From a virus (Duplodnaviria > Caudoviricetes): a stretch of DNA of 54,321 nucleotides. The position numbers and the translations under genes were made by a program. The stretch spans positions 1 to 54,321 of the IMG/VR virus record IMGVR_UViG_3300036985_004801. One strand, 5' to 3'. The notes under the pieces are model-generated. The model had not been told where the DNA came from. It made no database searches and saw only the letters and a program-made list of their open reading frames with translations. Numbering within the stretch: the stretch's first letter is position 1; each line of letters starts with the position of its first letter. This document shows positions 1-54,321 of the stretch, piece by piece.

Positions 1-343
1 TCATAACTATATAGTTTAAGTAAATAAATAAATCCTTTAGGATTTAAGTTTATGTTCAAGCAATATATGAGCGACCTCTCTATGTAGATAGTAGATAGTA
101 CTCTGTCTTGTCTTCCTCTGCTCCTGGTTCCTGTCTGTTCTGTAGAAGATGAGAGGTTGTGAGTAGGTTGAGTGGTGTTGGTTGTGGTAGTACTTGACTA
201 CATTCTCTTCCCTGTGGATGTTTTTCTTGATTTTTCTCTCTGAATTTCAAGTCAACAAAATAATTTCATGGGGGGTACCACCTCGCTGCTTGCATGGGGG
301 GGAGTCAACTGGTAGAGATATATAACACACACACCTATAATTC

Positions 344-386
344 AATTCCACAATACCCAGTCATCATTTAATTCCACATTACCCAG
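344..386. repeat. 17-bp direct repeat AATTCCACA(A/T)TACCCAG x2
   Basis: Copies at 344-360 and 370-386, 16/17 identical. Confidence 0.85.
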
Positions 387-411
387 ATAGGGGGGGTATA
401 AAATATTTTGT

Positions 412-419
412 TATATTTG
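412..419 (+). promoter_or_regulatory. Bacteroidota housekeeping-type -7 box (TATATTTG)
   Basis: Matches TAnnTTTG, 18 nt upstream of ATG at 438. Confidence 0.65.
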
Positions 420-437
420 CTTCTAAAAATATAAGTT

Positions 438-575
438 ATGGCACAAAATATTCAGGGATCTAATTCCAAACTCTCTCCTAAAGTAAGCAGACCGGGAGTA
501 CATGCAAAGACTAAGAGTAGTAAGTCAAAAGGTAGTAAAAAGTATAAGAAACCATACCAAGGTCAGGGTAGGTAA
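438..575 (+). CDS. small basic protein, 45 aa (MAQNIQGSNSKLSPKVSRPGVHAKTKSSKSKGSKKYKKPYQGQGR)
   Basis: Not in ORF track; translated by hand. ATG follows promoter box and A-rich leader; K-rich, ends in YxGQGR as seen in small phage basic proteins. Confidence 0.75.
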   Translation: MAQNIQGSNSKLSPKVSRPGVHAKTKSSKSKGSKKYKKPYQGQGR

Positions 576-635
576 ATATACTAATATAGGGCACTTTTAA
601 GATCCTAGTACTGGTAAGGGTTTCAGAGGATTGGT

Positions 636-741
636 TGCACCCAAAAAGGTGCAGCTATAAACACATTCATTGAGATGTAGAGTGATGCATGCACCCAAAA
701 AGGTGCAAAAATAAATTATCATTTGCACCCAAAAAGGTGCA
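636..741. repeat. three identical palindromic 18-mers TGCACC-CAAAAA-GGTGCA (putative operator/iterons)
   Basis: Exact copies at 636-653, 690-707, 724-741; 6-bp inverted arms around a 6-bp spacer. Confidence 0.9.
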
Positions 742-759
742 CAGTGAATAAAAAATGAT

Positions 760-767
760 TATATTTG
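760..767 (+). promoter_or_regulatory. Bacteroidota-type -7 box (TATATTTG), possibly leaderless transcript
   Basis: TAnnTTTG only 4 nt before ATG at 772. Confidence 0.6.
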
Positions 768-771
768 TATC

Positions 772-999
772 ATGAGAAAAAAATATTTAAAGAACATTGA
801 ACCAGCAGACTCTAGGAAGTATACAGTAAAGGGTGATGATCAAGATACGTTTGGAATAATGACAGGTGTACTAATTAGATTTTCTTTTAGAGATAGACTT
901 CGTATTCTAATAGGTGGTTCTGTTGGTGTTGGTATCACTGTTGTTATTGATCAACCAGCTGCACCCATTAAGACACATCATAGTTGTGAGTTGTTATGA
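772..999 (+). CDS. hypothetical protein
   Basis: 75-aa ORF directly after promoter box; ATGA overlap with next gene. Confidence 0.7.
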   Translation: MRKKYLKNIEPADSRKYTVKGDDQDTFGIMTGVLIRFSFRDRLRILIGGSVGVGITVVIDQPAAPIKTHHSCELL

Positions 1000-1496
1000 T
1001 TATACCAATAGTAAGGAAGAAAAAGATTATAGGATCTGCTGTGGATACTGCTACAGGTGAGATTCATGTTGATGTAAGTTCTGTGAACTATGTTGATAAG
1101 GATCTTGTTATAGTGCATAGTGATGAATATGTCATTATTGATTCCAATGCCTTAGCTTATATTGTAGATAATTTTACTCCTGTTGATTACGGTAGAATAT
1201 TAAAGATGGCCAATATGACTAATGGTAGTTATAATATCTTGTATCAACAGAGGACTACTCCTCATACAGACACTACATTGATGGATGAGTTAAAGTATAC
1301 TAGAAATAAATATGCTGATTTCATGAAGAGATTGTATAAGAGAGGAGTAGTTTATTATATTAGTGGTGTAAAAGATGGTGTTGAGTTTAAACATATTATG
1401 TTGAATCCACACTTGGCTAGAAAGAGAAAGACTATTGCTAAAGATTGTCTAATTTATTTTAATGAGTTAACTCCTGTTAGGGCTAAAGTATTATGA
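996..1496 (+). CDS. RepL-like winged-helix DNA-binding/replication protein
   Basis: N-terminal VDxxTGEI, central HTH-like segment and C-terminal IMLNPHLARK resemble the RepL plasmid replication protein family, which occurs in crAss-like phages. Confidence 0.6.
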   Translation: MIIPIVRKKKIIGSAVDTATGEIHVDVSSVNYVDKDLVIVHSDEYVIIDSNALAYIVDNFTPVDYGRILKMANMTNGSYNILYQQRTTPHTDTTLMDELKYTRNKYADFMKRLYKRGVVYYISGVKDGVEFKHIMLNPHLARKRKTIAKDCLIYFNELTPVRAKVL

Positions 1497-1696
1497 GAAT
1501 TTTTATTGCTGTTATTGTATTGTCTTCTTGTGCGTCAACTGGTAGTATACATAATGCAGATCTAGTGAACGGTAATAAAAAAATGTTACACCAGGATTAT
1601 GTAATGAAAAAGAAGATGATACGTACTAGGGAATTAGCTACTGAAAAAACTAAAAGACTTAAGACAAGTAGAGTTAAACAATTATATGTAAGATAA
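1493..1696 (+). CDS. putative small lipoprotein
   Basis: MRIFIAVIVLSS-C: short hydrophobic signal with lipobox-like LSSC. Confidence 0.55.
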   Translation: MRIFIAVIVLSSCASTGSIHNADLVNGNKKMLHQDYVMKKKMIRTRELATEKTKRLKTSRVKQLYVR

Positions 1697-1697
1697 T

Positions 1698-2126
1698 ATG
1701 TGGATTTATAAAGGTGCTGAGTTTACTGAAGATATGATTCCTGAGGGATCAATAGGATTTATATATGAGATGCTGTCAATTATAGATGGTAAGTCTGTTA
1801 GATATATTGGTAAAAAGAATTTCTTTGCTGATGTAAAAACTAAGTTGAGTAAGAAAGCTCTACCTGCAGATAAACGATTGAAGACTTATACTAGAAAAAG
1901 AAAGTTTACTTATCAAAACTATTTCAGTAGTAATGACACTTTAAAAGATGCACATAAGAGAGGTATTCCAATTAGAAGAGAAATCACAATGATTTGCTAT
2001 AGTAAGCAGGAGTTATCATATTATGAATGCAAGTTCCAGTTTATACTAGGTGTACTGGAGAGTGATGAGTTCTTGAATGGAAATATATTAGGAAAATTTT
2101 ATAAACTAAAGTTATGTCAGCAATAA
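1698..2126 (+). CDS. GIY-YIG family endonuclease (T4 endonuclease II-like)
   Basis: GFIY...YIGKK motif, conserved E (YYEC) and N (FLNGNI). Confidence 0.75.
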   Translation: MWIYKGAEFTEDMIPEGSIGFIYEMLSIIDGKSVRYIGKKNFFADVKTKLSKKALPADKRLKTYTRKRKFTYQNYFSSNDTLKDAHKRGIPIRREITMICYSKQELSYYECKFQFILGVLESDEFLNGNILGKFYKLKLCQQ

Positions 2127-2296
2127 GAGATAGATTTATCAAGGAAGGATCCTATAATTATGAATGGGATTTCAAAGATGTTACAGAAGAAATAGAAAAT
2201 AGTAGTAAACTTTATATATCTAAAGAATATTTTTTAAATAGTATGTATGAGATTACAAAGATTATCTATAAGTATAATAAATCAAAATCAAAATAA
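2114..2296 (+). CDS. hypothetical protein
   Basis: 60-aa ORF filling the gap between neighbouring genes. Confidence 0.55.
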   Translation: MSAIRDRFIKEGSYNYEWDFKDVTEEIENSSKLYISKEYFLNSMYEITKIIYKYNKSKSK

Positions 2297-2298
2297 AT

Positions 2299-2580
2299 AT
2301 GGAATACGCAGGGAAATTGGTAATCATTGAGATGCCTACATTAGAAAAAGGAGTTGGAGCTATTGAATTATTAGCCGATGCACAAGCAGCAAAAGATGCT
2401 GAGTTTAGAAAGTCTTGGAACAGATTAAAAGTGGATGCAGTTGGACCTGAGGTTACATTCTGCAAACCTGGTGATCATGTATTAATTACACCAAAACAAT
2501 TATCTTATGCTGATCAATTTGAACTAAATGATAAAGTTTATTTTGTGATCCAAGAGTCACATTGTATTGGTAAACATTAA
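2299..2580 (+). CDS. GroES/Cpn10-like co-chaperonin
   Basis: 93 aa; VDAVGPEVTFCKPGDHVL matches the GroES VxAVG...VKxGDxVL pattern; C-terminal VIQESHCIG like 'ESDILA'. Confidence 0.7.
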   Translation: MEYAGKLVIIEMPTLEKGVGAIELLADAQAAKDAEFRKSWNRLKVDAVGPEVTFCKPGDHVLITPKQLSYADQFELNDKVYFVIQESHCIGKH

Positions 2581-2585
2581 TCAGT

Positions 2586-2616
2586 ATCCCTTGCATTAAG
2601 TTGTGAGGGATTTTTT
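2586..2616 (+). terminator. intrinsic terminator
   Basis: ATCCCTTGCA-loop-TGTGAGGGAT hairpin followed by T-run. Confidence 0.75.
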
Positions 2617-2619
2617 GTT

Positions 2620-2659
2620 TATATTTGTTGTATAAATGAAATGTTTTTTGTATATTATA
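2620..2659 (+). promoter_or_regulatory. tandem promoter elements: TATATTTG box (2620-2627) and TTTTGTATATTATA phage-type motif (2646-2659)
   Basis: Both motifs recur in other intergenic regions of this window. Confidence 0.55.
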
Positions 2660-2686
2660 TAATACTGTTTATTAAAATTTCTTATT

Positions 2687-3265
2687 ATGTCGATTATAAA
2701 TTCAGATGGTTTAAATGCTAACTGGCAATTAAATGTCCTTAAAGGTCTTTCTAGCATAAATGATAATGCACAAAATGTTATAAATATTGGTTCACAACTA
2801 AATTCAATTTTAGTTGCAATTCAAGCAGGAACAGATTATGAATCCGCAATTGTATTAGATGCTGCTGGTGTTACATGGTTAGAAATTAGAATTTATGATT
2901 CAGCTACAAGTACATTTAATCCTCCAGTTTATTATTTAGCAGGAACAAATACTCCAGGTACACCGCTTGCACCACTTACTTATGTAAATCCTAATACTTA
3001 CTTAGCTCAAATAGTAACTAATACAACAGCTGTTAGTAGAACTCCTGTTTACTTTAGAACAACTACATCAGGAACAATAGCTGCAGTAACATATAGCTTT
3101 TCTATAGCAAATGTAGGATCAGCTAATGGAACTTTCTTAGGCGATCCTATTAAACCAGGTGAATCAGTAAATTTTGGAGCTGATGGTATTAATAATTCTT
3201 ATGCTGCTTCTACATTTACATTTGATGGAACAGGTACTGAATTACTTATTACGTATAATTCATAA
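2687..3265 (+). CDS. putative virion structural protein
   Basis: 192 aa, T/S/G/A-rich beta-type composition; first gene of fibre/spike module. Confidence 0.6.
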   Translation: MSIINSDGLNANWQLNVLKGLSSINDNAQNVINIGSQLNSILVAIQAGTDYESAIVLDAAGVTWLEIRIYDSATSTFNPPVYYLAGTNTPGTPLAPLTYVNPNTYLAQIVTNTTAVSRTPVYFRTTTSGTIAAVTYSFSIANVGSANGTFLGDPIKPGESVNFGADGINNSYAASTFTFDGTGTELLITYNS

Positions 3266-3270
3266 TACGT

Positions 3271-3936
3271 ATGAGTACTCAGATTTCTACTAGAACTATA
3301 GTAAAAGATGAAGGTGCAACTGTGCCTTCTAATAATATTATAAATTTTATTGGATCTGGTGTTACTGTAAGTAGTGTTGGAGGTGCAGCCCAAGTAGATA
3401 TTCCAGGAAATGTTTCACCAACTACATTTGGTCTTTTTGCACAAACTGCAGATAGCACACCTGTAACTGGTACAATAGTAGAAACAACAATAATAGGAAC
3501 AGGAGTTGGTGGATTAACTGTACCTGCAAATGGATTTTCTATTGGAGATTCTTTTCAAGCATCTTTAGATGGCATACTTTCTTGCGTTGGAACAGCTACC
3601 CTTCATATTCACGTTAAGACTTTAGCAGGAGTTATCCTTGCCGATACAGGTATAATTGCTATGGATGCAACAACTTCAAAATCTTGGTTATTAAATTTAT
3701 ATTTTACAATAAGAAACATTGGTGCTACAACAGTTGCATCAATTTCATCAGGTGGTTTATTTTCTTATATTAAAAATGCAGGAACAAACTTTGAAGGCTA
3801 TGTATTAAGTAATATTAACAACACAACATTTAATACTACAATAAGCAACACATTGATAGTTACTGCACAATGGAATACAACTAATGCAGGTAATTCAATA
3901 GTTACAAGAAACTTTACACTTACAAAAATATTCTAA
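3271..3936 (+). CDS. putative fibre/spike-associated structural protein
   Basis: N-terminal DEG...INFIGSGVT segment resembles N-terminus of 5966..8878; T/G-rich. Confidence 0.6.
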   Translation: MSTQISTRTIVKDEGATVPSNNIINFIGSGVTVSSVGGAAQVDIPGNVSPTTFGLFAQTADSTPVTGTIVETTIIGTGVGGLTVPANGFSIGDSFQASLDGILSCVGTATLHIHVKTLAGVILADTGIIAMDATTSKSWLLNLYFTIRNIGATTVASISSGGLFSYIKNAGTNFEGYVLSNINNTTFNTTISNTLIVTAQWNTTNAGNSIVTRNFTLTKIF

Positions 3937-3955
3937 TAATAAATAAAACTATAAA

Positions 3956-5623
3956 ATGAAGGCACAAAATTCATCACCATTTGCTAGCATAATAGCTGGA
4001 AAAATGATTAAGAAAACTGTAGAACAATCTGACCTAGTTGTTTTAGGTACAAGGGATCCTAAATTTGGAGGAGGTTATAAATTTACTGCTATAGAATTTG
4101 ACGATTTACAAAAGCAGATAACTTCATTAATTCCAGTAACTTCTCCAGTAACTGCAGGTGTACAATCAGTTACTGGATTAGATACAGATAATACAGATCC
4201 ACTTAATCCTATTGTTCAAATATCTGTTGATGGAACTACTATAACAGGTGATGGAACTTCAGGTAATACTTTAATTGCTGCATATCAAGCTCCCTCAGTT
4301 GATGGTATTACAATTACTGGTGATGGATCTATTGGTAATCCATTAGTTGCAGCTAGTACAGGTGGTGCAGTTCTACATACAATTTATGCATTTGTTGATT
4401 TAATAAATGGTAATGATTCAACTGCTACTTTAGGAAATGAAGGTTTACCTTTTTACACTATTGCTGCAGCACAAGCGGCTTTAGTTGCATTTGGAGTATC
4501 AACCACTCAGCAAGGTTGTGTGTATCTAAGAAGCGGTGAATATACAGTATCTGTAACTTTAAAAACCAATATAATTACTTATTGTGAACCAGGAGTAATA
4601 TTCACATCAGGTGGATTTATTGATGATATTAATACTGTTAAAGCAATAGTATTAGGATATGGAGAATTTATTCAAAATGCTACACTTTACACTGGTCTTT
4701 ACGCTACAGATGTTTATATTGAAGCTCATTCATTAATTAAAACTGCAGGATATGGTACTAGAGGTATAAGTGTTATACCAAGTAATGGATGGTCTACAGT
4801 TACTGTTGTACTAGATAAATGTATATTAGGTACTACAGCTTATGATCTGATATTAAGAGGTCTTACAAATTTTAATTTTACATGTAAAACACAAGTTGAA
4901 TTTACATATAATATATGTACTGTTAATGCCAATGGAACTCAATCTGCAATTGGTAAATTTGTTATGACAGCACCAGCATGGTTATTTAAAACTGCAGGTT
5001 CTACATATCTTAAATATGCTATTAGACTTCAAGGTACTGCTTTAGGATTTGAATGGATAATGAATGGAGATATAATTTTTGAAGCAGCAAATAGTTCAGC
5101 TTTACTTATTTGGGCACTTTTAGGTTACGATGATACACTTACATTTAATGGTAATATAAATTTAGGAGCAGGAAATGGGGGTCAAGCATTAAACTCAAGT
5201 AATACAAAAGTTATTTTTAATAGTCCTACTTTTAAAGGAACTACATTTCTTATAAATGTTAATCAATTATTAAATGTACTATTTAATAAATGCAGGATTA
5301 TTAAACAATTAGGTACTGTAACACCAGCTTTCCAAGTTGGAAATTCAGCAAAATTAAACATGATTGGATGTCAATTTTTACAAGAAGATGTTGCTGCTGT
5401 TAATATGATAAATGTTAGTGCAACAGCAACTGAAGTAAATTTATTAAGAACAGATTGTGTCTTAACAGGATTAGGAGGATTTTTAATTAATTCTAATGCT
5501 GTTACTCCTTCTTTAGGAATAAAGAATAGTATTTCAAATGTTGCGGTTTCAAATGTAGTTCTATATAAATATGCAACAAATAATTTAGAAATAGAACCAT
5601 TATTAACATTACCAATTTATTAA
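3956..5623 (+). CDS. tail spike/fibre with probable parallel beta-helix (pectate-lyase-like) domain
   Basis: Two SVDGxTITGDGxxGNxLxAA fibre repeats, then FVDLINGND...PFYTIAAA...VYLRSGEY, the typical entry into a beta-helix. Confidence 0.65.
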   Translation: MKAQNSSPFASIIAGKMIKKTVEQSDLVVLGTRDPKFGGGYKFTAIEFDDLQKQITSLIPVTSPVTAGVQSVTGLDTDNTDPLNPIVQISVDGTTITGDGTSGNTLIAAYQAPSVDGITITGDGSIGNPLVAASTGGAVLHTIYAFVDLINGNDSTATLGNEGLPFYTIAAAQAALVAFGVSTTQQGCVYLRSGEYTVSVTLKTNIITYCEPGVIFTSGGFIDDINTVKAIVLGYGEFIQNATLYTGLYATDVYIEAHSLIKTAGYGTRGISVIPSNGWSTVTVVLDKCILGTTAYDLILRGLTNFNFTCKTQVEFTYNICTVNANGTQSAIGKFVMTAPAWLFKTAGSTYLKYAIRLQGTALGFEWIMNGDIIFEAANSSALLIWALLGYDDTLTFNGNINLGAGNGGQALNSSNTKVIFNSPTFKGTTFLINVNQLLNVLFNKCRIIKQLGTVTPAFQVGNSAKLNMIGCQFLQEDVAAVNMINVSATATEVNLLRTDCVLTGLGGFLINSNAVTPSLGIKNSISNVAVSNVVLYKYATNNLEIEPLLTLPIY

Positions 5624-5626
5624 ACC

Positions 5627-5944
5627 ATGGATATTAAAATAACAAATAATGTTTCTACACAAATTGAGGAAACAATTGTAGTTGACTTAGGTGCTCAGGA
5701 AATAGTATTGAAACCATCTGAAGAAAATAAAACAAATGCAAAAGCATTAACTGATTTTATTGCATACTTTAATACTAACTTTTTTACAGTAATTTTAGAT
5801 GCTCCATACTGGGCAAATATTGATCTAATTAGTTCAGTAGTTTCAGTTGAGAATACAGTACCAATTGAAATTAATTTTAATGATCTTCCAGCTAAGATTA
5901 AAAAAGTAATTGTAGAAATTAATACACATAGTTTTGCTGAATAG
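5627..5944 (+). CDS. hypothetical protein, possible spike chaperone
   Basis: Small acidic ORF directly after a spike gene. Confidence 0.5.
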   Translation: MDIKITNNVSTQIEETIVVDLGAQEIVLKPSEENKTNAKALTDFIAYFNTNFFTVILDAPYWANIDLISSVVSVENTVPIEINFNDLPAKIKKVIVEINTHSFAE

Positions 5945-5965
5945 TAAAACTTAAATAAGCATAAC

Positions 5966-8878
5966 ATGAGTACTGAAATAAATATAAAGAAAAAAATTTC
6001 TATTTTAGAAGAGTCTGTAGCAATTACTACTGATGTAAAAAGTATTGATTTTGTTGGTACAGGTGTAGTAGCAACTACAATAGGAGATGCTGTTACCGTT
6101 ACTATTAATGAGAATGTATTATTTTTTAACAGTTACAGTGCATTTCCAGCAATAGGTCTTGATGGATTTATGTATGTTGATAATACAGGTAATATAGCTT
6201 ATCTATGGGATACAGTAACTTCTACTTATGTCGTTGTAGGAGCGGGTCCAGCTATTCCTCCAGATCCTTCTTCTATTGCATTTGCAAATGCTGTAACTCA
6301 AGCTGTATTATTATACGCACCAATATATTATAATGGACTTGCTAATGATGGAGTTGGTGCAACTTTAACTGCAACAGCAAATGGTATAGTAAGTGATGGG
6401 AGTTTGCCTAATAAAATTGATACATTATATACTCCAGTTGCTACAGATATTGTTTTAGTAAAAAATCAAGCATTACAAAAACAAAATGGTCTATATGAAA
6501 TTACAATTGTTGGTTCAGCTTCTACTACTTATTTATTAACAAGAGTTGGAGATTATGATGAAACTTCAGAATTATATCCTTTACAAGTTAATGTATTACC
6601 TGGTGGATCAAATGGTTTAACTTTATATAATCAAACAACAGTAAATCCAATAGTTGGTACTAGTAATATTGTTTTTTTAACTACATCTGCATCAAACGGT
6701 TATGTTATTCCTACATATTTTGTTGATACTGTAACTACTGCTGCATTACCAACTTGTGTATATGCAAATGGAACAATCTATCCTGTAACAATACCAGGTT
6801 ATCTTGCTACTCTTACAGCTTCAGTAAATGGTGCATTAGGAACTATTAATGGTTTAACAGCTAATGTATCTACTATACCGGCTCTATCATTTTCTAAACT
6901 ATTAGTAAAGAATCAAGTTAATCCTGCACACAATGGTAGTTATGTTGTAATTAATGCTGGTAGTGCTACAACTAAATGGGTATTAAGAAGAATACATTAT
7001 ACATCAGCAGCTTTTGATAGATATTCTCAGAACTTTATGGTTTCTAATACGGGATCTACTAAAATTGGTAAGTATTATTTTACTTCTCCCAATGTTCCTA
7101 TTTTAACTAATGCTACTGTTGGAACAGCAGCAATTAATATTCTTGAGTATGGTGGTAGTGATGCAGGTTTAATTTATATTACAAATCAAACTACAGGTGT
7201 AGTAACATATTATACTACATTAGAACTTGCTTCTGCAGGTGCAGTTTCAGGAGATACTATTTATGTAAATACTGGAACTTATGTAGTAACTACAACTGCT
7301 GCTAATGGATTAAGTAAAAGTGGAGTTAATTGGTTTTTTCAACCAGGTACAATAGTATCTAAAGCAACGTCAGGACATATATTTAGTGATAATGGTTTTG
7401 CTCTTAATGCAAATGTATATGGAATGGGAACTTTTACTAAAGCAACTACTACAGGTAATATATTTTATAATACATTAGCTAATGCAATTTTTGAAGCAAA
7501 ATCAGTTACATCAAGTACAGCTGATTGTTTTGTAACAACTACTGCAAATAATCTATATTTCAATGTTAACTTTGCTACATCAAGTGGTGGTAGAGTTTTA
7601 CATATAGCTGGTTCTTCAACAAGTCGTATAAAAATTGATATGATTTCTTGGAGATCTACTGCAGCTAATTGTATAGGTGGAGGTACATGGTGGTATAATA
7701 CTGATGTTAAAGTAACTGGAGATTTATTAGAATCTACAACTGCACAAGCAGTAGGTAATTATAATAGTGGAGTTGTACTAGATTTAAAAATTACAAAAAT
7801 ACTTGGAGTAACTTATGCTGTATCTTCAGGTGATGGAGCTAATGGTTATCCAAACATTATAAATTGTAGTTATTGTACAGGTATATATGATGTTGGTAAA
7901 AATTATATTCTTAATGGTCAATTTGGTGCATTATATTATGGCGGTTCTAATGGTACTTTTGTTAATGGTGGAAGATTTTCAACAATAACTTTAGCAGGAG
8001 GTGGACATGTAATTACAACTCTTGGAACTAATCTTACAATGCCTTCACAAGGTACAATAACACAAAGTTCTGGTGTATTAGATGTAACTATTGATACTTT
8101 TCATTACGGTATTGGATTTACTATAACAGGAGGTGTTTGTAATATTGTAAATCAATCAGTTCAAAATCAATTATCCGGAGCATTAGATAGAATAGTAAAT
8201 GGTGGAACATTAAACTTATATACTAATTTTATTCATGGTGGAAATCCTGATTCTGGAGTATGGTATGCAATAAAATTACAATCAGGAACTTTAAGATTAT
8301 TAGCTTCAGTAAGAAATAACTTTAATACTGCTGCAAGTAATATTGGAGCACATGGAATTGTATGGGTTGGTGGTAAATTAATTATTGATAGATCAACTAT
8401 TTATATAACAGATACTGTTGCATTACCTATACAAGCAACAACTGCTGGTTTATCTTTAAGAGTTCTTACAGGAGGATTAAGTACTAATATTACAACTGAT
8501 GGAGGAGTATTACCTGGTAAAAAAATGAAATATAAATTTAATATAAGTGCAATTGCTGCAACAGGAATAAATATTTTCATACCATTATCTTATAATATTT
8601 CAGAATCAAATATTGGGGTATATAATACTAAAGCTCTTTTAGCACAAAGAATGGCTGCACTAATTAATGGTAGTCCATTTTTAAATGTTGCAGTAATTGC
8701 TACACAAGACATACCAGGAACTGATGAATACTTTTATATAGAAACATTAACAGCAGGTCCAGTGTTCTCATATAATACACCTGTTAATTTTTCAGCTATA
8801 ACTATTCAAAGATGGAACAGTTATGCAATAACAAATTTAACTGGAGGATCAATTTTAGAAAACATAAACGTAGAATAA
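5966..8878 (+). CDS. large tail spike/fibre with beta-helix depolymerase-like domain
   Basis: Two L(V/L)VKNQxxxxxNGxY fibre modules, then YYTTLELA...GDTIYVNTGTY beta-helix entry motif. Confidence 0.7.
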   Translation: MSTEINIKKKISILEESVAITTDVKSIDFVGTGVVATTIGDAVTVTINENVLFFNSYSAFPAIGLDGFMYVDNTGNIAYLWDTVTSTYVVVGAGPAIPPDPSSIAFANAVTQAVLLYAPIYYNGLANDGVGATLTATANGIVSDGSLPNKIDTLYTPVATDIVLVKNQALQKQNGLYEITIVGSASTTYLLTRVGDYDETSELYPLQVNVLPGGSNGLTLYNQTTVNPIVGTSNIVFLTTSASNGYVIPTYFVDTVTTAALPTCVYANGTIYPVTIPGYLATLTASVNGALGTINGLTANVSTIPALSFSKLLVKNQVNPAHNGSYVVINAGSATTKWVLRRIHYTSAAFDRYSQNFMVSNTGSTKIGKYYFTSPNVPILTNATVGTAAINILEYGGSDAGLIYITNQTTGVVTYYTTLELASAGAVSGDTIYVNTGTYVVTTTAANGLSKSGVNWFFQPGTIVSKATSGHIFSDNGFALNANVYGMGTFTKATTTGNIFYNTLANAIFEAKSVTSSTADCFVTTTANNLYFNVNFATSSGGRVLHIAGSSTSRIKIDMISWRSTAANCIGGGTWWYNTDVKVTGDLLESTTAQAVGNYNSGVVLDLKITKILGVTYAVSSGDGANGYPNIINCSYCTGIYDVGKNYILNGQFGALYYGGSNGTFVNGGRFSTITLAGGGHVITTLGTNLTMPSQGTITQSSGVLDVTIDTFHYGIGFTITGGVCNIVNQSVQNQLSGALDRIVNGGTLNLYTNFIHGGNPDSGVWYAIKLQSGTLRLLASVRNNFNTAASNIGAHGIVWVGGKLIIDRSTIYITDTVALPIQATTAGLSLRVLTGGLSTNITTDGGVLPGKKMKYKFNISAIAATGINIFIPLSYNISESNIGVYNTKALLAQRMAALINGSPFLNVAVIATQDIPGTDEYFYIETLTAGPVFSYNTPVNFSAITIQRWNSYAITNLTGGSILENINVE

Positions 8879-8879
8879 G

Positions 8880-9215
8880 ATGGAATTACAAAACATAGTA
8901 GTAGACTTTATAGAAAACACTACATCAACAATGTATCAAGATGTACATTATGATGTAGATGTTATGTCAGAAATTGAACCAGTTAAAATTGAATTTGAAC
9001 TAGCTTATGGTATTACCTTTGATAGAGCAGTAGTTCAATTAACAGAGGATCAACATTTATCTGAACCAAGAATACTTTGTCAAAAAGTAGATGAGCAAAC
9101 TATTATAACTATTGCAGATATTAGAGATAATCATCTAGCACTTATGTTAGAGTTAGAAAAGATAAGATTATTAATTGAGGAACAGTTACCTAATATTATA
9201 AGTAATGGCAATTAG
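8880..9215 (+). CDS. hypothetical protein, possible spike chaperone
   Basis: Small acidic ORF directly after second spike gene. Confidence 0.5.
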   Translation: MELQNIVVDFIENTTSTMYQDVHYDVDVMSEIEPVKIEFELAYGITFDRAVVQLTEDQHLSEPRILCQKVDEQTIITIADIRDNHLALMLELEKIRLLIEEQLPNIISNGN

Positions 9216-9843
9216 AGATAAAATAATAAGTAGTAGTAATGGTATAAACTTTACTAAAGAAACAGACTCAAGTGCTGATTGGTCAAGTATTGCTAATAGT
9301 ACATATTTTAGAGATGTTGCTGATGGATTAATACATTATAAAAATTCAGCAGGAACTGTATTAGAAATATATGGTGCAAGTAATACTGCGGTTGGGTTTT
9401 CACCTCAAGATGTATCTTCTGCTGATACAGCACCAAACGCTGCATCAACTCAATATTATTATCAAACAATTAGTACTGTTACAGGAACTATATCTAAAGT
9501 AAAAATGTGGGGTTTTTCTGGTACTGATATAGTTTATTTTGGGATTTATAGAGGTCGTTTAGGTAGTACATTGACTTTAATAGGTCAAGGTGCTGCAGCA
9601 TGTTCTATTGGACCAAATGAAATTTCACTTACAGCAGAAGTAGGTCAGACATTAAACTTAGTAGTTGGAGAAAATCTTGTTGTAGGTTACTATGCAGATG
9701 GAATTTCTTGGAGAACTATATATGATGTAGGAATCTCAGATGCTTTATTTGGAATAACTAATACAGCAAATATAACAACTATGCCTACAGCACCAACTGG
9801 AACTGCTACTGGAATTAGATTTGCATGTACATTATATTCATAA
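9205..9843 (+). CDS. putative structural/fibre-tip protein
   Basis: 212 aa, T/G/S-rich with beta-sandwich-like C-terminus. Confidence 0.55.
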   Translation: MAIRDKIISSSNGINFTKETDSSADWSSIANSTYFRDVADGLIHYKNSAGTVLEIYGASNTAVGFSPQDVSSADTAPNAASTQYYYQTISTVTGTISKVKMWGFSGTDIVYFGIYRGRLGSTLTLIGQGAAACSIGPNEISLTAEVGQTLNLVVGENLVVGYYADGISWRTIYDVGISDALFGITNTANITTMPTAPTGTATGIRFACTLYS

Positions 9844-9858
9844 AGTTAATTTAAAAAA

Positions 9859-10386
9859 ATGAAAACAATAATAAGTAAATTAGTAATGTCAGCTGGATAT
9901 AAAAGCACTGATCATTTTTTAAACAGTTCTTTCCATCCAAACTTACTTGGATTTGGTGCAACTCTTAGTACAATTCTTGCATCAATTGCTTATTATTTTA
10001 ATGCAGTGTTTGGAATAGAATTACCAGTAGGAATTGTTTTAGTGATATTATTTTCATTAGAAATGTTTACTGGTATCAAAGCTAGTAGAAAAGAAAATAA
10101 ATCTTTTGATTCAGAATTATTTGGTAAAGGTTGGTTAAAACTTCTAGTTTATATGATTATGATTGGGTGTTCAAACATTTTATCTATATATATTCCTGTT
10201 AAAAGTTTTTTTACATGGAATTTTAATATATATTCGTGGTTGCATTATGGGTTTTATAATTTCATAATTATTAATTTAATCTGGTCAAACTTAGAAAACT
10301 TTAAAAGATTAGGTTGGATGGAATATATTCCTATACTCAAACAGTTGTCAAAGTATATTAAAGATGAACCAACTATAAAAGAATAA
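9859..10386 (+). CDS. holin
   Basis: Several hydrophobic helices; EMFTGI...S and SNLENF patterns of the phage holin 4-1/toxin-secretion family; directly precedes lysozyme. Confidence 0.75.
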   Translation: MKTIISKLVMSAGYKSTDHFLNSSFHPNLLGFGATLSTILASIAYYFNAVFGIELPVGIVLVILFSLEMFTGIKASRKENKSFDSELFGKGWLKLLVYMIMIGCSNILSIYIPVKSFFTWNFNIYSWLHYGFYNFIIINLIWSNLENFKRLGWMEYIPILKQLSKYIKDEPTIKE

Positions 10387-10832
10387 TGAAGACATCACAA
10401 CAAGGCATAGATCTAATTAAATATTTTGAGGGATGTAAGCTAAAAGCTTATGTTGATCCTGGAACTGGTGGATTACCAATTACTATTGGGTATGGTAACA
10501 CAGCTAGAAAGGATGGAAGCAAGTTTAAACTGGGTGATAAGATTACTCAAGAAAGAGCTAATGAATTATTTTTAGAAATGCTACCTAAGTATGAAGCAAC
10601 TGTAATCAAAAACATAAAGGTTATTTTAAACCAAAACCAATTTGATGCTCTTGTATCTTTCTGTTGGAACTGTGGTAGTTCAGAAGCTTTATTTAGATTG
10701 ATTAATCAAAAAGCAACTAATGAGATTATCTATGCATGGTGGATTAACCATTATGTTACAGGAGGTGGAAAATTACTTCCAGGATTACTAAAGAGAAGAA
10801 GAAAAGAGGCAGATTTATTTATTAAAAATTAA
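10386..10832 (+). CDS. endolysin, GH24 phage lysozyme
   Basis: IKYFEG...AYVD...TIGYG, NQNQFDALVSF and GLLKRRRKEADLF are canonical lysozyme motifs. Confidence 0.92.
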   Translation: MKTSQQGIDLIKYFEGCKLKAYVDPGTGGLPITIGYGNTARKDGSKFKLGDKITQERANELFLEMLPKYEATVIKNIKVILNQNQFDALVSFCWNCGSSEALFRLINQKATNEIIYAWWINHYVTGGGKLLPGLLKRRRKEADLFIKN

Positions 10833-10836
10833 TATT

Positions 10837-11064
10837 ATGGAAAATTTAATTAAAAGATGGAATGCTAAAACTCCAACATTCTGGAAAAAAGTACAAAAAA
10901 TTGCTATTGTTTCAGGAGCTATAGCAGGAGTATTATTAGCTCTTCCACTTAGTTTACCTATCGCTATAGTAACTACAGCTGGATATGTTGTAACTGTTAG
11001 TGCTACTATAGCTACTACAGCACAATTAACAAAAGAAGATTTAGTAGAAGTTAATCAAAATTAA
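10837..11064 (+). CDS. small two-TM membrane protein, putative second holin
   Basis: Basic N-terminus RWNAKTPTFWKK followed by two hydrophobic segments; within the lysis cluster. Confidence 0.6.
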   Translation: MENLIKRWNAKTPTFWKKVQKIAIVSGAIAGVLLALPLSLPIAIVTTAGYVVTVSATIATTAQLTKEDLVEVNQN

Positions 11065-11068
11065 TATT

Positions 11069-11665
11069 ATGATTTTAAGTCAAGTTAGAAATGCTATTAA
11101 TACCAAAGGGTACAAATGGTTTGAAGATACTGATAATAAAGGCTATGATGTTAATATAGTAGGTGTACGTAATAGTTCTACTGGTAGAAAAGTTACTAAT
11201 GTATTTGATGATCTTATTACAATATCATATAAAGATGATAAAGGTGTATGGCAATACCATGAATGGATGAATACAACTGAGCCAGGTAAAAAAGGTGTAA
11301 TGCAGTATCATAATCCTAAAGGTGTAGCAAGACTTATTCCTGGACAATACAGAGGTGTGTGGTCTATTGATAAGCATCAAGGTAAATATGAAGCCCTGTG
11401 TCAAAGAAATGGTACTGTAGCAATTTTTAGAGATAATAATAAAGACATGACCTTTGATGATATAACTAGAGATAATGGTATGTTTGGTATTAATATCCAC
11501 AAAGCAGGTCAAGATTCTACATGGGTAGAAAACTGGAGTGAAGGCTGTCAAGTATTCAAAAGAGTAAAAGACTTTGATGCATTTATGAAGATCTGTAGAA
11601 TAGCAGCAAAAATACATGGTAACAAGTTCTCTTATACATTAATTGAATCTAAAGATATAGTGTAA
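11069..11665 (+). CDS. putative peptidoglycan-active enzyme with L,D-transpeptidase-like His/Cys motif
   Basis: GINIHKAG...WSEGCQV resembles the YkuD H-x(14-17)-SxGC catalytic signature; located in lysis cluster. Confidence 0.55.
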   Translation: MILSQVRNAINTKGYKWFEDTDNKGYDVNIVGVRNSSTGRKVTNVFDDLITISYKDDKGVWQYHEWMNTTEPGKKGVMQYHNPKGVARLIPGQYRGVWSIDKHQGKYEALCQRNGTVAIFRDNNKDMTFDDITRDNGMFGINIHKAGQDSTWVENWSEGCQVFKRVKDFDAFMKICRIAAKIHGNKFSYTLIESKDIV

Positions 11666-11958
11666 TGGCAAGAAATTCATTAGCTGGTAAATCCACAGGT
11701 ACAAGCAAGTCAGCAAAATACTTTGCAGAGAATGCTGATGCAAGGAAAAAAAAGAATGCATATAATACAGCATACCATGCAACACCAGCTCGTGTTAAAT
11801 ATAGAGAAGGATTAAATGCAGCAAATAGAAAATCTGGTACTTATGGTAATGGAGATGGCCAAGATAAATCTCATACTAAAAAAGGTACATTAGTAAGTGA
11901 AAAGGCTTCAACTAATAGAGCTAGAAATGGCAAAGGTGGCAAGTCTTCTAAAAAGTAA
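11665..11958 (+). CDS. small basic protein, degenerate HNH-like
   Basis: GDGQDKSH...NRARN pattern like small phage HNH-type proteins; K/R-rich. Confidence 0.5.
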   Translation: MARNSLAGKSTGTSKSAKYFAENADARKKKNAYNTAYHATPARVKYREGLNAANRKSGTYGNGDGQDKSHTKKGTLVSEKASTNRARNGKGGKSSKK

Positions 11959-11987
11959 TTCGCTATAATAAACTATAATTGCTTAAT

Positions 11988-12016
11988 AAAACATTCAGAG
12001 ATGGATGTTTTTTTTT
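11988..12016 (+). terminator. intrinsic terminator
   Basis: AAAACATTCA-GAGA-TGGATGTTTT plus long T-run. Confidence 0.75.
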
Positions 12017-12048
12017 GCTTAAACAATAAATAGTTAAACATTTATTAT

Positions 12049-12056
12049 TATATTTG
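12049..12056 (+). promoter_or_regulatory. Bacteroidota-type -7 box (TATATTTG)
   Basis: After terminator, 20 nt upstream of ATG 12077. Confidence 0.65.
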
Positions 12057-12076
12057 TCTAATAAACAATAAATGTT

Positions 12077-12358
12077 ATGTCAGAAAATACCAACCAAGAA
12101 AAACGCGATTACACTGAAGCAGAGATACTTGAGATTCGCAAGAAAACTATTGCTCATTATGAAGAGCAAGAGAGTGTACTACGCATTCAATGCTTAGTAG
12201 AAAAACTAAAAGCAGGAATTAAGAAAGCTCAATTTGAAGCACTAGAGTATAGCATCAAATTTATGCAACTAAGTTTTGCTATGCAAGAAGCTGATAAGGA
12301 AGCTGAGGCTGAAGAAAAAGATAAGGGTGCTGATTTAGATATTGATAAAAAAGAATAG
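12077..12358 (+). CDS. hypothetical coiled-coil protein
   Basis: 93 aa, helical, acidic tail; first gene of the packaging operon. Confidence 0.7.
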   Translation: MSENTNQEKRDYTEAEILEIRKKTIAHYEEQESVLRIQCLVEKLKAGIKKAQFEALEYSIKFMQLSFAMQEADKEAEAEEKDKGADLDIDKKE

Positions 12359-12360
12359 AT

Positions 12361-12732
12361 ATGGCAAAGGCATTAGTTGTAAATAAACAAGTATCTTTAT
12401 CTTTAATTGATATTATAAAATTTCAATTAAACATGCACTGTTTTACTAATAAAATAAGATTAAGCCCTGCACAGTTAGATTGCTTATCTTTGTTAGGATT
12501 ATATGGAGATATTAATATGTCTGATTTTTGTAATGAAGTAGTATCAGAAGAGATCTTTGGAAATGTTCAAACTACAAGAAACTTTATTACAAAGTGTGTT
12601 GCAGATAATCTTGTTTATAGAAGTGGCTTGGGTAACAAGTTAGTATCCCTTACTAAAGAACTAGCAGTTCTAACAGAGGGAACAATATTATTAAACTTAA
12701 AAATATATCATCTTGAGGCCAACGAAGGGTAA
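12361..12732 (+). CDS. putative winged-HTH DNA-binding protein
   Basis: RLSPAQLDCLSLL...NVQTTRNFITKC...LV pattern is MarR/wHTH-like. Confidence 0.5.
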   Translation: MAKALVVNKQVSLSLIDIIKFQLNMHCFTNKIRLSPAQLDCLSLLGLYGDINMSDFCNEVVSEEIFGNVQTTRNFITKCVADNLVYRSGLGNKLVSLTKELAVLTEGTILLNLKIYHLEANEG

Positions 12733-13078
12733 AGATTTGATTAGTAAGACTGCACTTGATTTAAACTTATCAGAAGATTTGGTTAGAGATGTTGTGGATT
12801 TTTATTATTCTATAGTGATTAAGAAAATAGAAGCTTTAGAAACCCCAACACTATACCTTCATGGTTTAGGTACTATAAGATTAAGTAGAAAGAAATTGCA
12901 AAAAGAAATTGATGGTCTAAACTTTTTTCTGAATAGTACTTCTCCAGAAGATTTTAAAAGAGTGATTAAGTATAATTTTTCTAAAGTTGTACTTGCTAAA
13001 AAGATTAGAGCATTAGAAATATGTAATGAGTATTATAAAGACATGTATGAAAAGCGTTATAAAGATTTGGAAAAATAA
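12713..13078 (+). CDS. HU/IHF-like DNA-binding protein
   Basis: KDLISKTALDLNLSEDLVRDVV...LYLHGLGTI matches the HU/IHF fold pattern; TTG start. Confidence 0.65.
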   Translation: MRPTKGKDLISKTALDLNLSEDLVRDVVDFYYSIVIKKIEALETPTLYLHGLGTIRLSRKKLQKEIDGLNFFLNSTSPEDFKRVIKYNFSKVVLAKKIRALEICNEYYKDMYEKRYKDLEK

Positions 13079-13367
13079 AGGGCAAATCCTTGAGGGTATA
13101 AAGAATAACATCTTTAAAACTGAACATATAGAGGAAGTTGCTAGAGAAAGAAAACTAATTTGTGATGGTTGTCCATTATTAGATAATGTTGGATCAACTT
13201 GTTTAGTTCCTGGAACTGGACCTTGTTGTGGAAGTTGTGGATGCAGCATGAAATTAAAACTAAGAGCATTGAGTGCAGATTGTCCTGAAGGTAAATGGGA
13301 TGCTATATTATCTCATGAAGAAAATTATTTGTTAAATAAAAACTTACAAGAGGATGTTCCAGAATAA
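13047..13367 (+). CDS. Cys-rich zinc-binding protein
   Basis: ERxxICxxCP...CGxCGC...CPxGKW motif; start taken at ATG 13047 (track starts at 13026). Confidence 0.65.
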   Translation: MKSVIKIWKNKGQILEGIKNNIFKTEHIEEVARERKLICDGCPLLDNVGSTCLVPGTGPCCGSCGCSMKLKLRALSADCPEGKWDAILSHEENYLLNKNLQEDVPE

Positions 13368-13390
13368 TCTAACTATAATCTACAAAATAT

Positions 13391-13672
13391 ATGACAGATT
13401 TTAATTCAAAAGTTTTATATAAAGAAATGTTGAGTTTTTACAGTAAGAAACTAGAAGGTCAAAAAGACATTACTGTTTGGACAGGTGAAGGAGGCTTGGC
13501 TGAAATAAATAGACGAATTAGGCAATCACCAATACGTGAGCATTTAAAAGCAGCAAGAGATTTAGGCACAGTGACTGTAACAAGATCTAGAAAACTTATA
13601 GGAATGTTAGATAGTCCTGATACAGAAGTTCAAAAATTAGCAGAAGGAATTATTTTAGGATTAAAAATATAG
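13391..13672 (+). CDS. small protein whose N-terminal half resembles a major capsid protein segment
   Basis: DFNSKVLYKEMLSFYSKKLE..KDITVWTGEGGLAEINRRIR aligns by eye with MCP DFKLDIFRSEIFNFFNGKVD..RELIVQTGMGGMRMINEAIK. Confidence 0.6.
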   Translation: MTDFNSKVLYKEMLSFYSKKLEGQKDITVWTGEGGLAEINRRIRQSPIREHLKAARDLGTVTVTRSRKLIGMLDSPDTEVQKLAEGIILGLKI

Positions 13673-13675
13673 AAT

Positions 13676-14515
13676 ATGGCAATTAAATTTTATGCAGAAG
13701 ATCATAAGTATATCAGTATTGATGAAAGAGATCCTATTGATTGGATAAGTGTAACAAGACTAATCCATTATTTTAAAATTCCTTTTGATAAAAAACTACA
13801 AGCAGAAAAATGTGCTACTGGTAAAAATCCTAAGTATAATAAAATGACTCCTCAAGAAATTATTGATCTTTGGGACAAGGAAAATAAAAGAGCTATTTCT
13901 GTAGGATCGTGGTATCATGATCAAAGAGAGAAAGATGTTCTTGCTTGTAATACAATTACCAGGAAAGGTAAAGAGTTAACTATAATTAATCCTTTGATGG
14001 AAGGTTTAGTAAAATTAGCTCCTGATCAACAATTAGTAGAGGGAATGTATCCTGAACACTTAGTTTATTTAAAATCTGTTGGAGTTTGTGGTCAGGGAGA
14101 TAGAATTGAGGTAATTGATGATATGATTGATGTATATGATTACAAAACAAATAAAGTAATTAATAAAGAAAGTTTTGTTGATTGGAGTGGTAATCGCAAA
14201 AAAATGACAGGACCTCTTGCACATTTAGATGAATGCAATTACAATGAATATGCTTTACAGTTAAGTACTTACATGTACATTATGCTAAAACATAATTTTA
14301 ATTTGAAGCCAGGTAAAATACAATTAGATCATATAGAATTTGAGATAGATAGTTTAGATAAAAATGGTTATCCAATTATTGCTACAGATGCTAAAGGAGA
14401 TCCTCTAGTTAAAAAGGTTATTCCTTATGAGTTACCATATATGAAAAAAGAAGTTATTGCAATGTTTAAGTATGTACAAGAAAATAGAGAAAAAATATTA
14501 AATCATGGCAATTAA
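13676..14515 (+). CDS. PD-(D/E)xK nuclease (Cas4/RecB-like exonuclease)
   Basis: SVT...GSWYH...E...CGQGD...DYKT...YALQLSTY motifs. Confidence 0.8.
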   Translation: MAIKFYAEDHKYISIDERDPIDWISVTRLIHYFKIPFDKKLQAEKCATGKNPKYNKMTPQEIIDLWDKENKRAISVGSWYHDQREKDVLACNTITRKGKELTIINPLMEGLVKLAPDQQLVEGMYPEHLVYLKSVGVCGQGDRIEVIDDMIDVYDYKTNKVINKESFVDWSGNRKKMTGPLAHLDECNYNEYALQLSTYMYIMLKHNFNLKPGKIQLDHIEFEIDSLDKNGYPIIATDAKGDPLVKKVIPYELPYMKKEVIAMFKYVQENREKILNHGN

Positions 14516-15017
14516 ACTATTTGATACAGTAAATGGAAAAGTTGTGGCAACTGAACATTGTCATACTATTCCATTTCTAAGAAGAATAATGGAAGAGTAC
14601 CCTGACAACCATATTCATATTTATGCATATCTTTTTTATATGTCTTGCAGAAGTTCTGAAAATCCATATTTTAATAGACCACAGGAGGAAGTACAAGATG
14701 AGATCTTACAAGATTTAGAAGTAACTTTTGATCCTGAGGATAGATTAATTAGAATGGGGGTTGATAGATGTAAAGCAATGTATGAAACACCAACCTTGCG
14801 TGCTTACAATGGTATTGCAAACATGCTAGAAAAGCTTGCTTTCTATATGGAAACACAAACTATTACTGATGGTAGAGATGGTAATATAACTGCTATTATT
14901 AGTGCAGCTAAAAACTTTGATTCAATAAGAAAATCATTCAAAGGAGTTGCCAAAGATCTTGAAGAAGAACAATCTTCTAGAGCTAGGGGAGGTCAAAAAC
15001 TAAGTTACGATGATTAA
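14505..15017 (+). CDS. conserved protein upstream of TerL, candidate small terminase subunit
   Basis: 170-aa helical protein overlapping TerL start; position-based call. Confidence 0.45.
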   Translation: MAIKLFDTVNGKVVATEHCHTIPFLRRIMEEYPDNHIHIYAYLFYMSCRSSENPYFNRPQEEVQDEILQDLEVTFDPEDRLIRMGVDRCKAMYETPTLRAYNGIANMLEKLAFYMETQTITDGRDGNITAIISAAKNFDSIRKSFKGVAKDLEEEQSSRARGGQKLSYDD

Positions 15018-17235
15018 AGATAATCTAGGAGAACCGCATGAAGATCTGCCCTTATGGGATAATGGAGTTTGGACTACATATAGTTTTGATACAAGGGAAA
15101 TTATGGCTGATACTTTAGAAGCTGATTATTTTAAAGAACCTGGTCTATATGAGTTTGATGAAATTATTGAAGAGTTTCAGAAGCAAGGATTAAAATTTAA
15201 AAAAGATGGTTATTTCTGTGATGCTGCTGATGGTACTAAAGATTATATAACTTACTGGGAATCTGAAAAACAAAAATCAAGAAAAGGAGTTTTATTTTGG
15301 AAAGGTGATAAAAAGTTTTATTTGCCAAGAGATTATTATTTTTGGATCAACTTTTTACCAATTATAGATAAAGTAAAAAAGAAAACAGATTTTCCTGATA
15401 TTCATGATTCACAATATCATATGGCTTTGTATGAAGCTATTGGTGAATTAAAATATTTGCATGGTGTAATACTTAAAAAGCGTCAGTTTGGATCTTCATT
15501 TTTTCATGGAGCAAAACTTGTAAATATTTTATGGTTTGAATATGGCCCAGTATTAAAAATTGGTTCATCCTTAAGTGCTTATGTTACAGGTGTAAATGGT
15601 ACTTGGAAAATGATCAATGAATACAAAAACTTTCTAAATCAACATACAGCATGGTACAGACCTATGAATCCAAGTGGTGTTGGTGAGTGGCAGCAAAAGA
15701 TTGAGTATGTAGAGAATGGTAGAAAAACTGAAAGAGGAAGAAAAGGTGTACTACAAGCATTATCATTTGAACAATCAGATACAGCAGGGGTAGGGGGTTT
15801 ATGTACTCTATTCTTTTATGAGGAAGCAGGTATTGCTAAATCAATGGATAAAACTTATGAGTTTATGTTGCCTGCACTACAAGCTGGTGAAATTACAACT
15901 GGTTACTTTATTGCTTCAGGTACTGTAGGAGATTTAAAACAATGTGAACCTTTGCGCAAGTTTATGTATAAAGCAAAAGTAAATGGTTTTTATGAAATCC
16001 CTAATAGGTTTTCAGATTCAGAAGGTACAGTTCTTAATACAGGTTTGTTTGTTCCTGAACAATGGTCCATGCTTCCATACATAGATAAGTATGGTAATTC
16101 ATTAGCTGAAGAAGCATTAGCATCTTTACTTGAATTAAAAAAACAATGGAAGAAGGATTTAGATCCTGAAACTTATCAAATTAGAGTATCTCAGCGACCA
16201 TCAAATATGAAGGAAGCATTTGATTACAGAGGTGAAAGTTTGTTTCCACTTGAACTAGTAAAATCACATAAAAGAGATATTGAAGAAGGTGACTACCCAT
16301 ATAAATGTTATAACTTATCCTATGATAATACAGGATCAATTATTGCAGCAGTTACCAACAAAAAACCAATATTACAATTCCCTACAGATAAAACAGCAGA
16401 AGATAAATCAGGAGCTATTCAAGTATGGGAAGAACCAGATGAGGAAAAAGATTTTTGTACAACTTACTATGCAGCAGTCGATCCAGTATCTGAAGGTAAA
16501 ACTGTAACTTCAGATTCTTTATGTTCAATCCATGTTTATAAAAATCCTATTCAAATACAAAGGGTAAAAGAGAATGGAACTGTTGAAACATTTATTGAAG
16601 GAGATAAAATAGTTGCTTCTTGGTGTGGTAGATATGATGATATCAATAAAACACATGAAAGATTAGAATTAATAATTGAATGGTATCAAGCATGGACTGT
16701 TGTAGAGAACAACGTGCCATTGTTTATTCAATATATGCAATTTAAGAGAAAGCAAAAGTATTTAGTTCCATCTACACAGATTGTCTTTTCTAAAGAAATT
16801 CAAGCTTCCAAAACTCAATTCCAACAATATGGTTGGAGGAATGTTTCAACAATATTTAAAACTGTGATGCTGAATTACTTAATTGAGTACCTTAGAGAGG
16901 AACTTGATGAAGAAATTGGAGATGATGGTAAGGTATATAAGAAGCATTATGGTATCTCAAGAATACCTGATTACATGTGTATGATTGAGATGGAACACTA
17001 TCGCCCAGGAGTCAATGTGGATAGAATTGTATCTCTTGCTTCTCTAATTACTTTTGTAAGAATACAAGAAGCTAGCAGAGGTTTAAAGAAAAGAGTTGAA
17101 TATGATAATGAAGAATATTTGGATAAGTCAGAAAATTTGTATAAATTAAGTAAGAGTCCCTATAGACACATGGGAGCAAATAGTGAATCTTTGAGTATGA
17201 AAAAACCAAGGAATCCATTTAAAAATTTTAAATAA
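15010..17235 (+). CDS. terL: terminase large subunit
   Basis: Walker A-like LKKRQFGSS, Walker B FFYEEAG, GT coupling motif, nuclease-domain AVDP, VVENN and NVDR. Confidence 0.9.
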   Translation: MIKDNLGEPHEDLPLWDNGVWTTYSFDTREIMADTLEADYFKEPGLYEFDEIIEEFQKQGLKFKKDGYFCDAADGTKDYITYWESEKQKSRKGVLFWKGDKKFYLPRDYYFWINFLPIIDKVKKKTDFPDIHDSQYHMALYEAIGELKYLHGVILKKRQFGSSFFHGAKLVNILWFEYGPVLKIGSSLSAYVTGVNGTWKMINEYKNFLNQHTAWYRPMNPSGVGEWQQKIEYVENGRKTERGRKGVLQALSFEQSDTAGVGGLCTLFFYEEAGIAKSMDKTYEFMLPALQAGEITTGYFIASGTVGDLKQCEPLRKFMYKAKVNGFYEIPNRFSDSEGTVLNTGLFVPEQWSMLPYIDKYGNSLAEEALASLLELKKQWKKDLDPETYQIRVSQRPSNMKEAFDYRGESLFPLELVKSHKRDIEEGDYPYKCYNLSYDNTGSIIAAVTNKKPILQFPTDKTAEDKSGAIQVWEEPDEEKDFCTTYYAAVDPVSEGKTVTSDSLCSIHVYKNPIQIQRVKENGTVETFIEGDKIVASWCGRYDDINKTHERLELIIEWYQAWTVVENNVPLFIQYMQFKRKQKYLVPSTQIVFSKEIQASKTQFQQYGWRNVSTIFKTVMLNYLIEYLREELDEEIGDDGKVYKKHYGISRIPDYMCMIEMEHYRPGVNVDRIVSLASLITFVRIQEASRGLKKRVEYDNEEYLDKSENLYKLSKSPYRHMGANSESLSMKKPRNPFKNFK

Positions 17236-17405
17236 TGGAAGAAGAAAAAGTATTTACTTTAAAACAACATTTAGAAGCAATTGCTCTTGCTTATGTAACT
17301 GGTAAAACTAAGGTTGCTGTAAAAGAAAAAGAAAATATGATTGAACATATGAAAGTTAGTTCTACTAACTGGGCAAAAATTTTGATTAATAAAACTGAAG
17401 ACTGA
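17235..17405 (+). CDS. hypothetical protein, 56 aa
   Basis: Not in track; MEEEKVFTLKQHLEAIA...; stop/start overlaps with both TerL (TAATG) and portal (TGATG). Confidence 0.65.
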   Translation: MEEEKVFTLKQHLEAIALAYVTGKTKVAVKEKENMIEHMKVSSTNWAKILINKTED

Positions 17406-20140
17406 TGGAAGTATTAAATGCAATGGATTTCAAAAAGGGTAAGAAAACCAAAAAAAATAGATTTGGTGTTTTTACTCAACCTATTCAATTCATTCCTGCT
17501 GAGGAAAAAGATGATGACTGGTCAAAACATAATTTAGATTGGTTAGAGTGGCAAGGCATTAAACAGATTATGTCTAAGGCAAGACGTATAATGAAGAATT
17601 ATAAGTTAGCTAAAGGTACTATTGATAAAAGTGATTATCTTCCTGATGTTGAAAATGATATGACAGAAATGTTAGAAGTTTTAACTGAGGGTAACAATGA
17701 AGCATTAGAATTAAAATTTTATCCATTAATTCCAAATATCATTAATACAATGGTATCTGAATTTGCAAAAAGAAATACTAAGATAGACTATAGAGCTATT
17801 GATGAGTATTCTTATAATGAGATAATGGATAAAAAAACTGAAGAGATTGGTAGAGTCTTATTAGAAGATGCTCAACAAAAACTTGTAGTTAAAATGGTAG
17901 AGATGGGAATGGATCCTAATTCTCCTGAAGCACAAGAGCAACTTAATCCTGAAGCTTTAAAAAGATTACCAGAGATAGAAGAGTTTTATACAAAAAAATA
18001 TGAAACCCTTGCTGAAAGATGGGCTGTTAAACAACATGCTATTGATGTAAACCGTTTCAGAATGGATGAAATGGAAGAACTAGCATTTAGAGATTCACTA
18101 ATTACAGATAGTGAGTTTTGGCATTTTAAAATGTTAGAAGATGATTATGATATTCAATTATTAAATCCTGCACTTACATTCTACCATAAATCTCCTAATG
18201 TACATTATATCTCACAAGGCAATTGGGCTGGTTGGGTAGACATGCTTACAATATCTGATGTAGTAGATAAGTATGGGTATTTAATGACAGCAGAACAACT
18301 TGAATCACTTGAGCTATTGCATCCTGCTAGATCAGCTAGATATATGATTGATGGTATTCCTAATGATGGATCTCTTTACGATACAGATGAAAGTGTAGAA
18401 TCAAATAGAAGAGTTGGTGTAGATATGAAGCGTCATCTTTCTTTTATAGAAAATGCTCATGATCCTCATGATATTGTATCTTATATTATTGGACAAAGTG
18501 AACATGCTGGTAATTTACATACTGTTGAGTTATTAAGAGTTTCAACTTCTTATTGGAAAACACAAAGAAAAATTGGTAATCTTACTAAGATAGATGAAAA
18601 TGGAGCAGTAATAACTGAGATCGTTGATGAAAATTATCTTTTAACTTCTAAACCAATTTACAATAAAGTATTTGAAAAGAAAGAAACTGCTGATAACTTA
18701 GTCTTTGGAGATCATATTGATTGGTTCTGGATTAATCAAACTTGGGGTGGTGTAAAGATTGGAAACAACAGAACTATCTTTAATACAGAAACTGATTCTG
18801 ATTTTGAACCTATTTATTTGGGTATTGACAGAACTAAACCTGGACCACTTAGATTTCAATTCAAAGGAGATAAAACTATGTATGGGTGTAAACTTCCTAT
18901 AGAAGGTAAAGTATTCTCAGATAGAAATACTAAGTCTACATCACTAGTTGATTTAATGAAACCTGCACAGATAGGATTTAACATGTGTAATAATCAAATA
19001 GCAGATATATTAGTAGATGAACTAGGTTCAGTAATTGTACTTGATCAAAATGCTATTCCTAAACATTCTATGGGTGAAGACTGGGGTAAAAACAATTTAG
19101 CTAAAGCTTATGTAGCAATGAAAGATTTTTCTATGCTTCCATTAGATCCTTCTATAGCTAATACTGAAAGTGCTACCAACTTCCAACACTATCAAGTTCT
19201 AAACATGGAACAATCAAATAGATTGATGTCTAGGATTCAATTAGCTAATTACTTTAAACAGCAATGTATGGAAGTAGTTGGTTTAAACCCTCAGCGTATG
19301 GGCCAACAACTTGGACAAACTAATACAGCTACAGGAGTTGAACAAGCAATGGCTGGATCTTATGCACAAACTGAAACTTATTTTATTCAACACTCAGATC
19401 ATTTGATGCCAAGAGTTCATGCAATGAGAACAGACCTTGCTCAATATTATCATTCAAATAATCCATCTACTAGATTGCAAGGTATGATTTCACCAGATGA
19501 AAGAACAAACTTTGAAATCAATGGTACTGATTTATTACTTGTTGACTTAAATGTTTTTTGTCAAACTAATGCTAATAATAGACAGTTGCTAGAACAATTG
19601 AAACAAGTGTTCATGTCTAACAATACTACTGGAGCATCAGTTTATGACTTAGGTAAGTTAATGCAATCAGACTCTCTTGGAACTATTAACATGGCTCTTA
19701 GATCAATTGAAGATAAATCTGAAGAAAGAAGAAAAGAAGAAATGCAATCTCAACAAAAACAACAAGAGGCTGCAATTCAGGCATCTAAAGATGAAAAACA
19801 AATGGAGTTTGATCATGAGTCAAGAGAAAAAGAAAAAGATCGTAGATCTAGATTACTTGAAGCAGAGATTAAAGCAGCTGGTTATGGTGCTCAACAAGAT
19901 ATTAATGAAAATAAAGTTTCTGATTTCACAGACTCTTTAAAAGATGTTAAACAATCTGAGCAATATGCTGATACTATGAACTTTAATCAAACTAAAGAGT
20001 CTAATAAACAGGATATTCATCAACAAAGATTAGACTTAGATAGAGAAAAGATGATGAATGAAACAAGGAATAAACAACTTGAGTTAGCCATTGCAAGAGA
20101 AAATAAAAACAAGTTTGATACTAAAAAACCTAATAAGTAA
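17405..20140 (+). CDS. portal protein
   Basis: 911 aa after TerL; FYPLIPNIINTMVSE, SLVDLMKP, GLNPQRMGQ, TATGVEQA motifs and long C-terminal coiled coil as in crAss-like portals. Confidence 0.85.
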   Translation: MEVLNAMDFKKGKKTKKNRFGVFTQPIQFIPAEEKDDDWSKHNLDWLEWQGIKQIMSKARRIMKNYKLAKGTIDKSDYLPDVENDMTEMLEVLTEGNNEALELKFYPLIPNIINTMVSEFAKRNTKIDYRAIDEYSYNEIMDKKTEEIGRVLLEDAQQKLVVKMVEMGMDPNSPEAQEQLNPEALKRLPEIEEFYTKKYETLAERWAVKQHAIDVNRFRMDEMEELAFRDSLITDSEFWHFKMLEDDYDIQLLNPALTFYHKSPNVHYISQGNWAGWVDMLTISDVVDKYGYLMTAEQLESLELLHPARSARYMIDGIPNDGSLYDTDESVESNRRVGVDMKRHLSFIENAHDPHDIVSYIIGQSEHAGNLHTVELLRVSTSYWKTQRKIGNLTKIDENGAVITEIVDENYLLTSKPIYNKVFEKKETADNLVFGDHIDWFWINQTWGGVKIGNNRTIFNTETDSDFEPIYLGIDRTKPGPLRFQFKGDKTMYGCKLPIEGKVFSDRNTKSTSLVDLMKPAQIGFNMCNNQIADILVDELGSVIVLDQNAIPKHSMGEDWGKNNLAKAYVAMKDFSMLPLDPSIANTESATNFQHYQVLNMEQSNRLMSRIQLANYFKQQCMEVVGLNPQRMGQQLGQTNTATGVEQAMAGSYAQTETYFIQHSDHLMPRVHAMRTDLAQYYHSNNPSTRLQGMISPDERTNFEINGTDLLLVDLNVFCQTNANNRQLLEQLKQVFMSNNTTGASVYDLGKLMQSDSLGTINMALRSIEDKSEERRKEEMQSQQKQQEAAIQASKDEKQMEFDHESREKEKDRRSRLLEAEIKAAGYGAQQDINENKVSDFTDSLKDVKQSEQYADTMNFNQTKESNKQDIHQQRLDLDREKMMNETRNKQLELAIARENKNKFDTKKPNK

Positions 20141-20223
20141 ATAATTTATACATTATAACTATAGTATAACAAAAAGTTTTTTTTAATCTAAAATAGTTAA
20201 ACAAATATTGTTTAGAATTGGAT

Positions 20224-20243
20224 AAATTTGCTTATATTAAATA
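20224..20243 (+). promoter_or_regulatory. phage-type TATATTA motif variant (AAATTTGCTTATATTAAATA)
   Basis: Same core as motifs at 2646, 26631, 30612, 37100, 44181. Confidence 0.45.
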
Positions 20244-20267
20244 CAGTCAGTACTAAAACCAATAATA

Positions 20268-21533
20268 ATGACAGAAGAAGAAAAAGCAGTTAATACTGCA
20301 AACAGTCCTACTACAGCGGTAGAGGAGATTGATTTTGATAATTTAGATGATCTATTAGGTATTCCTTCAGCAAGTTCTATTATAGTTGCTACAGAATCTA
20401 AGCCATCTGTTTTAAAGTCAAACAAGGTTGACATATCGTTTCTAGATGACATTGATGATAATGACACAGTAGCAGCACAAGACCCTGAAGTTGCTAAAGC
20501 AATGGTTGCCTCTATAGTAGATGCACCAGCAGACAACTTTGAGGAGGAGGAAGATCAAGTTAATAAAGGAGGAAGACCTAGATTAACTAAAGATGCTATG
20601 GTTGAAGCAACTACTAGACTAATTGAGAAAGGAGTTTTGCAACCATTTAATGATGGCAAAGCTTTAGCAGATTATACAGTAGATGATTTTGAAGAGTTGA
20701 TTCAATTAAATATTGATTCTCAAAATCAAGAAGTTGCTCAAAATGCACCAGTTGAGTTGTTTAAACAACTACCACAAGATGTGCAAGCAGTTGTTCATTA
20801 TGCTTTAAATAATGGACAAGACATGAAATCTCTTTTCTCTCAACTTGCTAAATCTCAAGAAACATTTGATTTAGATGTTTCTGTAGAAGCAGATCAAGAA
20901 AGTATTGCTAGACAATATTTAGATCTATCTGGGTTTGGAACAGTTGAAGAAATTGAGGATGAAGTAAATGTTCTTAAAGATCGTGGAGATCTAGCTAAAT
21001 ATGCTGAAAGGTATAAACCAAAGTTAGATGCAAGACAGGCTGATGTAATTGAAAAAAGATTGAAAGATCAACAAGCAGCTAAGAACAGAAAGATTGATAT
21101 GGAAAAGAAATATCATGATGTTGTATATAATACTTTAAATTCAAGTAGTTTAAATGGGATTCCATTAAATAACAAAATTCAAACAATGTTATATTATGGT
21201 TTAACTGATTCTACTAAATATCAAGATTCAAAAGGTAATGCTACTAATGCATTAGGATTTCTATTAGAACAACACCAATTTGGTGAAAATGCTAATCCTT
21301 CTTTAGTAGCTGAAGCTTTATGGTTGCTAGCTGATCCTGTTAATTACAGAAGTTCAGTAAAACAATTAGGTGCAAATGTTGCAAATTCTAATACTGTAAG
21401 ACAACTTAGAACTGAAGAAGCTTCTAGGAATAGTTCATCAACAGGAATAGGTGACACAAGTACAAGTGCTGCGAGAGTAACGAATAAAAGAGAGCCATTA
21501 AGAAGGCCAGGAAAATCTTTATTCTCCAGATAA
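20268..21533 (+). CDS. putative capsid scaffolding protein
   Basis: Acidic helical protein between portal and MCP, basic C-terminal tail. Confidence 0.65.
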   Translation: MTEEEKAVNTANSPTTAVEEIDFDNLDDLLGIPSASSIIVATESKPSVLKSNKVDISFLDDIDDNDTVAAQDPEVAKAMVASIVDAPADNFEEEEDQVNKGGRPRLTKDAMVEATTRLIEKGVLQPFNDGKALADYTVDDFEELIQLNIDSQNQEVAQNAPVELFKQLPQDVQAVVHYALNNGQDMKSLFSQLAKSQETFDLDVSVEADQESIARQYLDLSGFGTVEEIEDEVNVLKDRGDLAKYAERYKPKLDARQADVIEKRLKDQQAAKNRKIDMEKKYHDVVYNTLNSSSLNGIPLNNKIQTMLYYGLTDSTKYQDSKGNATNALGFLLEQHQFGENANPSLVAEALWLLADPVNYRSSVKQLGANVANSNTVRQLRTEEASRNSSSTGIGDTSTSAARVTNKREPLRRPGKSLFSR

Positions 21534-21564
21534 ATTAGTGTAAATAATTAATAAATAAATAAAA

Positions 21565-23181
21565 ATGAGTACTCCAGTTTTAAATAATGGTATGTTCCTT
21601 CGGGACAACCATTACACAGCAAGCTCTCATGTGGATTCTTACCACTTGATGAATTTGATGAAAGATGCACAACCTGATGATTTGGGACCAATTGAACTTT
21701 GGGCACAAGTTAAAAAGTTGGAAATGCCTTTATATCAAATGTCTTCATTTAATGGTAAGAATGTTATTGAGGTAAATCACCCAAGAGGTGAATATAAATG
21801 GTCAACTCCAGTATCGGAAGAACTTCCTTTCATTATGGAAGATCTTGATCCAATGAATACTGCAAAAGGTATTGATGGAACACCATTTAAAATTAAATTG
21901 AACAAAAGAATTTTTGGTCATGGTGATATCATTACTTATGATAAATTTAATGGTAAAGAACTTTATATCACAGATGAGGACATCTTGGATATGGGAGATG
22001 GTTTCATCTACACAGTTTCTATGCCTAACAATGATTCTACAGGTACATTTGATAACCGTTTCTTGACTAACAATACATATTTCTTCAGAGTAGGTTCTGC
22101 TAGAGGTGAGTATGGTGAAAGATATTCTGATCTTTCTATGACTCACACAACTCGTGAGTTCTATAACTATGTTGGTAATGCTGATGCTCACGTTCACTAT
22201 TCTATCTCTTCTAAAGTTAAGTTGATGGAAAAAGGTGGTATGCAAGCTGATGGTTCAGTTCCTGTAACTGAAATCTGGAAAAACTTTGATACATCAATGG
22301 ATCCTTCAATCAATACATTGGAAGGAATGGTTGCTGCTAAAGGTCAAGGGTATGTGAAAAAAGCAATGGAAAATGGTAACTTAGTTCGTTCTTTCATTAC
22401 TAAATTAGAAGCTGCTCACCTTTCTAAAATTGCTTATGATATTGAAACTTACCTTATGTGGGGTAAAGGAGGTAGAATTAAACAAGATGGTCCAGATGAT
22501 TTAAGATTATCAGTAGGTTTGTGGAAACAATTAGATTTGTCTTACAAACATGTTTACAACAAATCTGATTTCAAATTAGATATCTTCCGTTCTGAAATTT
22601 TCAACTTCTTCAATGGTAAAGTTGATTTCCAAGGACCAGATCCTAAGAGAGAACTTATTGTTCAAACTGGAATGGGTGGAATGAGAATGATCAATGAAGC
22701 TATCAAACGTGATGCTTTTGCTTCAGGTCTTGTTATGAATGCTAAAGAATTAGAAGCAGTTAAAGGTTCAGGAATGGATTTATCTTATGGTTTCTCTTTT
22801 ACAGCGTACACAATTCCTTTCTTGGCTAATATCAAGTTTGTATTGAATCCTGCATTTGATAACTTACAAAACAATGAGATTGAAAACCCAATCATTGATG
22901 GTTTCCGTCTTTCTTCTTATTCTTTCATCATCTTTGATGTTACTGAAAATGGACAAGACAATATTAAATTATTGAAATGTGCTTGGAATAAAGAACTTGT
23001 TTGGAGATATGTTAATGGTTCTATGGATTATATGGGAAGAACTCAAGGGTTTGCTTCTACAGGTAACTTCAATGGATACCAAATCTACATGACGCAAGCA
23101 ATGCCTGCTATCAAAGTAGAAGATCCTACTAAAGTTTTAAAAATTGTTATGAGAAATCCAGTTACTGGAGGTTCATTATAA
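21565..23181 (+). CDS. major capsid protein
   Basis: 538 aa, canonical position after portal/scaffold, high-expression codon bias, strong terminator after; LMWGKGG, VGLWKQL, QTGMGG motifs typical of crAss-like MCPs. Confidence 0.85.
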   Translation: MSTPVLNNGMFLRDNHYTASSHVDSYHLMNLMKDAQPDDLGPIELWAQVKKLEMPLYQMSSFNGKNVIEVNHPRGEYKWSTPVSEELPFIMEDLDPMNTAKGIDGTPFKIKLNKRIFGHGDIITYDKFNGKELYITDEDILDMGDGFIYTVSMPNNDSTGTFDNRFLTNNTYFFRVGSARGEYGERYSDLSMTHTTREFYNYVGNADAHVHYSISSKVKLMEKGGMQADGSVPVTEIWKNFDTSMDPSINTLEGMVAAKGQGYVKKAMENGNLVRSFITKLEAAHLSKIAYDIETYLMWGKGGRIKQDGPDDLRLSVGLWKQLDLSYKHVYNKSDFKLDIFRSEIFNFFNGKVDFQGPDPKRELIVQTGMGGMRMINEAIKRDAFASGLVMNAKELEAVKGSGMDLSYGFSFTAYTIPFLANIKFVLNPAFDNLQNNEIENPIIDGFRLSSYSFIIFDVTENGQDNIKLLKCAWNKELVWRYVNGSMDYMGRTQGFASTGNFNGYQIYMTQAMPAIKVEDPTKVLKIVMRNPVTGGSL

Positions 23182-23197
23182 TATTTAATTTATTAAT

Positions 23198-23224
23198 AAA
23201 GGAGTTGGGAAACTGACTCCTTTT
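23198..23224 (+). terminator. intrinsic terminator after MCP
   Basis: AAAGGAGTTGG-GAAA-CTGACTCCTTTT. Confidence 0.8.
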
Positions 23225-23237
23225 AAACTTTATAATT

Positions 23238-23495
23238 ATGTCAACAATAAAAGTAGGTGTAAGTAGCCCAGATCCAATTCTAGCAAGATCTTCTTATTCT
23301 GAATCTGCAATAGCAAGAATTGCTCATATTAATGAAGCAGTTCGTTTGGTAAAAGCAGATGTAGATGCAGTTGGTGTTTTACCAGCTTCTACAAATCTCA
23401 CAGCAACAAGCGTTAATACTTTAAGAGCTGCAGTAGAAATTAGATTAGATGATATTGAATCAAAACTTAATGCTTTAATATTAGCATTATCATAA
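23238..23495 (+). CDS. small putative head-associated protein
   Basis: 85 aa after MCP; C-terminal short coiled coil (KLNALILAL). Confidence 0.55.
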   Translation: MSTIKVGVSSPDPILARSSYSESAIARIAHINEAVRLVKADVDAVGVLPASTNLTATSVNTLRAAVEIRLDDIESKLNALILALS

Positions 23496-23503
23496 ATTTG
23501 ACT

Positions 23504-23533
23504 GGCAGTTTTAGAAATAGAACTGCCTTTTTT
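23504..23533 (+). terminator. intrinsic terminator
   Basis: GGCAGTTTTA-GAAA-TAGAACTGCC plus T-run. Confidence 0.8.
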
Positions 23534-23535
23534 AT

Positions 23536-23543
23536 TATATTTG
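23536..23543 (+). promoter_or_regulatory. Bacteroidota-type -7 box (TATATTTG)
   Basis: Immediately after terminator, upstream of ATG 23573. Confidence 0.6.
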
Positions 23544-23572
23544 TCAGTCATTAAAATAAACCAACAATTAAA

Positions 23573-24565
23573 ATGAGTACAAAATTAGAAAACTTGGGGA
23601 AAGTAAGTATCAAAGCTTACACAGATCCAAATCAAGAGAACATGGGATTAGAAAAGTATAACTATGTTGTATTTCCAAATACCTTTCAAGTTGAAACACT
23701 TGCAGCCATAGAACAAAATGGTAAGACAAGATATTTAACTGGGTTAAATGAATATGCTCCAGAAGTTAAACAGATTAAAGATCCAGAGAAAAAGAGTGCG
23801 GTTATTAAAGATATCCGTGAAACAGTTGCTATGCTAGAAAGAGAAAGAGCATTCAATCAAATTGATCCTGAAGATAAAGAATTTTGGTCAAAAGTTGAAA
23901 TGTTTACACCAGATAACTCAGATGTTTGGGGTAAAGTTTTCTTAAAGTTAGGTAATGATGATCAAGTATTAGATCCTAAGGAAAATCTTGATCACATGAT
24001 TCTTATTAAAGCAATTGAAAATGGTGGTTTCTCATTAGTAGCTGCAAATTTTGAGGATGCTAAAAGAACTAAACAAAGATGGTATTTAGATAGACAGATT
24101 GAATCTATCTCTACCAAAACTAATGTTACAAAACTTAGAAATAAGGCTCTTACTATTCTTCAAACATTATCAGAAGAGGATCCTAGAAAATTATTTTATA
24201 TTGCAAAAAATATAGATGCTAATAGTTCTCAATATACTAACAAGACTTTACAAGATGTTATCTATGACAACATGGATAAATATATTAATGGTCTTGGATA
24301 TGATACTGATAAAAAGAGATGTGCTACTGCATTTATTGATTATACAGGAATGTCAAATGAAGATTTAAAAATTAAGTCTATTATTAAAGATGCTAGTTTT
24401 TATAAATATATTATTGTTAAACCAGATGGTATGTTACATGAATCCTCTCAAAATGTTATGTTAGGAAGAAATGTATCTGATATTTTAGAGTATCTTAAAA
24501 ATCCATCTAATGATGATATGCTAGATCTATTAATGGCTAAAGTTGAAGATCTGTGGAGTAAGTAA
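23573..24565 (+). CDS. conserved crAss-like protein downstream of MCP
   Basis: 330 aa; size and position match the conserved post-MCP gene of the crAss capsid block. Confidence 0.6.
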   Translation: MSTKLENLGKVSIKAYTDPNQENMGLEKYNYVVFPNTFQVETLAAIEQNGKTRYLTGLNEYAPEVKQIKDPEKKSAVIKDIRETVAMLERERAFNQIDPEDKEFWSKVEMFTPDNSDVWGKVFLKLGNDDQVLDPKENLDHMILIKAIENGGFSLVAANFEDAKRTKQRWYLDRQIESISTKTNVTKLRNKALTILQTLSEEDPRKLFYIAKNIDANSSQYTNKTLQDVIYDNMDKYINGLGYDTDKKRCATAFIDYTGMSNEDLKIKSIIKDASFYKYIIVKPDGMLHESSQNVMLGRNVSDILEYLKNPSNDDMLDLLMAKVEDLWSK

Positions 24566-24581
24566 TTTAAAATCAGATATA

Positions 24582-24704
24582 ATGGCAACAATGAAAAAAG
24601 CATTACCAAAAGCTAAATGTGGAGGTGGTGCACCAAAGAAAGCAATGGGTGGTAAAGTTATCGCTAAAAAAGCTATGGGTGGTAAAATGAAAAAAGGTTG
24701 TTAA
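24582..24704 (+). CDS. 40-aa basic peptide built of KAxGG repeats
   Basis: Not in track; MATMKKALPKAKCGGGAPKKAMGGKVIAKKAMGGKMKKGC. Confidence 0.7.
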   Translation: MATMKKALPKAKCGGGAPKKAMGGKVIAKKAMGGKMKKGC

Positions 24705-24705
24705 A

Positions 24706-24993
24706 ATGGCTACCCCAGCTTGGACAAGAAAAGAAGGAAAAAATCCTAATGGTGGATTAAATGCTAAAGGTAGAGCATCTGCAAATGCGCAGGGCTCTAA
24801 CCTTAAAGCACCTGTTAAGTCTGGAACTAATCCAAGAAGGGTTAGTTTTGCTGCAAGATTTGGGGGTATGTCTGGTCCTGAAAAGAAACCAAATGGTGAA
24901 CCTACTAGACTAAAACTTGCTTTAAAAGCATGGGGGTTTGGTAGTAAAGAAGCAGCAAGAAATTTTGCTAATACACATAAAAAGAAAAAATAA
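24706..24993 (+). CDS. small basic phage protein (DUF6321-like)
   Basis: AWTRKEGKNPNGGLNAKGRAS...RRVSFAARF...LALKAW signature. Confidence 0.7.
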   Translation: MATPAWTRKEGKNPNGGLNAKGRASANAQGSNLKAPVKSGTNPRRVSFAARFGGMSGPEKKPNGEPTRLKLALKAWGFGSKEAARNFANTHKKKK

Positions 24994-25121
24994 TGGCAAA
25001 GACAACATCTACCACAAGTTCAAAGAAGTCAGAGTGTGCACTAAAAGTTAAAAAATCTTTTCAAGCAGGTATGATGATTGGGCGCAACATGAAAAAAACT
25101 GTTTCTAAAAAGAAAAAGTAA
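24993..25121 (+). CDS. 42-aa basic peptide
   Basis: Not in track; MAKTTSTTSSKKSECALKVKKSFQAGMMIGRNMKKTVSKKKK; TAATG overlaps on both sides. Confidence 0.7.
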   Translation: MAKTTSTTSSKKSECALKVKKSFQAGMMIGRNMKKTVSKKKK

Positions 25122-25288
25122 TGGCAATTAAAAAAGGTATGGGTTTCAAAGCAGCTCAAAAAGGGATTGCTAAAAAGCAAGGTGTTTCTATGGAAAGTGC
25201 TGGAGCTATATTAGCTTCTGCTGCAAGAAAAGCATCACCTGCTGCTAAGCGCAAGAATCCTAATCTTAAAAAAGTTAAAGGGAAATGA
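25121..25288 (+). CDS. 55-aa basic peptide
   Basis: Not in track; MAIKKGMGFKAAQKGIAKKQGVSMESAGAILASAARKASPAAKRKNPNLKKVKGK; ATGA overlap with next gene. Confidence 0.75.
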   Translation: MAIKKGMGFKAAQKGIAKKQGVSMESAGAILASAARKASPAAKRKNPNLKKVKGK

Positions 25289-25986
25289 CAAATGATACTA
25301 TTCAAATAAAAGTTAAGCAGCGTATAAATAAGTTATCTAGTAATGACTATGATAACATTATGCCATGGGAAATTGTTGAAGCTTTTAACAAAGGTCAAGT
25401 TGCTTGGTGTAGAAGAAATTTAGCTGGGACTAATGTTTCTAAAACAGGAGATGAAGGAAGTAAAAGAAGAATTGATGATTTACAACTACTTCTTACAGAA
25501 AAACCATTAACTATGGTAAAAAAAGATTTGTATTATACATCTCCTACTTTACCAGCAAATTATTTTGAATGGAAAAGATTATCTACCTATGCAAAGAAAG
25601 ATTGTTGTGATAAAAGAAAAATGATGATCTATCTTGCAGAGGAAGCTAATGTAGATAGTATTCTCAGAGATTATAATAAAAAGCCAAGTTTTGAATGGGC
25701 TGAAACTTTTTCAACTATAGCAAATAATAAGATTAAAGTATATACTAATAATGAATTTACTTTAGAAGATACTTTACTTATATACTACAGACAACCAAGA
25801 AAGATTGAAATCATTGGGGTATCTAATCCATATTCAGGTCTTATTTCTACAGCTGAGGTTGAATGTGAATTTAAAGATGATCTTGTAGAAATTTTTATAG
25901 ATGAATGTGTAAAAATACTAGCAGGAGATCTTGAGGATATTACAACTAATCAAATTGCAGATAATTCAGTAGAAACAAATAATTAA
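25285..25986 (+). CDS. putative head-tail connector/ring protein
   Basis: 233 aa; INKLSSN, FNKGQ, KRRIDDLQLL, YYRQP, CEF motifs and position match a conserved crAss-like structural gene. Confidence 0.6.
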   Translation: MTNDTIQIKVKQRINKLSSNDYDNIMPWEIVEAFNKGQVAWCRRNLAGTNVSKTGDEGSKRRIDDLQLLLTEKPLTMVKKDLYYTSPTLPANYFEWKRLSTYAKKDCCDKRKMMIYLAEEANVDSILRDYNKKPSFEWAETFSTIANNKIKVYTNNEFTLEDTLLIYYRQPRKIEIIGVSNPYSGLISTAEVECEFKDDLVEIFIDECVKILAGDLEDITTNQIADNSVETNN

Positions 25987-25993
25987 ATATAAA

Positions 25994-26461
25994 ATGAGTA
26001 CTCCACAAAGAAGTCTATTAGGTAGATCATCAACAGCAATAGGTTCTTCTGTACCTGTAAGCAAAATGTCATCATCGTATAATTGCGATCAAGGTGTTGC
26101 TGAAATGGTATCTGAATTAATGAATGCTGCAACTACTTTTCACAAACTTCATTTAAAAGTTGAAGGAGTTGGTTCTTATGCTGCACATAAAACTTTAGAT
26201 GATTTATATTCATCAATGCATGGATTTGCTGATACTTTAGCTGAAGGATATCAAGGTGCTGCATGTTGTATATTAAAATACAATGAAAGTGCTCCTAAGA
26301 CTGTAAATACAGTTAGTGATGCAATTACATTACTTAAAACTTTAAAAGACATGGTTTGTTCTCTTCAAGATAATATGCCATATACCGAAATTGTAAATGA
26401 TTTGGACACTATAAAAAGTGAGTTCAATTCTGCAATGTATAAATTAACATTCTTAAAATAA
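25994..26461 (+). CDS. Dps/ferritin-like protein
   Basis: HKLHL...SYAAHKTLDDLY...DTLAEGYQG is a Dps-type ferroxidase-centre pattern; C-terminal YKLTFLK. Confidence 0.75.
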   Translation: MSTPQRSLLGRSSTAIGSSVPVSKMSSSYNCDQGVAEMVSELMNAATTFHKLHLKVEGVGSYAAHKTLDDLYSSMHGFADTLAEGYQGAACCILKYNESAPKTVNTVSDAITLLKTLKDMVCSLQDNMPYTEIVNDLDTIKSEFNSAMYKLTFLK

Positions 26462-26466
26462 TAACT

Positions 26467-26601
26467 ATGGCAACTGCAAAAAAGAAAGCTGCGCCTGCAA
26501 AAGGTAAATGGGTTCCACCATGGATCAAAGCGGCAGTAGAGAAAAAAGCTGCTGGAAAAACTCCAGCTAAAACTGCTTCTAAAGCAAAGAGTAAAAAATA
26601 A
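26467..26601 (+). CDS. 44-aa histone H1-like K/A/P-rich peptide
   Basis: Not in track; MATAKKKAAPAKGKWVPPWIKAAVEKKAAGKTPAKTASKAKSKK. Confidence 0.7.
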   Translation: MATAKKKAAPAKGKWVPPWIKAAVEKKAAGKTPAKTASKAKSKK

Positions 26602-26630
26602 ATAATATTTATATTGCATATATGAATTTT

Positions 26631-26646
26631 ATTTACTATATTATTA
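26631..26646 (+). promoter_or_regulatory. phage-type TATATTA motif
   Basis: ATTTACTATATTATTA in intergenic gap upstream of ATG 26676. Confidence 0.45.
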
Positions 26647-26675
26647 TATTGTTTATAAATTAAAAAAATAAAAAA

Positions 26676-28322
26676 ATGAGTTATTTTAGTCATGCTTACC
26701 GCAAATCATTTGTTGGTTCAAAAGCAACACAAGCATCAGTACCTGGGGTTTCTGCAGGTGTAGATGATGGATTCTTGCTAGATGCAGGTTTATCAACTGC
26801 TGTATTAGCTGATACATTAGCACCAAACGCTTTAGGTGTTGGTACTTATGGATTTTTTACTCCAGATACTTATGTATCAGTAAATGCTGCTTCTCCGGAA
26901 GTTGTTGCTGGTAAACCATTAGTATTTGCAGCTGCATCATTGTTTACAAATGATAAGATTGGACCATTCCACGGAGGATATAAAGAGTCTAATAAATCTA
27001 AAATGATCAATCCTAGATTTGTTCATAAATTTTCTAAAATGACAGGTTCTGCTTCTGAGCAATCAATTTGGCATGTAGGAAATACAAACTTAAACTTGAA
27101 TGGTATTGCTACTTTAGGTGCTATCGTTCCTGGTACTGGTTATACCAATGGTACGTACCTTAATGTTTCCTTAACAGGAGGTTCTGGGGTAGGTGCTACT
27201 GCTGATATTACTGTAGCCGGTGGTGTTGTTACTGTTATTACACTTGTTCATCCAGGTCAAGGTTATTTAGTTGGGGATATCTTAGGATTACCTGCTTCTA
27301 TTCCTTATGTTGCTGGTACGCTTGCATCTACTTCAGTTGCTACTACTCAGTACAATATCAATACTCCTTGTAGTTTTGATTTCTTATGTGGTGAAACATA
27401 TAATCTTCGTTTTGACTTATGGGGTTCTCCAGTTCTTCGTTTCTTAAATCATGATTTATACAAAACTTTAGCTGCATCTACTGGATGTTGTGCATCAGGT
27501 GCTATTGTACCTACTAATGTTGATTCAACTCTAGTAATGATTGATTGGGCTAATCAAATTGTAAATGATATTTGGTTACAAAACTTTGTTCAACCAATAG
27601 TTTATACTGAAACAGGAAGTCCTTTATTCCAAACTTCTGCTCAAGCAGTTGCAGCTGGTTATTTAACTTCTCTTACTACTATTGTTGAACCAGGATCTGC
27701 TAACGTATGGTCTAACTACGGTGTAGTTGGTGCTGTTGGTGCTACTGTTCCTCCAGTTGGTGGACATATCCCAGGTGCTTTAGCTGGTATTCGTTTTGTT
27801 ACTGCTTATGCTGATACTCAATTCAGTAACTGTTCATTCCAAAATACTGATTTCTATGAAAAAGAAATAGTTCAAATGAATGTATCTTTAACTGATTTAT
27901 CTGGTGATCCATGTGAATTTTCTGCTCTTTGTGCAACTAAAGAATATGCAGGATTTACAGGTCAAGGATTTGGTGAAACAGTATTGAGAGATGTTATTCT
28001 TGATGAGTCTTACTTACAAAATCATTTCTCAAATGATGTTCGTATCCGTGAGATTACTCAAGGAGATCAATATTTCTCTGCAGTTAACCGTGCTGCATTA
28101 TATACTCGCTATGTAATTCAACACAGTGTTCCTCGTTACAATAACCCATCTGGTGTTTATGATAATGATCAATATGCATTAAATGTTTATATCCCTGCTA
28201 CGGCTGGTGCTGCAACTTTGTTTGAAGCATTTATGGCTACATGGTTAGGTGCTGTTGCTGTCGGTGGTGTTGTTACTTTAACAACTTACGGTCACACACC
28301 ATTTGTTCCTGCAGTAATATAA
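26676..28322 (+). CDS. abundant virion structural protein (auxiliary capsid-type) with inserted GxGY beta module
   Basis: 548 aa, MCP-like codon bias, own terminator; internal GTGYT...GATADITV..GVV..ITLVHPGQGY module. Confidence 0.6.
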   Translation: MSYFSHAYRKSFVGSKATQASVPGVSAGVDDGFLLDAGLSTAVLADTLAPNALGVGTYGFFTPDTYVSVNAASPEVVAGKPLVFAAASLFTNDKIGPFHGGYKESNKSKMINPRFVHKFSKMTGSASEQSIWHVGNTNLNLNGIATLGAIVPGTGYTNGTYLNVSLTGGSGVGATADITVAGGVVTVITLVHPGQGYLVGDILGLPASIPYVAGTLASTSVATTQYNINTPCSFDFLCGETYNLRFDLWGSPVLRFLNHDLYKTLAASTGCCASGAIVPTNVDSTLVMIDWANQIVNDIWLQNFVQPIVYTETGSPLFQTSAQAVAAGYLTSLTTIVEPGSANVWSNYGVVGAVGATVPPVGGHIPGALAGIRFVTAYADTQFSNCSFQNTDFYEKEIVQMNVSLTDLSGDPCEFSALCATKEYAGFTGQGFGETVLRDVILDESYLQNHFSNDVRIREITQGDQYFSAVNRAALYTRYVIQHSVPRYNNPSGVYDNDQYALNVYIPATAGAATLFEAFMATWLGAVAVGGVVTLTTYGHTPFVPAVI

Positions 28323-28345
28323 TTATCAAGAAGTTTTAGTGTTCC

Positions 28346-28387
28346 GAAATGGAGAATGGAGGTTTTCTCTGTTCTCCATTTCTTTTT
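28346..28387 (+). terminator. intrinsic terminator
   Basis: GAAATGGAGAATGGAG-GTTTT-CTCTGTTCTCCATTTC plus T-run. Confidence 0.8.
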
Positions 28388-28399
28388 AAAAATACTTTT

Positions 28400-28960
28400 A
28401 TGGCAACAAATTCCTTAAGTTTAAATATTCCAAACATAATGACTGACTGTGTTCTTCGCATTGAAGACACAAGTATATACAGTTCACTAATGCCTTATAT
28501 CTGTCCTACAGTACAGGTGTTAGTTCCTGGTTATAGTGATTGTGTAACATTTAATGATACAACTGTTCCTAAAGTAATACAAGGCTTTGTGTTCAATTTA
28601 TCTGCATGTGATCTAAATATTCAAACTGCTAACTGTGGTTCTGAGTTTGATCCTTTACCTGATGGTATTTATGTAATTAAATACTCTCTTTCTCCTAATG
28701 ATAAGATGTATGTTGAATATAATCATCTGAGAGTTACTTCTCTAAGAGCGAAGTTGAAACAAGAATGGTGCAATTTAAAATTAAGTGCTTGTGAACCTAT
28801 ACCAGAAACTCAAAATAAATTTTTATCTTTGATGACAATTACTGGTTACATAGATGCCGCACAAGCTAAAGCAGAATATTGTTTAGATGCTTCTCAAGCT
28901 ATGGTTCTATATAACTATGCTAAGAAATTGTTAGATAATTATTCATGTAAAATCTGTTAA
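28400..28960 (+). CDS. tail-associated structural protein
   Basis: Start moved to ATG 28400 because the track start lies inside the terminator; LPDGIYxIKYS motif; Cys-rich. Confidence 0.6.
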   Translation: MATNSLSLNIPNIMTDCVLRIEDTSIYSSLMPYICPTVQVLVPGYSDCVTFNDTTVPKVIQGFVFNLSACDLNIQTANCGSEFDPLPDGIYVIKYSLSPNDKMYVEYNHLRVTSLRAKLKQEWCNLKLSACEPIPETQNKFLSLMTITGYIDAAQAKAEYCLDASQAMVLYNYAKKLLDNYSCKIC

Positions 28961-28962
28961 AA

Positions 28963-29100
28963 ATGGCAAAGATCTGTCCCAACTGTGGTACTTGTACATG
29001 CACAGGAACTTATTTAGTAAATGCAACAAACAGCACTCCGTGTTGTACTGCATGTGTTAATGCTGTCAATCAACAATTGGCAATTAATCAACCAAAATAA
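28963..29100 (+). CDS. 45-aa Cys-rich peptide
   Basis: Not in track; MAKICPNCGTCTCTGTYLVNATNSTPCCTACVNAVNQQLAINQPK. Confidence 0.65.
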   Translation: MAKICPNCGTCTCTGTYLVNATNSTPCCTACVNAVNQQLAINQPK

Positions 29101-29110
29101 AATTAGTGTA

Positions 29111-30592
29111 ATGATTAATGATAAAATATTTAAAAATAAAGGTGATGTTAAAAGGGATGATATAAGTTTTTACTATACTTTAGTAGACTGTTGTTCTAAC
29201 TTACCTTATGTATATCCAGAAGGTCATTATCTTGCTGGTTATCCAATGTATATATTATATGATGGATCATATAATGATGTCAGTCTTTATGATGTTTTAA
29301 ATAGTTTATCAATTATTACTTCTTTTCAAGATTCAACTGGCTTTACTATAGAAGGATGTTTTCTATTAAAGCCAGCAGAATCACCTACTGGAGGAAATCC
29401 TGTGAATTTAAGAAATTGGTTTGATGTATTTTATACCAATACTATTTTTACTGATTTATGTTGTGATTGCAATAGTAGTTGTAATTCATTATTTTTTCAA
29501 TTTCCTAATAATCGTACAGAAACTGCAGGGCAACTTACTTTTAGTTTTGTTGGTCCTACAGGTAATTATAATGGTAGAAACTATTATCAAATTATTATAA
29601 ATGGTAATGCTTATTATGTATGGTATTCTACAATGGATACTTGCTGGTATTACACTAATACCTTAGGTGTACTTGGAGGAGGATTTTTTCAATTAGCTAT
29701 AGATTCTTTGATACCGGCTATTCCTGGTGAAATTTCTAGTTGGAGTACTGAAGGTGAAGGAATTATGCAATCATATATTTGTGTTGCAGAAGATCCAATT
29801 ATTCCTATAGTAGTTAATACATATCCTGAGGAAAGATATCAACTTACTTGTTGTTCTACAGGTGAAGCATTAATAATTAATGGCTTGCCAGGTATCTTTG
29901 TTTTTAAAGGTATTATTAAAAATGGTAATCATCCAGATGACTTCTTAGAAGTAGTACTTACATCTATTAAAGATATCAATGGTAACTTAATTACTGGGTG
30001 TTATAGAGTAACTGAAGCTGAATGTTATGATGAGTATCAAGAATTACTATGGGAAGATGTTTTTATTGAAACTGAGTGCGTAAGTACTTGTAGTGAGTGT
30101 TTACCTTCACCTGTTGTCATTCCTGCCATTTTAAACCATAAAACGATCTATCCTACATTTACTGTTAATAATGTAGATGCAGATGAAGCAGAGAGAATAT
30201 TCTGTGCATTTGGTGATGGTATGTATCAAAAAGTATTAGCTTTGAAGTATGGTATACAGTTCTGCTGTCCTGCCGATCTTCAACAAGCTCAAATTGAATT
30301 AGAGATATTAAAAATGGATATTGCTTTAGATCCTGATAGATGTTGTACTGTTGCTCCGTTACCTGGTACTTGTAAAAAGTATATAGTGACTATTCCTAGT
30401 GGAGTTGAAGGGTATTTGTATTTCAGAGATTGTGATAGTAACCATATTCATGTGCAGTTTTCTCAGTCTAGCACACCTTTTGAAACTTATGTGTGTGGTA
30501 TTACTGGTCAAACAAGTGCTGACATTTATATATTAGCAAATAACTCAACTATAATTCCTGCTTCCTTCATTGAGAGTGTAGATTGTATTTAA
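29111..30592 (+). CDS. Cys-rich structural protein
   Basis: Start moved to ATG 29111; two YxLxxCC...GCY/F modules; YGIQFCC. Confidence 0.6.
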   Translation: MINDKIFKNKGDVKRDDISFYYTLVDCCSNLPYVYPEGHYLAGYPMYILYDGSYNDVSLYDVLNSLSIITSFQDSTGFTIEGCFLLKPAESPTGGNPVNLRNWFDVFYTNTIFTDLCCDCNSSCNSLFFQFPNNRTETAGQLTFSFVGPTGNYNGRNYYQIIINGNAYYVWYSTMDTCWYYTNTLGVLGGGFFQLAIDSLIPAIPGEISSWSTEGEGIMQSYICVAEDPIIPIVVNTYPEERYQLTCCSTGEALIINGLPGIFVFKGIIKNGNHPDDFLEVVLTSIKDINGNLITGCYRVTEAECYDEYQELLWEDVFIETECVSTCSECLPSPVVIPAILNHKTIYPTFTVNNVDADEAERIFCAFGDGMYQKVLALKYGIQFCCPADLQQAQIELEILKMDIALDPDRCCTVAPLPGTCKKYIVTIPSGVEGYLYFRDCDSNHIHVQFSQSSTPFETYVCGITGQTSADIYILANNSTIIPASFIESVDCI

Positions 30593-30611
30593 GATATTAG
30601 GATAATTAATT

Positions 30612-30630
30612 AAAATTTTGTATATTATTA
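30612..30630 (+). promoter_or_regulatory. phage-type motif AAAATTTTGTATATTATTA
   Basis: 3 nt before ATG 30634; near-identical to 44181 and 2646 motifs. Confidence 0.55.
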
Positions 30631-30633
30631 GTT

Positions 30634-31146
30634 ATGGGAAAACCGACAAACACTAGAAGCACTGGATGTGCAGTCACAACAAGTAACTGTGTTGTATGGC
30701 AAGGTCCAGATTTATGTTGTATTGATCTTTGTAATGGAGATTCAATTAGCGAAGTTATAAATGAACTTGCAAAAAAGATTTGTAAAATATTTGAATTACT
30801 TGATGTACAGTCTTATGATTTATCTGAATTAATATCTATTGAGTGTCCCCCTGCAAATTTTGTAGAGGTGGTTCAATTACTTATTGATGAAATAGCTAAA
30901 TTAAAAGGTACTCCTACATCTGTAACACCAGGTTCTTCTGGATGTCCTGACTGTGATGTATCTGTTTCAGCTTGTTTTCAAGCACAGTATGGAACAGTTA
31001 TATCTTTAACAGATTATGTTACAGCTATCGGGGTTAAAGTATGTGATCAACAGGTTTTGATTCAAACTCAAAATAATGCTATTGCACAACTGACATCGCA
31101 AATAGCAAGCATTCAAGCACAGTTGAATTTATTAATTGGAGGATAA
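30634..31146 (+). CDS. Cys-rich fibre protein with C-terminal coiled coil
   Basis: SNCVVWQGPDL.C motif; heptad-rich C-terminus. Confidence 0.6.
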   Translation: MGKPTNTRSTGCAVTTSNCVVWQGPDLCCIDLCNGDSISEVINELAKKICKIFELLDVQSYDLSELISIECPPANFVEVVQLLIDEIAKLKGTPTSVTPGSSGCPDCDVSVSACFQAQYGTVISLTDYVTAIGVKVCDQQVLIQTQNNAIAQLTSQIASIQAQLNLLIGG

Positions 31147-31147
31147 G

Positions 31148-31879
31148 ATGAAAAAAAGATGTGTTTCCCAAAATAATGCAATTGTATTAGATACAACTGT
31201 AGTATGTCCTTGTCCAATAGTTCCTCCTGTAGTTACTGGGTGTATTGATCCTTTAACATATACATTTAATATAGCAGTTGCTAACTCTATTCAAGATGGT
31301 GTTAGTGTTGATGAAGCTTTAGATAGACTACTTGATACAGGTATGATACTTCCATCAGGTGATGAAATATGTTGTCCTGATTGTAGTGAGTCACCATTCT
31401 ATTCTTTGTCATCAATTGAAACTTTATTAAAGTTAGCTGGAGCACTTGACTGGTTAAAAATGGTTCCAAGAGCAATAAATTATTGTTGTATAAATACAGA
31501 TAGTTCTATTGAAACATATTTAAAATATAACGAAGCAATGGCTTCAGGAGGTGATCTTCCTGAATGTTGTGATACAAATTTCACTAGTTGTGTTGCTACA
31601 TTAAATAGTTATGGTATTTTAGCAAAAGGTATTGCTGAAGTTAATACATTAAATGGAGATACAGCAATTTGTACTTTACTTAATTTACTTACATCTATTT
31701 CAGAACCAGCATATTTAACAGGAACAATTACTGATTTTTTTAGTAGATTCTTAGATAAAGGATTTGTTGCTTTTTGTTGTGGTTGTAATATTGTTATAGG
31801 TAGTGTGGAAACCTTTTTAAAGTATTATGAAACTGGAGCTTGTCCTGATATATTTCCACCAGCTAAAATTAAAGAATAA
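31148..31879 (+). CDS. Cys-rich structural protein, paralog A
   Basis: CIDPL...ICCPDC...CCI...CCDTNF...FLKYY; start at ATG 31148 (track 31136). Confidence 0.6.
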   Translation: MKKRCVSQNNAIVLDTTVVCPCPIVPPVVTGCIDPLTYTFNIAVANSIQDGVSVDEALDRLLDTGMILPSGDEICCPDCSESPFYSLSSIETLLKLAGALDWLKMVPRAINYCCINTDSSIETYLKYNEAMASGGDLPECCDTNFTSCVATLNSYGILAKGIAEVNTLNGDTAICTLLNLLTSISEPAYLTGTITDFFSRFLDKGFVAFCCGCNIVIGSVETFLKYYETGACPDIFPPAKIKE

Positions 31880-32628
31880 TGAGTTGTTTAAAATGTAATG
31901 CAAATAAGTGTACATGTGAAACATCACTATGTATTAATCCTTTGATTTATTTATTTAAGGAAGTGTTTTCTTTAATAGGTACAACTTCTGGTGATGGAGG
32001 ATTTGCTAAGGCTGTCCCAGCTAAAGCTCCTGATCCAGTACCAATGACATATACTTTAGCTTCAGCTTTAGAATATACATTATCTCAAGGTATTTCTATC
32101 TCTAATAACAAAAATATATGTTGTCCTGATTGTAGATCAGGAATATATGCTTTAGGAAATCTTACTGTATTTCAAAATTTATTAAATATTCTTACTCCAT
32201 CAGATATTTGTTGTATTGAACATTATAGTAGTTTACAAACTTGGATGGTTTTTCAAGAATCATGGGCTAGATTTCATGATGGCAAAATTAAATGTTGTGA
32301 TACAGATTTTAATGAAGTTGTTACAGAATGGATAGCAGCATCAAGTTCTGTAAATTCTAACTATTATTTAGATACTATTATAAATGAGGGGATCTTTGAA
32401 GAGTCTTCATTTAATGGATATAGTGGTTTAGGAATTTTATTTAATTTTCTTCAATTAAATCATCCTGAATTAACAGCAGATGATTATTTAGATATTTTAG
32501 GTATTATGATGGAGCAAGGTGTTGTTGTTTATTGTTCTGATTGTTCAATAACTATTAGCAATGAACCTTCTTTTGAAAAATATTATGGTGGGAAAAAAAA
32601 AGAAATGTTAATAAATAAAATTTTATAA
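31879..32628 (+). CDS. Cys-rich structural protein, paralog B
   Basis: CINPL...ICCPDC...CCI...CCDTDF...FEKYY, colinear with the previous gene. Confidence 0.6.
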   Translation: MSCLKCNANKCTCETSLCINPLIYLFKEVFSLIGTTSGDGGFAKAVPAKAPDPVPMTYTLASALEYTLSQGISISNNKNICCPDCRSGIYALGNLTVFQNLLNILTPSDICCIEHYSSLQTWMVFQESWARFHDGKIKCCDTDFNEVVTEWIAASSSVNSNYYLDTIINEGIFEESSFNGYSGLGILFNFLQLNHPELTADDYLDILGIMMEQGVVVYCSDCSITISNEPSFEKYYGGKKKEMLINKIL

Positions 32629-32629
32629 A

Positions 32630-33670
32630 ATGGGATGTTCATCTTGTCAACAAAATAATCATACAGCACCTGCTGTAACAACAAGTACTCAATCTTTATG
32701 TGATTGTGCATGTGGTTGTGCTGAACCAGTATGTCCTACACCTCAACCATGTACAGAGATTACTGATTCTAAATGTATTGTATATACTGATCTTGCTATT
32801 AGTTGTGGAAATGAAGTTGTTGTAACAACTAACTCTTCTATATCAACAGCATTAAATCAAATAGTAAGTTATTTTTGTGGTGTTGAAGTACCATCAATAG
32901 CAGAAGATATATTATGTAATGGAGATATAATTGTTCCAGCTGGAACTTTAGTACAAGATGCTATAGTAATTTTAGCTGAATATATTTGTAATCTTAATAC
33001 TTCTGTAGATAGCATATTACTTGATATTCCAATCTTACAATTATGTTGTGCTGATAACACTGCATCTAGTTATGTACAAGCTGGTGAAATTGCAGCATTG
33101 CAGACATGTTGTACTGATAATACTGCAGCTAATGTTATACAAGATGGTGATATTGCAACCTTGCAAGGAGATGTAGGTACAATAAATGGAAATTTAATTT
33201 CTGTTATAGGTGATATTGCTTTATTGCAAACTTGCTGTACTGATAATACGGCAGCTAATGTTGTACAAGACGGTGCTATTACAGCATTGCAAGGAGATGT
33301 AAGTACAATCAATTCTACATTGTTAACTCTTGCTCCTAAGTATAAATCTTATGTTGCACAGTTAACACAAGCAAGTATTAGTGATCCTACAGTATTGGTA
33401 TTAGACAATGAATTAAGTGGGCCAATAGTTTGGACTAGATATGCACAAGGATATTATCAAGGTACTTTAGTTGGTGCATTTCCAACTGCCAAAACTGTAA
33501 TTTTTATGCAAGTAAATAATCCAGTAGTTGCTACTTATGGATTAAGTTATGTTGTGTATAGACAAAGTGATGATGTAATAACTTTAATAACTCAAGTAAA
33601 TGATGCTACATCTACTATAGTTGATGATTTATTATTCTCAGCACCAATTGAAATTAGAGTATATAATTAA
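32630..33670 (+). CDS. Cys-rich coiled-coil fibre protein
   Basis: Cys-rich N-terminus, LQxCCxDNT repeats in heptads, C-terminal beta domain ending IEIRVYN. Confidence 0.65.
   Translation: MGCSSCQQNNHTAPAVTTSTQSLCDCACGCAEPVCPTPQPCTEITDSKCIVYTDLAISCGNEVVVTTNSSISTALNQIVSYFCGVEVPSIAEDILCNGDIIVPAGTLVQDAIVILAEYICNLNTSVDSILLDIPILQLCCADNTASSYVQAGEIAALQTCCTDNTAANVIQDGDIATLQGDVGTINGNLISVIGDIALLQTCCTDNTAANVVQDGAITALQGDVSTINSTLLTLAPKYKSYVAQLTQASISDPTVLVLDNELSGPIVWTRYAQGYYQGTLVGAFPTAKTVIFMQVNNPVVATYGLSYVVYRQSDDVITLITQVNDATSTIVDDLLFSAPIEIRVYN
33098..33313 (+). repeat. intragenic duplication with 126-nt (42-aa, six-heptad) period
   Basis: LQTCCTDNTAANVIQDGDIATLQGDVGTIN from 33098 and LQTCCTDNTAANVVQDGAITALQGDVSTIN from 33224. 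Confidence 0.85.
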
Positions 33671-33684
33671 TTAAATATAATCTT

Positions 33685-34182
33685 ATGTGTTTTACTTGTG
33701 GAAATAATAGTTGTGCTGGAAACTGCAATGCAATACCAAAAGGATTAAGAGGTCCTAGAGGTCATGTTGGAGAAAAAGGTGATACTGGACTTACTGGTCC
33801 AATTGGACTTACTGGTCCGCAAGGTCCTTCTGGTGCACAAGGTTTAACTGGTCCTCAAGGTATTCAAGGAGTTCCTGGTTCATCAGGTACTGGTGGTTCT
33901 CCGGGAGCTATGGGAATTGCTGGATTACCTGGACTTAATGGTGTAGATGGAACTAATGGTATTGATGGTGTTACAGGGCCTCAAGGGATTCAAGGTATTC
34001 AAGGAGATCAAGGATATTCTGGTAGAGGTATTGCTATGTTTTCACAAACTAGTCAACCAACTCCTGCAGACTTTAATGCTGCTTATGGTGGTATTGAAGG
34101 ATATGGTGTGAACTTTGTTCCTGCCTCAGGAAATGATGCTCTTAAAGCAGGAGATATTTGGATTCAATCATGTACAGCATAA
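33685..34182 (+). CDS. collagen-like fibre protein
   Basis: Cys-rich N-terminal cap followed by long Gly-X-Y run. Confidence 0.85.
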   Translation: MCFTCGNNSCAGNCNAIPKGLRGPRGHVGEKGDTGLTGPIGLTGPQGPSGAQGLTGPQGIQGVPGSSGTGGSPGAMGIAGLPGLNGVDGTNGIDGVTGPQGIQGIQGDQGYSGRGIAMFSQTSQPTPADFNAAYGGIEGYGVNFVPASGNDALKAGDIWIQSCTA

Positions 34183-34188
34183 TATAGT

Positions 34189-35943
34189 ATGAGCACATAT
34201 AAAATGTTTGATGGTACTAATTGGATTGATCCATGTGATTGTAATATTAATATTATTGATTCAACTGGTACATTTAAATTATTAGATCCTAGAGGTTGTG
34301 TATTAAATTATTTTGATGGTACATCATGGTGTCCTATTACATGTCCTTGCATATGTCCACCAGGATATATTTATAATGATGCAACTAATGCTTGTGAAAC
34401 AACTTATATAATCCCAGCGACTCCTAGTGGAGGAAGTACCGTGCCAATTGTTCACGGTGATGTAAGTCCTAGTTACGGAAGTACAGGAACTAGGTTATAT
34501 GAAGATATTTCTACTAAAACTTTTCCTTTAAATGGATGGCAAGATAGTTCTTTGTGTCCTATTCCAACTCCCTTTTGTAGTCCTGGCTATCAAGTTTATG
34601 AAAATTCTGGTGTTGGAACTATGTTAACTGTTGATGCTACAGCTATAGCAGGTAATAATGTATTTGTTAATCCTGGTACTAATAACGATAGACTAAATAC
34701 AGCAGGTATATGGGCTACAGGATATGGTGACAATCAATGGCTACCTCTTGAATTTTGTATAAATATAGATATAGAAAAAACCTATATATTTGCAATGGCT
34801 GGAGATAATCAAGTTAAAGCAAGTATAACATCTTCAACTTTCATGGGAGGGGTAACTAATTTTAATCTTGTAAATTTATGGGGTTCACAAAGTCCAACAG
34901 GTTCACCCGTAAGTGGTAGTGTACTAAGAACTTTTAGTATTTGGCACATGTTTCCAATTACATTACCTGTAGGAAATCATATTTTACAATTATCAGGAAT
35001 GGATTTTGGTACACCGCAGTCATTTGGTGCAGAAATTTATGATATACCTATTGGAAATCCTGGAGATGTTTGGCCGATTGATCAAACAATGCGTGCATTT
35101 TTAGCAAGTACTATTGTTACTCAAGCAGATCTTGCACCTTTTATTACTTTTTCAACAGAACAATTAGTTCAAACTCCACCATTATTAATTGCAGCTGTAG
35201 GAGAAACAATTACTTGGACCTGTCCTCCAGGAACTGTATTAGATTATTGTCAAGGTGTTCCAGCATGCTTAGTAACTGACTTAGTTCCATGTGATGGTGG
35301 TACTCCAATAACTGATAAAACTGAAATAAATATTTGGTTTGATAATTCTGGTTCAATGACATCTACTAGAGATCCATTAGATGTTATGCGTGCTACTATA
35401 TTACAAACTTCATTATTACCTTACTATGGGAATGATGTTATTTTATATAATAAAAGAGTAAAAGTACTCAACATGTTTGATAATGGTTGGAATTATGATG
35501 AACGCTTTGTAAGATGCCTTGCTACAGAAAGAAACTTTAATAGAGCAGTTGATGCTACAGTTGATCAAGTTATTAATTTAACTTATTCTGATGAATCAGA
35601 TGTATATGGTTATGGCGATAGTGCAATGTTTAATCCAACTAGTTTTACAACAATCTATGCTTTAGATATTGCTTATTTAAGAACTGTAATGTCTACAGTA
35701 GGATATACTATTAAGGGAACTGCTTTTAGAGTTAATACTGGACCAAGTTCTTATCCTGGATTTAGAGAATTAACAAAAGCAACTTTTATAAATAATGGTG
35801 CATATACTCCTCCAGATAATGTAAATGATTATTATGCAATTAACTTTAATTGTAATTTAGATACACTAGCAGGATCTACTCCTACTTACTATAAGAATCA
35901 AATTACTGCTGCTATGGCTGCTTTAGGAATAGATATACCATAA
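34189..35943 (+). CDS. Cys-rich receptor-binding candidate with C-terminal VWA-like domain
   Basis: CPPGYIYNDATNAC module; INIWFDNSGSM is a MIDAS DxSxS motif, later YSDESD. Confidence 0.55.
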   Translation: MSTYKMFDGTNWIDPCDCNINIIDSTGTFKLLDPRGCVLNYFDGTSWCPITCPCICPPGYIYNDATNACETTYIIPATPSGGSTVPIVHGDVSPSYGSTGTRLYEDISTKTFPLNGWQDSSLCPIPTPFCSPGYQVYENSGVGTMLTVDATAIAGNNVFVNPGTNNDRLNTAGIWATGYGDNQWLPLEFCINIDIEKTYIFAMAGDNQVKASITSSTFMGGVTNFNLVNLWGSQSPTGSPVSGSVLRTFSIWHMFPITLPVGNHILQLSGMDFGTPQSFGAEIYDIPIGNPGDVWPIDQTMRAFLASTIVTQADLAPFITFSTEQLVQTPPLLIAAVGETITWTCPPGTVLDYCQGVPACLVTDLVPCDGGTPITDKTEINIWFDNSGSMTSTRDPLDVMRATILQTSLLPYYGNDVILYNKRVKVLNMFDNGWNYDERFVRCLATERNFNRAVDATVDQVINLTYSDESDVYGYGDSAMFNPTSFTTIYALDIAYLRTVMSTVGYTIKGTAFRVNTGPSSYPGFRELTKATFINNGAYTPPDNVNDYYAINFNCNLDTLAGSTPTYYKNQITAAMAALGIDIP

Positions 35944-35959
35944 TATAAAATATAAAGAC

Positions 35960-37003
35960 ATGTGTGAATGTAAAGATAAAAGTTGCTGCAAACATGCAGA
36001 AATAAAATTAAAAGGACCAAGAGGATATACAGGACCAATAGGACCACAAGGAACTGTTGGACCACAAGGTGTTCAGGGTCTACAAGGATTGAATGGCCCA
36101 ACTGGACCAACAGGTATGACAGGTCCGTCTGGCTCAGCAGGTGCGGCAGGTGCTCCGGGTGCAACAGGTGCTCAAGGTGTAGCAGGTATTCCAACTACAA
36201 TACAAGACACAACTACAATTGATCTTGATTATACAGGTGGAATATTAACAGCTGTAGTTCAAGATACTGGATGGGTAGATCTTTTAGGTTTTACTTATTA
36301 TGGAGCTCAAACTGTTAAACCACAATGTAGAAGAATTGGAAATCAAATACATTTTAGAGGTTCTGCTGTTGTTCCATTAGCAAATCCAGCTACACCTACG
36401 GTAGTTGTACCGTTTACATCAACAAGTGCGTATAATGGTATTTCTGGTTGTAAAACTTTTAGTGGAACAGGTGGATGCCTCATTAATTCTAATGGTTCAA
36501 TTGTATTTAATAATGATACTTCGGTTATACCTTTAAGTGTATTAAATGCTCCTACTCTACTTGATGGAAGTTATACTAAGACTAATCATATAGGAACAAG
36601 ACCAATTGATATTGATGCCACTGATGGTACTTCATTATCTGCTAATTTTACTGTAGTTATAACATCAGCTAAAAAATTAGTAATTGGCACTCTAAAAGAT
36701 CAAGAACTTACAGCTAGTAGTGCTTCTACAAATAATATAGGTACTTCTTCTTTACGTTTTATTACAAGTACAATAGTAGCAGGAGATAATGTTCCTAATT
36801 ATATAAACACAAGTACTATTCATAATGCACCAAGTGGAGCAGTATATAATCTTAGTACTGATGGTAATACTGGTGTATGGCCTTTTAGTTGTGATGCAGG
36901 AAAAGAAACAGATATAGGAGGTTTTTTTATAAGTTTAGATGGGTTAACTGCATTTATTAGTCCATGTGCTACAACAATACCAACTCCAACTCCAGTTTGT
37001 TAA
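35960..37003 (+). CDS. collagen-like tail fibre protein
   Basis: Cys cap, Gly-X-Y run, DTGWVDL...CRRIGNQIHFRG fibre C-terminal domain motif. Confidence 0.8.
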   Translation: MCECKDKSCCKHAEIKLKGPRGYTGPIGPQGTVGPQGVQGLQGLNGPTGPTGMTGPSGSAGAAGAPGATGAQGVAGIPTTIQDTTTIDLDYTGGILTAVVQDTGWVDLLGFTYYGAQTVKPQCRRIGNQIHFRGSAVVPLANPATPTVVVPFTSTSAYNGISGCKTFSGTGGCLINSNGSIVFNNDTSVIPLSVLNAPTLLDGSYTKTNHIGTRPIDIDATDGTSLSANFTVVITSAKKLVIGTLKDQELTASSASTNNIGTSSLRFITSTIVAGDNVPNYINTSTIHNAPSGAVYNLSTDGNTGVWPFSCDAGKETDIGGFFISLDGLTAFISPCATTIPTPTPVC

Positions 37004-37008
37004 AAATA

Positions 37009-37070
37009 TGTCACAGAAGGTTGGTTTATGTGACTGACTAGGATAAACCCCGAAGAGATTCGGGGTTTGT
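37009..37070 (+). ncRNA. candidate 3'UTR-derived antisense small RNA (seed hairpin plus terminator)
   Basis: GTCACA/TGTGAC stem displaying GGTTGGTTT; complementary to initiation regions at 12079-12095, 20245-20263 and 23543-23565. Confidence 0.45.
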
Positions 37071-37073
37071 TTT
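37045..37073 (+). terminator. intrinsic terminator
   Basis: AAACCCCGAA-GAGA-TTCGGGGTTT followed by GTTTT. Confidence 0.85.
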
Positions 37074-37099
37074 ATTATTTAATTTGTATTTTTGATGAT

Positions 37100-37115
37100 A
37101 AATTAGTATATTATA
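37100..37115 (+). promoter_or_regulatory. phage-type motif AAATTAGTATATTATA
   Basis: Abuts ATG 37115. Confidence 0.5.
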
Positions 37116-37606
37116 TGAAAGTAGATTTAAATAAAGCAAGGGTAACAGAGATAAAAGGTAAGGTTATTGAGTATAATGAAGTTAGGGATTTTAATAAAAA
37201 GTACCCAAAGCATCATTTAAAGAAGACTGACATTGTTAAAATAATGAGAACATTCAATTCTAATATGGCTGATGAAACAATGAATAACATCTATGGTGTT
37301 CTTCTACCAGAAAATATTGGAGCTATCTTTATTAATAATGCAGGCAAGCCTAAAGGTAAACCTATTGATTATGCTAAATCTAAATTGGCTGGTAAATTAG
37401 TTTATCATAAAAATTGGGAAACAGATAATAATATAATGAGAATTGTATATGTTAATAAGACAAGAAGAACAATAATTAAAAATACTGGTCTATTTAGTTT
37501 CAATCCTTTACAGGCATTTAAAAGAAAAGCAAGTGCTTACTTTAGAAAGAGTTGGCCTAAATGCTTAACTGTAAATTATAATTCTACAATAGATATTAAA
37601 ATATAA
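37115..37606 (+). CDS. IHF/HU-like basic DNA-binding protein
   Basis: Start moved to ATG 37115; GVLLPENIGAIFI plus basic arm (PIDYAKSK); position before tail ring genes as in crAss-like phages. Confidence 0.6.
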   Translation: MKVDLNKARVTEIKGKVIEYNEVRDFNKKYPKHHLKKTDIVKIMRTFNSNMADETMNNIYGVLLPENIGAIFINNAGKPKGKPIDYAKSKLAGKLVYHKNWETDNNIMRIVYVNKTRRTIIKNTGLFSFNPLQAFKRKASAYFRKSWPKCLTVNYNSTIDIKI

Positions 37607-37609
37607 GTT

Positions 37610-38281
37610 ATGACAAGTATTAGAGAATCAATATCGCGTATAAGAAATGTATTTAAACTTGTTAGTGAAGAAGCCTTCATAACAGATAGATATATTTATA
37701 GTGTTCTTTTAAAGTATGCTAAGGCATTAATTAGAAGACAAGATAATGAAAACAAGTTAATGCAATATGACAGCTTGTTTGAAACTCTACCATTTGTTGA
37801 TCTTATTTCTATAGATAAAATTGAAGCTGATTGTGCTGGAGTAAAAACTGGTTGTAATATTATGAGAACTAAAAAGAAGTTACCTAAGATTATGACTGGT
37901 AGTGTTGGACCAATTCTTAGGAGTGTTTCTTCTATAGATGGGCAAGATATATTTCAACAATGTAAAGCAGCAGTGTATGTTGCTATGTCACAGTCTACTA
38001 ACTTTAAATATAATAAAACACATTACTTCTGGTATAAGAATGGTTATTTATACTTTCCAGATATTAATTGGGAAGCTGTTTCTATTGAAGCAATGTTTGA
38101 AGAACCTGTTGATGCTTTCTGTAATGAAAATGATGAAGATTGTACACCAGCACAAGATAGAAATTTTACTATTCCAGATTATTTATTTACTGAAATGGAA
38201 CAATTTGCACAACAAGAAATGATGACACTTGGTAAAATTCCATCAGATGCAGCAGATAATTCACAAAATATACTAAGATAA
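37610..38281 (+). CDS. tail ring/adaptor structural protein
   Basis: ITDRYIY, RTKKKLP, YFWYKNGYLY, FEEP motifs; in the tail gene block. Confidence 0.6.
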   Translation: MTSIRESISRIRNVFKLVSEEAFITDRYIYSVLLKYAKALIRRQDNENKLMQYDSLFETLPFVDLISIDKIEADCAGVKTGCNIMRTKKKLPKIMTGSVGPILRSVSSIDGQDIFQQCKAAVYVAMSQSTNFKYNKTHYFWYKNGYLYFPDINWEAVSIEAMFEEPVDAFCNENDEDCTPAQDRNFTIPDYLFTEMEQFAQQEMMTLGKIPSDAADNSQNILR

Positions 38282-38282
38282 G

Positions 38283-39236
38283 ATGCCAAATACTTTTTTA
38301 AATTACAGAACTTATGATCAGTTATTGGCAGAGATCCAGTCTGATTTTAAAAAATATTACCTTGAAGACTATATTAATCCTCAGGAGTTTATTAAGGTCG
38401 CTAAGAGATGCAATTATGAACTTGGACTAAAGATATTCAAAACCAAAGAATGTGTCTTAGACATTGAGAAAGGTAGGGCAAAACTACCTAATAACTTCAA
38501 TGTATTAAACTTTACATTTTTTTTAGCACATCATTGTATAATTGAACCAATAATTTCTGGAACACAAGTACAGAATATTGCATTAGGTCCAGTTTATAAT
38601 CCAGGTAATTGGACAGATGTGAATCTATGTTCAATGGCTGTTGCACCTAATTCTCCAAATACTCCACCAAAATCTTGTGGTGAATGTGGAAGTAAGTTTG
38701 ATAGTTGTGCATGTAAGCCAATTGGAGATGTTACTCTTAACTGTAAAGGAGAGTACATGGCATTAGTTCAGACATATAAGTTTCATACTAAAAGATGGAC
38801 AGAAATGCATTCTATCAGAATGATTAATAGTCCTGATGTTGTTGATCCTGATTGTCCAAATAAAACTTGGCAGGCACGTAACACAGCATATATTAAAAAT
38901 GGATTTATATATACCTCATTTAAAACAGGTAAACTTTATATCAATTATCAGGGTATGATGGAAGATGAGGATGGAAATTTATTAGTTCCTGATCATGATA
39001 TGTTAAATGAGTTTTATGAGTATGCAATTAAGCAAAGAGTTCTTGAAAACATGATAATGAATGGTGAACCAGTAAATCAAAGTCAGATTCAAATTATAGA
39101 AGCAAGATTAAAAGCTTCTAGGAATAATGCTTATAGTTTAGTTAATACTCCTAACTTTAGCGAATTGAGAAGAATTTGGGAGGTTAATAGAAAAGCTCAA
39201 TACCATAATTTTTACAATGCTTTTAAATCTTATTAA
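38283..39236 (+). CDS. tail tubular protein
   Basis: GRAKLPNNF...IYTSFKTGKLYINY...DEDGNLLVPD, as in crAss-like tail tubular proteins. Confidence 0.7.
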   Translation: MPNTFLNYRTYDQLLAEIQSDFKKYYLEDYINPQEFIKVAKRCNYELGLKIFKTKECVLDIEKGRAKLPNNFNVLNFTFFLAHHCIIEPIISGTQVQNIALGPVYNPGNWTDVNLCSMAVAPNSPNTPPKSCGECGSKFDSCACKPIGDVTLNCKGEYMALVQTYKFHTKRWTEMHSIRMINSPDVVDPDCPNKTWQARNTAYIKNGFIYTSFKTGKLYINYQGMMEDEDGNLLVPDHDMLNEFYEYAIKQRVLENMIMNGEPVNQSQIQIIEARLKASRNNAYSLVNTPNFSELRRIWEVNRKAQYHNFYNAFKSY

Positions 39237-39238
39237 TT

Positions 39239-42200
39239 ATGGCAAAGCAAAGAAGAGGAGCAGGCAATCAAGATGTTAAAACAACAGGTACTTTTGATAA
39301 AAGTCTTGTTACAGATACTAGTGATTTTCATTTACCAGAAAATTCATGGACCTATGCTAGGAATGCTATTAATAACACACGTAAGGGAGATATTGGTAAG
39401 TTAAGTACTGAACCTGCAAATGACTTTTGTACTTATGCACCGTATACAATTATTGGTGCTATACATATAGAAGAAGACAGATGGTTGATGTTCTCAACAA
39501 ACAATACTGATTCAGAAATTGGTATCTTTAAAGAAGGTACTTGTAATTATACTACATTAGTCAATGATAAATGTTTAAAGTTTAGTACTGATTTTTTAAT
39601 TAAAGGAATTATAAGACCAACTTATAATTGTTCTTTTAATGCTTATTGGGATGATGGAAAAAATGTATCAAGAGTATTAGATATTTCTGATGTACCATGG
39701 AAACAAATTTGTGTAACAACTGATGGATGTACTGTATGTACTGATACAACAGATCTTGATTGTGATAAACTTAGATTAGAATCTTTTATACAGACACCTT
39801 GTATTAAAATTGTTAAAGGTAAAGGAGTTGCAAGTATAGCAAATGGTACATACCAAGTACAAATAGCATATCTTGATAATCAACAAAGAGTTACAGATTA
39901 TTTTATTCCATCTAATCCTTTGTCTTTATTTGATCATACAAATATTAATAGTTCAATTGATATTTATATTTCTAATTTAGATACTAATTTTACTGATTAT
40001 AGTTTAGTTTTAATATATGTTGTAAATGAAAATACTGTTGCTAGACAAATGGGAATCTATAGTACTAGACAAAATGTTGTTACAATAGATTATATTGATC
40101 TTACTCTTCCTGTTGTTCCTTTATCCTTAATGCCGATAATAACACCAGTTCCAGATAAATCTGAAGCTATATATAATGTTGGTAGTTATGCTCTAAGAGT
40201 TGGACCAACAACAAAATTTGATTTTAATTATCAACCCTTGGCTAATCAAATAGAAACTTTTTGGCAATGTGTTGAATATAAAAATGAGTACTATAAAAAT
40301 GGTGGTACTAATATAGGATACATGCGTGATGAAGTATATCCTTTCTTTATAAGATGGGTATATAATACAGGTGATAAATCAAGTAGTTATCATATTCCAG
40401 GTAAAGCTGCAACTGACTTTTATCTTACAGATGATACTGGAGCAAATGCTGGTCTAATTGCTGAAGATGCAATATGTCCTGCTACAATAAATGATATTGA
40501 AAGTCCTGATTATATACCAAAAGTTTTTGAAGTATATAATACAGCTACATTAACTACTACTCCTAATACAATATTGCCAGATGGAGGATTATTAGTAGCA
40601 GAAGGTAAAATGGGATACTGGGAATCAGTTGAACTATATGATGATAACAATCCAATTGTTTGGAATTCAAATATAGCTGGACATCCTGAATGGAATCTGT
40701 GTGGTAAACCTATTAGACATCATAAATTTCCTGAAAATGTAATTATTTCAGGTGGATCTTCAAATACTATTACTAATCATTATAAAGATGGTGGTGATAA
40801 AATTAGAATCATGGCAGTACGTTTTGATAATGTACAACCACCAGTTGACAACAGTGGTGCTTTAATCTCTAACATTGTTGGTTATGAAATTCTAAGAGGT
40901 AACAGGACTGGAGCAAAAACTGTTTTATATAAAGGAATAATAAATAATATGTTTTCATATACAGCACCTGCTATTATAACTAATAGAACTGCATTGTATG
41001 CTAACTATCCTTTTAATGATCTAAGGCCTGATCCTTTTATTTCATCAAATCCTACACCAACTAGTTTTGAACCAGGTTCAGGAGGTTTAATTAACTATAC
41101 TCCAAATGCTGCTTATAGTAGAAAACATTTTACTTTTCATTCTCCTGATACAATGTTTGCTACACCATTTTTAGTAGATGATGAAGTAAAAATTTATGGT
41201 GCAGCATGGGGAGATAGTCAAGGTAATTATTTAGAACCTGATCATCATCCAAGACATAAGTTTATAACAGATTTATCATTTTTAGCAGGAATTATTGCAG
41301 GTATTGGTTATGCTATTTCTCAACAGTTAGGTACAAGAGATATTAAATATTCGGGGTATCAAATTGATAGTGATCCAATATTTGCAGGAGCTTCTAATTC
41401 TGCAGGAAATGTGATTCCAGCAACAACTGTATTAACTGCTGCACAAGCAGCTGCAATTAATACAGTTGGTTTACAAGGATTTGTTGATGGTTTTTCTGGA
41501 CAAAATGTAGGGGTTGCTTCAACAACTTCTGTAACACAATTGGCTCTTAGAACTGCAAGTCAAGTAGCTGCTAGTGTTCCTTCATCAGGAATAACTTCAG
41601 GTACTGTTGAAATTACTTATAAAGATCAAGATTCTAATCCTGGACCGATTAAAGTAATAATGCTTGCTTTAGGTAATCCTATATTTGTAAGTCAAATGTC
41701 TGAAGGAGCTGCTACTACAATGAAATTAATTTTATCATTGGGATCATGGCAACAATTTGCTGTACAATATCAAGCATTATGTAAATATGAAAACTTTGCT
41801 GCACCTTATGCTCATAATAGAAGAAGACGAGTTAATGATGCTAGATATTTAAAACAAGGTATTCAAGATTATCAATCTAATTATGTTATTAATCATAAGC
41901 TTAGAAATGATACAGCAATGTTTGATACTACAGTAGATATAGATGATATTACAGGAACAATTGCTGATGTATCAAGGCCGCAATTAATATCAACTCTTTC
42001 AGAAGATAATAAGTTTAATACATATTCAAGAAGAGCATCTTCTCATTATGTAGCTTTAAAAACTAGATTAAGAAATCAATATGGACAGTTGCAATCTGTA
42101 AGACAATTATTAGCATCTTCTTGTATAACTCCTATAGCATTAACTAATTCAGGTGTAATATTTGGAGGAGATATTTATATTGGTAAATATTCAGAAAAAA

Positions 42201-44152
42201 ATACATTATATTATTTTCAACAATGGTTAGATGGTGAACTTGATGGAGCTATATTTAATTACAACAAGTATAAGATGTTTGAAAATACTGCTTTTTGGAT
42301 GGACACTGATCCATTTGATTTAATGGAGTTTGTAAATAGTTTTCCAAGTGCAATTAGTAGTGCTCTTACAGGAGGTTCATTATCTTCGGTTATGGCATCA
42401 TTTGTTACTCCTTCTGATAAACATTGTTTTGATAGATTAGGTATTGCATCTAATGGAATATTCTTGTTAAAGAAAGCATACATGTATTTATTTAATTCTG
42501 GTGTTAGAGATTTCTTTGTAGAGTCAGAATTTAATGTAGATATGAGAGATTGGCAAGATATTGAATCTCAAAAACATTATCCAGTTCTTTCTAATTTAAG
42601 AACAATGTTTGGAATGAAATTGATAAGAGCTGATAACTATTATAAAATAGATAGAAGTTTATCTTGGTCATTCATGGCAAGTCAAAAAATACCTTGGGGT
42701 ATTATGCAAGATAGAGATTATAACCCTTTATTGTCTGAAAGTTGTTATACTAAATTTCCAAGAAGGTTACTTTATTCATTACCACAAAATGCAGCACAAC
42801 AAGATGTATCTTTATTAAAACAAGATAACTGGAGAATATTTTTACCAAATAATTATGCTGATTATGAAAGTAATGTAACAGCAATTAAGTCTATTGATAG
42901 AACTGCAGCATTGATTCTTTTTGAAAATCAAGCTCCTGGATTATTACCTGGGGTTGATGAATTAAAAACACAATCTGGTACAGCAGTAACAATTGGAGAT
43001 GGTAATTTGTTTGCAAGAAAATTACAACAACTTTCAAACTCAGAAACTTCTTATGAATTTGCATCTTGTCAAAGTAGATTGTCTGTATTAAATACTCCGG
43101 CTGGTGTATTCTGGATGAACTTAAATCAAGGTAAAATATTTAGTTATTCTGGTGGATTAAAAGAGATATCTTTAAAAGGAAATAAGTTTTGGTTAAATAC
43201 ATATTTACCATATAAATTACTTGAGGACTTTCCTACATTCTCTGTTACAGATAATCCTGTATCTGGAATAGGATGTCAAACAATTTATGATAATGAATAT
43301 AGTTTAATCTATTTCTGTAAGAAAGATTACAAATTAAAGAAAGACCTACCAGTTACTGTTGAGTATGTGGGTGGTTCTAAGTTTTTAATTAATGATGTTT
43401 TTATAGCAAATGCAGGAGATCCTTTATACTTTGATGATTGTTCATGGACATTAAGCTATGATCCTAAAATTCAAGAATTTGTATCATTTCATGATTGGCA
43501 TCCAGATTTATCTTTAGGTGCTAAGAATACCTTTTTAACAACTAAGGGTAATGGTATATGGAAACATAATAATATTTGTAGTTTATATTGTAACTACTAT
43601 GGTAAAGACTATCCATTTGAAGTAGAGTTTCAATTAGATAATAAGTTTGCTGTAGCTACAATGAGAAATGTAGAGTTCTATATTGAAAGTTATATATATG
43701 ATTCTAAAAATTGTTATGATAGATTTCATGTATTAGATCATGGATTTAATGAAGCTGTAGTACATAATTCAGAACAAGTATCTGGTTTGTTAAAGTTAGC
43801 AATTACTCCTAAGAATGATATACCATTACTATTAAGTTATCCTAAAGTTCAATTAGATCACATAGATATTATCTTCTCTAAAGAAGAACAACAATATAGA
43901 TTTAATCAATTCTGGGATATAACAAATGATAGAGGTGAATACAGTAATGCTGAAGAACTTATTTGGAATACAGAAGATAATGGTTATATTCGTAATCTGA
44001 ATCCAGTAAATTTAAACTATAACAAGCAAGAATTTCAAAGGAAAAAATTCAGACACTTTAATAATAGAGTAATTTTAAAAAGAACAGATAACAATAATGT
44101 TGAGATACTTGTAAGTTTAGCAGTAAGTAATCAACAATTATCTCACAGATAA
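39239..44152 (+). CDS. tail stabilisation (muzzle) protein
   Basis: 1637 aa; YARNA, GYMRDEVYPF, PIRHHKFP, FHSPD, FGGDIYI, WTLSYD..SFHDWHP motifs. Confidence 0.8.
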   Translation: MAKQRRGAGNQDVKTTGTFDKSLVTDTSDFHLPENSWTYARNAINNTRKGDIGKLSTEPANDFCTYAPYTIIGAIHIEEDRWLMFSTNNTDSEIGIFKEGTCNYTTLVNDKCLKFSTDFLIKGIIRPTYNCSFNAYWDDGKNVSRVLDISDVPWKQICVTTDGCTVCTDTTDLDCDKLRLESFIQTPCIKIVKGKGVASIANGTYQVQIAYLDNQQRVTDYFIPSNPLSLFDHTNINSSIDIYISNLDTNFTDYSLVLIYVVNENTVARQMGIYSTRQNVVTIDYIDLTLPVVPLSLMPIITPVPDKSEAIYNVGSYALRVGPTTKFDFNYQPLANQIETFWQCVEYKNEYYKNGGTNIGYMRDEVYPFFIRWVYNTGDKSSSYHIPGKAATDFYLTDDTGANAGLIAEDAICPATINDIESPDYIPKVFEVYNTATLTTTPNTILPDGGLLVAEGKMGYWESVELYDDNNPIVWNSNIAGHPEWNLCGKPIRHHKFPENVIISGGSSNTITNHYKDGGDKIRIMAVRFDNVQPPVDNSGALISNIVGYEILRGNRTGAKTVLYKGIINNMFSYTAPAIITNRTALYANYPFNDLRPDPFISSNPTPTSFEPGSGGLINYTPNAAYSRKHFTFHSPDTMFATPFLVDDEVKIYGAAWGDSQGNYLEPDHHPRHKFITDLSFLAGIIAGIGYAISQQLGTRDIKYSGYQIDSDPIFAGASNSAGNVIPATTVLTAAQAAAINTVGLQGFVDGFSGQNVGVASTTSVTQLALRTASQVAASVPSSGITSGTVEITYKDQDSNPGPIKVIMLALGNPIFVSQMSEGAATTMKLILSLGSWQQFAVQYQALCKYENFAAPYAHNRRRRVNDARYLKQGIQDYQSNYVINHKLRNDTAMFDTTVDIDDITGTIADVSRPQLISTLSEDNKFNTYSRRASSHYVALKTRLRNQYGQLQSVRQLLASSCITPIALTNSGVIFGGDIYIGKYSEKNTLYYFQQWLDGELDGAIFNYNKYKMFENTAFWMDTDPFDLMEFVNSFPSAISSALTGGSLSSVMASFVTPSDKHCFDRLGIASNGIFLLKKAYMYLFNSGVRDFFVESEFNVDMRDWQDIESQKHYPVLSNLRTMFGMKLIRADNYYKIDRSLSWSFMASQKIPWGIMQDRDYNPLLSESCYTKFPRRLLYSLPQNAAQQDVSLLKQDNWRIFLPNNYADYESNVTAIKSIDRTAALILFENQAPGLLPGVDELKTQSGTAVTIGDGNLFARKLQQLSNSETSYEFASCQSRLSVLNTPAGVFWMNLNQGKIFSYSGGLKEISLKGNKFWLNTYLPYKLLEDFPTFSVTDNPVSGIGCQTIYDNEYSLIYFCKKDYKLKKDLPVTVEYVGGSKFLINDVFIANAGDPLYFDDCSWTLSYDPKIQEFVSFHDWHPDLSLGAKNTFLTTKGNGIWKHNNICSLYCNYYGKDYPFEVEFQLDNKFAVATMRNVEFYIESYIYDSKNCYDRFHVLDHGFNEAVVHNSEQVSGLLKLAITPKNDIPLLLSYPKVQLDHIDIIFSKEEQQYRFNQFWDITNDRGEYSNAEELIWNTEDNGYIRNLNPVNLNYNKQEFQRKKFRHFNNRVILKRTDNNNVEILVSLAVSNQQLSHR

Positions 44153-44180
44153 CTATTTAATAGTTAAGATATGTAAAATT

Positions 44181-44197
44181 AATTTTGTATATTAATA
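44181..44197 (+). promoter_or_regulatory. phage-type motif AATTTTGTATATTAATA
   Basis: 2 nt before ATG 44200. Confidence 0.55.
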
Positions 44198-44199
44198 TT

Positions 44200-47100
44200 A
44201 TGAAAAGGCAATTAGCAAAAAAAATTGATAAATTTAAATTGGGAGGAACACCTAATTTGAATACTGTGTATATCAATAATTTGACAAAGATGCTCAACAA
44301 TACTGTAGGAAATAATCAATTATCCCAAGCTGAATATGGCATGGATATGCAATTTGGTGATCCTACTAAACCAAAAAAACCACAGACTGCTAAACCTGTA
44401 CAACCATATTACACATCTGATCGTAAAGATTATGATTATCATGTGCAGGCGAAACTTGATAGTTTCGCTTTATATAATTACACCAAGTTACAAAGAGAAC
44501 TTGAAAAAGGTACAGACCGTAATTCAAGAATGAGTCAATATTTGGGTAGTCCAGTATATACAGAAGAGGGTGTAAAAGGGCAAAAAATCTTAAAAAAAGA
44601 AGCGGCTAAAATTTTAAAAGAACACCCTAATATAAAAAGTGGGACTTATAAAGAACCTAAAAGTTATAAAAGTTATTCAGGTAGTTGGGATGTCCATCAC
44701 CCTAAAATTAAGCCTCAAGGAACGTGGTCAGGTCATGCATTAAATGATGATTATTCTAATGCAAAACCAGTACAAGAAGTTATTTTTAGAGCAAATAATA
44801 ATACTATAAAGAAGACATTAACACCTATACCTACAAAAGTAAAATATGCTAATAAGAAAAAGACAATAACAAATGTTAATGCAGTACCAGAAGATAAAGT
44901 AATACCTCAAGATGAGATTACACCTCTTGATCCTATGTCTTTTCCACAAGTTGCAAGACCTGAGCAACAAATTATTCCAGCTCCACCATATGTAAAACCT
45001 GTTCATTATGCTGGCCCAAGATATGGTACATTAGCTGGGGATGAGAATCTTAATTTACCTGAAGGATATACTCAAGAACAAAGAGAAGCAGCTAGAAGAA
45101 AGTTTGCTGCTGATGAGTTTACAAGAAAAACTTTAGAGTACCAACAACAACAAAGAGGTACTCAACCTGTTGTTCAAACACGTAAAGAAGGAGGAGAACC
45201 ATTTAGTTTGAATACCAAGTATATTAATAATTTAACAAATATTCTTAATAATGTGGCAGGAAATAATCAATTATCTCAAGCTGCATACGGTATGAACATG
45301 CAACCTGGTGGTCCTGATAAACCTGTAAAACCAAATAATATAACAACACAAGATACTGATATTTCCTTAGAAGATTATTTAAAACTATATGAAAATTCTT
45401 TAGCTTTAGAAAAAGGTATTACAAGTATGCCTAATTATAAATTACAAGGGTCAAGTAATAATGTAGATGATTATTTAAAACAATTAGCACAAGCAAGAGA
45501 ATATTGGGCTGATTCTCCAAAAGAATTAGAACAATTACAAAGTCAATTAAAATCTAATTTATTAAATAAAACTGATCAGCAACGTAAATATGCAGAACTA
45601 TCTGTAGCAAGAAAAATAGAAACAAATAATATTAATGATTATCATACAGTTGTATCACCAAATAGTTTTTATCAAAGAGATCTATCAAATGGTTTTGTAA
45701 ATAAAAATTTTCCACCTGCATATTATGATTCTAGAGTAAAACCTTCTTCAAGAAATAATTATAGTTATCAATCTTCTGATGAAAATGATAATTTTTTTGA
45801 TAACATTGAAGTATATAAATATGATCCAGTTGAAGTTAAAAAACAAGCCTTATTAAAATATGCTGATTCTGAAGAAGCTTTTCAAAATATTTTAAATAAC
45901 TCTACAGGAAATGATATAGCTCCATTAAAACGTATACCATATGCACAATCTGTGCAACCCAAACAAGAAATAATACCTGCTAAACCATATGTAAAACCTG
46001 TTCATTATAGAAATTGGAATCCTAGGTTTTATGAAAATGAAAATATGGAAATGCCAGAAGGATATACTCAACAAGATGTTGAAAAAGAAATAAGAAGAAG
46101 GCAATCAGCAGAATATGATAAAAGAGCATTAGAGTATCAAGAACAAGAAAAAGCTAAAATTACTAAAAGATTAAAACCAGCAGTTCTTACTGAAAATTTT
46201 AAAGAAGGAGGAGAACCAGATAAAACACTGCCTGATGAGGAATGGTATAAAAAGTATCAACAACAAAAAGCTAAATATGAAAGTGATAAAGCTAAGGGTA
46301 TAATATCTAGTACTGGTTATCAAGATGAAGTAACTGTTACACCTGCTAATAATAATAGACAAAAAGGAATACAAGTTACTCCTGAACAATATAAGGAATT
46401 AGAAAGAAAAAGTAAGGGGGAAAAGTGGGCAAAACAATTTGGTGAACAGTATAGTACATATGAATCTCAACCATGGAATCATACACCACAAAGTGCAGGT
46501 TCTGCTGATTGGTTCTGGACTTTACCTTTTGCTGCTCCAGCTGCAATAGAAGCTGCAGGTGCTATAGGAGCAATGTCACTTCCGTTTATGTCTACTATAC
46601 CAGGTGCTACTGTAGGTAATGCAGCAATGGCCGCAGGTATGGCTAATAGTTTTTATAAAGCTCCTCAAAATGTTAAAGATTGGTATGATGTATCACAAGG
46701 TACCAAAGATTGGAAAGAAGCAGCAGCAGGAACTGGAGAAATTGCTTTAGGTTTAATAGGATCAAAAGCAGGATTTAAGTCAGTTGCAGATGATGTTGCA
46801 CAAGGTGCTAAAACTGTTAGTAAAAGTGTTGGTAATACATATGATAATATTGCTGAAGGTGATAATTTTTTAAATTATGCATGGCAAAGTCCAGCAGCAA
46901 AAATTGATAGATTAGCTGGTGAACTTGATAAAATGCCAATGTCACAAAATATATTTGATAAAATTAAAAATAATACAAATATTTCATCTGAAGATAAACT
47001 TTTTATAAAAGATTATGAAATTGGTAGTGGACCATATACAGGTAGAGGGGTGTCTAATCCTGAAAGAAGAGCAAAACTTAATGAAATTTTAAAAAAAGCT

Positions 47101-47643
47101 AATATATCACTTGATGAACCAGCAGTAATTTCAAGAAGAATTGATTCAGCAAATAGTGATATATTTCATTTAGAAAATGGAGTATATAAACCAAATAGAA
47201 TTACTTCTTGGTCTGGAGGAAGAGATCATCTTGGAAATATAAAATATGATGGAGGTGTAGATAGAATGGTTGTAAAATTACCAAAAGGAGAACATAATAT
47301 TTTAAAAAATCCTTATATTCCACTTACAGAAGAGGAAGTAGCTGCATATGAACAACTACAAAGAGATGCAGGTAAGAGTTTTGATCCACGACTTCTTGGT
47401 GATAGATCCGGAGAAAGAGAATTATTATTAGGAGAAAATGCTCAATTTAAAAAGATGGGTAAAGTAAAAAATTTATTTGGAGGTCATGATTTTATTATGA
47501 AACCTAAATGGCATTTACAACCAGCAACTATTGAAGGAGGATTTAAAAATGGTGGTGATGTTGAATCATGGGAAGATGATCTTGATAATGAACAAATAAA
47601 AGCTTATAGAAAAGCTGGGTATATTGTTAAAGTTATTAAATGA
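44200..47643 (+). CDS. modular internal virion (cargo) protein with C-terminal ADP-ribosyltransferase-like domain
   Basis: Start moved to ATG 44200; two duplicated modules; C-terminal ISRR...TSWS...ERELLL matches the R-S-ExE ART signature. Confidence 0.6.
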   Translation: MKRQLAKKIDKFKLGGTPNLNTVYINNLTKMLNNTVGNNQLSQAEYGMDMQFGDPTKPKKPQTAKPVQPYYTSDRKDYDYHVQAKLDSFALYNYTKLQRELEKGTDRNSRMSQYLGSPVYTEEGVKGQKILKKEAAKILKEHPNIKSGTYKEPKSYKSYSGSWDVHHPKIKPQGTWSGHALNDDYSNAKPVQEVIFRANNNTIKKTLTPIPTKVKYANKKKTITNVNAVPEDKVIPQDEITPLDPMSFPQVARPEQQIIPAPPYVKPVHYAGPRYGTLAGDENLNLPEGYTQEQREAARRKFAADEFTRKTLEYQQQQRGTQPVVQTRKEGGEPFSLNTKYINNLTNILNNVAGNNQLSQAAYGMNMQPGGPDKPVKPNNITTQDTDISLEDYLKLYENSLALEKGITSMPNYKLQGSSNNVDDYLKQLAQAREYWADSPKELEQLQSQLKSNLLNKTDQQRKYAELSVARKIETNNINDYHTVVSPNSFYQRDLSNGFVNKNFPPAYYDSRVKPSSRNNYSYQSSDENDNFFDNIEVYKYDPVEVKKQALLKYADSEEAFQNILNNSTGNDIAPLKRIPYAQSVQPKQEIIPAKPYVKPVHYRNWNPRFYENENMEMPEGYTQQDVEKEIRRRQSAEYDKRALEYQEQEKAKITKRLKPAVLTENFKEGGEPDKTLPDEEWYKKYQQQKAKYESDKAKGIISSTGYQDEVTVTPANNNRQKGIQVTPEQYKELERKSKGEKWAKQFGEQYSTYESQPWNHTPQSAGSADWFWTLPFAAPAAIEAAGAIGAMSLPFMSTIPGATVGNAAMAAGMANSFYKAPQNVKDWYDVSQGTKDWKEAAAGTGEIALGLIGSKAGFKSVADDVAQGAKTVSKSVGNTYDNIAEGDNFLNYAWQSPAAKIDRLAGELDKMPMSQNIFDKIKNNTNISSEDKLFIKDYEIGSGPYTGRGVSNPERRAKLNEILKKANISLDEPAVISRRIDSANSDIFHLENGVYKPNRITSWSGGRDHLGNIKYDGGVDRMVVKLPKGEHNILKNPYIPLTEEEVAAYEQLQRDAGKSFDPRLLGDRSGERELLLGENAQFKKMGKVKNLFGGHDFIMKPKWHLQPATIEGGFKNGGDVESWEDDLDNEQIKAYRKAGYIVKVIK

Positions 47644-47661
47644 TTTTATAGTAGATAGTTT

Positions 47662-50600
47662 ATGAAAAAGAGAGTAAGAATATATAAGGCTGGTGGCCAA
47701 ACAAATGAAATAGAAAACAATATGGGAAATCCAGAACAACAAATGCCTCAAGGTAATCCTGAAGCAATGCAGCAACAAATGCAACAAGGTCAACCTCAAC
47801 AAGGTGGTCAAGATCAACAGATGCAACAAATTATGCAGTTTGTTCAACAGATGCTACAACAAGGAGCACAACCTGCTGATATTGCTGCACAATTACTTGA
47901 AAGGCAAGTACCGCCTGAAGCTATTATGCAAATATTTGTTCAAATGGGTATGCAAGAAGCTGAAGCACAACAAACTATTCAAGCTGCTATGCAAAATGGT
48001 CAACCCCAACAACAACAAGGACAGGGTGAAGAACAAATGGAAGGACAAGCTTCTAATCCTCAAGAGGAACAACAAGAACAACAAGGACCTCCTCCTACTC
48101 AACCTGGTGCTCAAATGTCTTATGGCGGTGGATTACAAAGAAGACAACCTCTTTTTGCTGAAGGTGGAAATGTAGATCAAGATGAACTTGATACTGTTGT
48201 TAAAGATGTAGAAGCTTGGATGTCAAGTGATGTTGATACAGATACCATAATTCAACGTATTACCCAACAAGCACAAGATGGAGATATAAGTCCAGAAGTT
48301 GCAAAAATGATTTTAGATAAATTAAGTGAACAAAAACAAGCTAGTGATCCTAGTGGTTCAGATGTAGCCATGCAATCTCAATCAAATGATCCACAAGTAT
48401 ATACTCCTGAGATGGGTGCTCCAGATCAGCAAATGGGATATAGTAAGTTTGGTGGTAATCTTAAAAAATTATTAACTAAAGCTTATGGTGGATCAGCAGC
48501 TGCTCCTGAAGAAAGATCTAAAAATTATGCTGAAGACAGAACAAATATGTTTTTAGACACTATTAAAAATAATACATATAAGTCTATATTAAATGGTTCT
48601 TTCAACAGAGATGGTTCTGTTAGTGCTGCTTATACATCTCCTACTATGTCTTATGGTGGAGGTATTCCTAAAGCCGAAGGTGGAATTAATTTAAAAGATG
48701 GTAAGGTAGTAATTGATCCTACACAATATAAAAGTGAAGCTGAATATAAAGCTGCTGCATTAGATTGGAATTATGCAAATCCTCAGAATACAGTAGGTAT
48801 GGATCTATATAAAGCTAATCCATGGAAAGCTCCTGAAGTTGAGAAAGTAGATAAGGCTACATATACTTATGATGCAGCAAGTGGATCATTTAAACCAGCT
48901 GCCGCAGCAACTACAACTACCAATACAGGTGTTGCAAGAGCTGGAGATGTATTAGGTCAAGATGCTTATGGTGCTTTTGTTACTCATACAGATGGTTCAA
49001 TGCATAGAGTACCTGGCAATACTCCTGCTCCAGGTGCTTATACTCAGCAATATGGTGGATATGGTCAAGGAAACTTTAATCCAGTAGCTTATGGTAGACC
49101 AGGAAATACTTTATTTGATAATTTATATTCTGGTGCAAATCCATTGGGTAGGTTTTTAGCTAACTCAGGAAACAGATATTCCGATCTTAATGTTATAGGT
49201 AATAATTTACCAGGTGGTATGAGTGGTGCTGAATTTTTAGGTGCTGCTGGGAAAAATGGTTTATTCCCTGGTATGGCTGGAAAAATTGGTGATCAATCAT
49301 GGAGAATAGGTGAAGGTGAAGAATTTAAAGAAGGTAGTTTCTGGAAAGGTAATAGAAGAAAAGGTACAAGATATCAAGTTGATTGGGGTAATGCTGCTGC
49401 AATGAATCCTGTAGGCAATGTGCCTGGGTATAATCCAACTGCAGCTGGTCCCGGTTATTCTGGATATAATGCTGATGCAAATGGAGATGGTATTCCTGAT
49501 CTTTTAGTAAGACCAAATGAAACTACAGCACCTGTAGCAACTACTAATCCTGTTACAGCACCTGTAGCAGAGGATGTTACTCCTTCTTCTACTGATGCAT
49601 CTGTTCCTATTGCTACACCTGATCCTAATGCAGATGTAAATACACAATCTGTCAATAGTGGAACATATCCAGAAGATGATTATAATGCATTGGCTGATGT
49701 TACTAGAGCTGAATTAGAAAATTATAATTTAGAAAGACAAAGAGCTGCTTCAGAAGGTGCTATTAATGGTTATCCTGTAAATCAACAAGGTCAAGCACCT
49801 TTATATTCTGGTGAACAACCAATGATGTCTGCAACTGAACAAGATATATATCAAGCACCTTTAGATCAAGGATTTACTCAAAATAGTAATTATGCTGTTT
49901 ATGGTAATCCAACAACTACTGGAGTACCTGCTGAATATACTCCTGAGGCAGATGCTAGTACAGAAGTGCTTATGGAAAGTGATGGTCCTACTAATTATAA
50001 AGCACCTAAAAAACCTATAGCAAAAAAGAAAACTGTTTTATCACAAACATCTGCTGTAAAACAACAAGAAGCACAAAAGGCTGCAAAAAGATTAGCATTT
50101 GAAAATTTACATAATCCAACTACTAAAAATCAAGCAAACAGGAATACTTTTAAAACAGAGGAAGAATGGAACGCTTATCAAGATGTACTAAATAAAAATT
50201 TAGCTAGACAGAATGCTTTTGGTCTTAGCCGCGCATATGGTGGTAATATAGATCCTCAAGCATTGCATAATGCTATTAATTTAATTAATCGTGCTTATGG
50301 TGGAATGATACCAAGAGCTGGTGGTGGAATTGATTTAGGTTCTATAGATACAGATGTAAATAAAATGCCAGATTATTTGCAGTTTGAAAATCTTCCTGGA
50401 AATCAACCAAGTATCGGTGAAAATACTGGTACTTTAGAAACAAGTGCTGATAAAAAATTTAAAATAGATTGGAATTCTGCAGGAGATACATATATGACTA
50501 ATGCTCCAAAGGTGACTAACTTTATGAATAAAGCAAATGCTGCTCCAGGAGTGTTAGAAAATGAGATAGGTCGTCAGTCTGCAATAAATGATACTGCTAG

Positions 50601-50850
50601 ATCTTTTGAAAGTCAATCTCAAGGTATATATGATCAACAAGGTAATTGGATACCTAATAATATTGGTAATCAAAACTTACATCAAACTAATAGTAACTTT
50701 GCTGAACAAAATCAAATTAGTAAATATGGTGGTAATGTATTTAAATATGGTGGCAAAGTTTATGAGATGGGTGGTGTAGTAGATCTTACTGATGATGAGT
50801 TAGCTGAACTAAGAGCTGCTGGAGTGAATTTAACACAAGTAAATGGATAA
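47662..50850 (+). CDS. Q-rich, largely disordered internal virion (cargo) protein
   Basis: Many (Y/F/A/M)xxGG motifs, Q/M-rich N-terminus, DANGDGIPD Ca-loop-like motif. Confidence 0.6.
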   Translation: MKKRVRIYKAGGQTNEIENNMGNPEQQMPQGNPEAMQQQMQQGQPQQGGQDQQMQQIMQFVQQMLQQGAQPADIAAQLLERQVPPEAIMQIFVQMGMQEAEAQQTIQAAMQNGQPQQQQGQGEEQMEGQASNPQEEQQEQQGPPPTQPGAQMSYGGGLQRRQPLFAEGGNVDQDELDTVVKDVEAWMSSDVDTDTIIQRITQQAQDGDISPEVAKMILDKLSEQKQASDPSGSDVAMQSQSNDPQVYTPEMGAPDQQMGYSKFGGNLKKLLTKAYGGSAAAPEERSKNYAEDRTNMFLDTIKNNTYKSILNGSFNRDGSVSAAYTSPTMSYGGGIPKAEGGINLKDGKVVIDPTQYKSEAEYKAAALDWNYANPQNTVGMDLYKANPWKAPEVEKVDKATYTYDAASGSFKPAAAATTTTNTGVARAGDVLGQDAYGAFVTHTDGSMHRVPGNTPAPGAYTQQYGGYGQGNFNPVAYGRPGNTLFDNLYSGANPLGRFLANSGNRYSDLNVIGNNLPGGMSGAEFLGAAGKNGLFPGMAGKIGDQSWRIGEGEEFKEGSFWKGNRRKGTRYQVDWGNAAAMNPVGNVPGYNPTAAGPGYSGYNADANGDGIPDLLVRPNETTAPVATTNPVTAPVAEDVTPSSTDASVPIATPDPNADVNTQSVNSGTYPEDDYNALADVTRAELENYNLERQRAASEGAINGYPVNQQGQAPLYSGEQPMMSATEQDIYQAPLDQGFTQNSNYAVYGNPTTTGVPAEYTPEADASTEVLMESDGPTNYKAPKKPIAKKKTVLSQTSAVKQQEAQKAAKRLAFENLHNPTTKNQANRNTFKTEEEWNAYQDVLNKNLARQNAFGLSRAYGGNIDPQALHNAINLINRAYGGMIPRAGGGIDLGSIDTDVNKMPDYLQFENLPGNQPSIGENTGTLETSADKKFKIDWNSAGDTYMTNAPKVTNFMNKANAAPGVLENEIGRQSAINDTARSFESQSQGIYDQQGNWIPNNIGNQNLHQTNSNFAEQNQISKYGGNVFKYGGKVYEMGGVVDLTDDELAELRAAGVNLTQVNG

Positions 50851-50852
50851 TT

Positions 50853-53072
50853 ATGGCTAAGTATAAAATATCTGGATTTCCAAGTCAAAATGTGCCTAAG
50901 GCTGTTTTGCAAACTACAATGCAACCTGTGGCTAGAAATATTGCAAATGTAGAAGCTGAGAAAGGGGAAGTTGTTGTTACAAATTCAACTAGAGGTCCTA
51001 AGGAGGGAGATGGTGGTCAACACAATTATTTTGACATGTTTGATATTGGTGGCAAAAAACATTATGATGGTGGTACACCTTTACTTTTAGCAACTGATGG
51101 TGAGGGTGAGGGTAATGGTACGTCATTTATATTTAGTGACAACAAGAAGATGATAGTAAAAGATCCCAAGATGCTAGAATATTTTGGGGTTAATCCAAAA
51201 AAGCCACAAACCTTTGCGGATATTTCTAGAAATTGGGTAAAGTCTGTAAACAAATCAAAGCAGATACTTATTAATAGTGATGCAGATGCTGTAACAAAGA
51301 AGTCTGCAGAGATGACAATGGAAAATGCAGCATTTAAAATTGCGGCTTTAAAGTTATTGCAGGAATCTGGTAAGAATGGTTTTGGTGAGGGTATTCCAAA
51401 TAACTTAGATGTTTTCTTTGATAAGCTACAAGTAGATCCAAATAGTTTATTTGCTATGAATCAAGGTGATGCAGACAAAACAAATCAAGCTGTCACTAAA
51501 GCTTTTGGTGGTATAGTTAATTCTAACAATAATTATGATGAATTTCCTTCTTTATCAAAAGGTGGAGAATTGCCTAAAGCTGGATTAGGAGATAATGTAC
51601 AAGATCCTAAAGATGATTTAACTAAGTTTGGTAAATCAGATCCTACAGCTGAAAAACAATTTGCTTATATTAGAGATGTTTTAGCTAATGATGATAACTT
51701 TAAAGCAGCTTTAAAAAGAGAATACGATGATGCTGCTAGTCATCCAGAAAATTTTGGAGCAGGTTATAATGATGCATTTAAGTTAAATCCAGCAAGTAGA
51801 GATTTAGTTATTAAAAAAGATGCTAATGCTATTTTTGCAGATTACATGGAATTTCAAAAAAGAAATTTAATGTTAAAATCTCATGGTAGAGATGTTAAAG
51901 GTTCAGGACAACAACCTATAAAAGGTCAAGTAAGTAATAAAAATATAACTGAATGGACAAATGCTCATGGTGTTCCATTACCTAATAGAGATGGTGTAGC
52001 TTCTCAACAATTATCATATATTGCTTTTAATAAGTTAGCTGCTAATAAAGATAAATATAATGCTGAACTTGCAAAAGTTATGCAACCTTTTGAGGCAGAA
52101 AAAAGTGGTGCAGGAGATGAAATAGTATTTGGTTCTTCAGAAAAAGGAAGTATTTCAAAAGCAGATGGTGTATATACAGATACAACAGGAGGTGAAAATA
52201 GTAAGTTTACTTTTAAAGAACCAGAGGCTTCAAAAGCTATTGTTGATAATAAAGAACCTTCTTATCAAAAACCAACTAACTATAGAGGTTTAGGTGCTAC
52301 TAAAACGTTAAACAATCCTTATGCTTTAAGAAGAGAAGATCAACTTGGTATTGATCGTGCGATGCAAGCTAGATGGGAAATACCTGAAATTCATCCTTGG
52401 GCTAAAGCTCCTTCTATAGTATTTCCAGAAACAGTATATGATTCACCTGAAAGAAAAATAGCAGCTCAGAATGAACAATTAGGAATGTTTTTAAATAGTG
52501 GAAATGCTTTTGCTACTAGTCCTGGTCAAGCAGCTGCAAACTATGGTAATGTAGCTGCAACCGCTTATGGTAATGTAGCAGATGCTATAGACAATAGTGC
52601 TAAAGTTAATGAAAATTTATTTACTAATAATCAACTACAATATACTCAATTAGCAAATCAACAAAGTGCAGTAAATGCACAAATGTCTACTAATCAAGTT
52701 GATAAAGAAAATACTTTAAAACAAAATCTTGCTAATTCAGTAGGTATTGCTAAAGATAAGATTACAAATTTAGTTGCTAATGCTTGGACAAATGCTACAG
52801 ATAGATTTAATCTTAATGCTCTTAATGAGAATAAAAAATTAGATCCAATTACAGGACAACTATATCTAGCAAATGAGAAACCATTAACTCCTACTAGAGA
52901 TACATCTAAATCTTTTGGTGAAGAATTTAATGTTTTTGCAAGCAGCATGCCAGCAGATGTAAGTAATGACTTAAAAGTAAAAGCTTTCTTAGCATACAAG
53001 TCTGGTAAATATGTATTAGATCCAGTTAACGATGTTACTAAAGTTTCTGATTTAAATAATTATAACACATAA
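50853..53072 (+). CDS. internal virion (cargo) protein
   Basis: ANVEAEKGE...GGKKHYDGGTPL...FIFSD N-terminal motifs; N/Q/A-rich helical C-terminus. Confidence 0.6.
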   Translation: MAKYKISGFPSQNVPKAVLQTTMQPVARNIANVEAEKGEVVVTNSTRGPKEGDGGQHNYFDMFDIGGKKHYDGGTPLLLATDGEGEGNGTSFIFSDNKKMIVKDPKMLEYFGVNPKKPQTFADISRNWVKSVNKSKQILINSDADAVTKKSAEMTMENAAFKIAALKLLQESGKNGFGEGIPNNLDVFFDKLQVDPNSLFAMNQGDADKTNQAVTKAFGGIVNSNNNYDEFPSLSKGGELPKAGLGDNVQDPKDDLTKFGKSDPTAEKQFAYIRDVLANDDNFKAALKREYDDAASHPENFGAGYNDAFKLNPASRDLVIKKDANAIFADYMEFQKRNLMLKSHGRDVKGSGQQPIKGQVSNKNITEWTNAHGVPLPNRDGVASQQLSYIAFNKLAANKDKYNAELAKVMQPFEAEKSGAGDEIVFGSSEKGSISKADGVYTDTTGGENSKFTFKEPEASKAIVDNKEPSYQKPTNYRGLGATKTLNNPYALRREDQLGIDRAMQARWEIPEIHPWAKAPSIVFPETVYDSPERKIAAQNEQLGMFLNSGNAFATSPGQAAANYGNVAATAYGNVADAIDNSAKVNENLFTNNQLQYTQLANQQSAVNAQMSTNQVDKENTLKQNLANSVGIAKDKITNLVANAWTNATDRFNLNALNENKKLDPITGQLYLANEKPLTPTRDTSKSFGEEFNVFASSMPADVSNDLKVKAFLAYKSGKYVLDPVNDVTKVSDLNNYNT

Positions 53073-53122
53073 CTAATTTTTGTTTAACTTATAATTAATA
53101 TATTTACAATAAATAAAATAAC

Positions 53123-54321
53123 ATGGCAACTTATATACAAGGTCAAACCGATTATATTTCTCAGATTCAGCCTACAAAGCCTAATCTAGCGTTTGATGCA
53201 CAAGTTTTACAAACTTCACAAAGTAAATATGATGCTAACCATAAAAAGGTAAGTGATCTTTATGGTTCATTATTAAATTCAGCTATGACAAGAAGTTCAA
53301 ATCTTCAAGCAAGAGATGAATTTTTTAAGACAATTAATGATGATATTAAAAGAATGGGAAGTATGGATTTTTCATTAGATCAAAATGTTCAAGCTGCAGC
53401 AGGTGTCTTCCAATCTATCTATACAAATAATAATATTGTTAAAGATATGGTATGGACCAAAAACTTTAATGAAGAATCTCAAAGAGGTGAGTCTTTTAAA
53501 AATTGTCTTGATGAAACTAAGTGTGGAGGACAATGGTGGGAAGAAGGTGATAGATATATGGCTTACAAGAAAAAAGCTTTTGCAGATGCTACAGCAGATC
53601 AAGCATTAGCAATGGATGATGTTAAATATGTACCCTATAAAAGTGTAATGAAAGAATCAATTAAATTAGCTACAGCAGCTGGTTTAAATGTAGAAATGGA
53701 TAAAATTGATGGTAACTATAAAGTTACTACAAAAAACGGTATATTAATAAAGACTCCATTAACTGCTTTATTTTCAGAAACTATTGGTAAAGATCCAGCT
53801 TTCTCAAATATGTATACAGCTAAAGCTTATGTTAATAGAAATGACTGGGCTGCAAGTAAAGTTAATATGGGTGAGTTTAATACAATGGATGAAGCTCATT
53901 TAGGATATTTAAAAACTGTTGATAAAGAGAATCAAGCTAAACTTGATAAAGCTTCACAAGACTTAAATATTGATTTACATACTATTGATCAAAACATAAA
54001 AAACTATGAAGCTGATTATAAAGCTGGTAAATTTGAACAAGGTAGTGATAAATGGAATAAATATGTAGATGCTAAAAATTTACAAAATAGTGCACTGCAG
54101 GCTAAATCATATACTGATCAAATTCAACAGGTTTCTTTGTTAAAGAATAAACATATGGCTATAGAATCAATGTCTAGCAATATAGATAATCAAAATGCTT
54201 GGTCTTATATGAATGAAGATATTAACAAAGCTGTAGAAGCTCTACAATGGAAAGATGCTAAACAGACTATGGATTTAGATAAGTTAGCTGAGATAAGAAT
54301 TAATCATCAAAATGATATGGC
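53123..54321 (+). CDS. large internal virion/ejection protein, truncated at window end
   Basis: Not in track (no stop in window); ATG after A-rich leader, MATYIQGQTDYISQIQPTKPNLAF..., frame appears open to the end. Confidence 0.7.
   Translation, partial: MATYIQGQTDYISQIQPTKPNLAFDAQVLQTSQSKYDANHKKVSDLYGSLLNSAMTRSSNLQARDEFFKTINDDIKRMGSMDFSLDQNVQAAAGVFQSIYTNNNIVKDMVWTKNFNEESQRGESFKNCLDETKCGGQWWEEGDRYMAYKKKAFADATADQALAMDDVKYVPYKSVMKESIKLATAAGLNVEMDKIDGNYKVTTKNGILIKTPLTALFSETIGKDPAFSNMYTAKAYVNRNDWAASKVNMGEFNTMDEAHLGYLKTVDKENQAKLDKASQDLNIDLHTIDQNIKNYEADYKAGKFEQGSDKWNKYVDAKNLQNSALQAKSYTDQIQQVSLLKNKHMAIESMSSNIDNQNAWSYMNEDINKAVEALQWKDAKQTMDLDKLAEIRINHQNDM

Follow-up and report, generated by a model that had tools for sequence, protein, structure and literature searches.

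Several classes of regulatory RNA provide a framework for the locus described here. In bacteria, some base-pairing small RNAs (sRNAs) originate in the 3' untranslated region (3'UTR) of messages, as exemplified by CpxQ, SroC and DapZ. In phages, the c4 antisense RNA of P1 and P7 and the CI RNA of satellite P4 use two exposed segments to pair with two boxes of a leader and mask its ribosome-loading site, with one RNA acting on several target sites; these RNAs are produced by processing of the 5' portion of the operon under their control and function in immunity. A related arrangement is found in icaR, where a segment of the 3'UTR pairs with the ribosome-loading site of the 5'UTR in one mRNA.

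The setting of interest here is that of the Bacteroidetes. As described in the available part of one article (PMC7366714), mRNAs of this phylum are without classical Shine-Dalgarno (SD) sequences, a promoter consensus of the TAnnTTTG type is used, Hfq is absent (the missing chaperone is discussed) and UTR-derived sRNA candidates exist in Bacteroides thetaiotaomicron. The same part of the article describes GibS, an sRNA of B. thetaiotaomicron that contacts the start-codon region of its target through two seed regions and represses it. Translation initiation without SD pairing in Bacteroidota-type hosts is still poorly understood, and post-transcriptional regulation of crAss-like phages is essentially unknown. 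No regulatory RNA was described for crAss-like phages in the literature searched (crAss-like, Crassvirales and general phage sRNA articles, without supplements). In the portion of the crAss001 paper that was accessible (PMC8375218), the term "non-coding" occurs only in the reference list, with regard to another phage, and "terminator" is absent.

We analyzed a stretch of DNA of 54,321 nucleotides (54 kb, the window) that is part of an uncultured crAss-like phage, with a completeness of 45% by CheckV and all called genes on the + strand. Matches to PHROGs were found for the large terminase (15010), the portal (17405), the major head protein (21565, the major capsid gene) and the last tail-fibre gene, which encodes 347 aa (35960-37003, + strand; phrog_5073 tail fiber protein, 3e-18). 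A protein of 1637 aa (39239-44152) matched the Crassvirus muzzle protein PF25731 (8e-22) and is followed by large ORFs of 1152, 1062 and 739 aa. By these crass-type virion genes (muzzle PF25731 and the terminase, portal and capsid PHROGs), the window is placed in the Crassvirales; no close cultured relative was found, the best match of the capsid protein being 27% identical. When words sampled from the region were searched in public sequencing runs, one lake-water RNA run gave 5% and six others next to none.

The element under study lies in the 3'UTR of the last tail-fibre gene. It consists of an RNA stem-loop (37010-37034, + strand) with a 6-bp stem (37010-37015/37029-37034) and a 13-nt loop (37016-37028) that includes the conserved core GTTGGT (37020-37025). 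Directly 3' of the stem is a single-stranded CTGAC tail (37034-37038, + strand), which forms the second half of the seed, and this is followed by an intrinsic terminator (37039-37078, + strand) composed of a long G+C-rich stem (37039-37074) and a T run, located after the stop codon of the fibre gene. Folded as RNA, positions 37004-37080 were found to form exactly these two hairpins at -28.8 kcal/mol (z = -5.1), with none of 200 shuffled sequences as good. The initial annotation had proposed that the RNA of this region acts as an antisense RNA on three translation-initiation regions; all coordinates that it gave were found to be correct. Rfam 15 provided no matching family for the element (best score 23.4 bits, with the gathering threshold at 90; E = 0.21).

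In its architecture, the element resembles the 3'UTR-derived sRNAs. It is positioned between the stop codon and an intrinsic terminator shared with the parent mRNA, has no visible promoter of its own, exposes a conserved and accessible seed and is complementary to the initiation regions of other mRNAs. Unlike the bacterial examples, it is encoded by a phage (of virulent type), is complementary to that phage's own head genes and displays its seed in a loop plus a short tail; a processed species is putative. Two other identities considered for the locus were set aside. A hairpin of the type associated with diversity-generating retroelements (DGR) was rejected, as self-BLAST of 36500-37110 against the window returned only chance matches of 19-24 nt and no template repeat. 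Tail-fibre inversion sites were dropped, given that the three leader copies are all in one orientation and no recombinase was seen. As a separate observation, the 5' flank of the terminator stem (37043-37049) is complementary to 7 nt of the loop (37023-37029) and resembles the leader box described below; this complementarity could form a pseudoknot or mask the loop, and it is kept with one wobble in relatives G001 and L023 and absent in L025.

Comparison to relatives was used to assess whether the hairpin is conserved. One relative (G001) was identified by searching for exact copies of 21 bases of the loop and tail, and its DNA is ~72-79% identical to the window in the regions compared. Its hairpin is identical although the flanking genes have diverged, and its terminator differs by compensating changes, as do the terminator stems of L023 and L025. 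Additional relatives were gathered around homologues of the downstream 223-aa virion protein (27 loci) and by a profile search, in which 341 relatives were detected and 80 kept, yielding 75 further loci. A hairpin with the loop core, accompanied by a terminator and located directly after the last gene of the fibre module, was present in 98 of the 102 related loci (25/27 of the first loci and 73/75 of the further loci, the latter comprising 52/75 by a strict filter and 21 of the other 23 by a relaxed filter); at these loci an accessible seed thus stands beside an intrinsic terminator as in 3'UTR-derived sRNAs. The four loci without a hairpin are all cut off upstream of that place. The gene before the hairpin is often unrelated and, in some lineages, an extra gene is inserted between the hairpin and the homologue of a 163-aa gene; therefore, the element travels with its position and not with any one gene.

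The loop core GTTGGT was found to hardly change among the relatives, and ~44 distinct hairpins were recovered (51 strings were listed, ~7 of which were wrong automatic picks; an improved picker was used for the counts of tail and GTCAG given below). Covariation was formally analyzed for 8 of the ~44, picked for equal loop length. In these gapless hairpins, 94.6% of the cells were paired and 6 of 7 pairs had changed on both sides, with 0/500 shuffles reaching any of the five measures used and slid-partner controls giving 35-71% pairing. Alignments of the hairpins by MAFFT were out of register because loop lengths differ, and the rest of the hairpins were assessed by our own scripts. When a single sub-group was used to build a covariance model, the model proved too narrow and missed the hairpin of the window itself. 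When 11 stems were read on both strands, 10 lost pairs on the - strand due to G-T pairs. Such pairs are valid on the + strand only, and thus the functional strand is the + strand, i.e., the RNA of the fibre message. Of 314 other TTGGTTT sites, taken from nine genomes, just 10.8% had a stem of at least 6 in this geometry. Taken together, these results support the conclusion that the hairpin is a conserved and co-varying structure of the + strand and so works as RNA. In a clade that is without the TGAC tail (L008, L011, L016-L018, L020 and L028), a conserved 9-nt stretch was observed in the spacer between hairpin and terminator (~1075-1090 in each of these loci); this stretch holds a second copy of the loop motif GTTGG.

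The three sites complementary to the loop and tail are all on the + strand and have two parts, a GTCAG box and an A/C-rich AACCAA-type box. Site a (23543-23565) combines GTCAGTCA (23543-23550) with ATAAACCAAC (23556-23565) in the leader of a gene for 330 aa and ends 7 nt before its ATG at 23573. Site b (20245-20262) is composed of AGTCAGT (20245-20251) and AAACCAA (20256-20262) and precedes the ATG at 20268 of a 421-aa gene that comes before the major capsid gene; the initial annotation had called this gene a scaffold, a name for which PHROGs and Pfam gave no support. Site c (12079-12095), with GTCAG (12079-12083) and ACCAACC (12089-12095), overlaps the start region (ATG 12077) and covers the start codon and first codons of a 93-aa gene, the first of the packaging module. 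Each site had also been placed downstream of a promoter motif, and a box of the TAnnTTTG type was indeed found before every one, at 23536-23543 for leader a, 20223-20230 for leader b and 12049-12056 for leader c (all + strand). In leader b, the promoter region (20223-20238) includes in addition a family-conserved TATATT (20233-20238), and GTCAG starts 7 nt after this box, about where the transcript start is expected. The promoter box and the GTCAG half-site of leader a share one base, the last of the former and the first of the latter, and for this reason the GTCAG of leader a may lie, wholly or in part, upstream of the transcript start.

Additional features were observed near these leaders. 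Throughout the family, leader b includes a TATATT(A) box and, 4-16 nt upstream of it, an AAGTTTA-like box; this pattern differs from the TAnnTTTG box and may represent a late-promoter type of the phage. Where the GTCAG box is present in leader b, it begins 2-7 nt after the TATAnT box. An element of 13 nt is common to 20183-20195 and 12029-12041, upstream of promoters b and c, and is kept in G001.

The strength of the complementarity was examined by calculating duplex energies between 37016-37041 and the region from -40 to +20 of gene starts. By this approach, sites a, b and c were ranked 1-3 of the 52 gene starts of the window, in agreement with the initial annotation, with energies of -25.7, -19.5 and -19.3, respectively, compared to a mean of -9.8 (sd 3.9) for all starts. 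None of 1000 shuffles of the seed reached the energy sum of these top three, a result again in favor of the annotated sites. When the cost of opening the hairpin was included by cofolding, sites b, a and c still occupied ranks 1-3 of 51. The loop contact of leaders a and b falls between -17 and -6 of the start codon, and the pairing at site c runs from the start codon to +19. Of 1397 natural 27-mers drawn at random from the window, 13 (~1%) reached the same energy sum; the best 8 of these are at or near gene starts, with at least one the antisense of a gene start. This share of natural 27-mers, and the flexible two-part match that had been allowed, speak for a resemblance due to chance and picked by eye. 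Complementarity in a single genome would not survive the look-elsewhere effect, and it is the relatives that decide. The result was replicated in relatives outside the original reading, and chance is strongly disfavored by these comparative data; we consider it a highly improbable explanation.

In each of the four related genomes G000-G003, leaders a, b and c were ranked 1-3 of 41-68 gene starts. By cofolding, the three leaders were the top three in G000 and G003, a and b were the top two in G001, and a and b were ranks 1-2 with c at rank 4 in G002. In the wider family, an AACCAA(C) box was present 4-15 nt before the ATG of genes a and b in every genome that could be examined. For gene b, 48 of 49 leaders had the AACCAA box and the single miss was explained by a mis-set start; among the loop-variant and leader loci, the start of gene b is mis-set in L155. 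In eight whole records, AACCAA was found within -30 to -1 of 2-7 genes per genome, compared to 0.6-1.4 expected, and genes a and b were always among these. When leader b was compared to the reverse complement of the loop in 45 distinct genomes, the longest exact match averaged 9.4 nt (range 7-12), and the complete 12-base loop was matched in 8 of them. The set of 45 leaves out G007 and G009, with loops that lack the 6-base core, and L161, with a locus near the contig end. Controls gave 6.4 for the wrong polarity, 4.4 for the reversed loop and 4.6 for the same-sense loop. The wrong-polarity value is elevated since AACCAA is its own mirror image; the ~3 nt by which the true complement exceeds it come from the flanks, and thus antiparallel pairing is indicated by the flanks and not by the core. 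Both cores are nearly invariant, so these matches represent few independent events. The 3' arm and tail were no more complementary to leader b family-wide than controls were (5.2 vs. 4.3-4.9). Within the window, the best loop-only duplex (-12.2) was formed with an AACCAAC in the 10360-10386 region, 16 nt before the ATG at 10386 and inside the end of the preceding gene.

These data bear on whether the hairpin and the boxes are related at all. The two could be independent elements, the hairpin serving through its loop as a protein site, a nuclease barrier or an aid to termination and the AACCAA boxes as A/C-rich enhancers that promote translation of strongly expressed late genes in a host without SD sequences; their complementarity would then have no function. 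In line with this possibility, the boxes of leader a often occur in two or three copies, boxes also precede other genes and were present in every genome examined, the cores are invariant, and cofolding did not place the leaders first in three distant genomes (G004, G007 and G008). As the cofolding program cannot model closed-loop contacts, this last result is weak evidence in either direction. Multi-copy boxes before many genes resemble a translation enhancer, a property that is compatible with a target role and does not require one. By contrast, it is very unlikely that two separately conserved motifs would match by chance as exact complements over 8-12 nt (9.4 vs. 4.4-6.4 in controls), and two further observations described below, joint gain and loss of a second half-site pair and positions that change in step, also argue against independence. 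On balance we regard independent elements as rather unlikely.

Changes in step were found at several levels. The loop base located three positions 5' of GG and the leader b base three positions 3' of CC are G/C in the majority of genomes, with G009 having T/A and G007 having A/T; this pair is a G-T wobble in the window and a mismatch in G004. The edges of the two helices differ among the window, G002 and G003 yet are complementary in each, such that every lineage extends the pairing in its own way. A TGAC directly after the stem was found in 15 of 47 distinct genomes, 12 of which carry GTCAG in leader b (at -22 to -35), compared to 0 of the 32 without the tail (Fisher p = 9e-9, kinship ignored). 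The 12 genomes with both halves have approximately six different types of stem, and thus the co-occurrence of GTCAG and CTGAC reflects more than one event and far fewer than twelve. In three of the 47 genomes the TGAC tail is present and leader b has no GTCAG; the same is true of L161, which was left out of this table because its leader locus begins close to the end of the contig. At four loci, a base substitution on the loop's 3' side was accompanied by no matching change in the boxes, a point that is consistent with independent elements; in these loci the match is shifted to the 5' side of the loop and comprises 8-9 nt. Compensatory changes, which the initial annotation had suggested looking for in relatives, were found for the stem, which co-varies, and for two loop-box positions, and were not found for the four loop variants or G004.

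The concerted changes and the reverse-complement relation would be equally expected of a double-stranded DNA site, and the initial annotation had named a protein-binding motif read in either orientation as its alternative. According to this explanation, a phage regulator would recognize an operator downstream of the head promoters and a copy of it at the end of the fibre module; the boxes do adjoin promoters, and the GTCAG half-site is at or near the likely transcript starts. Several properties of the motif fit this explanation less well. In 98 loci the motif is the loop of a co-varying, RNA-type stem with G-T pairs that are valid on the + strand only. The spacer between GTCAG and AACCAA varies from 0 to ~12 nt, the distance of GTCAG to the promoter box is 0, 7 or 13 nt, and site c is inside coding sequence. 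In cases of G for A in the 3' arm, T is retained in the leaders, which gives a wobble in RNA but a mismatch between DNA sites. The variable spacing of the half-sites fits RNA pairing with an internal loop better than it fits a promoter element or a rigid protein site. An orientation-independent DNA motif is thus viewed as improbable.

Based on these comparisons, a model is proposed in which the structured RNA of the 3'UTR (stem-loop, short single-stranded tail and intrinsic terminator) would be produced either with the late tail message, as its 3' end, or by cleavage of this message, as a fragment protected by the terminator. The loop, with its core GTTGGT/TTGGTTT, would pair with the AACCAA(C) box, rich in A and C, that precedes the start codons of head-module genes; in the clade of the window, the CTGAC tail would in addition pair with the GTCAG box located more 5' in these leaders. 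The two contacts would be inside or adjoining the ribosome landing zone, the region covered by the 30S subunit, and for this reason repression of initiation would be the most likely outcome; accumulation of tail transcripts would then lower translation initiation of the head-module genes. That the hairpin base-pairs with the initiation regions of head genes is a proposal to which we give slightly less than even weight, and the pairing itself is close to balanced between real and not. A repressive effect of the pairing on head genes is possible and more doubtful than the pairing, and pairing at the 5' end of message b may instead stabilize this message. The structure of the element, its strand, its conservation and the conserved complementarity are established by the comparisons above; that the RNAs meet, that the action is in trans and that its sign is negative we infer. 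Coordination of head and tail output by the hairpin, as suggested in the initial annotation, is speculation. The antisense reading from which that suggestion came is supported in part, by the conserved co-varying hairpin of the + strand, by loop and tail complementarity to the same leaders in four related genomes and by the match of loop and box in the wider family.

The pairing could also be real and take a different form, either within one molecule (3'UTR to 5'UTR of read-through transcripts) or in the reverse direction, with abundant head-gene leaders binding the nascent hairpin and altering termination and the read-through to virion genes located downstream. Such a scheme would be suited by the presence of all genes on one strand, by a tail half-site directly adjoining the terminator stem and by the complementarity of the 5' flank of this stem to part of the loop. 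The leaders are separated from the hairpin by 14-25 kb, terminator-like hairpins intervene (upstream of leader a and at 28346-28382) and the core of the terminator stem is outside the pairing, and we judge intramolecular or reverse pairing to have little probability.

Compared to described systems, the proposed trans-acting element shares with the c4 and CI RNAs two short exposed segments that match two boxes in phage leaders; unlike these RNAs, it is located at the 3' terminus of another, late operon, and the window has no sign of lysogeny. As in icaR, a segment of a 3'UTR is complementary to a ribosome-loading site, with the difference that the candidate targets are on other transcription units 14-25 kb upstream. 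The likeness to GibS, as far as the available part of the article describes that sRNA, includes the Bacteroidetes setting without SD sequences and two seed regions facing initiation regions (PMC7366714). Unlike the hairpin, GibS is there encoded by an intergenic gene that has a promoter of its own, and its 5' seed is unstructured; the two are not related in sequence or by Rfam.

If the pairing is real, it would constitute an RNA circuit internal to the phage that links the end of tail transcription to the translation of head genes, with conservation over ~45-100% protein identity of a neighboring virion protein, and it would point to a concrete leader signal for initiation in Bacteroidota-type hosts. 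We tentatively suggest, with somewhat less assurance than for the pairing, that this clade of uncultured aquatic crAss-like phages uses an anti-leader riboregulator, in which a hairpin made only at the end of the tail-fibre module masks, by its loop, an A/C-rich box that substitutes for the SD sequence in head and packaging messages, such that the timing or balance of head and tail production would be set by RNA-RNA pairing alone, without a known chaperone. By this proposal, the AACCAA box would represent a defined signal for ribosome loading in a host phylum without SD sequences. Should the pairing prove not to be real, a new and strongly co-varying phage RNA motif with an invariant loop remains.

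Two further regions of the window were of interest. The stretches 24566-25284 and 26462-26675, called intergenic, can be read as ORFs of <60 aa rich in Lys, Ala and Gly, which may be small basic virion or internal proteins below the 60-aa cut-off. At 600-760, upstream of the first promoter box and the ATG at 772, three tandem copies of an 18-nt perfect hairpin (6-bp stem, A-rich 6-nt loop) were observed that could be operators, early-promoter elements or terminators.
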